A DNA stretch of 62,736 nt, the filler included, from Vannella sp. (Eukaryota), in the NCBI GenBank assembly GCA_023345925.1. It is 5 parts of 5 records of this genome, joined end to end, with 100 filler letters (N's around TTAATTAATTAA, not from the genome) between each part and the next. Parts side by side here need not be neighbours in the genome. Positions count along the whole stretch, not along the records: positions 1 to 7,352 come from JAJQQN010000062.1; 4 more parts are not named here. One strand, written 5' to 3'. The translations under genes and the position numbers were made by a program. Shown in pieces: positions 1 through 62,736 of this stretch (positions are counted from its first letter, which is position 1; each line of letters begins with the position of its first letter). Below the pieces are notes generated by a model, which searched no databases, was not told where the DNA came from, and was given only the letters and a program-made list of their open reading frames with translations.

Positions 1-1036
1 CTTGCTGACGGTCAGGAGCCTCAGAATACATTCCTCTCCGGATCAGAAGGTGCGCGTTGGGGGTGGAAGCGTCGCTTTCGATACTACGTGACCAAAGGCA
101 ACGTGGCCAACTTTATATCCTTCGTGGTAATGATCGTCGGTCTGGTGCTGGTCGCTATCTTCCCCCGACGTAGGTGAACTGCCCACGAGAGGACTGAGGG
201 GAGGGATAACTCTGACTTGGTGGGTCTTGTGCATCAGTATTACCTGTTCAATTCATCCTTTCCTTTGGCTTGTTCGCCTTCGCAGGAGGAATCACGAATT
301 GGCTTGCGATTAAGATGCTTTTTGAGAGGATTCCCCTTTTGTATGGATCTGGCATCATCGAGAACCAGTTTGTGGAGATCCGGGGAGCCATTAAGGACCT
401 GGTGATGGAAACCTTCTTCAATACGGAGTATTTGGATACCTATCTGGGACAGAAGGCTGGGCAGCTTTTGAGTTCCTTCGATGTGGGCAAGTCAATTAGA
501 TTGTGTTCAGAGGAATTCACTCATCATGTGCAGAGGGGCGACTGAAAAGTCTTTTGGAGTCTTCTGTAATGGATGAGATCGTAGATATGAAGTTGGAAGA
601 GTTAAAACAACGGCCAGAAGGAATGTGGCTATCAATGATGGGTGTTGAAGGTCATTCTCTCAAGCCCATGATCAAACCATTCATCCTTGGGATGAGCTCT
701 GACATTGCACCATTAGTAAGTGACCCTACGAGCATGAAAATCAGGGTGCGTTGGCTCACTTCCAAAGTCAAGATTCTGAAGAATTACAAAGTTGGTGGGG
801 CTGGCACTCAACTCTTGGACACCAAACTCATCCAAACTGAGATTGAATCTCTTTTGGCCACCAAAATGGAACAGCTGAAGCCACAGCAAGTCAAGGACCT
901 GCTCGAAAGTGTGATGCGGAGACACTTGGGCTGGTTAGTCGTTTGGGGAAACATCTTTGGCGGTCTCATTGGATTGGTTACGAAGGCCATCGATGTCGAG
1001 TTGGAGGTGTTTTCATCTTCAGAATTCCGTTTCTAG
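1..1036 (+). CDS. DUF445-like membrane protein (5' partial, 3 introns)
   Basis: Motifs GGITNWLAIKMLF..IPLLYGSG and HLGWLVVWGNIFGGLIG. Introns at about 170-237 (GT-AG), 487-533 (GC-AG) and 716-772. Confidence 0.75.
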
Positions 1037-1196
1037 CAAACCTGCAATGGCTGGAAGGAAGTGTTTGCCTGGATTTGTAGAAAACTCATTAATTGTACAT
1101 TAATCACTTGTGCTTTCTCTTCTCAGGTCGGGTGGGATGACAAGGCAAGTTATATTACATTAAGCAGTGTACAATGGGCTGGAATGGAGCTGAGTA

Positions 1197-3041
1197 TTAG
1201 AGGGAGGAAGTTTGAAGGAGCTTCTTCTCTAAAAGTTCCACCTTTGCTTGCATCTCTTTGATTTCCGAAGTGATTTGCTTGAATGTCATCGCTGCGTACT
1301 TCTCAGCCTCATTGGTAAAGATTTTCTCGATATTCAGTTGCTCCGTAAGCTGGTCCTTCTCTTTGGCGAGCATTGCGAAGAATTCAGCTTCTTTCGAATC
1401 AGAAATGGAAGACCTTTGGCAAAGTGAGTTCGGGTTGCGCTTCCCAGAAGAGCATCTGGAAGTGACTTACTCTGATTCATCAGACATTTCATCACCAAAG
1501 GTGGATTCTTCATCCTCAGCCTCTCGGAGAGAGTCAACGCTCTTGGTAGAGGTCGTTCCTGTCTCCAATTCAAACTCTGATTCCCGTTCCACCTCGGCTT
1601 CTTTAACGGTCTGTCGAAGTTGCCTATTCTCAAGAAGCTTCCTTTCCTTCTCCGCGTCCATAGCTACTTTGGCTTGAGCGTACTCTAAAAGGAGGTTCTT
1701 CATCGCTACAGCGTGATCCTGAGACTGCAAGAAGGGGTGAAGAAGGATCTCCGAGGCAGAAGGCCGCAGGTTTGCATCCTTCTGCAGACAGCTGGATATG
1801 AAGGAGTTGAGATCTGCAGAGGCTTCTGTAGCGCGAGAAAGGGTGGGAGGGCCTCCAGTGGAGATGAGAAGGAGCACCTGAGGTTTGATCAGTCTCCAGA
1901 GGTTCTTCTATCGAGGAGAAGCTTACAGTGAAGAGGTGCTCGCCTTCATAAGGTGCCTGTCCATCAAACATCTCAATGGCGGTTATCCCTAAGGCCCAAA
2001 TGTCCGTCTTAGTTGTGCAGGACGAGCCATTCTCCAACGCCTCGGGAGACATGAAGACAGGAGTTCCCACAATCGAGTTGTGATGTGAAAGCGTACTGGA
2101 CACTTGATGCGACAGGCCAAAGTCCGCTGGAAGAGGGTGAGCGAGGGGGGGAAGGTGCAAGTTTGGATCTCATCTTACCTATCTTAACCGCTCCATCATT
2201 AGCAACAAGGATGTTAGCGCTCTTAAGGTCTCTGTGAATGATTGGGCCGTTCTCAACGCCTGCATGGAGGTACACAAGGCCCTGTAACACAAAGAAGAGG
2301 ACAGACGCAATCTCAGCTTCCACAAATGGCCGTTTGAGGCACTTCATGATGTCCTTCACTGATCCCAACCCACAGTAGTCCATAATAATCTACCCAGGGG
2401 GTCAGATCCGCATACCTCTTCGGAGCTACTCGTACCCAGAGCGAGTCGTCGTGGTGGACAGAGCCGTAAAGAGTCACAATGTTGTCGTGTCGACATACTC
2501 TGAGTATCTCGATCTCTTTGAGGATCTCGTGAGACGCCTGGGAGCCCTTGGCGATGTGGATGGTCTTGACGGCGAACTCTTGTTGGGTTTCGACATGCTG
2601 GGCTTGGTAAACCATCCCGTGCGCTCTGAGAGTCGTAGTGAGGTGCTATCCTTGGATGGGCCATGGGTTTCTTACCCTTCTCCCACTGTTTGAAGAAGTT
2701 TGAGGGAAGCAGGGTCGGACCATTCCAGGTTCTCGTCGATGATCACTCGGCGCTCCACATCAAAGGGGGCTGAACCACTGGAAGGTTAGTACATGAGGCA
2801 AGAGCGGTAACCCTTTGTTCTTGCCTGTGATAGTCATCTTCTTCTCATCACGCCGTTCCTTGCGCTCCTCTTTCAGGAGCCGCTTCTGGTCACGGCCCTC
2901 TTCCTTCCGCTGCCGCTTGTTTGAAGAGCGAAGTTTCTTCCCAGTATCATCTCCGCTTGTGTACTCGTAGTCAGAGCCTGGGTCCGTCAGCGAACCGTCT
3001 GGCGGCTGTTTCGTTCCCGACTTGCTCTTCCAAACGTGCAT
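1197..3041 (-). CDS. STE20-family Ser/Thr kinase with degenerate CRIB-like motif and C-terminal coiled coil
   Basis: GEGAHG, FAVK, MDYCGLGS, HRDLKSANIL, ADFG, GTPVFMSPE and DIWALGIT lie across short introns. Stop TAA at 1197-1199. Start codon approximate. Confidence 0.88.
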
Positions 3042-3283
3042 TGCGCACTGGGCAGGAGAAAAGTGCCATGAATCGAGATGACATAAATGAGTAGAAATCA
3101 TCTCGATCGGAGCGCTCCTTTGGTGAACCTTTCAGTAATCGCCTGATCTTTCCTTTTCGGCTCTTTTCAATTGTCTAGATCTCGATCTCAAAAATTCTCG
3201 GAAATGTACGATCATCCAGATCTCGCGGTTTCTTGGTTTCGGTATTTTCTCGAAGTCTTTCGGTTTCGGTTGCGTGATCCAGC

Positions 3284-5502
3284 ATGACAACGGAGGCAGG
3301 AAAGGCCTACAAAGAGTCGCTGCTTGGCCATTTGGTCGCAGAGGACTGGAAGAACGCCCTTGCGCCTGAGTTTGTGAAGACCTACTTTCTCCAACTGTGC
3401 GACAGCATTGCAGCAGACTCTGCTTTGCACAAAGTGTTCCCTCCAGTGGAGAATGTGTTCGAAGCGTTCAACTTGACCCCTCTGGAGTCTGTGAAGGCGG
3501 TTATCCTCGGTCAAGGTGTGCATCTCCTAACAGATTATCACGGACTGACCCATCCTCCCTAGACCCCTACCACGATGACGATCAAGCTCATGGTCTCTGC
3601 TTTTCGGTTCGATTGGGCCACAAGGTTCCCCCTTCCCTGCGAAACATGTACACCGAGTTGGAAACGGACCTGAAGGAGGAGGGCTGGACCCGTCCATCGC
3701 ACGGATACTTGGTCTCCTGGGCCAAACAAGGAGTTTTGATGTTCAACGCCTCCATGACAGTCCAAGCTCACCAAGCGAACTCCCACAAGGCGTTTGGTTG
3801 GCTCACCTTCACCGACGCTGTTTTTGACTTTTTGGACAAAAACAAGAAAGGCATTGTATTTGCTCTTTGGGGTGGATTTGCCCACAAGAAGGGGGCGGTG
3901 AGAACCCACTTTGGGTGATTCGATTGATTTTCTCATTCTGTGGACAGAAAATCAACTTGAGCGACCATGCGGTTATATGCTCGGCTCACCCCTCGCCGCT
4001 GTCCGTGGCAAAATGGAAGGGTTCTCGACCGTTTAGCGCAGTCAACCGCAAGTTGGTTGAGTTTGGGAAGGAGCCAATTGATTGGAGTCTGCCAGAATAC
4101 GAGTCTGTCCCCGTTTTGGGCTCTTCAACAGATGGGATGGCTAATAATAATGAGGGCGAGCTCGGCCAACTCCGAATTACGGAACTTAGGGCCATGTGCC
4201 GCAACCAGGGAGTTTCTCCGTCCGGTAAGAAGTCGGAACTGGTCACTCGGTTGAGTGGACTGGCTGGAAACTCAAGCGTTGATCCTCCAATTGTGACCGC
4301 TCTTGGCAAAAGAAGTCAGAGACCTTCTCGATCTCCCGTCAAGGAGAAGATGCAAAAAACAGAGCCCGAACCGTCACCTCCTTTGGAACCTGAAGTTATC
4401 GAACCAGTAGTGCAACAGGAAAGAGAATCCCCTGTTGCTGAGTTGATGGAAGTCGAGGCACCAGTGCCTCCAGTGACGCCTCCAACACAAATTGAAATGA
4501 AGCCCGAATCTCCTGAAAAGGAAGAACAAGAGGAGGAAAAAGAAGAACCAATCGATGAGAGCTTCTCCAGTCCCGCCAAGTCCAAGTAGGTGAAACACTT
4601 CCAAGGCTGTCTCTTCTGACAAGTCTGGGAAGCTCTCAGATCAAGATAGTCTCTTGGAATGTGGCTGGGTGGCAAGCTGTTCTCAAGAAAGGGTTCCAGT
4701 CGTACGCCAAGAATGAGGATGCGGACGTTTTCTGCCTCCAAGAGACAAAGATCAACCCAGCCGCCGTCGCAGCTGATATCCTTCCAGGTTATCAAAAGTT
4801 CTTCAGCATTGGCCAGCAAAAGGGATACTCAGGCACTGGTATTTTCAGCAAAATCACTCCCTTGAGCACCACCCTCGGCATGGGAATTAGCAAGCACGAT
4901 GATGAGGGAAGAGTCATAACTGTGGAGTACGAAACCTTCTATCTTGTCACCTCCTACATTCCCAACTCTGGCCGAAAGCTTGTTCGCCTCGATTACCGGA
5001 TGGAATGGGATCGCGATTTCTTCTCTTACTTGAAAGGATTGGACGCAAAGAAGCCCGTCATCTGGTGCGGCGACCTCAACGTGGCCCATTTGGAGATTGA
5101 CCTCTCAAATCCCAAAACCAACGTACGAATCGCACCTTCTTTATCCATCTAGCGGACTAACAAAAAGGGGCTCAGAAAAGGAACGCAGGATTCACTTCTG
5201 AAGAGAGAGACAGTTTTGGTAACTTCCTCAAGGAAGGCTTCGTAGACATCTACCGCAAGGAGCACCCAGACGAAACTAACTGCTACACCTATTGGACGTA
5301 CATGAGCAATTGCAGGGCCAAGAACATTGGTTGGCGCCTGGATTACTTTATTGTTTCTGAGCGTTTCGCTCCTCAAGTGAGCCACTACTTCCGACGCGAG
5401 AACGTTCTTGGTTCAGAGTGAGTTCCCGTCCAAACCAGTTTTATTTCCTTCTCACCCATCAATCATAGCCACTGCCCCATCGGTATCCTAGTATCAGTGT
5501 GA
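3284..5502 (+). CDS. Fusion of uracil-DNA glycosylase (UNG), SAP domain and ExoIII/APE1-type AP endonuclease
   Basis: GT-AG introns 3516-3562, 3898-3947, 4586-4632, 5123-5175 and 5418-5468 give a 657-codon frame. UNG motifs: [51 protein letters not shown] motifs: SWNV, LQETK, YIPN, GDLNVAH, WRLDY, SDHCP. Confidence 0.88.
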
Positions 5503-6559
5503 TGATCGACCCCATTCTTTTCGTAATACACTTCTCTGCATATTGAGGTTTGGTTGTGAGAAAATCCACGCGTGAAGGGGAAGAGGGGGGAAGAACTCGC
5601 ATTTGCGTAGCTTGCCCTGATGACCTCCATCTCTTCAGAAAACTCGAGTCTTAAACCACTCTCTGAGAGATGACAGCGGCAAGGTACTTCCAAAGGCACT
5701 CCCAAACCTCACAATGATTGTGTCTTCGAAGCAGAACCAGCCTTTTGCAGAGAGGGTCCTCATATCCAGCCATCTTGCGACTTACCAGCTGATATTCATT
5801 CAAGACAAGTTCTCTCAGCGTGATGCCACCACTGTTACTTCACAGAAAGACGTTGTGGATGCACTATCGCTTCTAATTAAGGAGCGTGGGATTCTGTTTG
5901 GGATTAAGCACGCGACAGTGACACCAGCCAACCAAATTGCCGCACTGAGAGTGGAGGAAAAGAACGGTACTCTGTTGTTTGTTGCCCTCCGCAAGATTCA
6001 ACCTGAAGATGCAGACCAGTGGACAGTATTTCACTTCAGGTCATGAAAGCAGTTCACCAAAAACTTGTTCACCTTCTTTCGACCTGCTTCCTCTTTTGGA
6101 TCGTCAAACAAGCCTCTTCACCAATGAGTAGTCGTCGAGCAGAAAGAACTGGAGTCTGCAAAGACTTCCCAGCTTTTTCGGGGGATCACATCCCACAGTT
6201 TCTCTCGAAAAGAAAACCTTTCAAACACGCAGATTTACTTTCAGAGTAAGTACCAAAGCACACTCCACAAGCCTCACAACGGAAGAGCCCTCGGAGGATG
6301 TTTCCCGTGTTTATTTCGGCTTAGTAGACTTTCTGACGAAGAGATCATCTTTTAATACAAATATTGCACCATTCAAACGACAAACAGATGCATTATTCAA
6401 GAGGATCCGCTTGAAAGAGGTCGAACCAAAGGAGATCTTGTGGAATAGGTTATCTACAACGGAAGTATCACCATGGCTTGATTCAGCGCTTTTCACTCAG
6501 TGGCTTCGAGCAAACTGTTGCGTCAAGATTTGCTCTGCTCATATCTTTGAGAAAAAGGG

Positions 6560-7352
6560 GCGGATGGGTACTATCTTCTGGAAACCTACAAATCCGATCG
6601 GATCCATTCTATCCATTTGTATCTGTTCGAGGCAGCGAGCTTTACCTGTCGACAGTATCCTTATCAGACCTCTTTAGACTCTCAGGGGGCTCCCATTCTC
6701 GACTTTGACACCATTCTCTCTTCTATCACACGTGAGAGGCACTTTTGAGAGTCACTTCTCACTGAATTGAAGCTCAAAGGGGAGACACTCTTTTGTTGCA
6801 AGGTAATTGTCATAATTCAACTGGACTGCCAGTCTCTGAAGCTCAGTGGAAAGTGCTTTTTGAATTTTGTCGTGAGAAAGAGTCTTTATGGTGATTGACA
6901 TGGCCTTTGTGGGAATGGAGAAAGGAGTTCATGAAGACTTTGCTCCGTTTAGAGGTCTGAGTAAGCTCCAGGGAAGAGTGCCATGGTTCTTTGCGGTGTC
7001 CTATTCAAAGTACTTTGCTCTTTACAACGAAAGGATTGGCTCCTTGAGTGTTATCGCATCGGATGAGAACGCAGCTTCTATCTTGGAACACATGACTTTC
7101 TGAGCTCGCTCTTGCTACTCCAGCCCACCTTCCAGAGGTGGAAAAATTGTTGTTAAGTTACTGTTGGACTCTGAACTGTCCTTGCAATGGCTCCGAGAGA
7201 TCCAATTCATTGCTGAAGACATCAAAAATCGTCGAAAGTTACTTGTTGATACCATGGCCATCCACCAGGGGCTAAGCAAGAAGCAGATTGAAGAGTTGAC
7301 TAACCGAAGCTCAATATTCCTAGATTCACAACTGAGAGGCGACCAAGTTGTC
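6560..7352 (+). pseudogene. Disrupted aspartate aminotransferase-like (fold I PLP) sequence
   Basis: LLQGNCHNSTG...QW, IDMAF, SYSKYFALYNERIG (PLP-lysine motif) and YSSPPSRG. In-frame TGA at 7101-7103 and several frameshifts. Runs into the gap. Confidence 0.7.
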
Positions 7353-7452
7353 NNNNNNNNNNNNNNNNNNNNNNNNNNNNNNNNNNNNNNNNNNNNTTAA
7401 TTAATTAANNNNNNNNNNNNNNNNNNNNNNNNNNNNNNNNNNNNNNNNNNNN
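7353..7452. other. Assembly gap / artificial linker
   Basis: N run, TTAATTAATTAA (stops in all six frames), N run. Confidence 0.98.
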
Positions 7453-10400
7453 GCTTTTCGCTTTGCTCCTCATGTGATAGAACGCTTGTGGAAGAGATTC
7501 CAGAGGAAGCTCCATCCCATCCTTGCCTGGACTTGTCGCAGATGCACTGTGTTACCCGCCAGACTTCCTTTGTTGGTGACATTCTGCCCTTTTACTCTTC
7601 TATCCGGGCTCGCCAACAATTTAGGGCTGCCAATGGGTATGTGGCTTGCTCAACTCAAGAAGGGCGATTTGTGATCACTTTAAGATATGAGGAGCCGGGA
7701 ATGTGCCTTGCAGGTGTTAGAGTGCTGGTGGGTCACTCTTCTTTGCAACATATACCCACGCGGTTGGAACTGGGAGATCAGGAGCACGAATGTGATCCCG
7801 GTCAGCGTCGGTGGTATGAGTTCGTTCTCTCTCCAGAGGAGCGGCTGTTCATTGAATCTCAGAGCGATCTTCAGATACACACGCAGAGTGATATGATTGT
7901 CATAGACTCGATTGAAGTCTATGCTGTCCGACTTGATTCAATCTTGCTGGCACCTTCTCCTCCTGTCGTTCTTCAGACCAAGGATCAAGCACTGGAAATG
8001 ACTTTATCTGCACTTCAGAGCCTACTTGAATGTGTCTCGAATCCCCCCAGTGAAGAGCGGCGGGAAAAGTTGAAAGAGCTTGTGACCGCACAGCTTTATC
8101 AATCCACACCACTTCAGTTGAGTTGGAGAAAGTTACTTCGCCATTTGTGCACTTCCGAGGTCTATGAGAGTCACGTGATTGATTCTCTCCTTGCTGGTTG
8201 CGTTTCGGTTCAGGACAGCGGAGAAGGCAACTCTTCAATGAAACGGTTGAACGAATTGATGACTTTAGTCATCAGGACCTATCAACAAGACTCTGCTGTG
8301 GTAGAAAGATGTTTTACCTCCCGCAAACGTGTTTCAGAGCAGATTGTTGAGAACCTGCTAGGCAAATGGCCATCCATTTCAAATAGCTTCTCTGTGCAGG
8401 GATCTTTGGTCCGAGGAGCTGTGAACTTCTTATTGATTCAATTGAAAGCCTCTCTCCACGAGGAGCCATCAGACCGGGACTCTCTTTCAACAGCATTCGT
8501 TGCCCTTCTGTTTGCAGAAGACCTTCATATAGCTCGCGTAGCCTGTAGAGAGTTGAGCCTGCTGCTTGAAGACTTGCTCTTACCTTCAGAACCTACCAAT
8601 CTTTTGATTATCCCTGCTGATGCGGATATTGAAATGGAAGACCCTGACTCTGATGAAGAGATGCGCCAAGTCCTCGCACTGAGCATGCAAACTGCTGGGG
8701 TTAGTGAGACAGCAACCCCAAGAGAGAAGGGTGCCTCCATGGGACTCTATTTGTGGGAGCTCCTCTTCAAGCAGTTCCAGAATCAGAGTCAAACGCCCCT
8801 TCCTGGAGTTACTCGAGTGCTGTTCACTCTCCTTCTTGTGTGTCCCAACGAGCAATCTAGTGACATGCTCGCCCAACTCGTTACTCTGCTTCAGTGCGAA
8901 GACATCTCTATATCCTTGTTGCAACAAATCCTGCTACTTCTGCATGCTTCCATTCAAGAGCTCCCAACTGACCGCTTTGAAGTAGCGACGAAGACTTTGC
9001 GCACATCTTTACTGTTTGGAAGGCTCTGTAAAGTATTAGAAGCCCACGTAAATAGCATTGAGCCCTTGAAGACCCATTCTCCCGTATCCAAGATTTCAGA
9101 GTCTCGTTTGACTCAACCACGAGCCCCCCCAGGAGTGAGCTCGTTTGATGAATGGAGTCCCTTCCTGTCTCAATCGCAGATTGTTGACTTTGTTCACGAG
9201 GGTGCGACAATCACACACCCGGCCCGTGTTCTGGTGGAAACCACCTTAGAGCTTATGAATTCATTGAAACCAAGCCAAGAAGCCGAGAGTGAGTGGGTCA
9301 AGTGTTCAAGCAGCGGTGATTGGGAGAGTCTTTTGTGTAAGATTATGCGCGAACAGACTGGATCACTCCAAGAGCAGGCCCGTAGTTTGTTGTGCTCCTT
9401 CTTAGGAGACTCTGAAAGCAAGCAATTCTACAGCCACTTTAAGCTCGAATCGCTTTGTGTGGAGTGTGAGACGATTGGAGAGAAAGGATGGTCTGGATTA
9501 TCTTATCAGAACGAAGTGAAACTCACGCAGCTCTTTAAAGGACTTGCCAAGCGCGCAAAAAGCCACCCAACAGCCTGGTGTTCGTTCCACAAGAAGAGGC
9601 CGACTCTCATCCCATTCATTTACTCTGCTTGTTTCCATCTGCCTGATGACTCTGTCTCTTTAGGACTCCAACTTCTGGCAGCTGGCTTTGAGAGAGCACC
9701 TTCTCAGACAGAGACTTCTCTCGTAGGTCACCTGCTATCTCAGCTGCCAGAAGGGCAGAGCCTTGCCTCCTTCATCGCTCGATTCGTCTTGGGACACTCT
9801 TTACAATCCATTCGTCTGGAAGCGAGCCGCTTCATTAGCGGCCTTTTAAAATGTGCCACTTCTGACGAAAGGGAGATTCTTAGAGACATTCTGCTTCTTG
9901 CTTCCAGCACACTGGCTCGACATGGCCGCCGCTGTGCTGAGTTCCTCGGTATCCTAAGTAGTCTGTTGGTGAAGCACGATGGAGAGCAAACGAACCTTCT
10001 TCATGGTATTTTGAAAGTCATCCAAGAGCAAAGCGACGCGCTCCTATCTCATCCCCGATATGCTTTGTATTTTGGACTTCTCCAAACTACAAACAAGCTG
10101 AACGGCTTCTACTTTGAAGCACCCTGCTCAGTCTGTCATCAGCAGGCCACAACAGTATCACCACAGGACATAGCTCTGCCTTCGATTAGTCAGGATATCC
10201 GCTACACAGAGTCATCCATTGTGGCTGAACTGAATGGTAGGTGGGCAATCCACTGCATTTCTCTCCACTATTCTCCCAGTGACAGGGCGAGGACACCCCG
10301 ACTCCTCCAAGTTTTCTACTCGAGCAAGCCTTCGCCTCCCCTGACAGCCCTTTTAAGTGACGCCAAGACGGATAGCAAGTCCATGTGGACTGCTGCACCG

Positions 10401-13400
10401 CCCATTGAAGTCAACGCGAGTAATCCACTCAACTCTGTGGAGTTGGTGGTCCCCCTCATTGCAACTGCCGTCCTCTTGGAGTTTTCAGAGTTTGCAGAAG
10501 ACAAGGGAGCAAAGGAGAAGATAACTTGCTTCCGCTGTAACATTGCGGTTCGGGATCCGCACGGGATTTGCGAGATCTGCCGCGACAATGCCCTCCAATG
10601 CCGAGAGTGCCGGAATATCAATTACGAGAACCTCCGCGCGTTCCTCTGCAATGAGTGTGGCCGTTGCAAGTACGGAAGAGTATCTATCCGTCTGAAAGCA
10701 AGTCCTTCGCACACTGTCCCGCGTATTCTCTCGGAGGAAGACGAAGGGGAGGCGCTGACTCGCTTGGCTACTGATACTTCTTCAAGCCGGACACTCCAAT
10801 CCACTATCCAACTCGCACAGAAACGAATGGAGGTCATGTTGGCTCATGTTCCCATCGGAGAAAAGGCTCCCCTCCCCAACGATCCTCCATCTCACGATAG
10901 ACCCACTCCAAGCGATAGGCAATCTCATCGCGACAGGTATTCTCCTTATGAGCGCCACCTCGCGGGCCGCCTTGCCTACAACCGGAAACGGATGGGCTCT
11001 CCTCCACCGCGCCAGATCTGGCGAATTCCTGAGTCTCCAGGTTCAGAAGAGCAAGGCGGAGGAATAGCTTCATACGAAACCAACTGCCGGTTGAGCTTCC
11101 ACTCCCTTTGCGACAACTTCAAGAGAATCCAAGCCACTCGCGCCGAGCTCGCTCGCTACCAGAACCGGCCTCCTCTGAAAGCTCCCGATGGAGGCCACTG
11201 CTTTGGGTGTATCAACAGCGTCATTTGGCAGTGTTTAATCTTCTTCCGCTCTCTGATGGAGAAACCGGTCCTGCGCCAGATACTGATTGGCCAGAAAGCT
11301 ATCGAGATCTGTATGGAAGCAAAGCCTCTGCCTCTGGCGAGCATCAAAGAGTATGAGTCGCAGCTCCAGCGGATTTTGGTGTGCAAGCTTGTGTCGGACT
11401 CTCCGGAAGCCAGCCAACTCCTGACAGAGCTTCTTGTCTCTCGTGTTAACTCTGCCCTGGCTCTTCCACCTTCGCAACTGGCTTTCCAGACATTCCCTTT
11501 TAACGCTATGGCACTCTTGTGCATGTCCACTGGAATGCTGGACTCTTGCTGGCCTGGTAGACTCCGTGCCTTGCTGAAATTGATATTCGAGATTCCCAAA
11601 GCTGTCGAAGACCATCCAGTGGTCGAGCTTCTTGTGCTTATGCCAGCGATTCACCTTCTTCATTCGATCAGTGCTAGCCCTACAAGTACCATGACAGCAG
11701 CCCCAACTGTCACTCTGACTCAATGGGAGAAGAAGGCCGACTCTTTCACTGAGTGGCAGTCGGAGAGTGCCACCAGTCCACCTGTTGTGACAGCGGCACT
11801 CCGCCGTGTAGTCGGGAAATGGCGAGAGGCAGCTGGGCTCAGCAGCCCAATTGGATCACCTTTGCGAGATGACAATTGGCTGATGCGCCTCCTCCTTCCA
11901 CCTCGTTCTCAAGTCATTCGAGAAGGAGCTTCGCGATTGTTGCAATCCTTGGCCGTTGAACCGCACCGTGGACTGCGCTTATTAGACTGTTGCCGGCGAC
12001 ATCTTGCTCTCCTTTCCACCCAACCAAGTGACGACAGACTGTCCGAATTCTTCTCACTTTTCACCGCTTTGCTTGCTTCAGAAGGTGCCAAAGCCTATCT
12101 TGTGCAGCGGCAATTACTACCAGAGATTGTCGTTCTCATTGGGCAACAAGTCACTCTCATTGAGCAGGCAGAGGGTGGCCCAGATCTTTCTTTAAGCCAA
12201 GGATTCATGCTCCACCAGTTAGTCCAACTTCTAAGCGAACTCCTCCAAGTTCCTGGGATTCAACGGCGCTTCAAAGCGTGTGGGCTTGTAACGCTCCTTC
12301 TGGACAGCTACTTGGCTTTGAGGGGCATCAGTGACCAGCGGACGAACTTGGTCGAAAACAGTTGCACGAAGCTGATTGCACTTCTGACGGATCTCCACGC
12401 TAGCAATGACGAAAGAGATAAGCGGGACTTTATCCTTGCGTGCATGTGCGCCCTTGACAAGTACAGTAACCAACCGCGAACGCCACTCTACATCCTGGAA
12501 CAACTCAATCGCATTATCTGCCCTCCCGTGGTGGCGCCAGAGCGCAAACTCACTCTTCGAAAGTCGCCAACTCAGGAAGAATACATCCGCGGGGTGATGG
12601 ACCAGAATCCCTACTCCTCGCTTGAGTGTGGACCTCTGATGCGAGATGTGAAGAACAAAATCTGCAAAGAACTAGCGCTTACGAGCTTCCTGGATGACGA
12701 CAATGGGATGGAACTGCTCGTTTGCAACAAAATCATAGCGTTGGACCTTCCTGTGCTCTCTGTGTATGACCAAGTCTGGGCCTCTAAGGAGGAGAAAGCC
12801 GGCACATCAATGACGGTGGTTTATCGGCTTCAGGGACTCGATGGCGAAGCGACAGAAGAGATGGTCAGCTCCCTCAACAGTCTTGCTGAAGAAGAGTGCA
12901 ACCCAGAAGAGCAGTTTGCAATCACCAAAGCTGTGGCCAATGCAAATGGACTTCAAATTCTCCTCAGAATCATGAGCCAGATAGATCTTGACAGCTCTCA
13001 GCCTCTTGCTGCTGAGCTCCTTCAGCTATTGTCGCACTGCTCGATGGTCCAAGCGAACCGCCGAAGCTTAGTGGAACAAGAAGCCGTTCGTTTGTTACTA
13101 GAGAAGCTCAAACTTGCCTTCCCCAAGGAGAAGCTCGCTTCCTTAGCTCAGCAAATCCTCACCATCCTCGAAGTACTCGTTCGAGAAGCCGCTGAAGGGA
13201 TAAGCCCAGATGCTCCGGACGGAGATCTTGCCGAGGAACAAGAACAAATGAGAATGTTCCTTGAGAAACTGAGCGCTCCTGTTGTGCGACAAAACCCGCG
13301 CATCGTTAAGAGCCTGACTCACATTCTTCCGGTTCTCACTTACGGTCAACCGGCGGTCGCACAGATTCTGGTCAGCTTCTTTGCTCCTCTGGAGTGGACT

Positions 13401-15161
13401 GTTCTTATCAGTGCGCCTAATGGGGACGAAGATGTTATCATGGCTGATGAGGAAGAGCTTTATTTGGCTCGCTACCAAGCAGACTGCCTCGTTGCTGTTT
13501 GCGAGGCCATTCGCCCGGATAGCAATGGAATGATGCTGCGACAATCCTTCTTTGATGCCGGACTGACAACAAGACTGTATCAGCTCTTGGACCAAACGCT
13601 TCCACAGGACTTGGCTGCTACTGAGGAAGCTTTGGAGGCAAGTACACAGCACTCTACTCTCCGCCACATTCTGGCAGCTTTACCTGGCCTCGTCCGCGGG
13701 TTACCAGAGGCCCAAAAGATGTGCATGAGCGAAGACATGCCAAAGCTTCTACATAGAGTGTCACACCTGTCTGGAATGGCAACAAAAGACCGCCTTGGCA
13801 ATCTTGCTGAAGAACTACTCGACGCAGTCTCACACGAACAGCCTGTCGTCGCTAGCGCCATCGAGGAAATCCACCAAAAAGATCGGTTTGAGAAGGAAGA
13901 AACTGCTCGGAAGCACCGCGAACGAGTCTTGGCTCAAATGGGTCTTGTCCACACTGCTGGAGTTAGTATTGGGAAAGTACTTGCACCTCAGGAAGCCTTC
14001 GCAGGTGCGGGAGAGTTGGAAGACGAAGAGGAATTCTCTTGCAAGGTCTGTAAGGAGGGCTTTGGCTATCTCCCAACCAAGATAATGGGAATTTACGTCT
14101 ATTCGCTCCCTCCTACAATCCCTGGGAACACCTCAGAGCCAAGTATCTCAACTGTGACTAACTTTAATCTAATCCATTACGATTGTCACTCTGAAGCCGT
14201 TCGAGCGGACATGAAACGGAAACCTCCCAAACGGGAGTGGGAAGGAGCCACTTTGCGTAACTCCTCTGCGCTGTGCAACAACATATTCCCCATCCTTTCT
14301 GAGCAAACAGACTTGGAGCAATATGGGTTGTTGACCGAGCGGTTCTGGCAAGAGCTTCCTGTCCACCCTCGAAACCGTGTCCGCACCATTTTGTATGATT
14401 TGCGCCAACTCTTGATGCGTCTTATCAATGGCAAATCATTTAACGAGGAGAGCCGTGGAGGGAGCAAAGAGAGTAACATTAGATTAGTTCCCTTCCTCAT
14501 TCAAATGGCAAGTCTCCTATTGGACGGGCTCCCTGTTAGCTCTTCGCAACGGAGAATGTTCGAAGGGCAAATGATTCAGTTCCTCAAGAATGAGCCCAAG
14601 AAAGAGAATTCAGGGAGGCATGGCGCAGTTGATGGGCCTGAGTATTTCCTGCTCTTATCTCTTTTACTATTCTCTCCAGCACAATGGAAGAGTACCAAAT
14701 TTGAGATCTTCAAGCGCATTCTAGCAGCATCTCTTCCACCAACCCCAGAAGTATCAACCTCAGAAGGTGACATAGAGATGTCTGAGGATATCGACGTTTC
14801 TGTTCTTTGGAATGAATCACGCTCCAATCTTTTGATGTTTGGAATCGTTGATGAACTCCAAGCATGCTTGAAAGGCCCAAGCAAAGAACCAGCCGAGAAA
14901 CCAATTCTTGAAGAAGGTGATCTTTCCCATCTTCCCAACGCAGAATGGATCGTCGCACTGAACCTCACTATTCGGGTGGCTCCCTTTAACCTATCTGAAG
15001 ATTTGGTCGTGCGGGTTGGGGAATGGGAAGAAGAGCTCCTCCCCATTTCTTCTTTAGAAGAACTTGCAGATGAACGAGGCCTTCTTCCTTTCATACTGTC
15101 GGAACACCTAACCATGCAAAGCTTTTTAAAGTCTCTTCCCCGTCCTTTTACTCAGAAGTGA
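7453..15161 (+). CDS. UBR4: UBR4/BIG/Pushover-like giant E3 ligase (5' partial)
   Basis: Uninterrupted ORF of over 2550 aa. Cys-rich block QCRECRNINYENLRAFLCNECG, LRKSPTQEEYIRG..NPYSS, GPLMRDVKNKIC, YRLQGLDGEATE, and C-terminal CKVCKEG...FNLIHYDCH...EWEGATLRN..CNN. Confidence 0.92.
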
Positions 15162-15273
15162 GCGGATAAAAGTCAAAGTCACTCTCACCCTCCTCTCTTT
15201 TTATCCTCTTGAAAAAGACAGGGATGTACTGCAGTGTCACTTTGGCAGAACGTTGGCGACTTTTAGTACAATA

Positions 15274-15850
15274 ATGCCCATTTACATTTACCTCAAGCCC
15301 CAGTTCGAGGAGGTAGAAACGCAGTACACCCATGAGGAAGGAACAAAGTAACCTTTAGCTTAGATTTGATCTTTTCGGACAGGCGCTCTGATAGTCAGCA
15401 TCTTGCTGGGGCTCAAGTTCAACTGAAACTGCTTGAAAAGGCAACAAAGTTCCTGGGTATTACAGGTGAGTTTTGTGATCTTCGCCAGCACACGTTGATA
15501 CAGAGCGGAGACACGACTTTCAAACATTTCGTCCACGCTCCAGGGTAGGGATCCCATTAGGAACAATGCTCCTCCTCGGCTGGCAGTTTCGGGATAGTTT
15601 TTGGTGAAGTGCAATGTCGATTGCTCCCTCAGCAATTCGAGGAACATCACCGGCCTTCTGGGCAGCTCCAACCTTGGTGATAAGGCTCTGAAGAGGCCAC
15701 TGTTACAACGGGGAAAGAGCAGAGAACTATCAACAACCCTGATCGCCTGCCCTACTCAGACAGCCACAACGGAAGCTTCAGGAAGGGTTGGCGAATGGAT
15801 AAAGCAGGAGAATGAGAAAGATGTATTCTACAGCCAAAGGGCAAGCCACT
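15274..15850 (+). CDS. Small spliced hypothetical protein, weakly Rpp14/Pop5-like
   Basis: Putative exons MPIYIYLKPQFEE / LAGAQVQLKLLEKATKFLGIT / FLVKC...TGLLGS resemble Rpp14 by eye. Exon limits and stop are uncertain. Confidence 0.3.
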
Positions 15851-17730
15851 TAGTTGAAAAGGGCTTGGACGTAAGCCTTGTAGTCGTAACCACCTTCGAT
15901 ACCCTCCTTGGGGGGCATGACGGAGGTGAGACCCTCAATCTGGGCGGGAGTTAGTTGGCCGACCTTCATGTCGTTGACGGTGACGAAGTCCTTGCCGCCA
16001 GCCAACACAGCGAAGGAGTCGGCAAGTTGCTCGGGGGAGTTCTCATCCTTGGTGATGGAGATCATGTACTGGAGGAACTTCTGGAAGTCAATGTTGGCTT
16101 GTCCTTCAGAAACCTGATCGAAAATGCCCTCGAAGCGCTTGTCACCACCCTCGAAGTTCAACTCGATAACACCAAGACCAGAAAGGCATGACTTGAACTC
16201 GAGCTTGGAAAGAGCTCCGCTTCCGTCGGCATCGAAGTGCTTGAAAGTCTCCTTGAACTCCTCGATCTGCTCGGGGGAGATGTCCTCGGACTCGCCAGCT
16301 TGGATCTGGTTCTCGACCAAGTCGATGTTCTTGGAGTAGGCCTTGGACAACAGAGTGAAAGCGAACCACAAATCGTCGTAGGTTTGGTCGGTCTTCTCGT
16401 TCTCTTCAATGTTGGCAGCTTCGCAGGCCTTTTCGGCTTGCTCGATGGATGGAAGGTCGTTTCCGAGTGCCTTGAGAGTGGCTTGGTTGCTTTGGAGGTT
16501 GTTGAGCTGCTCAGAGAGCTCGCCTCCAGCCTGGGCGGAGAGGTTCTTCTTGAGGGTAGACAACTGCTGAGCGAAAGCGTTGGCCTTGTCAGCGAAGGCA
16601 GCTCGGAGCTCCTCGAGGATCTGGCGGAGACGAGCGTTCAGGGCTGAGCGGCGAGCCTGTTCAGCACCTCCAAGGTTCTCGAAATCGCCCTCAACGTCAT
16701 CGATAGTGAGGCCAGCAGGGGGAGTGTAAGCTGGTCGGCGAGCAGTCTTCAGCTTAGCTTGGATGATGTTGAAGAGAGATTGCAAATCTCCCTGTTCACC
16801 AACCCACTCGCGCTTCTGAGTCTTGCGGTATTGACGGAACTCGCCAATCAAGCTGCGGGAAGTCTGGTAGTCATCACCAAGAGGAGCAGAGGCGAGCTCA
16901 GAGGACTTGTTGTTGACCTTCTCCTTGAGGGCACGGGTTCGGGTCTCGTAGTCGTGTTGGAGATCGAAGATGATCTTGGCGTAATCGGCAAGCTTACCAA
17001 TACGGCGACCAGCAGTCTCGACCTTATCCAAAGAGGAGAAGACAGTGTAGAGTTGGGCGACATAGGTCATGATGGAGCGTTCATCAGGGCGAGGCATGTT
17101 GACGATGTCCTCCGCGTCCAAAAGACGGGCAACATCGAGGTGCTCCTTGGCGACGTCAAAGGCGAGGTTGAGGTTTCCAAGCTTGTCCTCAGCGTTAAGG
17201 GACTCGTAGTCAATGAGGTCAGGGCGGTGACGGTGGATCAGAGCGCAGAAGGCCAAACCGTCCTGGAAGGACATGGTGAAGTCCTTGACATCAACGTTGT
17301 CATAAGGCTCCGTCTTGCGCTGGCACCAAAGAAGAAGACCCTCCTTAGCGGAGAGGCCCTCCTCCGAGAGACCAACAATAGCGAAACGGAGAATGAGAGT
17401 CCAAACGAGACCAAGAGTCAACTTGATGTTGGAGTCAACGATCTCCTCAGAACCGATGGAGGCAAGCTTCACACCGTGGTCGGAGATGAACTTAAGGGCC
17501 TTGTTCATGTTCTCGACCTTGTGAATGCGCATCTTGGGGGTGTTGTTGAACTTGCCAACACTGTCCCCAGAGATGGACTCCAAAAGGTTGAGGAGCATGA
17601 CACCATCAGAGAAGTCGGTGAGGAGGTCATCGATCTTCTTTCCACGCTTGACGAGGTGGGAGTTGACCCAGTTGGTGAATGTCTTGGTTTGGATACGTTC
17701 CCACTGTTCGACGAGATCGTTGTTGCTCAT
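15850..17730 (-). CDS. Alpha-actinin with short rod
   Basis: Tandem CH domains (QTKTFTNWVNSHL, KEGLLLWCQRKT), helical rod and C-terminal EF-hands. 626 aa, intronless, strong codon bias. Confidence 0.95.
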   Translation of the reverse strand: MSNNDLVEQWERIQTKTFTNWVNSHLVKRGKKIDDLLTDFSDGVMLLNLLESISGDSVGKFNNTPKMRIHKVENMNKALKFISDHGVKLASIGSEEIVDSNIKLTLGLVWTLILRFAIVGLSEEGLSAKEGLLLWCQRKTEPYDNVDVKDFTMSFQDGLAFCALIHRHRPDLIDYESLNAEDKLGNLNLAFDVAKEHLDVARLLDAEDIVNMPRPDERSIMTYVAQLYTVFSSLDKVETAGRRIGKLADYAKIIFDLQHDYETRTRALKEKVNNKSSELASAPLGDDYQTSRSLIGEFRQYRKTQKREWVGEQGDLQSLFNIIQAKLKTARRPAYTPPAGLTIDDVEGDFENLGGAEQARRSALNARLRQILEELRAAFADKANAFAQQLSTLKKNLSAQAGGELSEQLNNLQSNQATLKALGNDLPSIEQAEKACEAANIEENEKTDQTYDDLWFAFTLLSKAYSKNIDLVENQIQAGESEDISPEQIEEFKETFKHFDADGSGALSKLEFKSCLSGLGVIELNFEGGDKRFEGIFDQVSEGQANIDFQKFLQYMISITKDENSPEQLADSFAVLAGGKDFVTVNDMKVGQLTPAQIEGLTSVMPPKEGIEGGYDYKAYVQALFN

Positions 17731-17926
17731 TGGCGGTTAGCTACAGACTGCTCAAAGAACGCCCTTCGCAAGGAACAGTCCCTTCCAATCAAAATGCAGA
17801 TATGATCGGAAACAAGAGCTCTGATTGGTTCTCGTTGAGAAGAATATCTCGTGGGCGTGTCAAATGCCTGGGGCGGTGTTTCGGACCACATTTTGTTAAA
17901 AATAGTTATTTTATCTTGAATTGGCC

Positions 17927-18495
17927 ATGAAGCTTTGGTGGCTGCTGCTTGTGACGATGGTTTTGTGCAAAGGTCCGCTTCTCGGTTTACCGCGTTATTG
18001 TTGTTCTAATACAATCGAGAAGATTCCTGTCAACCAGAAAGCCAGTTCACGGCAGACATACCCTGCCTGAACAGTTCGCTTGAAGCAGTCAAGTCCAACA
18101 TGCCCTTCTGTGGGGAGGTGATCAGCTACAACATCGACGAGAGGCTCAACTTTCAGGTGTTAGACCGACTCGCCAAGGACCAATTGACCAACTTCAACTC
18201 CACTGGAATGGCCAAACACAACCCCGACTGCTACTTTTACAGAAAGGTCCTCTCATGCTCGCTTGCGTTCCCCATCTGCTCTCAGTCGCCGTACGTCTCT
18301 TTCCCTTGCAAGGATGTTTGCTTGAAGTACTATACTACGTGTGGTGCATCAAGTGAGGAGGATCTAGCAGTGTGCAATTCATTTCCCACAGGGGATTGCG
18401 TCCCTTTGACTCTTTTAGTGGCGAAGCCAAGTTCTCTGGCCTCCTCCATGTACCCATCTACTCTCCTGATAGCCATTATCATGGCTTTCCTCTGA
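17927..18495 (+). CDS. Secreted, probably GPI-anchored protein with Frizzled-type cysteine-rich domain
   Basis: Signal peptide MKLWWLLLVTMVLC, one intron, Cys pattern C..LSCSLAFPIC..PCKDVC..YYTTC, and a hydrophobic C-terminal tail. Confidence 0.65.
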
Positions 18496-18587
18496 GAGGC
18501 AGCTTCTTCGTGGAACACCGCGACAAACGAAGTTAACTGCGGACAATTTAGGGATTCGGTATTCACAAGAGTGGGGCAAGGAGGGCT

Positions 18588-21112
18588 CTAGGCCAGATAC
18601 TGATACATTTTCCTATTCGTCTTTGATCGCTCCAACTGCTGGCTGTCAGAAAGGGACCGAGGGGCAGTGGATACTCACATATTCTCTTTCAATGAGGCAT
18701 TCGATTCGCTTCTTGATTGCGGCTGGCTGGACGAAGAAGCGAGAAGAAAGAAGAGCTGTTGTCTCTGCCACAAGATTGCTGTGTTCCATCTCTCGTCGAG
18801 CCTTCATTATTCGGACAATTGCTGCTTCAATCGTGCGGTTAGGTTAAGGAATGAAGGGAAAGTGCGAAAGAGGGAGAGAATGAGGGAAGAAGAGGATATT
18901 GTACTCGGCGATCTTCATCAACGCGAACACGAATCTCTTTTTCCACGTTCGGGTCAATGCTGGAGATCTTAATCCTCAGCATTTTGCTTTTAAAGCCTTT
19001 GTTGAAGGCAAACTTGTCCGTGGGCTCGATTTCCTTGGTCTTGTTGTCCTTAAGAAGAATTCTGTGCTTGCCAAAGGTGAGGGCGAAGAGATTCTTCTTC
19101 AAATCAATGGGGGGAATGTTCGTGGCTGTTTGGATGGACTTGAAAGTCAGGACGTTGGCTTTGTTGAAGAGCTCTAGAATGCACATTTGATAGGTGGACA
19201 CGGTCAGTTCATAGGTTCGGGAGTTGAAGGTCGCACGCAGATCAGCTGTGCCCATGCTCGTCTGCCAGGTTAATCGGCGGCCATTGTGGGAGTTCAAGTA
19301 GAACTGTTTGAACACGTCACATGCATGTGTGATGGGCTCGGGGAGATTACAGCTGGGGACGATGGGAGTGGGCCAGTTCCCGGTTGTGAGGACTCGGACG
19401 TTGAGGTCTACCCCCTTCATTGAGATCCTACTGGCCAATAAGAACTCCTTAAACCGCTCCATTGCATCTGAGGACGATTGCATGTCATTGAACATCCCCT
19501 CCAGCTTTGAGGTGAACTGATAACCGCACTCTGCTTTGAGCTTGGCGATCATGTTGCGCTCCGCATCACTCGAAATGAGCTTGCCAAAGAGAAGGCGCTT
19601 GGCCAAGTGGTTCTTGTAGTACTTCTCAAAGACGTCCTTGTCCTGGATGAAGCGGAAGAGCATCATGACTTGATCTAGTAGTTGGTCTGCTTCTTCCTCT
19701 GTGTTGCTTTTGACACCCTTGCGCAGAGTGAAGTCAATGAAGAGAGAGATCTTCTCTGAAGACTGCTCGTTCATGTTGATGAAGCTCTCAAAGGACTGGA
19801 GGGGATGACGACCATGTTAACAGGGAGCTTGGCTACATGAAGGGAGAGACTCACTTTGTTGATGATCAGCCGGAAACTCTTGTCATCCTTGAATGCGAGA
19901 CGGAGAAGGTTATCGTACTTGGCCTTGAGGTCCAACATGGCTTGGACAAAGGCGCCTCGTTCTTTCATCTTCTCCTCATCCTTGACAATCTCTGTACCAC
20001 ACTCTTTGACGTGTGCCCCGATCACGTTTCTCATCATCTCCAGCCCTTCTTCCACTTTGCCCAGAAGAGTGTACATGCGAGAGAGATCCTCCACTTTGTC
20101 ATTGCAAAGCATTGATACGAGACCAGAGTTTTCCATCTAGATGAATGACAGTGAGTGAGCTACCCACAGCAGGGAGGGGAACTGACGTGGACAAGAGAAG
20201 ACAAGTGCTTGGCGATTAGTTCTGTCTCCACCACCTCCCTGACCTTTGGCTCACTACTCTGGTCAAGGTAGTGTTGGACACGGTCAAGTTCCTCTCGCCT
20301 CCGATTCTCAACCTTGCGCATGTAGTCAGGGCAGCTGTTCGAAGCGATGAATTCCTGGCTCTCTGCGTAGTAGAACTCCCGCGTGGCCTCGAGGAACGTC
20401 ACTTCAAAGTCCTCCTCGTAGACTTGGCGGTTGTTCACGCCAAGATCGACGAGCATCTGCGTGATGTTCTTGACCAAGCTGCGGTTGATGAGCTCGCCCG
20501 TTCGCTCACGGTGGACAAGCTCCAGTAAGGTTTGAAGGAGACGCTCTTTGATGATGGGGTTGCGCGCCACGTTACATTGGAAGATAACTAATCCCAGATC
20601 ATAGACCGGGAGGACGCCGACTTGCCCGACATAAACGCGGTCCTGAGCAACGCTGTAAGAGAGGGGACATCAGTAGGAACCCCATACCATGTACATGAGG
20701 ATATCACGGATCATAATCATGGAGCGGTCGTGCTCGCTCCAAGCTTCGTTTAAGGAGGTGAGGAAGTTGTGGTCTGGGGCTGTGGAGACGGCTCTAGCGA
20801 CGGTTGTGAGGTGCTGGTCGACTACTTCTTGTAGTCCTTGGTACAAGCGGTCCCCAAACTTGTGAAGGACCATGTTGTACGCGTTTCTGGGGCAGAGTCA
20901 GTGAGAGACCTACCACAAGGGGATGGAGGGTTCTCTTGAAGAACGAACCTGTAAAGCTCTTCAAAGCTCAACCCACTGGCGTTCTTCATGTGAATCTGTT
21001 GAATGGCGTTTTGAAGGAGCTTCCAAATGGTCTCCGCGTACTGCGGTTCCATTTGGACGGTGTGCCGGAAGGGCTTTATCGTGATCTTCGCAGACTTCTT
21101 GGGCGGGTTCAT
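18588..21112 (-). CDS. CUL3: Cullin-3
   Basis: [48 protein letters not shown], neddylation site [12 protein letters not shown] and terminal YQYLA*. Several GT-AG introns. Confidence 0.95.
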
Positions 21113-21886
21113 CAGGGAGTGATCAAACGCTTCTGCCAGCAGAGAGCGGAACAATAAACATTTCGTAGAATTTATTTCGCCCTCCTCACCCCCAATTATT
21201 ATCATTATCAGAGCAAGTAACATTAATTCCCATGTTTCAAATGATGCCATTCGTTTCCTCAGAATTTTCCTTCACAAGGAATCGCTCTTTACTAAGGAGG
21301 TCGTTCTCTCGATGCCCCCCGTGCGCCAATTGGCGCTTTAAACTTTCGAATCATAGGCTTACTATTCACTGCAGGAAACTGTTTCCTAGAAAGTGGGTGA
21401 TCCTCACTCGAAACCGAAACAGTTCCACCTCAAGCCAGCTTCTCTTCCGTTCCCACTCGTTGGGCAGGAAGTGGGCAAGAAAGAGAGGGACCGCCCTTGA
21501 CCGAAGGGAACGAAATGGCTCTCCTCTCCGCAAACGGCGGTGTCTATCGAATGGGGATGAAGGTGACCCTAGGTTCAATGCATGGATGATGCTCATTACG
21601 AAGGACCGAATAGATTCCGTTTCTCAAGGAAGAGTACGCTTGCTCCACATTTGTGCTACAAGGGGCAACTTCAAACACTGTCTTCCCATCTCTGTTTTTC
21701 TCCACACTACTTTTGTTCCTTCCAACTCAGGGCCGAGTGAGAGACAAACAGAAGGATATCAATTTCTCTTGGACGACTTGATTGAGCTTCACCCAAGATC
21801 GTACTCGCTATCACCTTGGAAATGCCAAGTGAGCAACTTTCATTATCTCGCCCACCCAAAACTGTGAGCAAGAATCTCTGATAGAA

Positions 21887-21986
21887 NNNNNNNNNNNNNN
21901 NNNNNNNNNNNNNNNNNNNNNNNNNNNNNNTTAATTAATTAANNNNNNNNNNNNNNNNNNNNNNNNNNNNNNNNNNNNNNNNNNNN
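21887..21986. other. Assembly gap / artificial linker
   Basis: N run, TTAATTAATTAA, N run. Confidence 0.98.
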
Positions 21987-22161
21987 TCTTTACATAACGG
22001 TCGTTTCTTCCAGTAGCCGGGGCCGTGTCAGTACTTTCCCAATCGGAATTCATCTTCGGAATGGATGCGATACCATTTGCGTTGCTGCTCCTCTGCGTTC
22101 CCTTTGCCAGTTCCGGCCCGGCCCACCAGGAGGAGGAGGCACAGACACATCATTAAGGAAT

Positions 22162-25100
22162 TTGCAATCGGAAAAGAGGGAGTTGTTGAGATCGACCGAA
22201 CCCCCACCCATTCGTACTCTCCCTTATTACAACCACAGGTTCCCTGTTGGAACAGAGCTTTTGGTGACGGTTTACAATTGCTTAGAATTTGATGACACAG
22301 CAACATTCGAGATCCAGATAACTGAATTCCCTGACATCACTTCCTCAGACTTGTGCGACACTGTGGAACTTCTTACACTTGGAGAAACTCGAAGGGATAA
22401 CTTCCGCACGAACCCATTGTTCCCAGAGACACTGGAAGCCAACAATATCATCCTTTGTGTTGGCCAAAATGATCGGTTCTCAAGTGGAGATCCAGCTTTG
22501 ATCTTCAGTTACATTGCAAATAGCTCGGCAGAGTTGGTCATTTCTGCTGTTGGTACATCCAGTGAAACGATTCTCATCTCGATTTACACTGGCGCCTGTG
22601 GTGCCTTTGATCCGTGCTACCAACCTCGATCCTCGAACCTTGCACAAGTTGCAGGACTTCAAGCTGGACAAAGAATCTTTATCGTCCTCCAAGGGGAAGG
22701 AAACTTTGACATCCAAGTTCATGAAGGTCCTTTCGTCGAACTGTCAGTGAGAGTGGATTCAGCACCTCTTATGGTCAACAGACAGGTGGGACACTTCTTC
22801 AACTTCAGCCAGCGTTTCTATACTGCATCAGAAATGGGGTTCGGAAGAGTTAAATTTGAGACGAGACCCACTTTCTTCCGTTACCGGTTGGAAAACACGT
22901 ATCCAGAGCTTCGAATCACTTTATCTGGAGTGACTAACGTGGCGATGAGCATCTATACTGTCGATGTTAATGGTCAACCGACTTTATTGAACGGATATTA
23001 CAGTCGGTTTACCGGTCTGGACGTCGAACAAGTGTTCCTTGCCTTCAGAAAGAATTATCTGAGTACCACCAAACAGTTACTCCGCGGGCAAGAGCTCCTC
23101 ATAGCTGCTGCTGCATATGACAATACGCCATTCGTTGCACCATATCGAGTTCTGATCCAAGAAGTTCCAACGGACTATTACTACGAGAATGAGGGAGGCC
23201 CAAAGCCACACCCTATTCTCTCGTCCATTCCCATCGCGCACATGGAAAGATTGGTTGGATCTACTACCGGAAAGAAGCTTTTAAGTGAGGCAGGACTACC
23301 GATTTGTCCTTTACAATTCCCTCACGATCCGGTGCAGCTTTTCGAGTTTACGAGGACAGACAAGAATAGTACTCTCCTTTTCAGCACCTGTGATAACACA
23401 AGACATTGCGGACAAACTGTTCTGACTGTCTATGGAAAGTTGAACAACCAGCTTGTTTGCTTGGCGTCAGACAACACTGCTTGCCTTCGACAAGCAGAGG
23501 TGCATCTCTTTGGTCCGGAGGTGGATCCAGACATCACAGTTTTGTACGTCGCTGTGCAAGCTGTCAACTGTTTCGGAGTATCGTTCGAAAACTATGTCCC
23601 TAACTTTAGTGAAGGCTCAGGGAACTTCAATCTGCTCGATGACCAAGTCTATTCTCAACGCTTTTCTCTTTTTGCAGAGGAATTCGACCCTGCTGGGCGA
23701 GATCCCATTCTTAGGCCGATGACTAGCAACAAGCCACTTCCTCTCTTCATTGACCCATTCCGACCTTCTTCTGTGAATCTCCCTTATTGTGGTTTAGAGG
23801 AAACGCCACTCCCCGCTGAATATGGATACTATCAGACAAAAATAGAGTCCTCGGAGCTCATCTTCAGCACTTGTGAGCTTGGAACAGACATAGACACGTA
23901 CATGGCAGTTTGGCGACGCGAGAGTGGAGTGTGGGAGTGCTTCTTGAAGGAATTATCGGATGGCTGCAGCCTGCTTTCGAGTCCAGACCGACATCCAATC
24001 GGGACAGAGTTCATGATTGCTGCCAAAAGTGTGGAAGCTAAAGCGGGTAGAGTGGAGCTCAGAGTCCTTGAGAAAATCCCTCCCGCTCCCAATGCACAAT
24101 GTAGCACCTCCCAGACTCTGGTCGAAGGTCAGGTGACTCCTGGGAGAACAACTGGCTCCATTACCAACGCGAGAATGCTCCCTTCTTGCGATGGGCTCAA
24201 CCACAATTCTCCCGCTGTTTTCTTCAATTTCACAGTTCCTGGACAACGAGAGGGCCAAGTGGTGGTCACCACAGATCTTCCCGGATCTCCACCTTCCTTT
24301 GATACTGTCCTTTGGCTGTACAGTGGAACTTGCGGTAATTTGACGTGCGTTATTCAGCAGGATGATAACCTTCCAAGACGAGGATCCAATTTGACTTATT
24401 CAGGCACTTTCCCCAGCAACACAGAGCTGATTTTGGTGGTGCTGGGATACGATGTTGGAGAGGGAGAGTTCTCTGTGCTGCTGCAATCACTGCCGTCAGC
24501 TTCTAGCAGTATCACGCCATCATCAAGCCCCACCGCTTCAATTACTCCCTCTGTATCAGTTACTGGCAGTTCTTCAGGAAGCCCTTCAGATTCGGCCTCA
24601 ATCACGCCATCTGTCTCAACTTCTGTCACCGCTAGTCTCTCCTTTGGGGCATCTCCATCTTCCACCAACTCTGATTCAGTATCTCCTTCTCCAAGTCCAA
24701 GTCCAACCCTTTCTGTGACAGCGTCCTCTTCGCCCACTGGCTCTATTTCAATGACGGCCACATCTTCACTCTCTTTTGGAGCATCTCCTTCAACCACAAG
24801 TTCAGTTTTTGCTTCTCCGACAGCGGCACTTTCTGTGGGAGCGTCTCTGTCTGCTTCAGGTTCAATTTCCGATGCAGCTTCTTCAACGATGACGTCTTCG
24901 CTCTCTGTGGGAGCATCTCCTTCGTCGTCCAACTCTGACTCTGACACTCCCTCTCTTAGTTCGACGGCATCCCTTTCTTTTGGAGCGTCTTCCTCCAAGT
25001 CATTGTCTTCATCTCCCTCTGTGATAGCTTCTCCCTCAAAGTCTTTGTCTTCGTCTCTCTCTGTGGGAGCTTCTCCCTCAAAGTCAGTGTCTTCATCTCT

Positions 25101-25950
25101 CTCCGTGGGAGCTTCTCCATCTTCCACCTCAGAGCCAAGCAGATCTTCAAGCAAAACAGCCGCGCCCAGTTTGACAAGAAAGCCATCATCCAATGTGGAG
25201 TCTTCATCAAGCAGCTCGACCCCATCGCTAGCGGCCAGCCCTAGTGCCCAGGTGAACTCTCTTCTCGGTGAATTGGCATTGGAATGTCCCACTTGCGAGT
25301 TCTTCCAAGTGATCTTGAGGCCAGAAAACCTCACAAAGATTGACCCATTCCTCTACACTCTGACCACCCCTTCCGGTCAAGTGGTGGCGACTTTCGCCAT
25401 TCCATCTGGTTTGAGCAATCGGCCTAACACCACGTTAGTCATTTCATACTGCCCCAACGTGCCCTCCAACTTCTCCAATCCGAACCTGGGCGGCTCCATT
25501 CTCGACATCCAGCTTCTGGATAGCACTGGAGAGTTCATCACTCAATTGGATGAGCCGTTGATCATTTGTCTCAATCGGCCAAACCGGCCAGTCAAGAACA
25601 AGAACGCCTGTTTGAGCTATTATGACGAGGACTCAAAGAAATGGAAATGCGAAGACGAGTGTCTTCATTTCAGGGACCGGAACGATCAGCTTTGTGGTGA
25701 GACCAACCATCTGACCAACTTTGCTTTGCTTTTGGCTGGGGCTTCCGGCAACAACCGTGCCAACAACAACCCTTGCAGTTCTTCCAGTGTGGACAACACT
25801 TTCGCGTGGGTTTCTTTGGGAATGGTCGCTGGAGCCATTCTGATTGTTGCTCTTTGCGTGATCGTTGTTGAAGTCAGAACCCGCTGGATGGCCCACCGAC
25901 TCGACTCTTCCATCAAACACAAGATCAGAGTCGGCTCCCGCGGCGTCTAG
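22162..25950 (+). CDS. Large single-pass surface protein with repeated beta-rich domains, Ser/Thr stalk, GAIN/GPS-like domain and TM (5' partial)
   Basis: Repeated FSTC...(D)T.L.VY...C modules, a Ser-rich stalk, then CLSYYD...W.C...CGETNHLTNFALLL and a TM helix WVSLGMVAGAILIVALCVIVV. Confidence 0.8.
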   Translation: MQSEKRELLRSTEPPPIRTLPYYNHRFPVGTELLVTVYNCLEFDDTATFEIQITEFPDITSSDLCDTVELLTLGETRRDNFRTNPLFPETLEANNIILCVGQNDRFSSGDPALIFSYIANSSAELVISAVGTSSETILISIYTGACGAFDPCYQPRSSNLAQVAGLQAGQRIFIVLQGEGNFDIQVHEGPFVELSVRVDSAPLMVNRQVGHFFNFSQRFYTASEMGFGRVKFETRPTFFRYRLENTYPELRITLSGVTNVAMSIYTVDVNGQPTLLNGYYSRFTGLDVEQVFLAFRKNYLSTTKQLLRGQELLIAAAAYDNTPFVAPYRVLIQEVPTDYYYENEGGPKPHPILSSIPIAHMERLVGSTTGKKLLSEAGLPICPLQFPHDPVQLFEFTRTDKNSTLLFSTCDNTRHCGQTVLTVYGKLNNQLVCLASDNTACLRQAEVHLFGPEVDPDITVLYVAVQAVNCFGVSFENYVPNFSEGSGNFNLLDDQVYSQRFSLFAEEFDPAGRDPILRPMTSNKPLPLFIDPFRPSSVNLPYCGLEETPLPAEYGYYQTKIESSELIFSTCELGTDIDTYMAVWRRESGVWECFLKELSDGCSLLSSPDRHPIGTEFMIAAKSVEAKAGRVELRVLEKIPPAPNAQCSTSQTLVEGQVTPGRTTGSITNARMLPSCDGLNHNSPAVFFNFTVPGQREGQVVVTTDLPGSPPSFDTVLWLYSGTCGNLTCVIQQDDNLPRRGSNLTYSGTFPSNTELILVVLGYDVGEGEFSVLLQSLPSASSSITPSSSPTASITPSVSVTGSSSGSPSDSASITPSVSTSVTASLSFGASPSSTNSDSVSPSPSPSPTLSVTASSSPTGSISMTATSSLSFGASPSTTSSVFASPTAALSVGASLSASGSISDAASSTMTSSLSVGASPSSSNSDSDTPSLSSTASLSFGASSSKSLSSSPSVIASPSKSLSSSLSVGASPSKSVSSSLSVGASPSSTSEPSRSSSKTAAPSLTRKPSSNVESSSSSSTPSLAASPSAQVNSLLGELALECPTCEFFQVILRPENLTKIDPFLYTLTTPSGQVVATFAIPSGLSNRPNTTLVISYCPNVPSNFSNPNLGGSILDIQLLDSTGEFITQLDEPLIICLNRPNRPVKNKNACLSYYDEDSKKWKCEDECLHFRDRNDQLCGETNHLTNFALLLAGASGNNRANNNPCSSSSVDNTFAWVSLGMVAGAILIVALCVIVVEVRTRWMAHRLDSSIKHKIRVGSRGV
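24495..25250 (+). repeat. Degenerate coding repeats (SLS[F/V]GASPS) in the Ser/Thr stalk
   Basis: About seven copies of tctctctc(c/t)(t/g)t(t/g)gg.gc.tc.cc-like units. Confidence 0.8.
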
Positions 25951-26121
25951 GGTGCTGCTGTGTTCCCAATAAAGTGATTTACTCGATAACGTCTTCGTCC
26001 GCTCTTTTCAGGACTCTCGAATGAATGGACCCTCGATCTTCCCTCTATCTTCCCTCCACTCCAAGCCTGGACCCGCAACACAGACTCTTTGAGTTACCTA
26101 TCAACGGGAATGTGCTGTTCT

Positions 26122-27621
26122 TTAGTTCAGGGAAGCTGCCAGGAAGCGTGCAGCGTGGCAAAGGCCCGGTTCGGTGGTCGTTGTGAGGTGTTGGAGGCTG
26201 TTTAGCGCTGTTGGATGGCGCTTTAGGAGGTCTTTGGTGATAGAAAGTGGGCTCAGGTTAGCAAGAATGAAGCAAGCTTGCCTTTGGAGCTCTTCTGGAC
26301 CGACAGAGAGAAGAATAAGAAGTTTGGGTAGTGAGTAGTGTGCCACTGCCTCCCTAAGCAACAATGAGCCGGAACTGAGGTTAGAAAGCATGAACAATGA
26401 CTCGAGCACGATAGCTTCGTCCCTTTCGAGAAGATCAAGTACCGAGGGAAGGAAGAGGGCGTGTCCTACCAACGCCGACGCTATTAACGGCGACATTCTC
26501 ACCAGGAGACCACACAGCTGGATGGTGGACACGATGTTACACTCACTTACACCTCTGTATCGCACCAGTATTGCCAACAACGCGCGGAGGATCGAATCGG
26601 CATTTGGTGACAGATTGGACGGTCCCTGTGAGCTGAGGAGGGAAGCTGGCATGTCCAGTAGCAGGGCAAGAGAGTCAGGATGTATCCTAAGAAGGTGAAA
26701 GGCCAGTGAAGCTCCCTCTGCAACAACTTCCAGCAGAGTAAAAGAGTATTTGGGGTCTTCTTGCTCAAGATCGGTTGAAGCGAGTGCCAGAAGGCGGCTG
26801 ATAGAGTGATGAACACCTTCATCAACTATTTGAGCTATCAGATCGGGTACTACTGGAGCGAGCATCAAGTTACACAGAGCCCAAGCGACAATTCTGTTCG
26901 ATCTGAGGTTAGAGAGGGGTACGAGGGTCAAGTGCTGAACCACAAGTCAAAGAGACACTTACGCTTGACCGTGGAGCAGAGAGAGAGGGAGAATGGGGGA
27001 GGAAGGGAGCCTTCTCTGCGAGTGCGGTTGAAGAAGTCGACAAAGGAGACTCGCTGGAGATCCATGAGGTGTTGTAACTGAGCACAAGGAGCGGCAAGAT
27101 GAACAGCATCCCGCAACGTTGCCGACTATCCACACGGCAGGCTCTTGTAGTGAAGTTTGTACTCCCTTCCCGAGGAGAGGGAGCAATGCGGCACCCAAGA
27201 GAGTTCCCAAGCTTTGGCAAGCTTGATGAGAACGGTTTGTCAGTAGTACAAGACACCAGCCAGCTACAGCTTGCTCAGAGACCTTGCAATGATCCACAAA
27301 CACCCACAAAAGTCCCAGCAGTTCTCCCTCTGGCAGCTCCAGCTCTGGATCAGTGCACAGAGCATCATAAACGGTAAACAAAGCCTCTCGCGTGTCATTT
27401 GAGAAGACAGAGCCGCCTGGCAAGGCAGAAAGGAGAGAGGAAGGAGCCAAACAAGCCTTCTCCCTCGCCCCAGCAACAGGCAGCGTCGGTAGCCTTCGCC
27501 TACGCTCCAACTTCCCTTCTCTCCGCTCGTTTGCTTCCCTCACAGACGCCTGCCGCCTCCTAACCCCTCTCCCATCCTTAACCGCTTCGCCTTTCGACTT
27601 GCCGAGCTCGCGGTGGTTCAT
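26122..27621 (-). CDS. Divergent importin-alpha-like ARM-repeat protein
   Basis: IBB-like RRRQASVREANERREGKLERRRRL and ARM motifs AVWIVGNVAG, AWALCNL, ACFILANL. One intron near 26935-26962. Confidence 0.7.
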
Positions 27622-27689
27622 ACAGAGCTTGTGCAGCTGTCCTTCGCAAGGTAGAGAGGAATGAGACAGTTTCGGAGGGCCAGGAGGAG

Positions 27690-29393
27690 ATGCCCATCCC
27701 CAACTTCAACCTTCAGGACGATCTTCTGGCTTTGGTGGAGAGTGGAGACCGCGTATCGCCTGTGGTAGAAGCAGGTGGTCACTTGTGGGACTTCCGTCCT
27801 GTACTGGCTTCCATGCAGCGGCAGGTGCGCTCTCAAGGCTGTGCGAGACCGTTTCCTCGTCCGTCTCCTTCGGAGGAGCTGCGTCGCGCTCGCGCAGTGC
27901 TGAGGCTTCGAGAGACGTTCAATAGGCTTGTACAAGAGAAGCTTAAGATCAAAGCACCTAAAGAGTGCATCAATCGTTGGCTGTTCAACCAGTTAGCTGT
28001 TCCCACAGCTACGGATGGGGCGGACGCTCCCTTAGCTTCGGATCCGCTGCTGCGATGCCCGAAAGTGGCTCAGAATAGCAAAGTCCTTCATACGCAACTA
28101 GTGGAGAACCTTCCCGGCTCTCTGGTGGTCTCCTGGGGCAGTAGACGGGACCTGAGGGCTTGCAGAACGGTCTTCCTGAAGTACGCTGATAGTGCACTGG
28201 ACTGGATCGCTCTGTGGCGCAAGGAGGAACCTCCCAAAGAGGAACTAGAGAAGCTGCGAGAGATCCGCAAGAAGCTGGAGATCATCGCGAGCGACATCGA
28301 GGAGTCACGAGACCTTGGGAGCCTTTATCAGCTCAAGAAGGCAGCGCAGGACCTCTGTAGTTCTGATTTCTTCCAATCCCGCTTCTCAGAAGCGATAGAC
28401 GAGATCGTAGCAGCGATTGTCCAACAAGCGGAGGAGGAAACTCGAAACGCTGAGGCGTCTTTGGGCACAGATAGCGAGCAGGTTAACGTGAAGATCTCTG
28501 CGTTCTCTCAGCAGCGCTCTTTTGAGTACCAAGAGGATGTGGTGACGATCTCTGGACTGCATTATCTGAAACTAGAGAAACTATATCACTTGCATAACGG
28601 CGCTTCGGCCTCTGCTTCGGACTCCAATCCTTTCGCAAAGTCGCCAGAAGAAGTGGAGGAGTTTCATAGGGCGCTGTATGTCCTTGCTAGGCGCTACGCC
28701 ACGTTCTTTGGTGAGAATGAAGGCGCGGCTTTCCATGCTGCTGCGCCAGAGTCCGCTTTTATGATTATGCGGGACTATCTTGATGTCTCACAGGAGCTAT
28801 TTGCTTCTCCGTTCAACTGCCACTTTGCTGATTACTGCTCAGCCTTCCCTGACATCGATTGTTGGTTCGGTTCTTGTGGGAGCTTCTTCGACTTTGTGCC
28901 TCTCAGCGGCTCTTACGAAGTGGGGCCTCCTTACACTATTGAGGTTATGGATCAGATGGCTGCGCGTCTGGAAAAGCTATTGAAAGAGTCAGAGCAGACA
29001 GAGATGAAGCAGCCTCTCTCCTTTATCGTTTTTGTGCCGGATTGGCGGAAGCCATTAGCAGGGTACCACGCTATTATGGACAACAGCCCATACTTGAGAA
29101 TGACTCTCTTGATGGATGGGAACGACCACGCTTATGTTGTGGGGGACCAACACACTTCAGATACTCGATACTTTAGTCTTCCTTTTGCTACTCGAGTGTA
29201 CGTCTTACAGAACGAAAAGGGCGCTGGACAGTGGCCTTCCGATGTGACCTTCCAACAGAAGCTCTCCGTCTCCCTGAGGAATCCTTTGGCTATGGCCCGG
29301 CAGCAGGAAGTAAATGAGAGAGACATTCGCCGTCCCTCTCTCAGAGCCAGCCGCTCTCGTTCTCCCCATCGCAAGCACTCCCGGCGATACTAA
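27690..29393 (+). CDS. PCIF1: PCIF1/CAPAM-family cap-adenosine methyltransferase homolog
   Basis: ELFASPFNC, YCSAFPDIDCWFGSCGSFFDF, SYEVGPPY, PLSFIVFVPDW, HAYVVGDQH and LQNEKG. 567-aa intronless ORF. Confidence 0.88.
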   Translation: MPIPNFNLQDDLLALVESGDRVSPVVEAGGHLWDFRPVLASMQRQVRSQGCARPFPRPSPSEELRRARAVLRLRETFNRLVQEKLKIKAPKECINRWLFNQLAVPTATDGADAPLASDPLLRCPKVAQNSKVLHTQLVENLPGSLVVSWGSRRDLRACRTVFLKYADSALDWIALWRKEEPPKEELEKLREIRKKLEIIASDIEESRDLGSLYQLKKAAQDLCSSDFFQSRFSEAIDEIVAAIVQQAEEETRNAEASLGTDSEQVNVKISAFSQQRSFEYQEDVVTISGLHYLKLEKLYHLHNGASASASDSNPFAKSPEEVEEFHRALYVLARRYATFFGENEGAAFHAAAPESAFMIMRDYLDVSQELFASPFNCHFADYCSAFPDIDCWFGSCGSFFDFVPLSGSYEVGPPYTIEVMDQMAARLEKLLKESEQTEMKQPLSFIVFVPDWRKPLAGYHAIMDNSPYLRMTLLMDGNDHAYVVGDQHTSDTRYFSLPFATRVYVLQNEKGAGQWPSDVTFQQKLSVSLRNPLAMARQQEVNERDIRRPSLRASRSRSPHRKHSRRY

Positions 29394-29431
29394 TAAGACC
29401 ATAAACACGTGTCAGAGCGACAGAGCTCTAT

Positions 29432-30915
29432 TTACAGAAGGACTTCTTCCCGGCCATAACGCTCAATACAGTCGTCCACATGTGCCAAAAGCACTCGGAC
29501 GCGATGGTCAATACCTCGATAGAAGTCATCGGCTTGAAAACGCGCTGCAACGTTCCACCACCAAAAAAGGCCGGAATTGCGTTGAATATTGTACAATCCG
29601 GACTCGAACGCCGCCGGAATGGCGTCCTTGGCCATTTCTCTTCGCAATTGTGAGCCCAAGGATGCCTCTGGTGGCATTTCTCTGCTGTAATGAGTCAGAA
29701 TGTCGATAGTAGAGTCCCTAAACCGGCAAATGCGAGTGCAATTGGGCCGCTTGATGTTGTGAGGAGTATTTGTGGGATCGTCGCCGTTCCAGGCGTTCGT
29801 CCCACAGAGAATCTCGGTGTCCGCTTGCTCTCCAGTGAGCGGTAGATAACGAAGAAGGAAGGGGATCTTACCATTATACGGGCCGGAGTTCCAAGCCAAT
29901 CCGGAATCCCACACGAGAAGAACATTGTCTGCTGATGACTTCCAGTTGTGATGGCCCATCCTATCTCGGTCTTACTCTCTAGTAAGCACTCTCTGTGCTT
30001 CAAATGATGCGCCAGAAGGATCGCTCACCATCAACGAGGAAGTCGAAGAGAACCACGTCCGAGTACTCCAACATTCGCTCCACACTCGGCAGAGAGCTGC
30101 CTTCTCCAAGCTCCTCTTGACGGAGATAGCGACCAACTGTACCTGAAGGGTGCCGGTTGAGGATGCCAATCACCCAAGCGTGCATGGAAACCTCAAAACA
30201 GCGATGAGTGCTTGTCAATCAAGAAGAGGGAGCTCGTACTGGGACTTGCCGAGAGGGTAACCAATAGAGGAAGCGTCCCCATGTAGAGTAGTCATGTTGG
30301 TAGAGCACTTTGCTGTCCATCCAACGACCTACAACGGTTGGCTTCCTGTGCCAGCCCAGAACACGGTCGAGTGCGGTTCCACAGAGCTCTCCCCACCCTT
30401 GGTAGTCTCGATCCATCCTGAGAGCACTCCTAGGACGCTCTTGCCACCAGGAGAGGGTGGCAAAAGCAGATCTCGGCCAAAACAAGAGATCACGCTCAAG
30501 AGGCTTCGCCATAGCCACGTAGTCTCCTTCTAAGAGGAACATGTACTTCGCAGCCAGTCCGTAGTGGCCAATGATGAGCGTGTCCTGCCCCCGGAGTGAG
30601 GAGAGCCCTCGAGAATGAAGGATCCTTCTCTACCTTGATGTCGTTGTGCGCTAGAGCCTTCTGCCACTCTTGGTCTCTCTCCCGCATAGAAGCAAATGGC
30701 AATCGGAAGTCCTGAAAGACACGGGCGCTCGGATAATGATGAAGGACGTCCAGTCCGATCGCGCTCTTCTTGTCTTCTGGCAAACGAAGGATACTCAGCA
30801 CCACCACACTCCCCATCGCCCCAACAACCAACAGTAGAAGCCCCATCACCATCTGCCGCCTCCCACACCTGGCCAAGAACGAGATCCCTCCCGAAACCGC
30901 CCGCCGTAGCAGCAT
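29432..30915 (-). CDS. FAM20/Four-jointed-like secretory-pathway (Golgi) kinase, type II membrane
   Basis: N-terminal TM, AMAKP, GELCGTALDRVLGWHRKPTVVGR, spliced FDFLVDDRDRMGHHNW, LVWDSG, CRFRDST and IDHRVRVLLAHVDDCIERYG. Confidence 0.78.
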
Positions 30916-30965
30916 GGAAGGAAATGGTTCATTGGTTGACGCTTTCACGAAGGCGCAGCGTCCCT

Positions 30966-33900
30966 TTAAAGCTCAAACTCCAATTGGAGGAGATAACGCA
31001 TCTTCACCTGCGAAGGGTCGTAAACGACAAACTCCGGATGGTCTTGGGGACATTCCTCGTAGCCTGTGGCTACTTCTGGTCCCAGTACGACGATTGCTGA
31101 GGTTCCAATCTCACTGGGAAGAGGGTTAGAAGGAGTGGGAGGGGAGGGGAACTCACTTGGCCTCTTCTGTGGCTTGGAGGGAGAAGCGGCCGAGAGCCAA
31201 CGTGCTGTGTTTGCCGTGAGCCGAAATCTCCTCTTTGGTGAGATAACGAGGAGTTTCTTGGATGAACTGCTCCCCTAAAGCTACTTCAGACACTAATAAC
31301 AATAGCTGGTTTCCAAACGACGTCGGATGGCAATACTAATCCCCAAAAGAGTGAGTTACTGACTTGGTAAAGTGAATGTTTCGTACCTCGGCGCTCATGG
31401 AGGCCATGTTAGCATGATACACTCCCTTTCCAAACTTGTAACCGCTGTGAGGTGCCTCAGGAGGTGCGATTCGCAATCCCTGGGAGAGAATTCCCACCCA
31501 ATTGGATAGACGAGAGCCGTGCCACAGCAAAACATGGTTTTGAAGGCAATCATGACGTTGGAAACTTTGTTCTTCACCTTCTCTGCGAAGTTTGAAGATA
31601 TGTTTGAGGTGGAGCTTAAAGGGATGTCGATGAGAGTGAGCTGTCCGGAGATAGCGTTCTACCAAGGCATAGTTTGGATGCTCCCGCTCCAACAACGAGA
31701 TCTGATTCTTGAGAGACAGATAATTGGCGTCGCTGGGGTGCAGAGTACTCTTTGCTTCTTGCTGTTGCTTCATTAAAGAAGCTGCAATCTCCATATCTGT
31801 GAGAGTCTGAAGCATATCCAACTTCTCTCGGAGGATGGCCTCATTATCGAGGGAGGGAGGAACAGAGCGGCCAAAGTGGTGGGGGACGATAGTGTAGAAC
31901 TTATTCGTCAAGGAAGACAACCGCGCTTGATTCGGAATGTCCTGTTTCAATTCCACTGCAACCTCTGAAAGTGTGGAGAAGCCTAATCGGATATTGGACT
32001 TGGACAGCTTTCCCAAAGGCAACTTCTCCATGTCCAACTTCAAGTCTGCCATTCCTTGGCGCATGGTGGAAGTATCAAAGATAAGGTCAACCAGCTGCTT
32101 GACGGTTGGATCCAAGCGGGATGGTTGAGTCTCAACCGGCAACGCACTGCTGAGGTCGACATCATCTTCATAAGCAATTTCAATAGGAAAGTAGGCTCCG
32201 CCATACTTTGCGAACTGGCCATCAGCAAACTCGACCCAGCGGTTGCGAGTTTTGTCGTAGAACTTGTCCGCGAATTCCTTCTTCGCGCGATCCAAGCTGG
32301 CAAAGTCTGCCAGTTTCTGACTCCCAATTTTGGTTCCTACACGCCCCCATTTGAGCCACAGGCGCCACGTCCCTTTTCCAGAATCAGGAGCCAGCAGCTG
32401 CATCGTGTAGTACGAATTGACATTGGCCTTGAGATCAGTTTGGTTCAGAACGATATCGTACAGGAGTTTGCCTCGTCCTTCCTCATGAATGTGATACTTG
32501 GAGGTGTCTATCTCGCATTCTGGGTCGATGTACTTCTTTGAGATGCGAGTGAATGTGGCTCCTTCAACCAGTAGGAATTCTTTTGGAGCATCCTGCACCT
32601 CCTGAACTTCCAAGCTTGCGAAGGAGTCTTCAAAATCAGTACCTTCGTAATCATATCCTAATCCTTCATCTGTGCAGATTGGGTCAAAGCCAACAAGTCC
32701 AGAAACGCAATTACGAACGGAGAGACCAGGATCTGCTCCAACGTAGGGAATGTTGAACCTGGTTACATCAATCAGCGCTCCATCAGGAAGCCCTTCTGGA
32801 GAGAAATAGCTCTGTGCTAAAGCAATACCGAGCAATGCTGTTGGATCAGCATTCTGTAGGATTTTTGGTGTTGTTGGCATAACCTTGATTGTCACGCTTT
32901 TCCTCCTCTGAATAGTTTTAAGCCCCTCAGTGGATGGTTGAAGAGTATCCTGCAGCGAAAGTAGTGCGCTTGTGGCATTCTTGGGAGCATCAGGAATGGT
33001 GATTGCCTCCGCGTTGGCAGCGTGTTTCTGCCGTCCAAGAATAAAACCACTCACAGGAAGCAGTTTGCCTGCAGAAATGGATTCATCCAAGAACGCTTCT
33101 TCTACGATGGGAACACCCAGTTGCTTGGCCTTCTCCAAGAGAGCGTTCCCTTTGAAGAAGGTATTCTCACTGCACAGCACCATTGCCGTCCTTTCATTCA
33201 CTGTAGATTGAAGGACTGCAGAGTGATGTGTCAAAAACTCTCCCAGATCCTGCTTGGTCCGACCAATGCGCCCTGATAAGGCCACATGCAGCCCTTCAAG
33301 ATAGTTTGAAGTGACTTCTGGGGCTGGCATGCTGAAGAGATTGGCAAGACTCAAAAGCTCAACGTTTTGAGTGAAATTGATGCGAAATGGGGAACGCTCA
33401 ATGGAGCGGAATCCCCCTTTGGAGAACGAACAAGTACTCCACGCATCGATGTAGCGCCCACAACTCCATTCATCCTGAACGTCATCATAGTGTAGATTAC
33501 CCTCCTTGCAATCTGGACACTGCTGTACGGCCCCCATGATTAATCCTTGTGCGGCTCTCCTAAGAATGTCTTCTTCTCCTCCGCGTATGGCTTGTTTGTT
33601 GATCAGCAGCTGCTCTTTGATCTCTGAAATGCTACATCCCTCATCCAATCGCTCTCTTATCATCCAATCCAACTCACTCTCCTCGGCAGGAGACAAAGTT
33701 CCAGCTTTTCCTTTCTTAATGAGAGTCTCGATAGACTGGGCCACGACAATCTCCTCGATAGGCTCGCCAAACTCTTTGCGGATCTTGTTTTGATCTGACC
33801 AGCGGATACCTTTGAAGCCTTCCAACTCGTTGGTCTTTCGTTCCTTTTTCTTGTTCTGCGAACTCGTTCAGAATCTTTCCGGTTCGGATGGGTGGCGTGA

Positions 33901-34117
33901 CCTTACCCGCTTCATGTAACAAGGCAAATGGTAGTTCGTCGTAAAGTATCCATCGAACGAGGACGAGTGTACTTGGATGCCCATCCTAAGGGCTCCTTTG
34001 CTTATCGGGCCTTTACAGCCTTTGCACTTCCCCTATCATCAGAACAGACTCCCAACAAGAGAGCAACCGAACCATTGCCTTGTCACTACGACTGTACGAA
34101 ACCGAGTCGTTGGTCAT
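30966..34117 (-). CDS. PARP1-like poly(ADP-ribose) polymerase (zf-PARP, PADR1, BRCT, WGR, regulatory, catalytic)
   Basis: CKGC...HLPC zinc finger, CPDC...C...C PADR1, BRCT, KWGRVG, LPLGKLSK, LLWHGSR, GKGVY and EFVVYD. Stop at 30966-30968. Confidence 0.92.
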
Positions 34118-34365
34118 CTTCCCAGACCAGTCTCGAAATGGTTGGACAAAATGGCGCAATGCGACACATTTTCAAAAAATTCCTGGAAATGTTTTATTTT
34201 TCATTGTTGTTGGTCATCTTTTGTATGACGATTTTAGGCACCTGAGCGGAAGTTGTTTGTGGTGATTGATTTTGGGTCTGTTTCATTGTTGTCGCCTAAA
34301 AAAACGATAATGGAAAACAAGAATCTAGATATTTGTGAGCAAGCAAGTGATTGGGTCATTTCAGG

Positions 34366-34899
34366 ATGGCCCACAACCTTCGACGTGTTGACGATGTTGA
34401 CAAAGTGACTGCCAACTTGGGTGTTCAAGGGGGCCGTGTCTTACGCCAGAAGATTGGCTCTTTGGAGGGTCAGCTTGACGAACAGGTGAGATACACCTGA
34501 GCTCGTCGTGTGGAGCTGACATCATGCGTCTTCAAGGCAGAGCGCTACCGAAGTGCAAACCCTGATTCCGACCCTGGAGAGATCCAGAAAATCCGTGAGA
34601 TGTTCATCATCTTCGACAGGGACCTCTCTGGGGACTTGAACGTTGATGAGATGGTGGCCATGTACGAGAGACTCGAGAAGCCCAAGAACCGCCTTCAGGT
34701 GCAAGCAGAGATTGCCAAGTACGACAGAAACAAGAGTGGAACCCTTGACCTCTTTGAGTTCCTCGAGATGTCCCTCGGCGCTGGAGCCAACCCCTTCCTC
34801 AAGACCCTCCTCTTCTTCAAGCAACTGGAGCTCAAGAACGCCGAAGAAGCCGCTCGGGCTGCTGACCCCAAAGCTGCTTTCATGGCATCACGTCGATAA
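34366..34899 (+). CDS. AIF1/Iba1-like EF-hand protein
   Basis: QGG N-terminal motif, EF-hand pair DRDLSGDLN / DRNKSGTLD, ERLEKPKNRL and FLEMSLG...FLKTLL. One intron. Confidence 0.75.
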
Positions 34900-34922
34900 A
34901 CTGCCCACACGGACATTCTCTC

Positions 34923-36603
34923 ATGTCCCTACTGAAAGGGTTGGGTCTGGAGCAGTTGCGTGAGCTTGTGGACGACTACCTGTCACGGCGTTCATTCGCA
35001 TCTGCTCTCTTCTATGCAGATCTCCTTCTTTGTGTTTCCAGTGAGTGAGGAGCTCAGCACTGCAAGAGGGACTCCTCTCTGACCCTTTCCAGACGCACCG
35101 GATGATATTTACCGCAAGGCGGACTGCTTCTTTGCCAATGGGGAGTACAAACGTGCTCTAGGGCTACTACAGAAGAAGGGAGTCATCTCTAAACACTCTC
35201 CCTCCCTCCATCTAGCAGCGTGCTGCCTTCTCCAGTCGGGGGAGTGGGACGAGCTGCTAGATCTTCTCAACGTCCCGCCCTGTAGCGATCCAAAGATGCG
35301 AGGAGCCATCAACATCCTACGAGGAAAGTCCCACGTTGCGTTAGACCAGCGCCAAGCGGCCAAGACGCAGTTTATTGAAGCTCTTGCAACTGATCCAGAG
35401 GGAGTGGAGGCGTACCAGCTCTTGCAAGAGCATGGGCTACTAACACCAGAAGAACACATCTCACTACTCCATTCTCTTCAGTTCCCGCCATCCCATGCAG
35501 CCTTACAAGACATATTGAGCGCCGAACTTGCCAAGTACGAAGCCTCTGCCACAGGACAACTGCGCATACGCCAGATTGAAGCAGAACACGGTCTCCAGCA
35601 CAGTGCTTTCATACAGACAACAAAGGCAGCATCCCATTACGAGCAATACGAGTTCTCTCTCTCACACAAGATCACAAAGAACATGCTCGAAGACGATCCC
35701 CGGCTACAAGGGGACGCTTTGCTCCTCCACTTGGCCTCTCTAAGCGAGCTTCGCATGAAGAATGAGCTTCTTCTTATCGCTCATCGCTTAGCAGAGGAGC
35801 GCCCAGCCAACCATGTGGGCCATTATGCCATCGGCACGTATTACTATTCTCTCGGCGAGTTTGAGAAGGCGCGCAGCCATTTTAGGTACATTCACTCTTT
35901 AGAACAAGGTGGCTCTTTCTCACTCATCAGGGTAGCAAAGCCACTACTCTACAGCCAACATTTGTTCCTGCATGGGTCGGTTTCGGACATTCCTTTGCTC
36001 TTCAAGACGAACATGACCAAGCTATGGCCGCCTATCGCACAGCATTCCGTATAACAGCGTAAGGGCGTTCTTCTGATAGGTCGTGGGCTTATCTTGGGGC
36101 CTGGTAGGAGCCATATGCCTGCTCTTTGCATTGGCATGGAGCTGGTTCGGGTTCACAACTTCCCCCAAGCTGACCAGTTCCTGCAGCAATCCCAGAGGAT
36201 GAATCCCAAAGACCCCTTAGTATGGAATGAGCTTGGAGTGGTTGCTCTCAAAGAACGTCGGTTCGAGGAATCCGCTCAACTCTTCCGAAAAGCTCTCCAA
36301 CTGGCAGGGGGGCAGCGCACTGCGATCTGGGAAGCTACCTTTAGCAACCTTGGGCATTCTCTCCGTCGTCTTCGGGACTATCCCGGTGCAAAGGAGGCCT
36401 ACCGAGCTGCCTTGAACCTGGCCCCCAGCGAGAATCATGTCCAAGCTGCTCTACAAGCCTCCCTCGGCCTCACCTCCCATCTAGAAGGCGACCTCGACGC
36501 CGCCATTCTCTTCTACCAACAAGCCCTCGGCACTGAACCCGGAAACCGCTTCGCCCTCGAACTCCTTTCCCGCGCTATTTCCTCCATCCAATTGGCCTTG
36601 TAA
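34923..36603 (+). CDS. CDC16: APC/C subunit CDC16/APC6 (TPR)
   Basis: SALFYAD, AWVGFGHSFALQDEHDQAMAAYRTA, DPLVWNELGV and NLGHSLRRL. Three introns. Confidence 0.9.
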
Positions 36604-36687
36604 CCCGTTCTTCCCACTTTCCTTGAAGAAAACGAAGGTTTCTGTTGCCATTGGAATGTTGGGAACCCGCTTTTCACTCATTTCTTG

Positions 36688-39004
36688 ATGAGCTCTCGAG
36701 GGAAGCCGGCGCGAGGGGGAGCGTCTCGTTCTCAGCGTATGTGCGGGTGGTGGTGGTTTTGGTGTTCTCATGCAAGTGGTTGTTAGGGGGGAAAGGAAAC
36801 AAGTCTGTTGCGGTTGTGCCCGTGCAGCTGCCAAGTCTGCGTAGTGAAGAAAGGGGAAGTGGCGATAGTGCTCCACCTGCTCAGGTCCCTGCTCGGAGCT
36901 CTCAGCGCTCTACTAAGGGTCCATCTAATGGTGTCGAAGCTGTTGCTGGCTCTAAAGTGGCTTCTACTCCAGTGCCAGGACGGCAGCAAGACAAGTCGAA
37001 GGAGTTGCCTTCTCAACAACCCACTGCGGAGGATCCCGTCCAGACACTGCCCCAGGAACCCATTGCAGAGATGCCTCAAGACAAAAACACTCCCGTAGAT
37101 GCCCTTGCAGTACCAACTGACACTACTCCACCCAGTCCCCAAGAACCCGGTGTTGCGGTCCCCCCACAGGAGCCTGCCGAGGCTCCTACTCAGGGGCAGA
37201 GCATAGAGCAAGTTCAAGATGCTCAGATCGTACCAAGCAAAGAGCTGCCTGCCTCCAAGAAAGAAGAGAAAGAAGAGAAAGAAGAGAAAGAAGAGGAAGA
37301 GCTAAAGAGCTGGGCGGGTGAGCAGGGAGAGGCTGCCAAGTCCTTTTAACTCACGCTAGGATAGATTTGGCCTTCGAAGCAGATGATGATGAGCCAAGTG
37401 AGCCTCGCTCCACGCCCCCTGTAAGGCAGGTAGAGCAAGCAAAAGGGAGTCAAGCGAGAGGCAATTCTCCAATCGCGCGTGGGAACCAGAAAACGGAAGC
37501 GGAGCGCCCTGTCAAGCGCATCCTCTCGCGACATGAGAAGGAAGGACCTAATCAGCGATCAGTTGGTGGAATAGCCAGTCCCGCTGATAGCGCAGCTCTC
37601 CTCGAAGTTGCTCAGCAAAAAGAGATTATGGAAGAGAAAGCCAGGGCTGCAAAACTAAGACGGGAAGAAGAAGAACAAGCTCGAGTAGCAGCTGGCCGCG
37701 CTGCTGCTAATGAGCGGCTCAAGAAGCTCGACAAGGAGATCCAAGAAAGGAATGAATCCAAAGATCAGGTTCCTTCTCCGGCCCCGGCAGTTTCTGTGCC
37801 CGCTCCAGTTCGTATCCTGCCCTCCCTGCATCAAAAAGATACTCTTCCAATCACTGGGAGTGAACTATCCTGGAGAAATTCTTCTGAGATGGAAAAGAGA
37901 AATTCAGAAGCCTCTAGTGTCTGGAAGAAGCGTTCTAACAAACCACCTGCGACTGAGCAATCAAAGAACAAAGGGAAGAAGACAGAAGAAGCTCCAAAAG
38001 GGCGACCTGCCAACCCTCAGCAAGACCGAAGGGCCGCTGGGGCAAAGGAATCCAACCCTCGCAACAAGGGAAAAGATGAGCCTTCTGGCGAATCCAAAGA
38101 TGCGATAGAGCCATCAACTGCCGCTGAAGTGGCCAAGCCAAAGCGTAAGAGAAACCGTGGCAAGGGCCAGAATAGTGCACAGAAAGGAAAAGAGACGAAA
38201 AGGGAACCAGTCTCTGAAACAGAGGAAGTCAAGTCAGCCTCTCCACCCAATACACCAGAGGAAACCCTGCCCACAGGGTCTGTGCCAACTACAGGTGCTG
38301 AGTCGGCTTCTCAACCCAGAGGTCCCACATCGGAAGAGCAGACTGCTCCCACCGAGGCGAAACTAGCCTCTCTACCCAAGGCATCTGAAGAGAAGACAAC
38401 TCCGGCTGGGGCAAAGCCAACCTCTCCACCTCAAGCGGATGCCGCTTCTACAAATGCTTCTAAGTCCAAAAAGAAGGCGAAAAAGGGAACTACCAAAGCA
38501 TCTGAAGAGGAAACCCTTCCAGCTCTGGCAAAACCATCCCCTCCGTCCAAAATGCCTCAGGAGGAGGCTCCGGCAAATGGTAAGTCGGCAAAGAAGGCGA
38601 GAAAGCAAACCCCCAAAGCCACAAAACCTCCTCAGGGAGAAGGGGAAGCCAATCGAACCGATAATCTCCCTCCCAAAGAGGCAGCCTTGGAGGTACGCCC
38701 TGACTCCATTCCAACCCCAAAAGAGGAGGCCCATGCAAAGATCCCCGAAGCCCTTCCAGTTGCCATCACAGCAGCAACAGAGATGACTGGTTCCGCTGCC
38801 CCGAAATCTGTGGATCCTCCTCTTGATGTCTCAGTACCGCCTTCCTCCTCTCCAGTTACAACTCCTCATACTGGCCATCCCCATCCGAGAAGCGTTAAAC
38901 GCAACGCCGAAGCTCGGAAGGTGGAAGAGAGCCCTCCCACCAAACCCAAAGCTGGAGCGGGACCCAGGTATGTGTTGAAAACCCGAGCCCCGACGAATGC
39001 ATAA
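36688..39004 (+). CDS. PRRC2/BAT2/MOS1-like low-complexity protein
   Basis: PVQLPSLRSE (BAT2-N-like), spliced SWADLAFEADDDE, and coiled coil KARAAKLRREEEEQAR..AAANERLKKLD. Introns near 36737-36786 and 37318-37364. Confidence 0.65.
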
Positions 39005-39344
39005 ACTCCTCCACACTGACCAGTCCTCCAAGCAAACAGAATCAGCCTCGATCAGGATACGGCGAGAGAACAGGATCCAAATAAACCTGATTCTCCCTCA
39101 TTTGTTGGATCCCTCCCCACCTTATCTGCCTCCAAAAGTCAAAGGTGAGGGAAAGAGAAGGTCGGGTGAGCGCACCTCCGGAAAGTGCCCACCCGCACGC
39201 ACCAGTCAGATGAGGCAGATGTGCGGTTCTAAATCCTTGTTTGAGTCAAGTGCAGGAGCGACAACACTGGTCAGGAGTGAAGAGGAAGCAAGCGGGTTTA
39301 TTGCCGTGTTGTTACAGAAAGAAGCGCGTGGAGTGAGCCAATAT

Positions 39345-40530
39345 TTAAGCCCAAACCTGAGTCCGTAATGAGTGAAAGCTAGAAGCAAGTAGAGAAGTAA
39401 ACGTACGCGGATGGTGTGGTCCCAGCTGCCTGTTGCAAGTGCAGTACCATCAGAGGATACGTCAACGCTGCTGATGCGCTGATCGTGGCCCTTCAGCTCT
39501 CCGATGACTTCAGACTTTTGTGTGTCCCAGGATCTGGCAATGGCGTCTTCGTAAGCGGTGAAGAGGATACGACCACTCAATGAGAATGAAAGTGAAGTCA
39601 CAACCTTCTCGCTGTTTGGAAGCTTGTACTGATTGAGCTCTCTGTCCGCGCGGATATCAAAGAGACGGCAAGTGTAATCATCAGAGCCAGAGGCGAAGGC
39701 AGTTCCGTTGGGGAAGAACGTCACGCAGTTCACATCCTGCTCATGTCCTGTGAAGGTTTGCTCAGCCTTTCCGGATTTGATATCCCACAAGACACAGGCG
39801 TTGTCACAGCCAGAGGACACAAACTTGTCATTCGAGCCGGGAGCGATTGCGAGACTAACGTAAATCAGTAAAATAAGATAAAATAGAAGCGTAGGGATGC
39901 CCACCTCATCACATCTCCCTCGTGCTCAGTGAACTGAGTCACCTTGGAACCGGTCTCTACGTCCCAGAGGATGCAAGTTGCATCTCCTGAAGAAGTGAGG
40001 ATCTGTCTATCGTCGATGAAACGGCAGCAAGACAGGTAACCAGTGTGAAAGTTAAGCTCTTTGGTAGGCTTAATCACGTTCTCCTTGTCCAATGCGTACA
40101 CAGAGCAAATGTTGTCCAAACCACCACAAGCCACAAAGTTTCCAGAAGGAGCGTACGCGCACGTCATCACCCAGGAGCAACGTAGAGGGATTGCGTGGCT
40201 CTTGTTTGTTGTCAATGCGTCCCAAACCAGAAGTTTACCGTCTTGCGAGGCGCTGACCAACTTTGTCTTCTCCTCGGACCATTGAATCGCGTAAATCTTA
40301 GCAAGATGACCGCGCAGAGATCGCTTGCACTTGATAGGAATCTTATCCACCTTGGAGCTTCCCTTTGCAAAAGCAGACACTGAAGACACGTGAGAAGCCA
40401 GCTCCTTTCCACCAGGTTACCTACATGTGGTGTCGCCCTTGGTTTCCCGAGTCTCCCGAATCTTCTTCTTCATAGTCTTCGCCTCCTCAGTGGCGATTTG
40501 GATGCGGTGTTCGATGTCATCCCCAGCCAT
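39345..40530 (-). CDS. Heterotrimeric G-protein beta subunit (copy 1, canonical)
   Basis: [37 protein letters not shown] and ATGSWD. Three introns. Confidence 0.95.
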
Positions 40531-40610
40531 CGCTGCAACGCCAACAAAAAATCGGGTGCCCATATATTACGTAATTATTAGAGAGGTTATTGTGGATCCA
40601 AGAGGGTGAG

Positions 40611-41868
40611 TTAGGCCCAAATCTAAAGTGGAGAGAAGGTGAGGTCGGTGAAGGAAAGTCTGCTGAGAGCTTACTCGGATGGATTGATCCCAACTGGCGG
40701 TGGCGAGAGCGCAGCCGTCGTGGGAAAGGCCGATCTCGCTGATTTGGCGGGAGTGTCCTTTCAGTTCGGTGTTGAACTCACCGCGAAGGGTGTCCCACAC
40801 GCGTGCGTTGGGGTCAGAGTGGGCTGTGAACATGAATCGACCGCTCAGGGAGAAAGTGAGGTCAAGGACGGGGGTGTTTGCCTCCGTTCGGTATTGTGCC
40901 AGCTCATTCCCAGCTCGAATGTCGTACAACTTGCATGTTCCATCATCTGAACCAGACGCAAAGGCTACCCCACTTGGGAAGTATCTGAAAGGCAACATTC
41001 CTTTGAGAGGAGAACTCAGTAGAGACGAGGGGGGACTCACTCGATAGCATTGACGTCTTGTTCATGTCCTCGGAAGACTTTCTCTGCTCGACCAGTTCGC
41101 AAGCACCACATAATGCAGGTGTTATCGCATGACGCGGTGATGAATGACTCCTTATCTGGGGCGATGGCTAATCTAAGTTGACAAGGGCATGTGAGCATCT
41201 ACAGTAAGAGGAAAGCATTGTCTAGTACCGAGTGATGTCGTCTGTGTGACCAGCAAACTCGCAAATCTTCGTGGATGTGTTCAGGTCCCACAAGATGCTC
41301 AGGCCATCACCAGAAGACGTCAGCATTTGGCGTTCGTTAAGAAAGCGACAGCAAGACACAAAGCCACGGTGTCCAACAAGGTCTCGAGCGGGCTTCTCGA
41401 CCACTTCTGTGTCCAGCTTGTAGATGGAGCAGAGATTGTCCAGCCCACTGCACGCAGCAAAGTCTCCCATGGTGGAGGAGAGGTATGCACAACTCATCAT
41501 CCAACCATTAGAAGAGTAGAGAACGTTCAACTTGTTCGTTGTGAGAGCGTCCCACACAAGAAGGCGCCCATCCAGGCCGGCGGTGAGGAGAACGGGCTTG
41601 TCTTTGGCCCACCGCATGGCGTTGATCTTTCCAGAATGCCCTTTCAACGCTCTACGGAACCTGATGTGGCACTTCTCTTGGTTTTCCCCCAAACTCAAGC
41701 TCTGTACTGGAAACCAGTCGTCAGCTCCCTCTCCCTCCCTCCCAACCCCTCACACGTACACTGAGTCCCCGCATCGGTTTGTCGTTTCTCCTCCAGCTGA
41801 TTGCGAAGTTCCTGAGCCTCCTTAAGAGCCTCCTCCAGTCGTTGAGGGACGTCCTTCCCCTTCCCCAT
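40611..41868 (-). CDS. Heterotrimeric G-protein beta subunit (copy 2, divergent)
   Basis: LKGHSGKINAMRW, WMMSCAY, GLDNLCS, LTSSGD and ATASWD. Four introns. Confidence 0.9.
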
Positions 41869-41949
41869 CAGGGACCAATCCAAATGGCCTCAGAACCTTC
41901 CATTTGCATTTCACAGGGTTTAGATAATAATTCTATCTCAGTCATTTTA

Positions 41950-42992
41950 ATGGCAGACCCGCAGAGCCGCCTGCTTTCAAAGACAAAGAGTGCGGAGCGG
42001 AAGCCCTCGAAAGGGAAGGTCTCGTCGAACTGGCTTCAGATAGTGAGTGGAAGGGTTGTAGGAGAGGGTGTGGGATGTCTGTGGAGAGGACGGCGGGTGG
42101 AGGAGGAGCTTACAAGGGCGTTGGATAGGCACCAAAGGCTACCGGGAAGAAGAGACCGCAGCTGGAAGTTCCTGATCGAGAAGGGCCTGATGCTAAGCGA
42201 CAGAAGCTCAGCGATTCACTTCCTGAAGTGATCAATGAGGATCGGAGGTTGGTCTCCTCTCCCTCAGCTTCTGGGAGTGTTCCTGATGGGTTTGGGGTAT
42301 CACAGCATCACCAAGTACCTTGGTCTTGATTGTGAGATGGTTGGAGTGGGATCAGGAGGGCTTGAGAGTGCTCTGGCCCGAACCGTGATCGTCAACTCGT
42401 ACGGAAACGTTATCTTTGACAGCTACAGCAAGCCCAAAGAGCCTGTCATAGACTATAGAACTGCTGTGAGTGGTATTCGAGAGGAGAATCTCACCGAGGG
42501 TAAGTGATCGACACTCCTTCTGTGATCAATCTCGTACAGTGGCTCACTCGCCTTGGTGGGAAGCTCCTTCGTTTGAGGTTGTACAGAAAGAGGTAGCACA
42601 GATCATAGAAGGGAAGATCGTGGTGGGCCACAGCTTAGAGAACGACTTTAAAGCTCTTCTTCTCGCCCATCCCTTCGGGATGACCCGAGATACCGCCAAG
42701 TTCCATCCCTTACAACGGAAGAAGAACAAGCCACACTCTCTCAAGTGGCTGGCGCGAACGCATCTCGGTGTCTCCATTCAGACCGGCGAACATGACCCTG
42801 TGAGTGTCTTTTCGCCCCTTTGGTGGCCAGTTCTCACCGCTTGGCTATCCATAGAGTGTAGATGCACGTGCAGCGCTTCTACTGTACAACAAGTTCAAGA
42901 AGGAGTGGGAAGCTCACCTGAAACAGCGCCACAAGAAGAAGTTCTCAAATCATCGCGTCCCCAAGGCCAAGAAGGCTGGCGACGCGCAGTAG
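41950..42992 (+). CDS. REXO4: RNA exonuclease 4 (DEDDh)
   Basis: SSNW, LDCEMVGVG, DYRTAVSGI, VGHSLEND, RDTA, GEHD..VDARAA. Confidence 0.9.
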
Positions 42993-43075
42993 GACGTCTT
43001 CAACGCATCTATCTATCACAAAGAAAGAGAATAGAGTCCTTCAGACAGCCCCAAGCGCCATTCTTTGGGTGCCTG

Positions 43076-45463
43076 ATGAAGGCGGCGGTCTTTACGCAGG
43101 AGATAATGGAGCGTATGGGCGTTCGGGAGAACGAGATTGACTCTCCTTCGGTCATTGAGAACTTTAGAGTGTGTTGCGAGGTGAAGGGAGCCTGGTGGGT
43201 GGTGACTGACGAGGGAGGATGCAGAAAATCGAGTTAGTGAGCGGCTCGACGAAGGAGTTCCGCCGTAAGCTTGGCAAACAAGTGCAATCGTCTATCCGTA
43301 AGCCATCCTCGACCATCACTTGCGTAGACCGGGTCATTGACCAGGACCTCCTCAGATACGACAGAGTTGTCTCGTGCAATGACTGATAGCCTCCTCAACG
43401 CGGCTCATACGGCCCCAGATGATACATGTCGTATGTATCTCTCTCTTGTATACACTCAAAGGCGCTACCTCCTCACAAAGAACCGTCTAGGAATCATGTT
43501 ACAGCGAGTGGGCGACTTTCAGAAGATTGTAGACGATATGATGGACTCTGTGGTAAGCTAACAATACCCAATGCACGACTGCTTTGTGTGACAAGAGTGA
43601 ATGGGCAGATGGTCGTCTTAACACAGAAAGTGTTCGATCCTTTGGAACGCTTTTCCCAGAACGAGCTGAAGGAGGCTATGGTACGTGCCATACCTATGCC
43701 ACGATGTTCTGGCAGAACCCCCTATCGGTTGTGCTGATGTACAAGGGAAGGCGGCCAAGAAGAAGTACGACAAAGTTCGTTTGAGCTACGAGACTTCGGT
43801 GACAGCTTTGCGGGCTGTGACGAAGAAGCAAAAGGTCAACTTGAACAAGGTTCTGGAAGCAGAGCTCTGCAAAGACACGTATGAAGAGGCCTTCAGGGCG
43901 GTGAGTGAAGAAACAACTGGCATTCTCTCTGCCACAGTAGAGAAGCACAATCTAGTCATGATCGACGCACTTTGCCACTATACAGACGCCTACAGCTCGT
44001 TCTTCGCCAATGCGTGTGTCTCTTTGCAGGACATGAAGGCTTCCGTGCAACGATCGAAGGAGATCGTCTTGGAGGTGAGGCTTCTCTCCACTCTCAGCTC
44101 TGAATCTTACTGTGGACCAGAGAACGAAGAAGATGGAGGAGGATCAAGCTCGCCTGGCTCTAAGCAAGCTGAAGTCATCGCAGAAGAAGGGCAATGTCAG
44201 TCCTTTTCTCCCTTTGGTAGGGAGCTGTGGGTGTCCTAACCCATGCTGCAGAGGGAGATGTTCGGGGCAAACTTGGAGGAGTACGCTGCAGTCCATGGAG
44301 GAGTGCCAGGTCCTATCCTCGAGGCCATTTCGCACATCCGTAAGAACGGATTGAAGACGGAAGGCATCTTTCGGGTCTCTCCCACTCGCACTGGCTTGGA
44401 TGATACGATCAATCTCATCGAGGAGGGCACCACTGTCCGCTGGGAGTCGTTGCCAGTTCATGTAGCCTGTGGAGCCGTCAAAGAGTTTATGAGGGAGATG
44501 CCTGAGCCTCTCATGACAAGTGGAATGTACGACCAATGGCTCAGCTTAGAAGAAGGAGGGGCTGATACTGGGCCACGAATTGAGGAGCTGACGAGACAGC
44601 TGCCTCCCACCCACCGCCGCCTCTTCCTCGAGATCATGCAGCTTTGCGCAGAGGCCATGGAGCACACAGAAGAGAGCATGATGGGTTCAAAGCAACTGGC
44701 TATTGTCCTGGCTCCCAACATGATTCACCAAGACATGAGCTCGACAGATCCAATAGCGGTCGTTGCTGCGATGGCCAGCTGTAACCAGGTGGTCTTCCAC
44801 TGTATCAACCACTTCTCCAGTAATCAGGATGTTCTCAGAGCCCTTCTGAGCACATGCAGTTCCCAGGAAAAGTGCCAAAAGGCCCCTCCAATCCTTGAGG
44901 CGCCCAGTTCTCCAGCGCCAAGTTCTCCATCACCAAGTCGATTGCAGACTCACATGAAAGGTACAAGAGCGCAAAGTGATACGTCCTCTGTTGAAGTGTC
45001 AGCGCGTCCTGCCGTGAGTGAACTGCGGCCTCCCAATCGTAAAGGCGCTCGGAGCAATTTAGATCCTCCCAAGTTGCGATCGAGCGCTAGCCAAGTGGTC
45101 ATTACAGCAACTGGTGTGGCATCAACAGTTCCCAAGCTGAGGAATGCCCCCACGGAGCCCAGGTTAGACATTACTGTGGAGGAGAGTGTCGAGATTGCTG
45201 TCGAGCAGGATCTGGACGATCTTATCGCTCCCTCCCATTTACCCTTCCCACAAGACATAGCCCTTCTCCCTCTCTTAACAGAGACACACCCAGAATCCCA
45301 GATCGAGTCTCCCACATCAGAAGCTCCTCCAGCGGCGAAGTCCCCTTCTCCATCACAAGCTCCATCACCTCCCCCTCCCACCACTCTTGCTCCTGAACCC
45401 AACCAATCCGATGAAGCCGCAGCAGCATGGAAACGCGGAGTCCTCCGCCGGCCAGAGGGATAA
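43076..45463 (+). CDS. BAR-domain plus RhoGAP protein
   Basis: Helical BAR-like exons (FDPLERF, KKKYDKVRLSYE), RhoGAP motifs EGIFRVS, KEFMREMPEPL, LAIVLAPNM, and a Pro-rich tail. Confidence 0.85.
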
Positions 45464-45550
45464 GAAAGAATGACCAAAAGGTGAATATTCTTATTTTCAG
45501 AAAAAGCGGGAAATCGGAACTGTGAATTCATTAGAGCGCATTATTTGTTG

Positions 45551-46671
45551 ATGGCGGGCGGGTTTACGTTTGGTGGTGGTGGGGCGACTGCTTTGGGGGC
45601 GCCTGCAACTCCCGTTGCGACTCAACCGAAGGTGACGGAGAAGACGATGTTCGAGGATCTTCCTGAAGAGATTCAGAAGGTCCTCGTCGCCCATCAGGTT
45701 CACATGCTGCAAATGGAGGAGATCTACGAGGAGATTGCGCAGCATTCTTATCAGCCTATTACAAAGATACACAGAAGTATTGATACAGAGAATCAGGTTG
45801 GTGCCTTCTGAACCCCCGCTCAGGAGCTGGCACTCATCTCTCTCGATCCCCTCAGAACCTGAAAGATCTTTCTGAGGTGCTGGAGCAGGACAGAAAGAAG
45901 GCGCAGGACTTCAATAACCTTGTAAGGAGGCAAATGCGTGAGGCAGATCAACAACTCCGTGCAGTAGTCCGGTGTAGCAATCCTTCACAGCTCCAAAGTG
46001 CTCCTCCACCCGCCTCCCTTCCCTCCCAGTACTTCTGGTCGCTCCTTCATGAGTTTGAGGCCCGGCTCCAATACTACAAGCTTCGAATCGACGACATAGA
46101 GAGTGCCCTGCACACACAAGGCCAACAACAAACCAACTCTTCCGGTAGGCAGCTCTCCCCGCGAGTGATCGCTCTCTCACCCTCCTGCAAGTGATCGGAG
46201 ACATCGTTCGATCCAACTACGACATCTTCCTTTCTGAGGCATCCAAGGTAGGAGCCAGACTCTCTTCATTCCCCAACTGGATCTGATCGATGAGCGGGAA
46301 AGGTCTCTGATCTGCACAAAAGGTTGCAGCTCATTCGCAAAGAGCTCATTCAGCACCTTGGTGAGGACCCTGCGCAGCGACACCGGTCCAGCAACCAAGC
46401 ACCTGCCGCTGCAAAGCCTTTTGAGCTGCCACCGGTCACGATGAGCCAACCCGCAACACCTGCCACAGGCGGGTTCCTGACAACTCCTTCAGCTGGTGGT
46501 TTGTTCGGTGGTGGCGCCACCCCAGCTGCATCTGCCTTCAGCTTCACGCCGTCCACAACAACCCAAGGCGGGGGCTTCAACTTTGGTGGGACAACTTCCA
46601 CAGCAGCACCTTCCACACCTCTCTTTGGTGCTAAGGCAGGTGGATTCGGATCCCTGCGCCGTTCCACCTGA
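45551..46671 (+). CDS. NUP58: FG nucleoporin, Nup58/Nup49-like
   Basis: FG motifs at both ends, TMFEDLPEEIQK and PSQYFWSLLHEFEARLQYYKLRIDDIE. Confidence 0.8.
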
Positions 46672-46706
46672 CAGAAGGAATCCACAAAGGGTTGAGGATA
46701 AGATTC

Positions 46707-47714
46707 TCACTCTTTGTTGAAGAGACGGCTGAAGAAGCTCTTCTGTTGCGGTGTGATAAAGCGAAGCTCTCGTGTTTCTCCCAGTAGGCGTGCAGTGGCG
46801 TCTCGGTAGGCTTCAGCGGCATCGGACTGTCCCAAGACAACTGGGCGACCAATGTTGATGCTCATTAGCACATCAGGGGACTCAGGGATAACACCACACA
46901 CAGGAATACCCAGCATCTCTTTGATGTCAGTCACGCTGAGCATATCGTCCTTGGCAACACGCTCTGGGTTGTAGCGGGTGATGAGCAGACTTTGATCGAC
47001 TGGTTCTCGTCCATCCACAGAGCGCTGGGCCTTGCTACTGATGAATCCGATCATCTTGTCAGAGTCTCTTACGGAGGAGAGCTCAGGGTTCGTGCAAATG
47101 ACGGCTTTGTCAGCGAACAGCATGGCGTGGTAAGCTCCTGACTCGATTCCAGCAGGACTGTCGCAGATGATGTAGTCACACGTCTTCCGTAGCTCATTCA
47201 AGACACGCTCGACCCCTTCCTCTGTCAGAACGGTCTTGTCCTTGGTCTGGGAAGCTGCAAGGATCATTAAGTTGGGGTTCCGCTTATCCTTGACAAGGGC
47301 TTGGTGGAGCTTTGCCTCGTCGAGGATCACGTTGACAAAGTCGTAGATGATACGTCGTTCCATTCCCTATCATCCTCTTCGTGAGTCCAAAGGCCAGGAT
47401 GGCAGAGAGATCGTACAAAGTGGATGTCAAGGTTGCGCAGTCCGACGTCAAAGTCGATGACACAGGTACGGAAGCCACGTTCAGCAAGTCCAAACCCTAT
47501 ACTAGCAGCAGTAGTTGTCTTTCCCACGCCACCTGAAAAGGTGAGCTTCTTCTGGACCATCAAACGGAAGTTCCAAACCTTTGCCTGAGGTTACAACGAT
47601 AACCTGTCCCTCCTTTCCTTTCTTCTGATCACAGTACCCCCTCATGACAACACTAGTCACTCTCCTTTGCCTCCAAACCCCCCTCACTGGCAGAGAACCG
47701 AGAAGCAGCGCCAT
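46707..47714 (-). CDS. minD: Septum site-determining ATPase MinD with mitochondrial presequence
   Basis: Spliced TSGKGGVGKTT, DFDVGLRNLD, DSPAGIE, NPELSSVRDSD and C-terminal amphipathic KSFFSRLF. Arg-rich N-terminal extension. Two GT-AG introns. Confidence 0.93.
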
Positions 47715-47812
47715 CGAGACAAGAAGGAAATGAAGGGAAACGCCCTCACTTCCTCGAAACTAGCGGGGACTTGGCAGTGGATGGAGGGGGAACGAAAACC
47801 ACTTGCATTTGA

Positions 47813-49394
47813 TCAATACCTTTCCCGTTCCAGTCCTCGAGACGGTCCCAGAGTCTCCTCTTGTTTGCGTTGGGGAGGATTGCCTGTTGGGAGGTTGTCT
47901 GTGAACTGGTATCGTTGTGGGTGTTGGGAAGGAGGTGGGTGAAAGTGTGGTTGGTGCATTGGGGTGGTCACTGGGGGAAAGTGAACCTCGAACCTGTTGA
48001 GTTGCTCTTCCGGTCTTCGACCAAACTGATGCTGTCCATGCGGGAATGGGCTGTGGGTTGGAGTGGAGAAGGGAGAGGGGAAGCTAACAGGTTCTCTTTG
48101 GTGGGGCGAGGACTTAGATCGATCCGTCTGCCCTGGACTGGACACTTCCTCAATGAAAGAGTTGGAAGGAGAGTTACTGGCGAGTTGAGTGAACCCCTGC
48201 AAGTAAGCAGGTGGGGATGGGGAAGAGGATCCTCCTCGCCCTCGCAATCGAACAAGGGTTGGCTCAAAGAGGCCCATTTCATGATATGCCCTGTCCACAG
48301 GCGTGCATTCTTGCATGCACATGGTCAGGAAAGCAGGTACGCCATCTTGGAACTCGATCTGCATGATGGAGAAGGCTGAGATGTGCTCTCCTGTGCCCCT
48401 CACTAACGGCGCTCGCACGGACAAGGATTCAACACGGCCACTGGCAATCAGACCAAAGAGTCTCTGGGTCTTCGGAAACTCAGAGGGGGGATACATCATG
48501 ACGCAAGTGTAGGCGGAGGAGAGGGCTTCCTGTGAGTGTTGAATGAGGTCAGCGAAACCTTGGGAGAAGGACTGGAGCTGGCAGATCCCTGACACCAGGA
48601 GCTTCCACCTCGATAGAGAGAGCCCAGAGAACAGTTGTTGTGTTCTCAGAGAAGCGTGGAGGGACTGGATCACCTTCTCCTGCTTCTCCTTCTCCTTTTG
48701 TAGCTCCATCACTTGTAACTGAAGCAAGTACTTCTCTGGGTCGATAGGAGAGGAGCCAGCGGGTCGAGGACTTGGTTGTCTTCGTTCAGAGTCTTGTGGC
48801 ACACTCAGAAACGCACTTGAGGGTGGAGCGGCTTCTGAATAATCAGGAAACATGGCAAAGCTGAGGTTCCCCAACAGTCCCCTTGAGTCTATTTACACTC
48901 GCGTCAGTGTTGTCATACTACATCACCCGCACTCACCTTCAACTTGGTGCTTCTCCTTCTTCTCCTTCTCCTTTTGCAGCTGCATCAATTGTAACTGAAG
49001 GAAGTACTTCTCTGGGTCGATAGGAGAGGAGCCAGGGTGTCGAGAACTTGGTTGCCTCCATTCAGAGTCTTGTGGTGCGCTCTGAAGTGCACTTGAGGGT
49101 GGGAGAGCAGGAGAGTTTTGAGTTATGACGAAGCTGAGTCCCTCTGCAGGTCCTTGGGAGTCTATGCGCTCTCTTGTCAGTATGATACACCACATCAGCT
49201 CCGCACTCACCTTCAACAGAGCGCTTCTCTCTTCTCTTCCGAGGAATGTCCGCGCAACCCGAAAGCCGCAAGCTCACACATCGAATACACGGCCGTTGGT
49301 CACTACACGCCGTTTTGGACTTGCGACAATGGCTACATGCCGCCCTCGTCTGCCTTCTCTTCGTCCCCAACAGAACGATCTCCTCCTGGTCCAT
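47813..49394 (-). CDS. Zn(II)2Cys6 binuclear-cluster transcription factor
   Basis: ACSHCRKSKTACSDQRPCIRCVSLRLSGC, coiled coil and Pro/Gln-rich tail. Two introns. Confidence 0.85.
48675..49217 (-). repeat. Tandem duplication of about 270 bp (intron plus exon)
   Basis: 48675-48943 and 48951-49217 share aagtacttctctgggtcgataggagaggagccag and ccgcactcaccttcaac. Confidence 0.92.
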
Positions 49395-49537
49395 CCAAGA
49401 GCTCGCAGTTCAACCAATCAATAAATGCCCATTTAGGGACGATTTTAAGTACTATCAGATAAGGATTTGGATTGAATGGTTTGGAAAGGAGCGAAATGTC
49501 GGCAAGTTGGGGAATTTTCTTTGGAAGCTTCCATTTT

Positions 49538-51397
49538 ATGATGGCGGGGCGGGAAAGTAAGGCGGAGGTTCGCGAGCGCCTGGGGTTGATGGGGGATGTC
49601 CTTTGTGGCAAGATGGATGAGGAGAGAGTCGATCTACTGGACCATTTTCTGCGGGCTGCCAATCGGTTGGCTGATCCGTTGGAGAGGGATCCTGGTGTGA
49701 TGTCACCGTCCCGCCCAGACTGGGTTCCTGAGCCAGAGGAAGACCTTATGGCCTATCTATCTGCGGCCACAAACGATCTTACATCGCCAACGTTATCTTC
49801 AACACAGTGGGAGCGGGTGAACCACCTTCTCATCTCCTCAACGAACCTTCGGGAGCGTCTCCTGTTTGGGTTCCGCCTGATCGACTTTCACTGCCGCGGA
49901 GTCATAACGGAGATTGATTTCATCAACATATGTTCGTCAATCCATGCCAGCCTCCGCTTTGTCGGGATCACAACGCCTCTCTTCAGTGCAGAGGAGTTTG
50001 GTCGTACACTCTTCACCACCTTAGCTCAGGGGAAGCCCTTCCTCACCCCTGCTACTTTCTATAGCGCATCTGTACTCAATTCACAATACCTCAAGAGCTC
50101 TGGGGCTTGGTCCATCCGGCATCCACCCACTTATCCAACCGAAGTTCTGGCCAACTCTTCAAACAGGGCCATTTCTCTCTCCACATACATCCCTTATGGT
50201 GAAACAGAAGAGTCAGAAGCTATTCTACGCCTTTCGGACACTATATTGTCGCTAATGTGTGGTATTGAGCTCTCTGCTTCTCATTTTCTGATACACCACA
50301 AGTCATCTGGTGCTGGGAATTCTCGCCTGCCTCAGGGCAGCGACTATACAATGGAAAGATGCGTTACTCTGCCCTTCATCTATGATGCTTCAGGTGCCCA
50401 ACAAGTGAATGAGCTCATAGAAGTGGCCCCTGTGGCTTTCAACTATCTTCGAGCCCTTCCTGGTATCCAGACTGAAGACTACTTGCAGTCCCTTGGAGTC
50501 TCCTCCTTCCTTGGAACGCTAATGCTTGGGAGCTTGAGCTTCTTTGGTCATGAAGTGTCTTCTGGGAAGAGCGGGAGCTCTTTCTTTATTTCCTGGGACG
50601 AAAGGTATCTTCTTAAGCGCATCCCTGAAAGAGAATCCCAAACTCTACGGCGAGTTCTCCCTCAATTAGCTCGTGTACGAACTACTTCTCTTCTTCTCTG
50701 TCACAAGCTAACCATTCAGACACTTTAGCATTACGAACATTATCCTGATACGCTTTTGAACCGGATTTATGGCCATTATGTGTATCGAGGGGAAGCTTAC
50801 ATCGTCTTGGAGAATCTCCTTGATGTGGATGTGCCCATCCACAGAGTGTACGATCTCAAAGGGTCAACACAGGGAAGGTCCAATCCGGGAGGGCGCGGTG
50901 TCTTCAAGGATTTAGACCTTGTTGATCGCTTGCAACTTGGAAAGAACCTTCCCCGCGTTCTTGAACAAATACGCGTGGACTCTGAAGTAAGTTCCCTTCC
51001 CAATATCACTGTTGGTGCTGATTGTCCTCAGTTTCTGGAGTCCATGGATATCATCGACTACAGCTTGATGGTGGGCGTACACTACTTAGACCAGCATGAG
51101 AATCATACAGACCAGTTCTTCAGGAACTTTAGCAGGACGAGGAGCCGAAAGAGAGCGAGCAATCGCTTCTCTGTGTTCCATCAAGAGTACCACGGCGGCT
51201 TGCTGTCAGAGAACAAGCAAGAGATTTACTTTTTGGGTATCGTTGATCATCTCACAACGTATGATCTCCGCAAGCGGGGCGAAACCTTTGCCAAGCGCCT
51301 CTTTCTCTCGTTGGGAAGTGTGAGCGACATCTCATGTGTGCCTCCCGTGGAGTACTCTAATCGCTTCCGCCAATTCATTCGGAGCGTGTGTGATTAG
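49538..51397 (+). CDS. Phosphatidylinositol-phosphate kinase (PIP5K family) with N-terminal EF-hand-like region
   Basis: FRLIDFHCRGVITEIDF EF-hand, GKSGS, YDLKGS, KDLD, IDYSL, GIVD, PP.EYSNRF. Confidence 0.88.
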
Positions 51398-51586
51398 ATG
51401 TAATACACTGCCAACATAGACTGGAACCTTGAGATTTATAAAGTCTGAAGGATGATCAGCTATGAGCTTGGAGCCGTAATGGGCTTTCAGCAGGGGTTTC
51501 TAAGTACATAAGGTGGGCGATGCTCAGAGGCATCTAATCGGAGCAGGTGATGAACTGGGAGGGCATTTCCAGCTGCATACTGCAGG

Positions 51587-51686
51587 NNNNNNNNNNNNNN
51601 NNNNNNNNNNNNNNNNNNNNNNNNNNNNNNTTAATTAATTAANNNNNNNNNNNNNNNNNNNNNNNNNNNNNNNNNNNNNNNNNNNN
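51587..51686. other. Assembly gap / artificial linker
   Basis: N run, TTAATTAATTAA, N run. Confidence 0.98.
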
Positions 51687-51823
51687 CCTTTGGCTGCCCT
51701 TTCTTCGAATCCTCTGCAAAGGATCGCGTCAACGTTGAAGAAGCCTTCTTTGAGCTGATCCGGGAGATTCGAATTGTTCCTGTCAAGGAAACCTAGAAGA
51801 GAGGCCATTGCACTCTCTTTTGA
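51687..51823 (+). CDS. 3' end of a Ras/Rap-family GTPase with in-frame TAG before the CaaX box
   Basis: [42 protein letters not shown]. Confidence 0.8.
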
Positions 51824-52002
51824 ACGATCCTTGCTGGGGTTAACGAGTCCACGCGTTCCCAGAAGGCACAACAGTTGAGCCAAGTTTGCTTTTCGAGTAT
51901 AAAAGACAAATTGGTTGAATCGAAAACTAGGGATTTACACTGCATAATTCTGCTGATTTTGTGGACAATTTAGTTATCTTGGCACTTCAATCATTTTTTT
52001 TC

Positions 52003-53849
52003 ATGCTCAAGAGAGCAGCTCGTTTGGGTCTGTGTCCACGACTGCTGCATATTCGGGCTTGCAGCACATCCAAACCTCGAGATGAGAATGGCTGGAAGAA
52101 ACCCTTGGCAGACTGGAAGGAAGCTGAAGAGTCGGTGACGAAGCAGTACTCTCTCATCCGCAAACGCCACCAGGCTGGATCGGAAACATTGGAGAATCTG
52201 GCACTCTTACCAACATACTCCCACGATCACGTGTTCCCCAACCACCTTCTCAAGTAAGTACTCTCGCCACCCAACCACTCTCCTCTCACCTGTGTGATTA
52301 TCAGCCTCTCGGACGTTGAAGTTTACGGGTTCGACTTTGACTTTGTCCTCGCCGCTTACACTCCTGCTCTCCAGCCGCTCATCTACGACCTGGTGAAGGA
52401 TATCATGGTCCACGACAAGAAGTACCCCGAAGACTTCCTCCACTTCCGCTACGATCCCGACTTTCCCATCCGCGGCCTTCACTTCGATTGCAAGCAGGGA
52501 GTCCTGATGAAGCTGGACTTCGTGTACAACATCAACGTCAACACAGTCTATCTTGGAAAGGAGCAGCTTCAGCCCCATCAGATCCTCAAGCGCTACCCAG
52601 GCTTGCATGTGAGTCGAGTGGATTGAGGGTCACCAGCCATTCGTCTTGGATGTCACTGACTTAAGAATAGCTCAAAAGGCAGTATGCTGAGGCCAATCTG
52701 AAGCACATTTCGGACCTGTTCGGACTCTCTGAGTGCTCCATCTTGGCGGACATTGTCCAATACTTCACTCAACGCGACATTGAATTCGACCCGGCCTCGG
52801 TATACCTGGTACTACTTACTCGTGCAGATCTTCTGGAACATTACTGACCAATGAGCCTCAAGGACGTTCGAGAAGCGGTTCAGATTGTCCACCGTAACAA
52901 ACTTCACGAGGCCATCCGGGCCGATATTCCCCGCTACGTTGAAGAGAAACCTCACCTTGGTTCTCTCCTCGCTAATCTACGTGACAACGGCAAGACCACG
53001 TTCATGTTGACCAATAACCACTATCCTAATGTGGATTATCTGATGCGTTTTATCGTTCCTGAGCTTCCTGCTGGTGTAAGATACCGCTGAAGCTTTACTT
53101 TCTTGTTTTTACTTACATTGGAGCAGCACAAGGACTGGAACTCACTCTTTGATGTGGTTATCACTCGGGCTGGGAAACCTCGATTCTTCACAGATATCGA
53201 CCGCCCCTTCCGCCAGCTCAATAAGGAGAGAGATGCTGTTCTGTGGAGTCCAGTGGAGAACCTAGAGCATCACGAAGTCTATCGGGACGGATGCCTTACT
53301 GTGAGTCTCGAAGCCGAGTGAACGGAATTGGAATTGGCTCTAACTGAGGGCCAGACCATGCAAAAGTTGACCAAATGGGGAAAGAGAAGTGTCTTGTATA
53401 TGGGAGACCACATTCAAAACGACCTTATCGATGCGGTGAAGCATTGGGGATGGCGAACTTGTGCAATCATCAAGGAACTTGATGAGGCCATTGCCTGCCA
53501 CAACTCTATCCCCTACCGAACCTCTCTATCTTTCTACGAGCAACTCTACGTTCTCCATTCCTCAGCTTCTCGACAACTCCCAAGTGACCATCCTCTTGTG
53601 GCGAAACTTGAACGCCATATTTCCTCCCTCACTCGCGAGCTGATGCTCCATCGCCATCCAAAGTTTGGTTGTGTGTTCAAGTCGGGTACCAAGGAGACTA
53701 TCATTGCCTACCAACTCCTTTGCTTCGCCGACATCTACACCTCGCAAGTGGAGAACATTTTGAGCGCTCCACTTGGGAGTACCATCACGCCATGCCGCCG
53801 CCTTATGGCCCATGACATCACGATCACTCCTAACCTCTTCATGACCTGA
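52003..53849 (+). CDS. 5'-nucleotidase domain-containing HAD phosphatase (NT5DC/cN-II family), probably mitochondrial
   Basis: GFDFDFVL, FPIRGLHFD, LTN, AGKPRFF, LYMGDHI..DL, GWRT and ADIYTS. Arg-rich presequence. Confidence 0.9.
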
Positions 53850-54409
53850 TCATCAGCTCGTCCGGACTGTTTCCTTTCAACTAAACCAGCCTCTCCCCCA
53901 CCGGGCTTCGGAGGCGCGTCCATCTTGAAGTTCCCTGTAGATCGACTTGGCTTCTGTTGAAACCCCACAAAAGTACTGCCACAAAGGCGGGATCCCACAA
54001 GTGAAAGCATTTCAGGTAAGTTGAAAGCCAGGTGGGACGATCAGTCAGCTAAAACTTTCACGGCAGATCAAATGGTCCCTCGAGAGCCCTAAACGGGACC
54101 CTGCGAGTGTACTCGTTCCCTTTGCCAAGAGAAACTCCTCTGTGGTGTTATGCAGACACTGAACGTCACGTTCAATGCCTGATCTCCATGGTGGTACATC
54201 TCTTTACGTCATTCAACAACAAACTAGAACATCAAACATGGTAGAGACGAGGAGAGAAGAGGAGAGATCCGCAGCCGGGATGAGAGTGCTCGATCTCGTC
54301 TCTGTGTTTTGCTCCCCGACGTACTTCAGCCGGGCGGCTTTTCGAGGTGCATAAATCACGTTTAATGGCCACAGTACAAGCCAGGAGACGATGAGACTGC
54401 CAAGTAAGC

Positions 54410-54706
54410 TTAGTTGAACTTCTTGGGGCCACCAGCAGCGTACGCAGCGACTTGTGGTTCCCACTTGGCGGTGGGCTTCTCCTCTCCGAAACCATCAGAG
54501 TAGTTACCCTTCTCGGCGAAGAGTTGCTTGAAATGAGGCTTGCAGTAGTACTTTCCACTCAGAGCAGCAAAGTTACCCAAGCTGAGGGACTTTTGGCAGT
54601 GCTCGCACTTCATGCAAGTCTTGTGGAAGATCTTGTTGTCGGCGACCATGCGCTCCATAGCATAAGCAGTCTTGCCGCACACTACGCACTTCTCGTTGGC
54701 AGACAT
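54410..54706 (-). CDS. Single LIM-domain protein (LIMD2-like)
   Basis: CVVCGKTAY..FHKTCMKCEHC..YCKPHFKQLF..KGNY. Confidence 0.9.
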   Translation of the reverse strand: MSANEKCVVCGKTAYAMERMVADNKIFHKTCMKCEHCQKSLSLGNFAALSGKYYCKPHFKQLFAEKGNYSDGFGEEKPTAKWEPQVAAYAAGGPKKFN

Positions 54707-54847
54707 ATGGCGGACGGAGAAAAAGTGAGTTAGACGGAGGACAAACGACAACCAATCGCCATTTCCTTGAACAATCGGACACCAGTTTCCCAAAATTTTG
54801 TTGTCCCAGAATTGTGATTGAATCCATAGGATTAAATAATATTATCA

Positions 54848-56322
54848 TTATCTCTCACTCAATTGGAGCTGAAGCTGAACCTCATATTGCTTTCCAAGCC
54901 AGTGAGGGGCGGGAGCGCGGAAGGCCCAATCCCGGCCCTTGTAGAACGCTGCATGAAGGTAGAGCGAACCAAAGTTAACCCAACTACCTCGGTCGGTGGC
55001 TTGGCATCTCATGCAGTGGGGATCGACGGCTGAGGGGAAGAGGACTTCTTCTGAACTGCCCAAAATGTGGGGAATGGCTTGGGCCCCATAAAGGGTGTCT
55101 CCTTGGATAGGATGTCCCAGATGCTTCAAATGTAGACGTATTTGATGGGTCCTCCCCGACAGGGGTTGGCAGAGGAGAAGTGTGGAATGATCCTCGTGTC
55201 CGAGCACCTCAAAGTGGGTAAGAGCGGGCTTTCCAAGCACCAGATCACATCGTCCTGGCAACCTATCTTCAGGGTCGTTCCATATGGGAAGGTCAACGTG
55301 AAGGGCTTGCCTAAGGAAGGAGTCAGATGAGTTCTCTCCTTTCAGTGTGGTTGAACAGACCCAATTGTGCCCAGTTTACCCTCAACGAGAGCCACATAGT
55401 ACTTTTCAACTGTCCTCTCTCTCATTTCCTTAAAGAGAGATGCAGTGGCAAGCTGATTACCTGAAAGCACGACAACGCCACTTGTCATTCGGTCCAATCG
55501 GTGGACATCTGAGTGCCTTTCATGAGTCTGATAGATCCTCAACATCTCCAATAGGGAACTCTCACGTTGTATAGTCGAAGGAAGGCCAAATTGACCTTCC
55601 CTGAGAGAAGGTAAGAGTGAATTATGTTGATATTGCCCGCATGGGTGAACAGGCCATGTGGGGGGCTTAGAGACAGCATACACTCCTGGAGATGCGCTTG
55701 GGCCACACAGATTGGGCAGAACCACTGGCAATTGATCCAATACGGGCGATTCATGACGGTGAACCGAATGTTCCAGATACATGCCCTCTTTCACGCAGAG
55801 GGACAAGTCTTGCCTTGACAGCACCTTCCCATCCACCTTGAGACGACTGTGTTGAAGAGAGGAGCTCTGTGGGCATGTTAGGAGCGGATGAAGCGGCCTC
55901 CACTCACCATTTCGGCTGGATCCTTCACCAGCAGAGCCAAGTAGTCCCCCAAAGTGGTTCCCAGAGGTGCGCTACGAATGGTTCTTTGGTATGTGTGGAG
56001 GTAGGGAGTCACCCAACGAATGCCTGCTTCCAACACTCAGAAGATGGTCGTTGGAGAGATCAATCTCGTTACCATTGCTTCGAACGATAGCGGGAGTATC
56101 ATTGGGAGGAGTAAGTGATACAATCGACTTCTTTCGTGCTCTCCTCCTGACTCGCCGGTCCTCCTTCACGTCGTTCCACTTTCTTCGTATTACATCTTCC
56201 TTGATCGATGCCCCCTGAGAGACACTACAAGAGCCCCGTCTGGCCACACTCAGAGATCCAAACCCTCCACTAACGAAGCATCCACACGCCCTTGTCTCCA
56301 AGATCCAACGAACCTTGGCCAT
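54848..56322 (-). CDS. RluA-family pseudouridine synthase (RPUSD2/Pus9-like)
   Basis: GIRWVTPY, KPPTWPVHPCG, HRLDRMTSG, GRTHQIRLHL, HPIQGDTLYG, LYLHA. Start codon uncertain. Confidence 0.88.
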
Positions 56323-56358
56323 TCTCCCCAAACCCCAACTTGCCACGGCCCTCACAGA

Positions 56359-58036
56359 ATGGCCAGGGAACGAACACTCTCACTCGTAGACAGAAGCTGG
56401 GGACCATTTCCTCCTGTCCAGGTGGGCGAGGAGTGGATGCAGTGGCTGGAGGGACTGTTTCGGTTCGTTCAGAAGCGGGAAGGCGAGAAGAACAAACCCA
56501 GATCGATTGGTGCGAGGAACGAGTCCTTTGTGCGTGTGTCGAGTCTCCCACCAGTGACAGGAAAGAAGCGAAGAAGAGGAAGTTCATCGAGCCCTTCTTG
56601 GCCCACTCCCAAACACCCACGCTCTGATCTGAGCGCGCCTCCGCGAGATCTCTTGCGTGCACGTAAGAAAGCTATCCCAGGAAGCCCTTTTTCTCGAGCA
56701 GACTCTCCCCGGCTGCTCTCTTCGCCGACTTCTCAACGGCCCAACACCTTTACCTCCTCGCTTGACAGCCCTTCCTGGCTGTTTAGTCCCTCTCCAAAGA
56801 CAAAGAAGAGAAAGAAGAGAAAGAGCACTCTACAGAACGCTCCCTTGTTCACTCCAGAGCGAACAAGAGGAGGAATGAAGCAGGCAAGCGTTGTGATTGA
56901 CTTATCCGATGATGAGGACGAGGCGCCCCGCTTTCAAGGACTCATTGACTACGAGTTCAAAGTTGCCAAGGCTGTGGGTAAGAGATATCGCCAAAGCCCT
57001 CCCCTGTACGGATAACTAATCATCCTCAAGAGCTTGCGCAACAACAGAACGAGGTCCAGTTCCCCTTGGAGCTCAGTGAATACGAATCCAAAGTAGAGGA
57101 GGAAGAAGAGCCTCCCATGCTTGGTAACGGCTGGGGCCTGATCAGTCCTGCTCGAAGGCGCCAATTTGAACTCGAAAGGACGGCCAGGTGAGAGGACCCA
57201 TCGCACTAGAGACCTCCTTAACAGTAAGAAGGGTCATCAAGGCTAACGCTTCCCTGTCCGCTCTTCGAAAGAGCGCATCTGAGTACGAGAAGAAGCTGTT
57301 GGCAGATCGGAAAGAGAAGCTTCGTCAGCTCTCCAAGGCCAGAGCAGACCAAGATCGCTTCCGTACACTATCTGGGGAGGAGTTGGACCTTGTAGAGCAG
57401 ATCTTAGAGGAGGGGTCGGGCTTGGAAGAGATTGTTGATGACATTACCCGAGACGACCTTCGTTCTCTTGCTCCCAGAGAGTGGCTGAACGACAAAGTGA
57501 TGGGAAACTATCTTCTCCTGATAGGTAAGAGAAGTAAGGAGAACCCTGGAGACTATCCGAACTGCCACGTCTTCGCAACACACTTTTATACTCTTCTTAG
57601 CCGCACAGGACGAGGCTACGACTTTGACAGGGTCAAATCATGGACTAGAAGAGTGGATTTGTTCAGTATGGATGTGATTATAATGCCCATTCACATGGGA
57701 AACCATTGGACGATGGCTATTGTCCTTCCACAGAAACACCATATTGACTATTATGACTCTCTGGGTGGGACAAACAGCAAGTGCGTGGATATTCTGAAGC
57801 GCTATATGAAAGACGAGTACAAAGACAAGAAGAAGACAGAGTTGAAAGTCTCATGGACTCATACCTTCCAACGGGACATTCCCCAGCAAAACAACGGATA
57901 TGATTGCGGCGTTTTTGCCTGCCGCTTTGCCGAGTGTGCAGGAAGAGGCTCAGCTCCGGACTTCTCACAGAGCCGGATGGCTTATTTCCGGCAACGAATG
58001 ATTTTGGAGATTGTCAGCAAGAAGATCGCTCTTTGA
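56359..58036 (+). CDS. SUMO protease, Ulp1/SENP (peptidase C48)
   Basis: WLNDKV, GNHW, YYDSL and QQNNGYDCG triad. The N-terminal exon structure is uncertain. Confidence 0.9.
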
Positions 58037-58210
58037 TCTTCCTTCCTTTTAGCGCTTTTGTATCTGCAGGGTTCCACTTTACAATAGAAGAGGGACTTAT
58101 TATGGCTATTGGCATTCTCTTTCAATTAGTTGGAGCTTCAGATATCTCAATAGTGTCTTAGTTCCTCTTCTTCAACTCTCAAAAATGGGGACTCTCCTGT
58201 TGACTGCGAG

Positions 58211-58783
58211 TTACCCTGTGAGGGAGAGCGTTTTTAGAGGGATAGGCGCCGCTGTTCTCGTCCAGACAGAGAGTGATACAATCCACAAGCTGGCATGAGA
58301 GGGATGCCGCTGATTCGATGAAGCTTTGAAGAATCTGCAGAAGAGCGCCCCTTGTTGGCCAAAGGTGTTGTCGATGAGGATCACTCCATTCCAGGAAGCC
58401 TCCACAGTTTCCAATACGACAGCCGTTGTTGTGACCGAGTTGACCAGAATCCTGAATACCTCCTCTCTGTCAGAGACNNNNNNNNNNNNNNNNNNNNNNN
58501 NNNNNNNNNNNNNNNNNNNNNTTAATTAATTAANNNNNNNNNNNNNNNNNNNNNNNNNNNNNNNNNNNNNNNNNNNNGTGTCTGGCAATGAGTTCGTTCC
58601 TCCCTGATGAGATCGCGGGTGTCTGATGAGTTTCATCTTCTGCATCAGCGAGAGGGACTCACCAAGTGGCTTGCTTTCTTCGCTTGAAAGCTGCTTTTGC
58701 CTCCCACAAGGAGGGAACAAGACGAGAGCCTCTTGTAAAGCCTCTTCGACGTCGTCTGGCCACACGCTTCTCTCCTCTGTCAT
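58211..58783 (-). CDS. TEA/TEAD-domain transcription factor, split by the gap
   Basis: VWPDDVEEALQEALVLFPPCGRQK and spliced GRNELIARH (58578-58783). A same-strand terminal exon at 58211-58477 may belong to it. Confidence 0.8.
58478..58577. other. Assembly gap / artificial linker
   Basis: N run, TTAATTAATTAA, N run. Confidence 0.98.
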
Positions 58784-59395
58784 AAGTAAACTGGTCTGGA
58801 TAGTTCAGTGCCACCATTGCATCTGTTTGTCCGATCATATATCGATTTGGGATTAACTAGCGGGAATTTTCTCTAAATTCATAAAAAAGCCCGATCGGAA
58901 ACCCGGTGGGCTCGCGGTACAGAGCAGAAGCAATCAATGATTGCGTGATTATTGAGGGAAGTCCTTTTTCTTTGCATAGCCGCACACCGTGTTGACACAA
59001 CGAATTGCTCAACAGCGCTCACCTTTGCCGGTGCAACCTCCCTGGTTTCCTCTTTATTCTCGGCTTTATTGCGTTGGCCGCGCTCCTGCTGGCGATGAAC
59101 TAGCTCTGGTGATGAATGAACAGCTCTGGCTCTAAGCCCCTCTTGGACTGGAGTTTCTCCTAATTTCTGAAGAGGTGGACGCGTCAATCAGCAAAGGGAA
59201 CCTCCCAGAAAGATGGTTCAGTTGGCACGGTTCATCATCTCTTCAGAAGGAGTGAATCCCCAATTATAATTAGGGGGGAAAGCTCCTCATTTGTGAGTTC
59301 CCGCTGGCGTCATTCCTCCCGCTTTGAGAATTGATCCAAATAAATTTCAAACATTGTCATGAAGTTTGCCATTTTTGTTAGAGAGAAGGGCGAGG

Positions 59396-59924
59396 ATGTC
59401 GTACATGCTCCCGCATTTGGTGAATGGCTGGCAAGTGGATCAAGCCATTCTCTCAGAGTCGGAGAGAATCGTTATCATTCGCTTTGGGCATGATTGGGAC
59501 GCGGCGTGCATGCGGATGGACGAGACTCTCTTCGGGATTGCGGAGAAGGTCAAGAACTTTGCCGTCATCTACCTCGTGGACATCACCCAAGTGCCAGACT
59601 TTACCAAGGTGATTCTGCCTCTCTTGTGATCCCTTTGTGCTCTGACAGGAGCTCCCAGATGTACGAACTGTACGATCCCGTCACTGTGATGTTCTTCTTT
59701 CGGAACAAGCACATTATGATCGATCTAGGTACCGGAAACAACAACAAGAGTACGCTACTCCTCATTCTCTCCTTGCATGCGCCCTCACAGTGGCCACAGT
59801 CAACTGGGCAATCAGTAACAAGCAAGAGATGATTGATATCGTCGAGACTGTTTACCGAGGAGCCACCAAAGGCCGTGGTTTGGTTAATGCACCCAAAGAC
59901 TACTCTACAAAGTACAAGTACTAA
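59396..59924 (+). CDS. TXNL4A: U5 snRNP thioredoxin-like protein Dim1
   Basis: MSYMLPHL.NGWQVDQAILSE, RFGHDWD, HIMIDLGTGNNNK and KDYSTKYKY*. Two introns. Confidence 0.97.
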
Positions 59925-60087
59925 GCCAACTGATCTCTCACGAAGAGTGATCCCACCTCCACCCTATCACCAAGCTCTTCTGCCTCTCCCCTTGGTCCTA
60001 GGCTGGACTTTACTCCTCCAGGCGATAGCCTCGATTGTATAAATACTTCAAACCCTTCTCAGGTCCCATTCCGTGGTGCCCGCAAGG

Positions 60088-61184
60088 ATGTCCGCCCCTT
60101 CTCTCCTCGCGATCGGTGGTGCAGGGACAGTGGCTGGGAAAGGGAGTCATTTACGATCGTCAAGAGAAGAGAAGGGTATAAGCGTCACTCAGGATGTTCC
60201 AGAAGGTCAGGAGGCTTTGTATTAGGGGAGATAATGACCTAAAGCAAGGACAAACAGGTTCTTTGTTGCTGGAGGAGCTTCCTTTGGCCACCATTATCAA
60301 GGTCTCGCGGATTAAGACCCACTGCAGCTCTTGCTGGCTTCAGATCAAAGCACCATTACGCTGTGGCCGCTGTCGATGGACGCGCTACTGCAACAGAGCT
60401 TGCCAGGTACGAGGAGTGGCCCTTCCACCTTCAATTACTCACTATAGTCCCCTTAGAAGCACGATTGGGACTCTGCTCATGCGAAGGAGTGCTCCCTCTT
60501 GAAGAAGATCCAAGAATCCCATCCCCAAGGGGCAAAAGGGCTTCAAGAAGCCCCTAACACTACACAGTGCTTGCTCCTAGCTGCCCGAATAGTACTAGGA
60601 GGACACTTGGCTACAACAGAGACTCTCATTCATCGTGAGTCCCTCAGAATCTCCCAATTTCCTTCTTCTCACAGAAACAGATCGCTCTTCCATCAGTCCC
60701 GACCGCGAGGCCTTCTTAGGGGGGATGGCGCGACTCATTCTGACTAATCTACCGTCTGGAGCATCGCAATCCCTTCTTGGGGGTCACGGGATGGCAATCT
60801 CGTCGTTAGTTGATCTTATTTGTCGAGTGAGTTGAACTCATTCTTGGAAGGAGGCCCTTTCGCTGATCTGAGCAGCTCCAATGCAATGTTTTCAATATCC
60901 ATGATGAGAATCAAGAGGAGGCAGGTGTTGGACTGTTCCTGTTCTCGTCCCACATCAATCACAGTTGCAGCCCGAACAGCATTTGCTCGTTCAACCTGGC
61001 GAATAACCGACAACTGGCCCTCCGCAATACGAGGGCACTTCAAAAGAGCGAAGAAGTCCTCATTTCTTACGTGGATGTCACTCTTGGCACTTCCATCCGG
61101 CAAACTCAACTTGCCAGCTCCTTTCAATTCCACTGCCAATGCCAACGATGTCTCTCAGAGTTGCCAAACGAAAAGGACCTGTAA
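60088..61184 (+). CDS. SMYD-type SET and MYND lysine methyltransferase
   Basis: MYND finger CSSC..CGRC..YCNRACQ..H..EC, SET motifs INHSCSPN and ISYVD, post-SET FHCQCQRC. Start approximate. Confidence 0.85.
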
Positions 61185-61277
61185 AAGATCGATTCAGTGG
61201 AGCCATGATATCAATGAGATGTCATTAAGAAAGGGACTGAACCGGCACTTCATGGGAAGTTCCATTTTTGTGATGAT

Positions 61278-62564
61278 TTACTCGTGAAACTTCATCTGGG
61301 GACCGTCTTTCATGTACGGAGACTCTTCTTGTTGATAAACAGAATGAAGTCGCTGAGTTGGTAATGCTTGGGGCGCTGATTCTGGGTAAAAATGACTTAG
61401 AACAGTACTTGTTGCCTCTTTCAGGAGATCGTTGATGACAACACGGAGGCGGTCACCACTTTGAACAAAATCTGGCTCTGCATTAAGCTCGAGAAGGTAG
61501 ACTTGGAGACTTCCATCCGCCTTCCGCTCAATAAGAAAGTCAAGTCCGAATAACTCGAAGCAATTGGGGACAGGGAAGAAGCCAAGCTCACCAGAGCACG
61601 CTCGGAAGACCTCTCCTGTTAGTTTTTTCATTTGAGACCAGACTTCTTCGATGGCTTCGGCTCCCAGCTCCCCTTTCAGCTCTTCAAGGAGCCGGACGGC
61701 CTTGCTTTCGTCAATCTCGCCATCCTCATCAGTTCCCTGGCGCTTTTGATAGCATGTGTTCGTCAAATGAGCGCCGTAGCTTGATAGGTCACGTTCTGTG
61801 ACGGGGTATTCTTCAAGAGAGAAGAGAGCGAGGACTTGATCGTACAAAAACACTTCCAGGCAGCCCACACTCAACACATATGCACGGAGATGGAACTTTC
61901 GAGAGTCCACAAGAAGAGGAGGGTCTACGTAGCGCTGAATAACCCACTCACGGACATCCTCGTTGTCTTCATCAACAAGAAGCTCTTCCAAGCGCTCCGT
62001 TGAGTCGAACAGGTGAATCCCCACGCCTCTGTTGCACATACTTGGTTTCAGTATCCAAATAGACTCCCCTTCAAGGTTCTGAAGGTGCGCAGGAAGCTCC
62101 ATTAGAGCCTCGTCCACGTAGTCCGGGTGATGAAGCTCCAAAGTATAAGTCTCGGGGATTCCAGCTTTAAGACAGCTCTCCGGGTTCTTGCTAAGGAACT
62201 TCTCAATGTTGAAAGCAAGCTGAGCCTTCCGAATGAGGCCCTTACGAACAAAGTAAGCGTTCGCCACCGCTTCGTTTGCCAGCACGCGCTTCCAGTCGAT
62301 ACCTTCGTAGTCACTCCAAATCAGATTTACTTGGTTTGCAGGATGTGTGGTCTTCTCCTCGCTTATCTCGGGAGCAGAAGCAGAGGAGGAACCAAAGGAG
62401 AAGGTTGGAGCAGCATCTCCGCCACTCAGATCAGACTGAAAGTCGAAGGCATCTTCGATCACCGTCCAGACACTAGAGGATCCCTTGTTCCACGCCTTGA
62501 ACCCCTCCAACACACCTTCTCGAGTGTAAGGGCACTCCATATTCACCAAAGCAGAGCGGTCCAT
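61278..62564 (-). CDS. Tubulin-tyrosine-ligase-family ATP-grasp protein (Pby1-like)
   Basis: ANAYFVRKGLIRK, WILKPS..NRG.GI, IQRYV..PLL..RKFHLR, HLTN, FELFGLDF and LLELN. Confidence 0.88.
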   Translation of the reverse strand: MDRSALVNMECPYTREGVLEGFKAWNKGSSSVWTVIEDAFDFQSDLSGGDAAPTFSFGSSSASAPEISEEKTTHPANQVNLIWSDYEGIDWKRVLANEAVANAYFVRKGLIRKAQLAFNIEKFLSKNPESCLKAGIPETYTLELHHPDYVDEALMELPAHLQNLEGESIWILKPSMCNRGVGIHLFDSTERLEELLVDEDNEDVREWVIQRYVDPPLLVDSRKFHLRAYVLSVGCLEVFLYDQVLALFSLEEYPVTERDLSSYGAHLTNTCYQKRQGTDEDGEIDESKAVRLLEELKGELGAEAIEEVWSQMKKLTGEVFRACSGELGFFPVPNCFELFGLDFLIERKADGSLQVYLLELNAEPDFVQSGDRLRVVINDLLKEATSTVLSHFYPESAPQALPTQRLHSVYQQEESPYMKDGPQMKFHE

Positions 62565-62736
62565 CCTCACAGACTCAAATAGAACTGCCAATCACAATTA
62601 TTTATTAATTAGATGTCAGGCAATCTCAAACGCCAATATCTTCATTCCAGAGGGTGGGATTTTCGGCAATGAAACTTTCCATCAAGGAAATGCATTTTTG
62701 GTTTTGCAAAATGAGTAATTCAACACCTTGGCTTTT

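What the first reader, a model, noticed from the sequence alone, without database searches (positions are those of the whole stretch)
3284..5502. Single-chain base-excision-repair enzyme: UNG-SAP-AP endonuclease fusion
Seen: the UNG frame runs past HPSPLS with no stop into a SAP domain and an acidic/Pro linker. Its apparent TAG (4587-4589) lies inside a 47-nt GT-AG intron (4586-4632, CTGAC at 4616-4620). Removing that intron joins the frame to [10 protein letters not shown], and I see no nearby in-frame ATG for a separate APE start. The five introns give 656 aa with both active sites intact. Known: UNG makes the abasic site that APE1 cleaves, and SAP plus ExoIII occurs in plant ARP. Inference: the fusion may channel the toxic AP site from glycosylase to endonuclease. 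I know of no described UNG-APE fusion, but could not search.
Basis: partly seen in the sequence, partly recalled or inferred. Interest (0 to 1): 0.9.

Follow-up and report, generated by a model that had tools for sequence, protein, structure and literature searches.

The report
Amoeba two-in-one uracil repair enzyme
This gene, likely from a Vannella-like amoeba, is predicted to be spliced into one protein that joins the enzyme removing uracil from DNA to the enzyme cutting the resulting gap; a Vannella robusta transcript encodes the same three-part protein, and the tether likely speeds the hand-over between the two repair steps.

Summary
Confirmed. Five short GT-AG introns give one 656-aa frame, UNG - SAP - ExoIII/APE1, with all catalytic motifs. 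The disputed intron 4586-4632 is strongly supported without spliced reads. A Vannella robusta transcriptome protein (646 aa) has the same three domains at 51% identity end to end. A genomic fragment of its cluster departs exactly at this junction. A conserved APE motif straddles the intron with the right spacing only for this splice. A third, unnamed protein shares the architecture. Linkers are long, variable and predicted disordered, so a flexible tether is more likely than a rigid channel; channelling is untested. The pairing is rare but not unique: reverse-order APE-UNG proteins occur in Bonamia ostreae and in two unnamed metagenome clusters, one close to giant-virus genes, apparently by separate origins. 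Ten paper searches found no description. I recall a UDG/AP-endonuclease fusion reported in a giant virus, but that paper was not held. The scan had not noted this fusion before; it had noted a diatom Nei-UDG fusion. New variant of a known kind.

The parts
3284..5502 (+). Whole gene, ATG to TGA: 6 exons, predicted 656-aa UNG-SAP-APE protein
   Evidence: one open frame; 51% identity over the whole length to V. robusta P0002, both starting at the same Met
3284..4094 (+). Family-1 uracil-DNA glycosylase domain (aa 1-238) over exons 1-3; catalytic Asp78 (codon split by intron 1), Tyr80, Phe91, Asn139, His203, Leu207
3516..3562 (+). Intron 1 (47 nt, GT..TAG, CTGAC 13 nt from the end); removal restores the GQDPY motif
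3898..3947 (+). Intron 2 (50 nt, GT..CAG)
   Evidence: (no gap against V. robusta)
4095..4160 (+). Linker 1 (22 aa here; 59 aa in V. robusta, 68 aa in P0130)
   Evidence: pLDDT under 50 in the V. robusta model
4161..4265 (+). SAP DNA-binding domain (aa 261-295)
   Evidence: Pfam PF02037 E 2.9e-6, above the curated cut-off
4266..4562 (+). Linker 2, acidic and Pro-rich, about 100 aa, with a candidate bipartite nuclear-localisation pattern at 4308-4355 (KR..K/R cluster, also behind SAP in P0002 and P0130)
   Evidence: NLS function is inferred from a pattern only
4586..4632 (+). Intron 3, the junction intron (47 nt, phase 2, GTAGGT..AAG, CTGAC at 4616-4620); holds the TAG at 4587-4589
4563..5499 (+). 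ExoIII/APE1-family AP endonuclease domain (aa 395-656), starting with the F-x-x-P motif in exon 3; Asn411, Glu439, Tyr467, Arg495, Tyr510, Asn513, Asp549, Asn551, Trp618, Asp621, Asp646 (codon split by intron 5), His647; Ala413 where the zebrafish APEX chain 2o3c has Asp
5123..5175 (+). Intron 4 (53 nt, GT..CAG); the genomic fragment P0122 of the V. robusta cluster breaks off at the same residue
5418..5468 (+). Intron 5 (51 nt, GT..TAG); removal restores the SDHCP motif

Best explanation
The locus is predicted to be spliced into one protein in which a uracil-DNA glycosylase and an ExoIII/APE1 AP endonuclease hang on flexible linkers either side of a SAP domain, and it likely performs the first two steps of uracil base-excision repair as a tethered hand-off. 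Shown by sequence or homology: one open frame, three domains, complete catalytic motifs, the same architecture in a V. robusta transcriptome protein and in a third protein. Inferred steps: (1) SAP and the basic linker patch bring the protein to nuclear DNA and keep it there; (2) the UNG domain flips out and excises uracil and leaves its product; (3) the tethered APE domain, held at high local concentration, binds the fresh abasic site and nicks it on the 5' side, giving 3'-OH and 5'-dRP for a polymerase; (4) the two domains act in turn, since both must grip the same site; (5) the APE domain also serves abasic sites made by other glycosylases. Origin, inferred: a UNG gene joined to the front of an amoebozoan SAP-APE gene.
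For: Frame and motifs. V. robusta P0002/P0121, 646 aa, UDG + SAP + Exo_endo_phos, from MMETSP0166, 353 of 691 aligned positions identical; both halves pass the NCBIfam ung and xth cut-offs. Third fused protein P0130 (585 aa, N-truncated, Logan contig). Junction: P0122, an ENA protein in the V. robusta cluster, is identical to P0002 over residues 382-544 and departs exactly at the positions of window introns 3 and 4; the residue before the shared part is Arg against Lys, which fits only a phase-2 AG acceptor, as in the window (read from protein, DNA not seen). F-x-x-P lies 7 residues before K-I-V-S-W-N in 53 of the 55 other stored APE proteins that have it (168 others examined, near-copies included); of 7 splices tried only 4586-4632 gives 7. 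Tether: linkers of 22/108, 59/51 and 68/81 aa without conserved sequence; AlphaFold model of P0002 has three folded parts, pLDDT under 50 at 245-292 and 331-374, pTM 0.50. Human UNG2 does not bind its AP product and stimulates APE1 (PMC1919486 abstract, section 15). Stand-alone SAP-APE proteins exist in Planoprotostelium and Pyxidicula. UNG domains of the three fused proteins form one branch, 100/98, among 57 UNGs.
Against: No spliced read or contig crosses intron 3 or any other intron in this organism, and its acceptor is AAG, unlike the other four. No activity, localisation or kinetic data exist. V. robusta itself lacks the F-x-x-P motif (one search list), so that test rests on other relatives. 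UNG is a promiscuous fusion partner (Nth, Nei-like H2TH, photolyase, Macro, Pif1 helicase, DHFR, RNase H), so a fusion alone does not show kinetic coupling. In PMC1919486 UNG2 stimulated APE1 but not ExoIII and was itself only weakly stimulated by APE1. Most relatives seen (Acanthamoeba UNG, dictyostelid, Cavostelium, Pelomyxa APEs) are separate proteins, so the fusion is dispensable. The APE domain of P0130 does not group with the other two (0 of 200 bootstrap trees; AU p 0.198), so a single origin is not shown. SAP also sits on stand-alone UNGs (4 stored proteins, among them Acanthamoeba), so its parent is not settled.
Confidence: 0.65

Rival explanations
1. The fusion is real but kinetically unimportant: it fixes a 1:1 supply of two repair enzymes and lets them share one SAP anchor and one nuclear import signal, or it is a near-neutral read-through of neighbouring genes in a compact genome; each domain works on its own.
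For: Both stand-alone UNGs (4 stored proteins) and stand-alone APEs (16 stored proteins) carry an N-terminal SAP; the fusion keeps one. The UNG half has no N-terminal extension and no PIP-box pattern. UNG fuses to many unrelated partners. The window is gene-dense with 45-60 nt introns. UNG2 and APE1 cooperate without being fused (PMC1919486).
Against: The fusion has been kept between proteins only 51% identical, and the same two consecutive enzymes are fused in reverse order in Bonamia and in two metagenome clusters whose UNG domains lie elsewhere in the tree, which suggests repeated selection for this pair.
Confidence: 0.24
2. The two catalytic domains dock into a fixed arrangement and pass the abasic site directly, without releasing the DNA (true channelling, the first reader's strong reading).
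For: UNG2 stimulates APE1 but not ExoIII, which the authors read as possible physical contact (PMC1919486 section 15). Both halves are well conserved between the window and V. robusta (62% and 69%).
Against: Linkers differ in length and sequence and are predicted disordered, pTM 0.50 and 0.48 in the Atlas model. From general knowledge both enzymes flip the same nucleotide and cannot sit on it together.
Confidence: 0.06
3. In this organism the locus mainly gives separate products: an unspliced or alternatively spliced UNG-SAP ending at TAG 4587-4589, and/or a SAP-APE started at an internal ATG (4137).
For: AAG acceptor; using the CAG at 4639 instead gives a stop with either donor; an in-frame ATG at 4137 precedes SAP; no junction reads.
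Against: No stop closes the UNG frame before 4587; no ATG opens the APE frame; the start of the APE fold's N-terminal motif is in exon 3; V. robusta mRNA-derived protein is fused, with the junction at the same place. A misassembly cannot explain the V. robusta protein.
Confidence: 0.05

Closest known systems
Vannella robusta 'Uracil-DNA glycosylase' UniRef100_A0A7S4I9H6 / EukProt EP00012_P006337 (P0002, P0121)
   Same: Same order UDG-SAP-Exo_endo_phos, same start, 51% identity overall, sister in the APE tree (99/94) and in one branch in the UNG tree; introns 3 and 4 apparently at the same places. This is the orthologue.
   Different: Longer acidic linker before SAP, shorter linker after it, no F-x-x-P motif, short C-terminal tail. 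Only an automatic name; no study found.
Family-1 UNG (human UNG2, E. coli Ung, cod UNG; PF03167, TIGR00628)
   Same: All motifs of the active site; best PDB matches 1okb, 3tkb, 1akz.
   Different: No N-terminal regulatory extension or PIP-box pattern; continues into SAP and an AP endonuclease.
ExoIII/APE1 family (human APE1, zebrafish APEX 2o3c, B. subtilis ExoA 5cfe; TIGR00633) and SAP-bearing members (plant ARP-like clusters; Planoprotostelium and Pyxidicula SAP-APE)
   Same: Catalytic set complete; SAP before the nuclease as in those proteins.
   Different: Carries a whole glycosylase in front. Ala at the position of APE1 Asp70, which in Leishmania LMAP and APE1 D70A goes with stronger removal of 3'-blocking ends (PMC2665217, abstract only); Ala is common there (100 of 285 stored matches).
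APE-UNG proteins of Bonamia ostreae (MHBO_001783; P0154, P0232, P0233) and unnamed metagenome clusters P0237 and P0343 (6 members each)
   Same: ExoIII-family nuclease and family-1 UNG in one chain; the 11 metagenome members tested keep all 8 motifs checked.
   Different: Reverse order, no SAP, short linkers; UNG domains lie on other branches. The Bonamia models lack the C-terminal HPSPLS part and sit on a 3.5-kb contig. P0343's halves are 58% identical to two neighbouring but separate genes of a giant-virus MAG contig.
Giant-virus repair-gene fusions (CeV, PgV)
   Same: Consecutive base-excision-repair enzymes joined in one chain: DNA polymerase X + NAD-dependent ligase (PMC4669402, passages).
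   Different: Other steps of the pathway. A UDG/AP-endonuclease fusion in CeV is recalled from Gallot-Lavallee et al. 2017 (J Virol), which was not held; unverified.
Single-enzyme uracil nickers: archaeal Mth212 (ExoIII homologue that cuts at U; recalled), bifunctional glycosylase/lyases, the UDG + endonuclease VIII reagent mix (recalled)
   Same: Net result would be a strand break at uracil from one protein.
   Different: Here two separate active sites act in turn and would leave a ready 3'-OH; Mth212 uses one site, lyases leave blocked ends. From recall, not tested.

Membership tests
Family-1 UNG | UDG fold domain above the family cut-off | tested here: met
   PF03167 on exon 2, 26.2 bits against cut-off 24.3; the V. 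robusta orthologue scores 264.9 on TIGR00628, cut-off 185.75
Family-1 UNG | GQDPY water-activating loop, uracil-pocket Tyr/Phe/Asn, Pro-rich loop, HPSPLS intercalation loop | tested here: met
   motif names recalled, D145/Y147/N204 roles in the table of PMC1919486
Family-1 UNG | Uracil excision, inhibition by Ugi | not testable with these tools
   needs the purified protein
ExoIII/APE1 (Xth) AP endonuclease | Exo_endo_phos domain, xth profile above cut-off | tested here: met
   exon 4 alone 176.8 bits on TIGR00633, cut-off 99.05; PF03372
ExoIII/APE1 (Xth) AP endonuclease | Metal-binding Glu, catalytic Tyr, Asp-x-Asn, Asp-His pair, WRLDY pocket | tested here: met
ExoIII/APE1 (Xth) AP endonuclease | Mg-dependent 5' incision at abasic sites | not testable with these tools
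   needs the purified protein
SAP-bearing AP endonucleases (plant ARP type) | SAP domain N-terminal to the nuclease | tested here: met
SAP-bearing AP endonucleases (plant ARP type) | Stand-alone nuclease with no second catalytic domain | tested here: not met
   a complete UNG precedes SAP; it works like such an enzyme but is a fusion
APE-UNG fusions (Bonamia, metagenome/giant-virus-like) | Nuclease first, UNG last, no SAP, shared ancestry of the fused domains | tested here: not met
   order reversed; UNG domains on other branches; Bonamia APE apart in the quick tree, on a long branch
UNG-SAP-APE clade (window, V. robusta, P0130) | Single origin of the fusion | tested here: inconclusive
   UNG tree: one branch 100/98; APE tree: two places, AU p 0.198
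Substrate-channelling bifunctional enzymes | Intermediate passed without release | not testable with these tools
   needs trap and split-versus-fused kinetics

The most novel reading that the evidence does not exclude
UNG and an ExoIII-type AP endonuclease have been joined into one chain at least three separate times (Vannella-type amoebae with SAP between, Bonamia, giant-virus-like genomes), because tethering lets one protein turn a uracil into a polymerase-ready nick in a single encounter with DNA. The amoeba enzyme would then be an undescribed natural single-chain model of the glycosylase-to-endonuclease hand-off and a one-protein uracil-nicking reagent.
Probability: 0.35. Interest if true: 0.72.

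Novelty: new variant of a known kind. Interest (0 to 1): 0.5.

Why it matters
How a glycosylase passes the abasic site to the AP endonuclease is a long-standing question of base-excision repair, hard to study because the partners meet only briefly. A natural tethered pair, kept in at least two divergent amoebae and mirrored by reverse-order fusions elsewhere, allows a clean test: intact against split, with single active-site mutants. It could also serve as a single-protein reagent that nicks at uracil and leaves a 3'-OH. Both parts are textbook enzymes, so no new chemistry is expected.

Tried and rejected
RNA evidence: only two freshwater metatranscriptome runs held 8-10% of the words; 4 contigs were laid, 3 inside exons of the gene (3318-3468, 3609-3759, 4090-4317), none across an intron, and they may be DNA. 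No whole genome is held, so I could not ask whether this is the organism's only UNG or APE. Exon 3 as query for longer proteins found nothing (0 of 2618 candidates). The loose intron-motif scan was at chance. Alternative splices at the junction: of those listed only 4586-4632 and 4580-4632 have both the usual length and a branch motif; 7 were translated. JGI metagenome loci: 80 UNG-like loci, none with an ExoIII gene in the DNA held. IMG/VR: 0 of 80 ExoIII loci and 0 of 80 UNG loci were fused, one contig had the two as neighbours; P0237 matched nothing there, so its viral origin is not shown. Phage records: no record covers 80% of P0237. PDB: none of the best 60 of 86 matches holds both domains. 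ESM Atlas: no listed cluster with both families (clusters under 50 members are not searched). The 50%-identity library lists neither P0002 nor P0130 as a representative, so it hides such fusions and gives no count. A complex prediction of the UNG and APE domains was not available, so no verdict on docking. Papers: searches gave no description of a UNG-APE fusion (one search was for mechanism); term look-ups in PMC10220248, PMC11069148, PMC8383295, PMC5871332, PMC11953307, PMC6163669, PMC4669402 found none either (passages only; no supplements opened). PMC8730318 seen as abstract only. Stop-codon reassignment (TAG read through with intron 4590-4639) was considered and rejected: it gives the wrong motif spacing. 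Trees left out near-copies and most bacterial double-UNG proteins; Bonamia was left out of the careful APE tree because of its long branch (48 rows, 39, 36, 57).

Full report
1. The observation. The window is eukaryotic and gene-dense, with short introns; neighbours include a protein kinase on the minus strand just upstream, a UBR4-like ligase, an actinin-like protein, a cullin, a PARP and G-beta-like repeats. At 3284-5502 six exons separated by GT-AG introns of 47, 50, 47, 53 and 51 nt give 656 codons without a stop. Pfam places UDG, SAP and Exo_endo_phos in that order. The codons of both catalytic aspartates are split by introns 1 and 5, which pins those two introns.

2. Is the junction intron real? 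Splice signals alone do not settle it. A loose motif scan of the window gives chance numbers. The acceptor is AAG, while the four other introns of the gene end in CAG or TAG, as do the best-looking candidates, picked by eye, at 8 junctions in neighbouring genes. RNA data are thin: two runs, three short contigs inside exons, none across an intron. Three independent lines settle it. First, exon 4's best true match among longer proteins is a 646-aa Vannella robusta protein with UDG, SAP and Exo_endo_phos (the one higher-scoring hit, P0001, is a repeated bacterial-type ExoIII). It comes from the MMETSP0166 transcriptome and aligns with the model from the first Met to the last motif, 353 of 691 positions identical. 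Second, P0122, an ENA protein in the same 90% cluster, equals the V. robusta protein over residues 382-544 and departs on both sides exactly where the window has introns 3 and 4. The residue before the shared part is Arg rather than Lys, which fits only a phase-2 AG acceptor, the phase seen in the window (inferred from protein letters, the DNA was not seen). Third, a motif F-x-x-P precedes K-I-V-S-W-N by 7 residues in 53 of the 55 other stored APE proteins that carry it (of 168 examined, near-copies included). In the window the F-x-x-P is in exon 3, and only the splice 4586-4632, of 7 tried, gives 7. So the exon that ends the UNG domain and holds SAP also starts the APE domain. V. robusta itself lacks this motif. 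I put the fused reading at over 90%.

3. Range. Among proteins of 355-1131 aa, 3 of the 120 listed (of 651) carry both Pfam families: V. robusta, P0130 (585 aa, Logan, same order with SAP, cut at the N-terminus) and Bonamia ostreae P0154 (nuclease first, UNG last). The 50%-identity library adds, among its best 150, two more nuclease-first proteins, P0237 and P0343, each in a cluster of 6 unnamed metagenome proteins; that library lists neither P0002 nor P0130, so it undercounts. The 11 members tested keep all 8 motifs. Both halves of P0343 are 58% identical to two genes of a giant-virus MAG contig, separate there with a 119-aa ORF between. No fusion was seen in 80 viral ExoIII loci or 80 viral UNG loci. 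No listed Atlas cluster and none of the 60 PDB matches shown has both domains.

4. Trees. The APE domains of the window and V. robusta are sisters (99/94) inside a mostly amoebozoan group; P0130's APE sits with Pyxidicula-like SAP-APEs, and a tree holding the three together is neither found (0 of 200 bootstraps) nor rejected (AU p 0.198) (one search agrees). The three UNG domains form one branch, 100/98, among 57 UNGs that include Acanthamoeba and Rhizamoeba; the UNGs of Bonamia, P0237 and P0343 lie elsewhere (with poorer sampling gave 96/82). The window's organism is therefore likely a Vannella-like amoeba (from this gene only). The nuclease-first proteins look like separate origins. Whether P0130 shares the origin is open.

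5. Anatomy and mechanism. Both active sites are complete. Position 413 is Ala where the zebrafish APEX chain has Asp; in Leishmania LMAP and human APE1 D70A, Ala goes with better removal of 3'-blocking ends (PMC2665217, abstract only), but Ala is common among relatives. The linkers are 22 and 108 aa here, 59 and 51 in V. robusta, 68 and 81 in P0130, with no conserved sequence except a KR..K/R pattern after SAP that may be a nuclear import signal. The AlphaFold model of the V. robusta protein shows three folded parts and two disordered linkers, pTM 0.50. SAP occurs at the N-terminus of 16 stored stand-alone APEs and 4 stand-alone UNGs, Acanthamoeba's among them, so the fusion keeps one anchor for two enzymes; its place favours the APE parent but does not prove it. 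The most likely working is a tethered hand-off: SAP holds the protein on DNA, UNG excises uracil and leaves, and the tethered nuclease takes the fresh abasic site and nicks it. Human UNG2 does not bind its AP product, is only weakly stimulated by APE1, and stimulates APE1 but not ExoIII (PMC1919486, abstract, section 15 and passages). A fast glycosylase that leaves its product unguarded is one for which a tethered nuclease would help; this step is inference. Against over-reading: UNG also appears fused to Nth, a Nei-like domain, photolyase, Macro, Pif1, DHFR and RNase H in my own search results, and most relatives keep the two enzymes apart.

6. What is known. Both parts are textbook families and pass their membership tests on sequence. 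The architecture is in UniRef under an automatic name. Nine searches aimed at the fusion or its organisms and term look-ups in seven papers found no description; the library lacks most subscription journals, and no supplements were opened. The CeV genome note reports a polymerase X-ligase fusion (PMC4669402, passages). I recall that the fuller CeV paper also describes a UDG/AP-endonuclease fusion; it was not held, so this stays a recalled lead that would lower the novelty. The scan's own notes hold nothing by sequence or place and one analogous diatom Nei-UDG fusion by words, unchecked.

7. Verdict. A real, conserved, rare fusion of two consecutive base-excision-repair enzymes around a SAP domain; probably undescribed in cells; mechanism most likely a flexible tether. 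New variant of a known kind, interest 0.5; up to about 0.7 if kinetic coupling is shown.

Noticed in passing
P0237 and P0343 with cluster members; L165:4001-5828: Two unnamed metagenome families with ExoIII fused in front of UNG (480-530 aa, all motifs intact); in a giant-virus MAG contig the closest genes are neighbours but separate.
   Followed up: partly
P0154, P0232, P0233 (Bonamia ostreae MHBO_001783): APE-UNG gene model in reverse order with a repetitive Asn/Lys/Gln-rich linker; the UNG part is incomplete in all three models, on a 3.5-kb contig.
   Followed up: partly
P0131-P0141, P0236, P0280: Bacterial-looking 470-800 aa proteins joining endonuclease III (Nth, HhH-GPD) to one or two UNG domains, the second with altered catalytic motifs; another glycosylase/lyase + UNG fusion.
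   Followed up: no
L179, L180, L209, L210, L212, L217: Pif1-like helicase fused to a C-terminal UNG in 6 of 80 viral UNG loci, one with an extra RNase H1 N-terminal domain; also DHFR-UNG (L177) and UNG-RNase H (L208).
   Followed up: no
P0346 (Rhizamoeba saxonica), P0325, P0355: Nei-like H2TH-UNG fusion in a tubulinean amoeba, like the diatom fusion noted earlier by the scan; photolyase-UNG and UNG-Macro fusions in other proteins.
   Followed up: no
P0260 (Acanthamoeba castellanii), P0246, P0331, P0353: Stand-alone UNGs with an N-terminal SAP domain, matching the SAP on stand-alone amoebozoan AP endonucleases.
   Followed up: partly
window 31339-33867 (-): PARP1-like gene (PADR1, BRCT, WGR, regulatory and catalytic domains), another repair gene on the same contig, 26 kb away; probably coincidence.
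   Followed up: no
window 7455-15158 (+): Intron-free frame of over 2500 codons for a UBR4-like E3 ligase, unusual among genes with frequent short introns.
   Followed up: no
window 7353-7452, 21887-21986, 51587-51686, 58478-58577: Four scaffold gaps, each two runs of 44 N around 12 bases; none lies in the gene studied.
   Followed up: no
window 5624-6043 and 6132-6674 (+): Open frames right behind the gene without a Pfam match; 18010-18492 (+) has a weak Frizzled cysteine-rich domain match.
   Followed up: no
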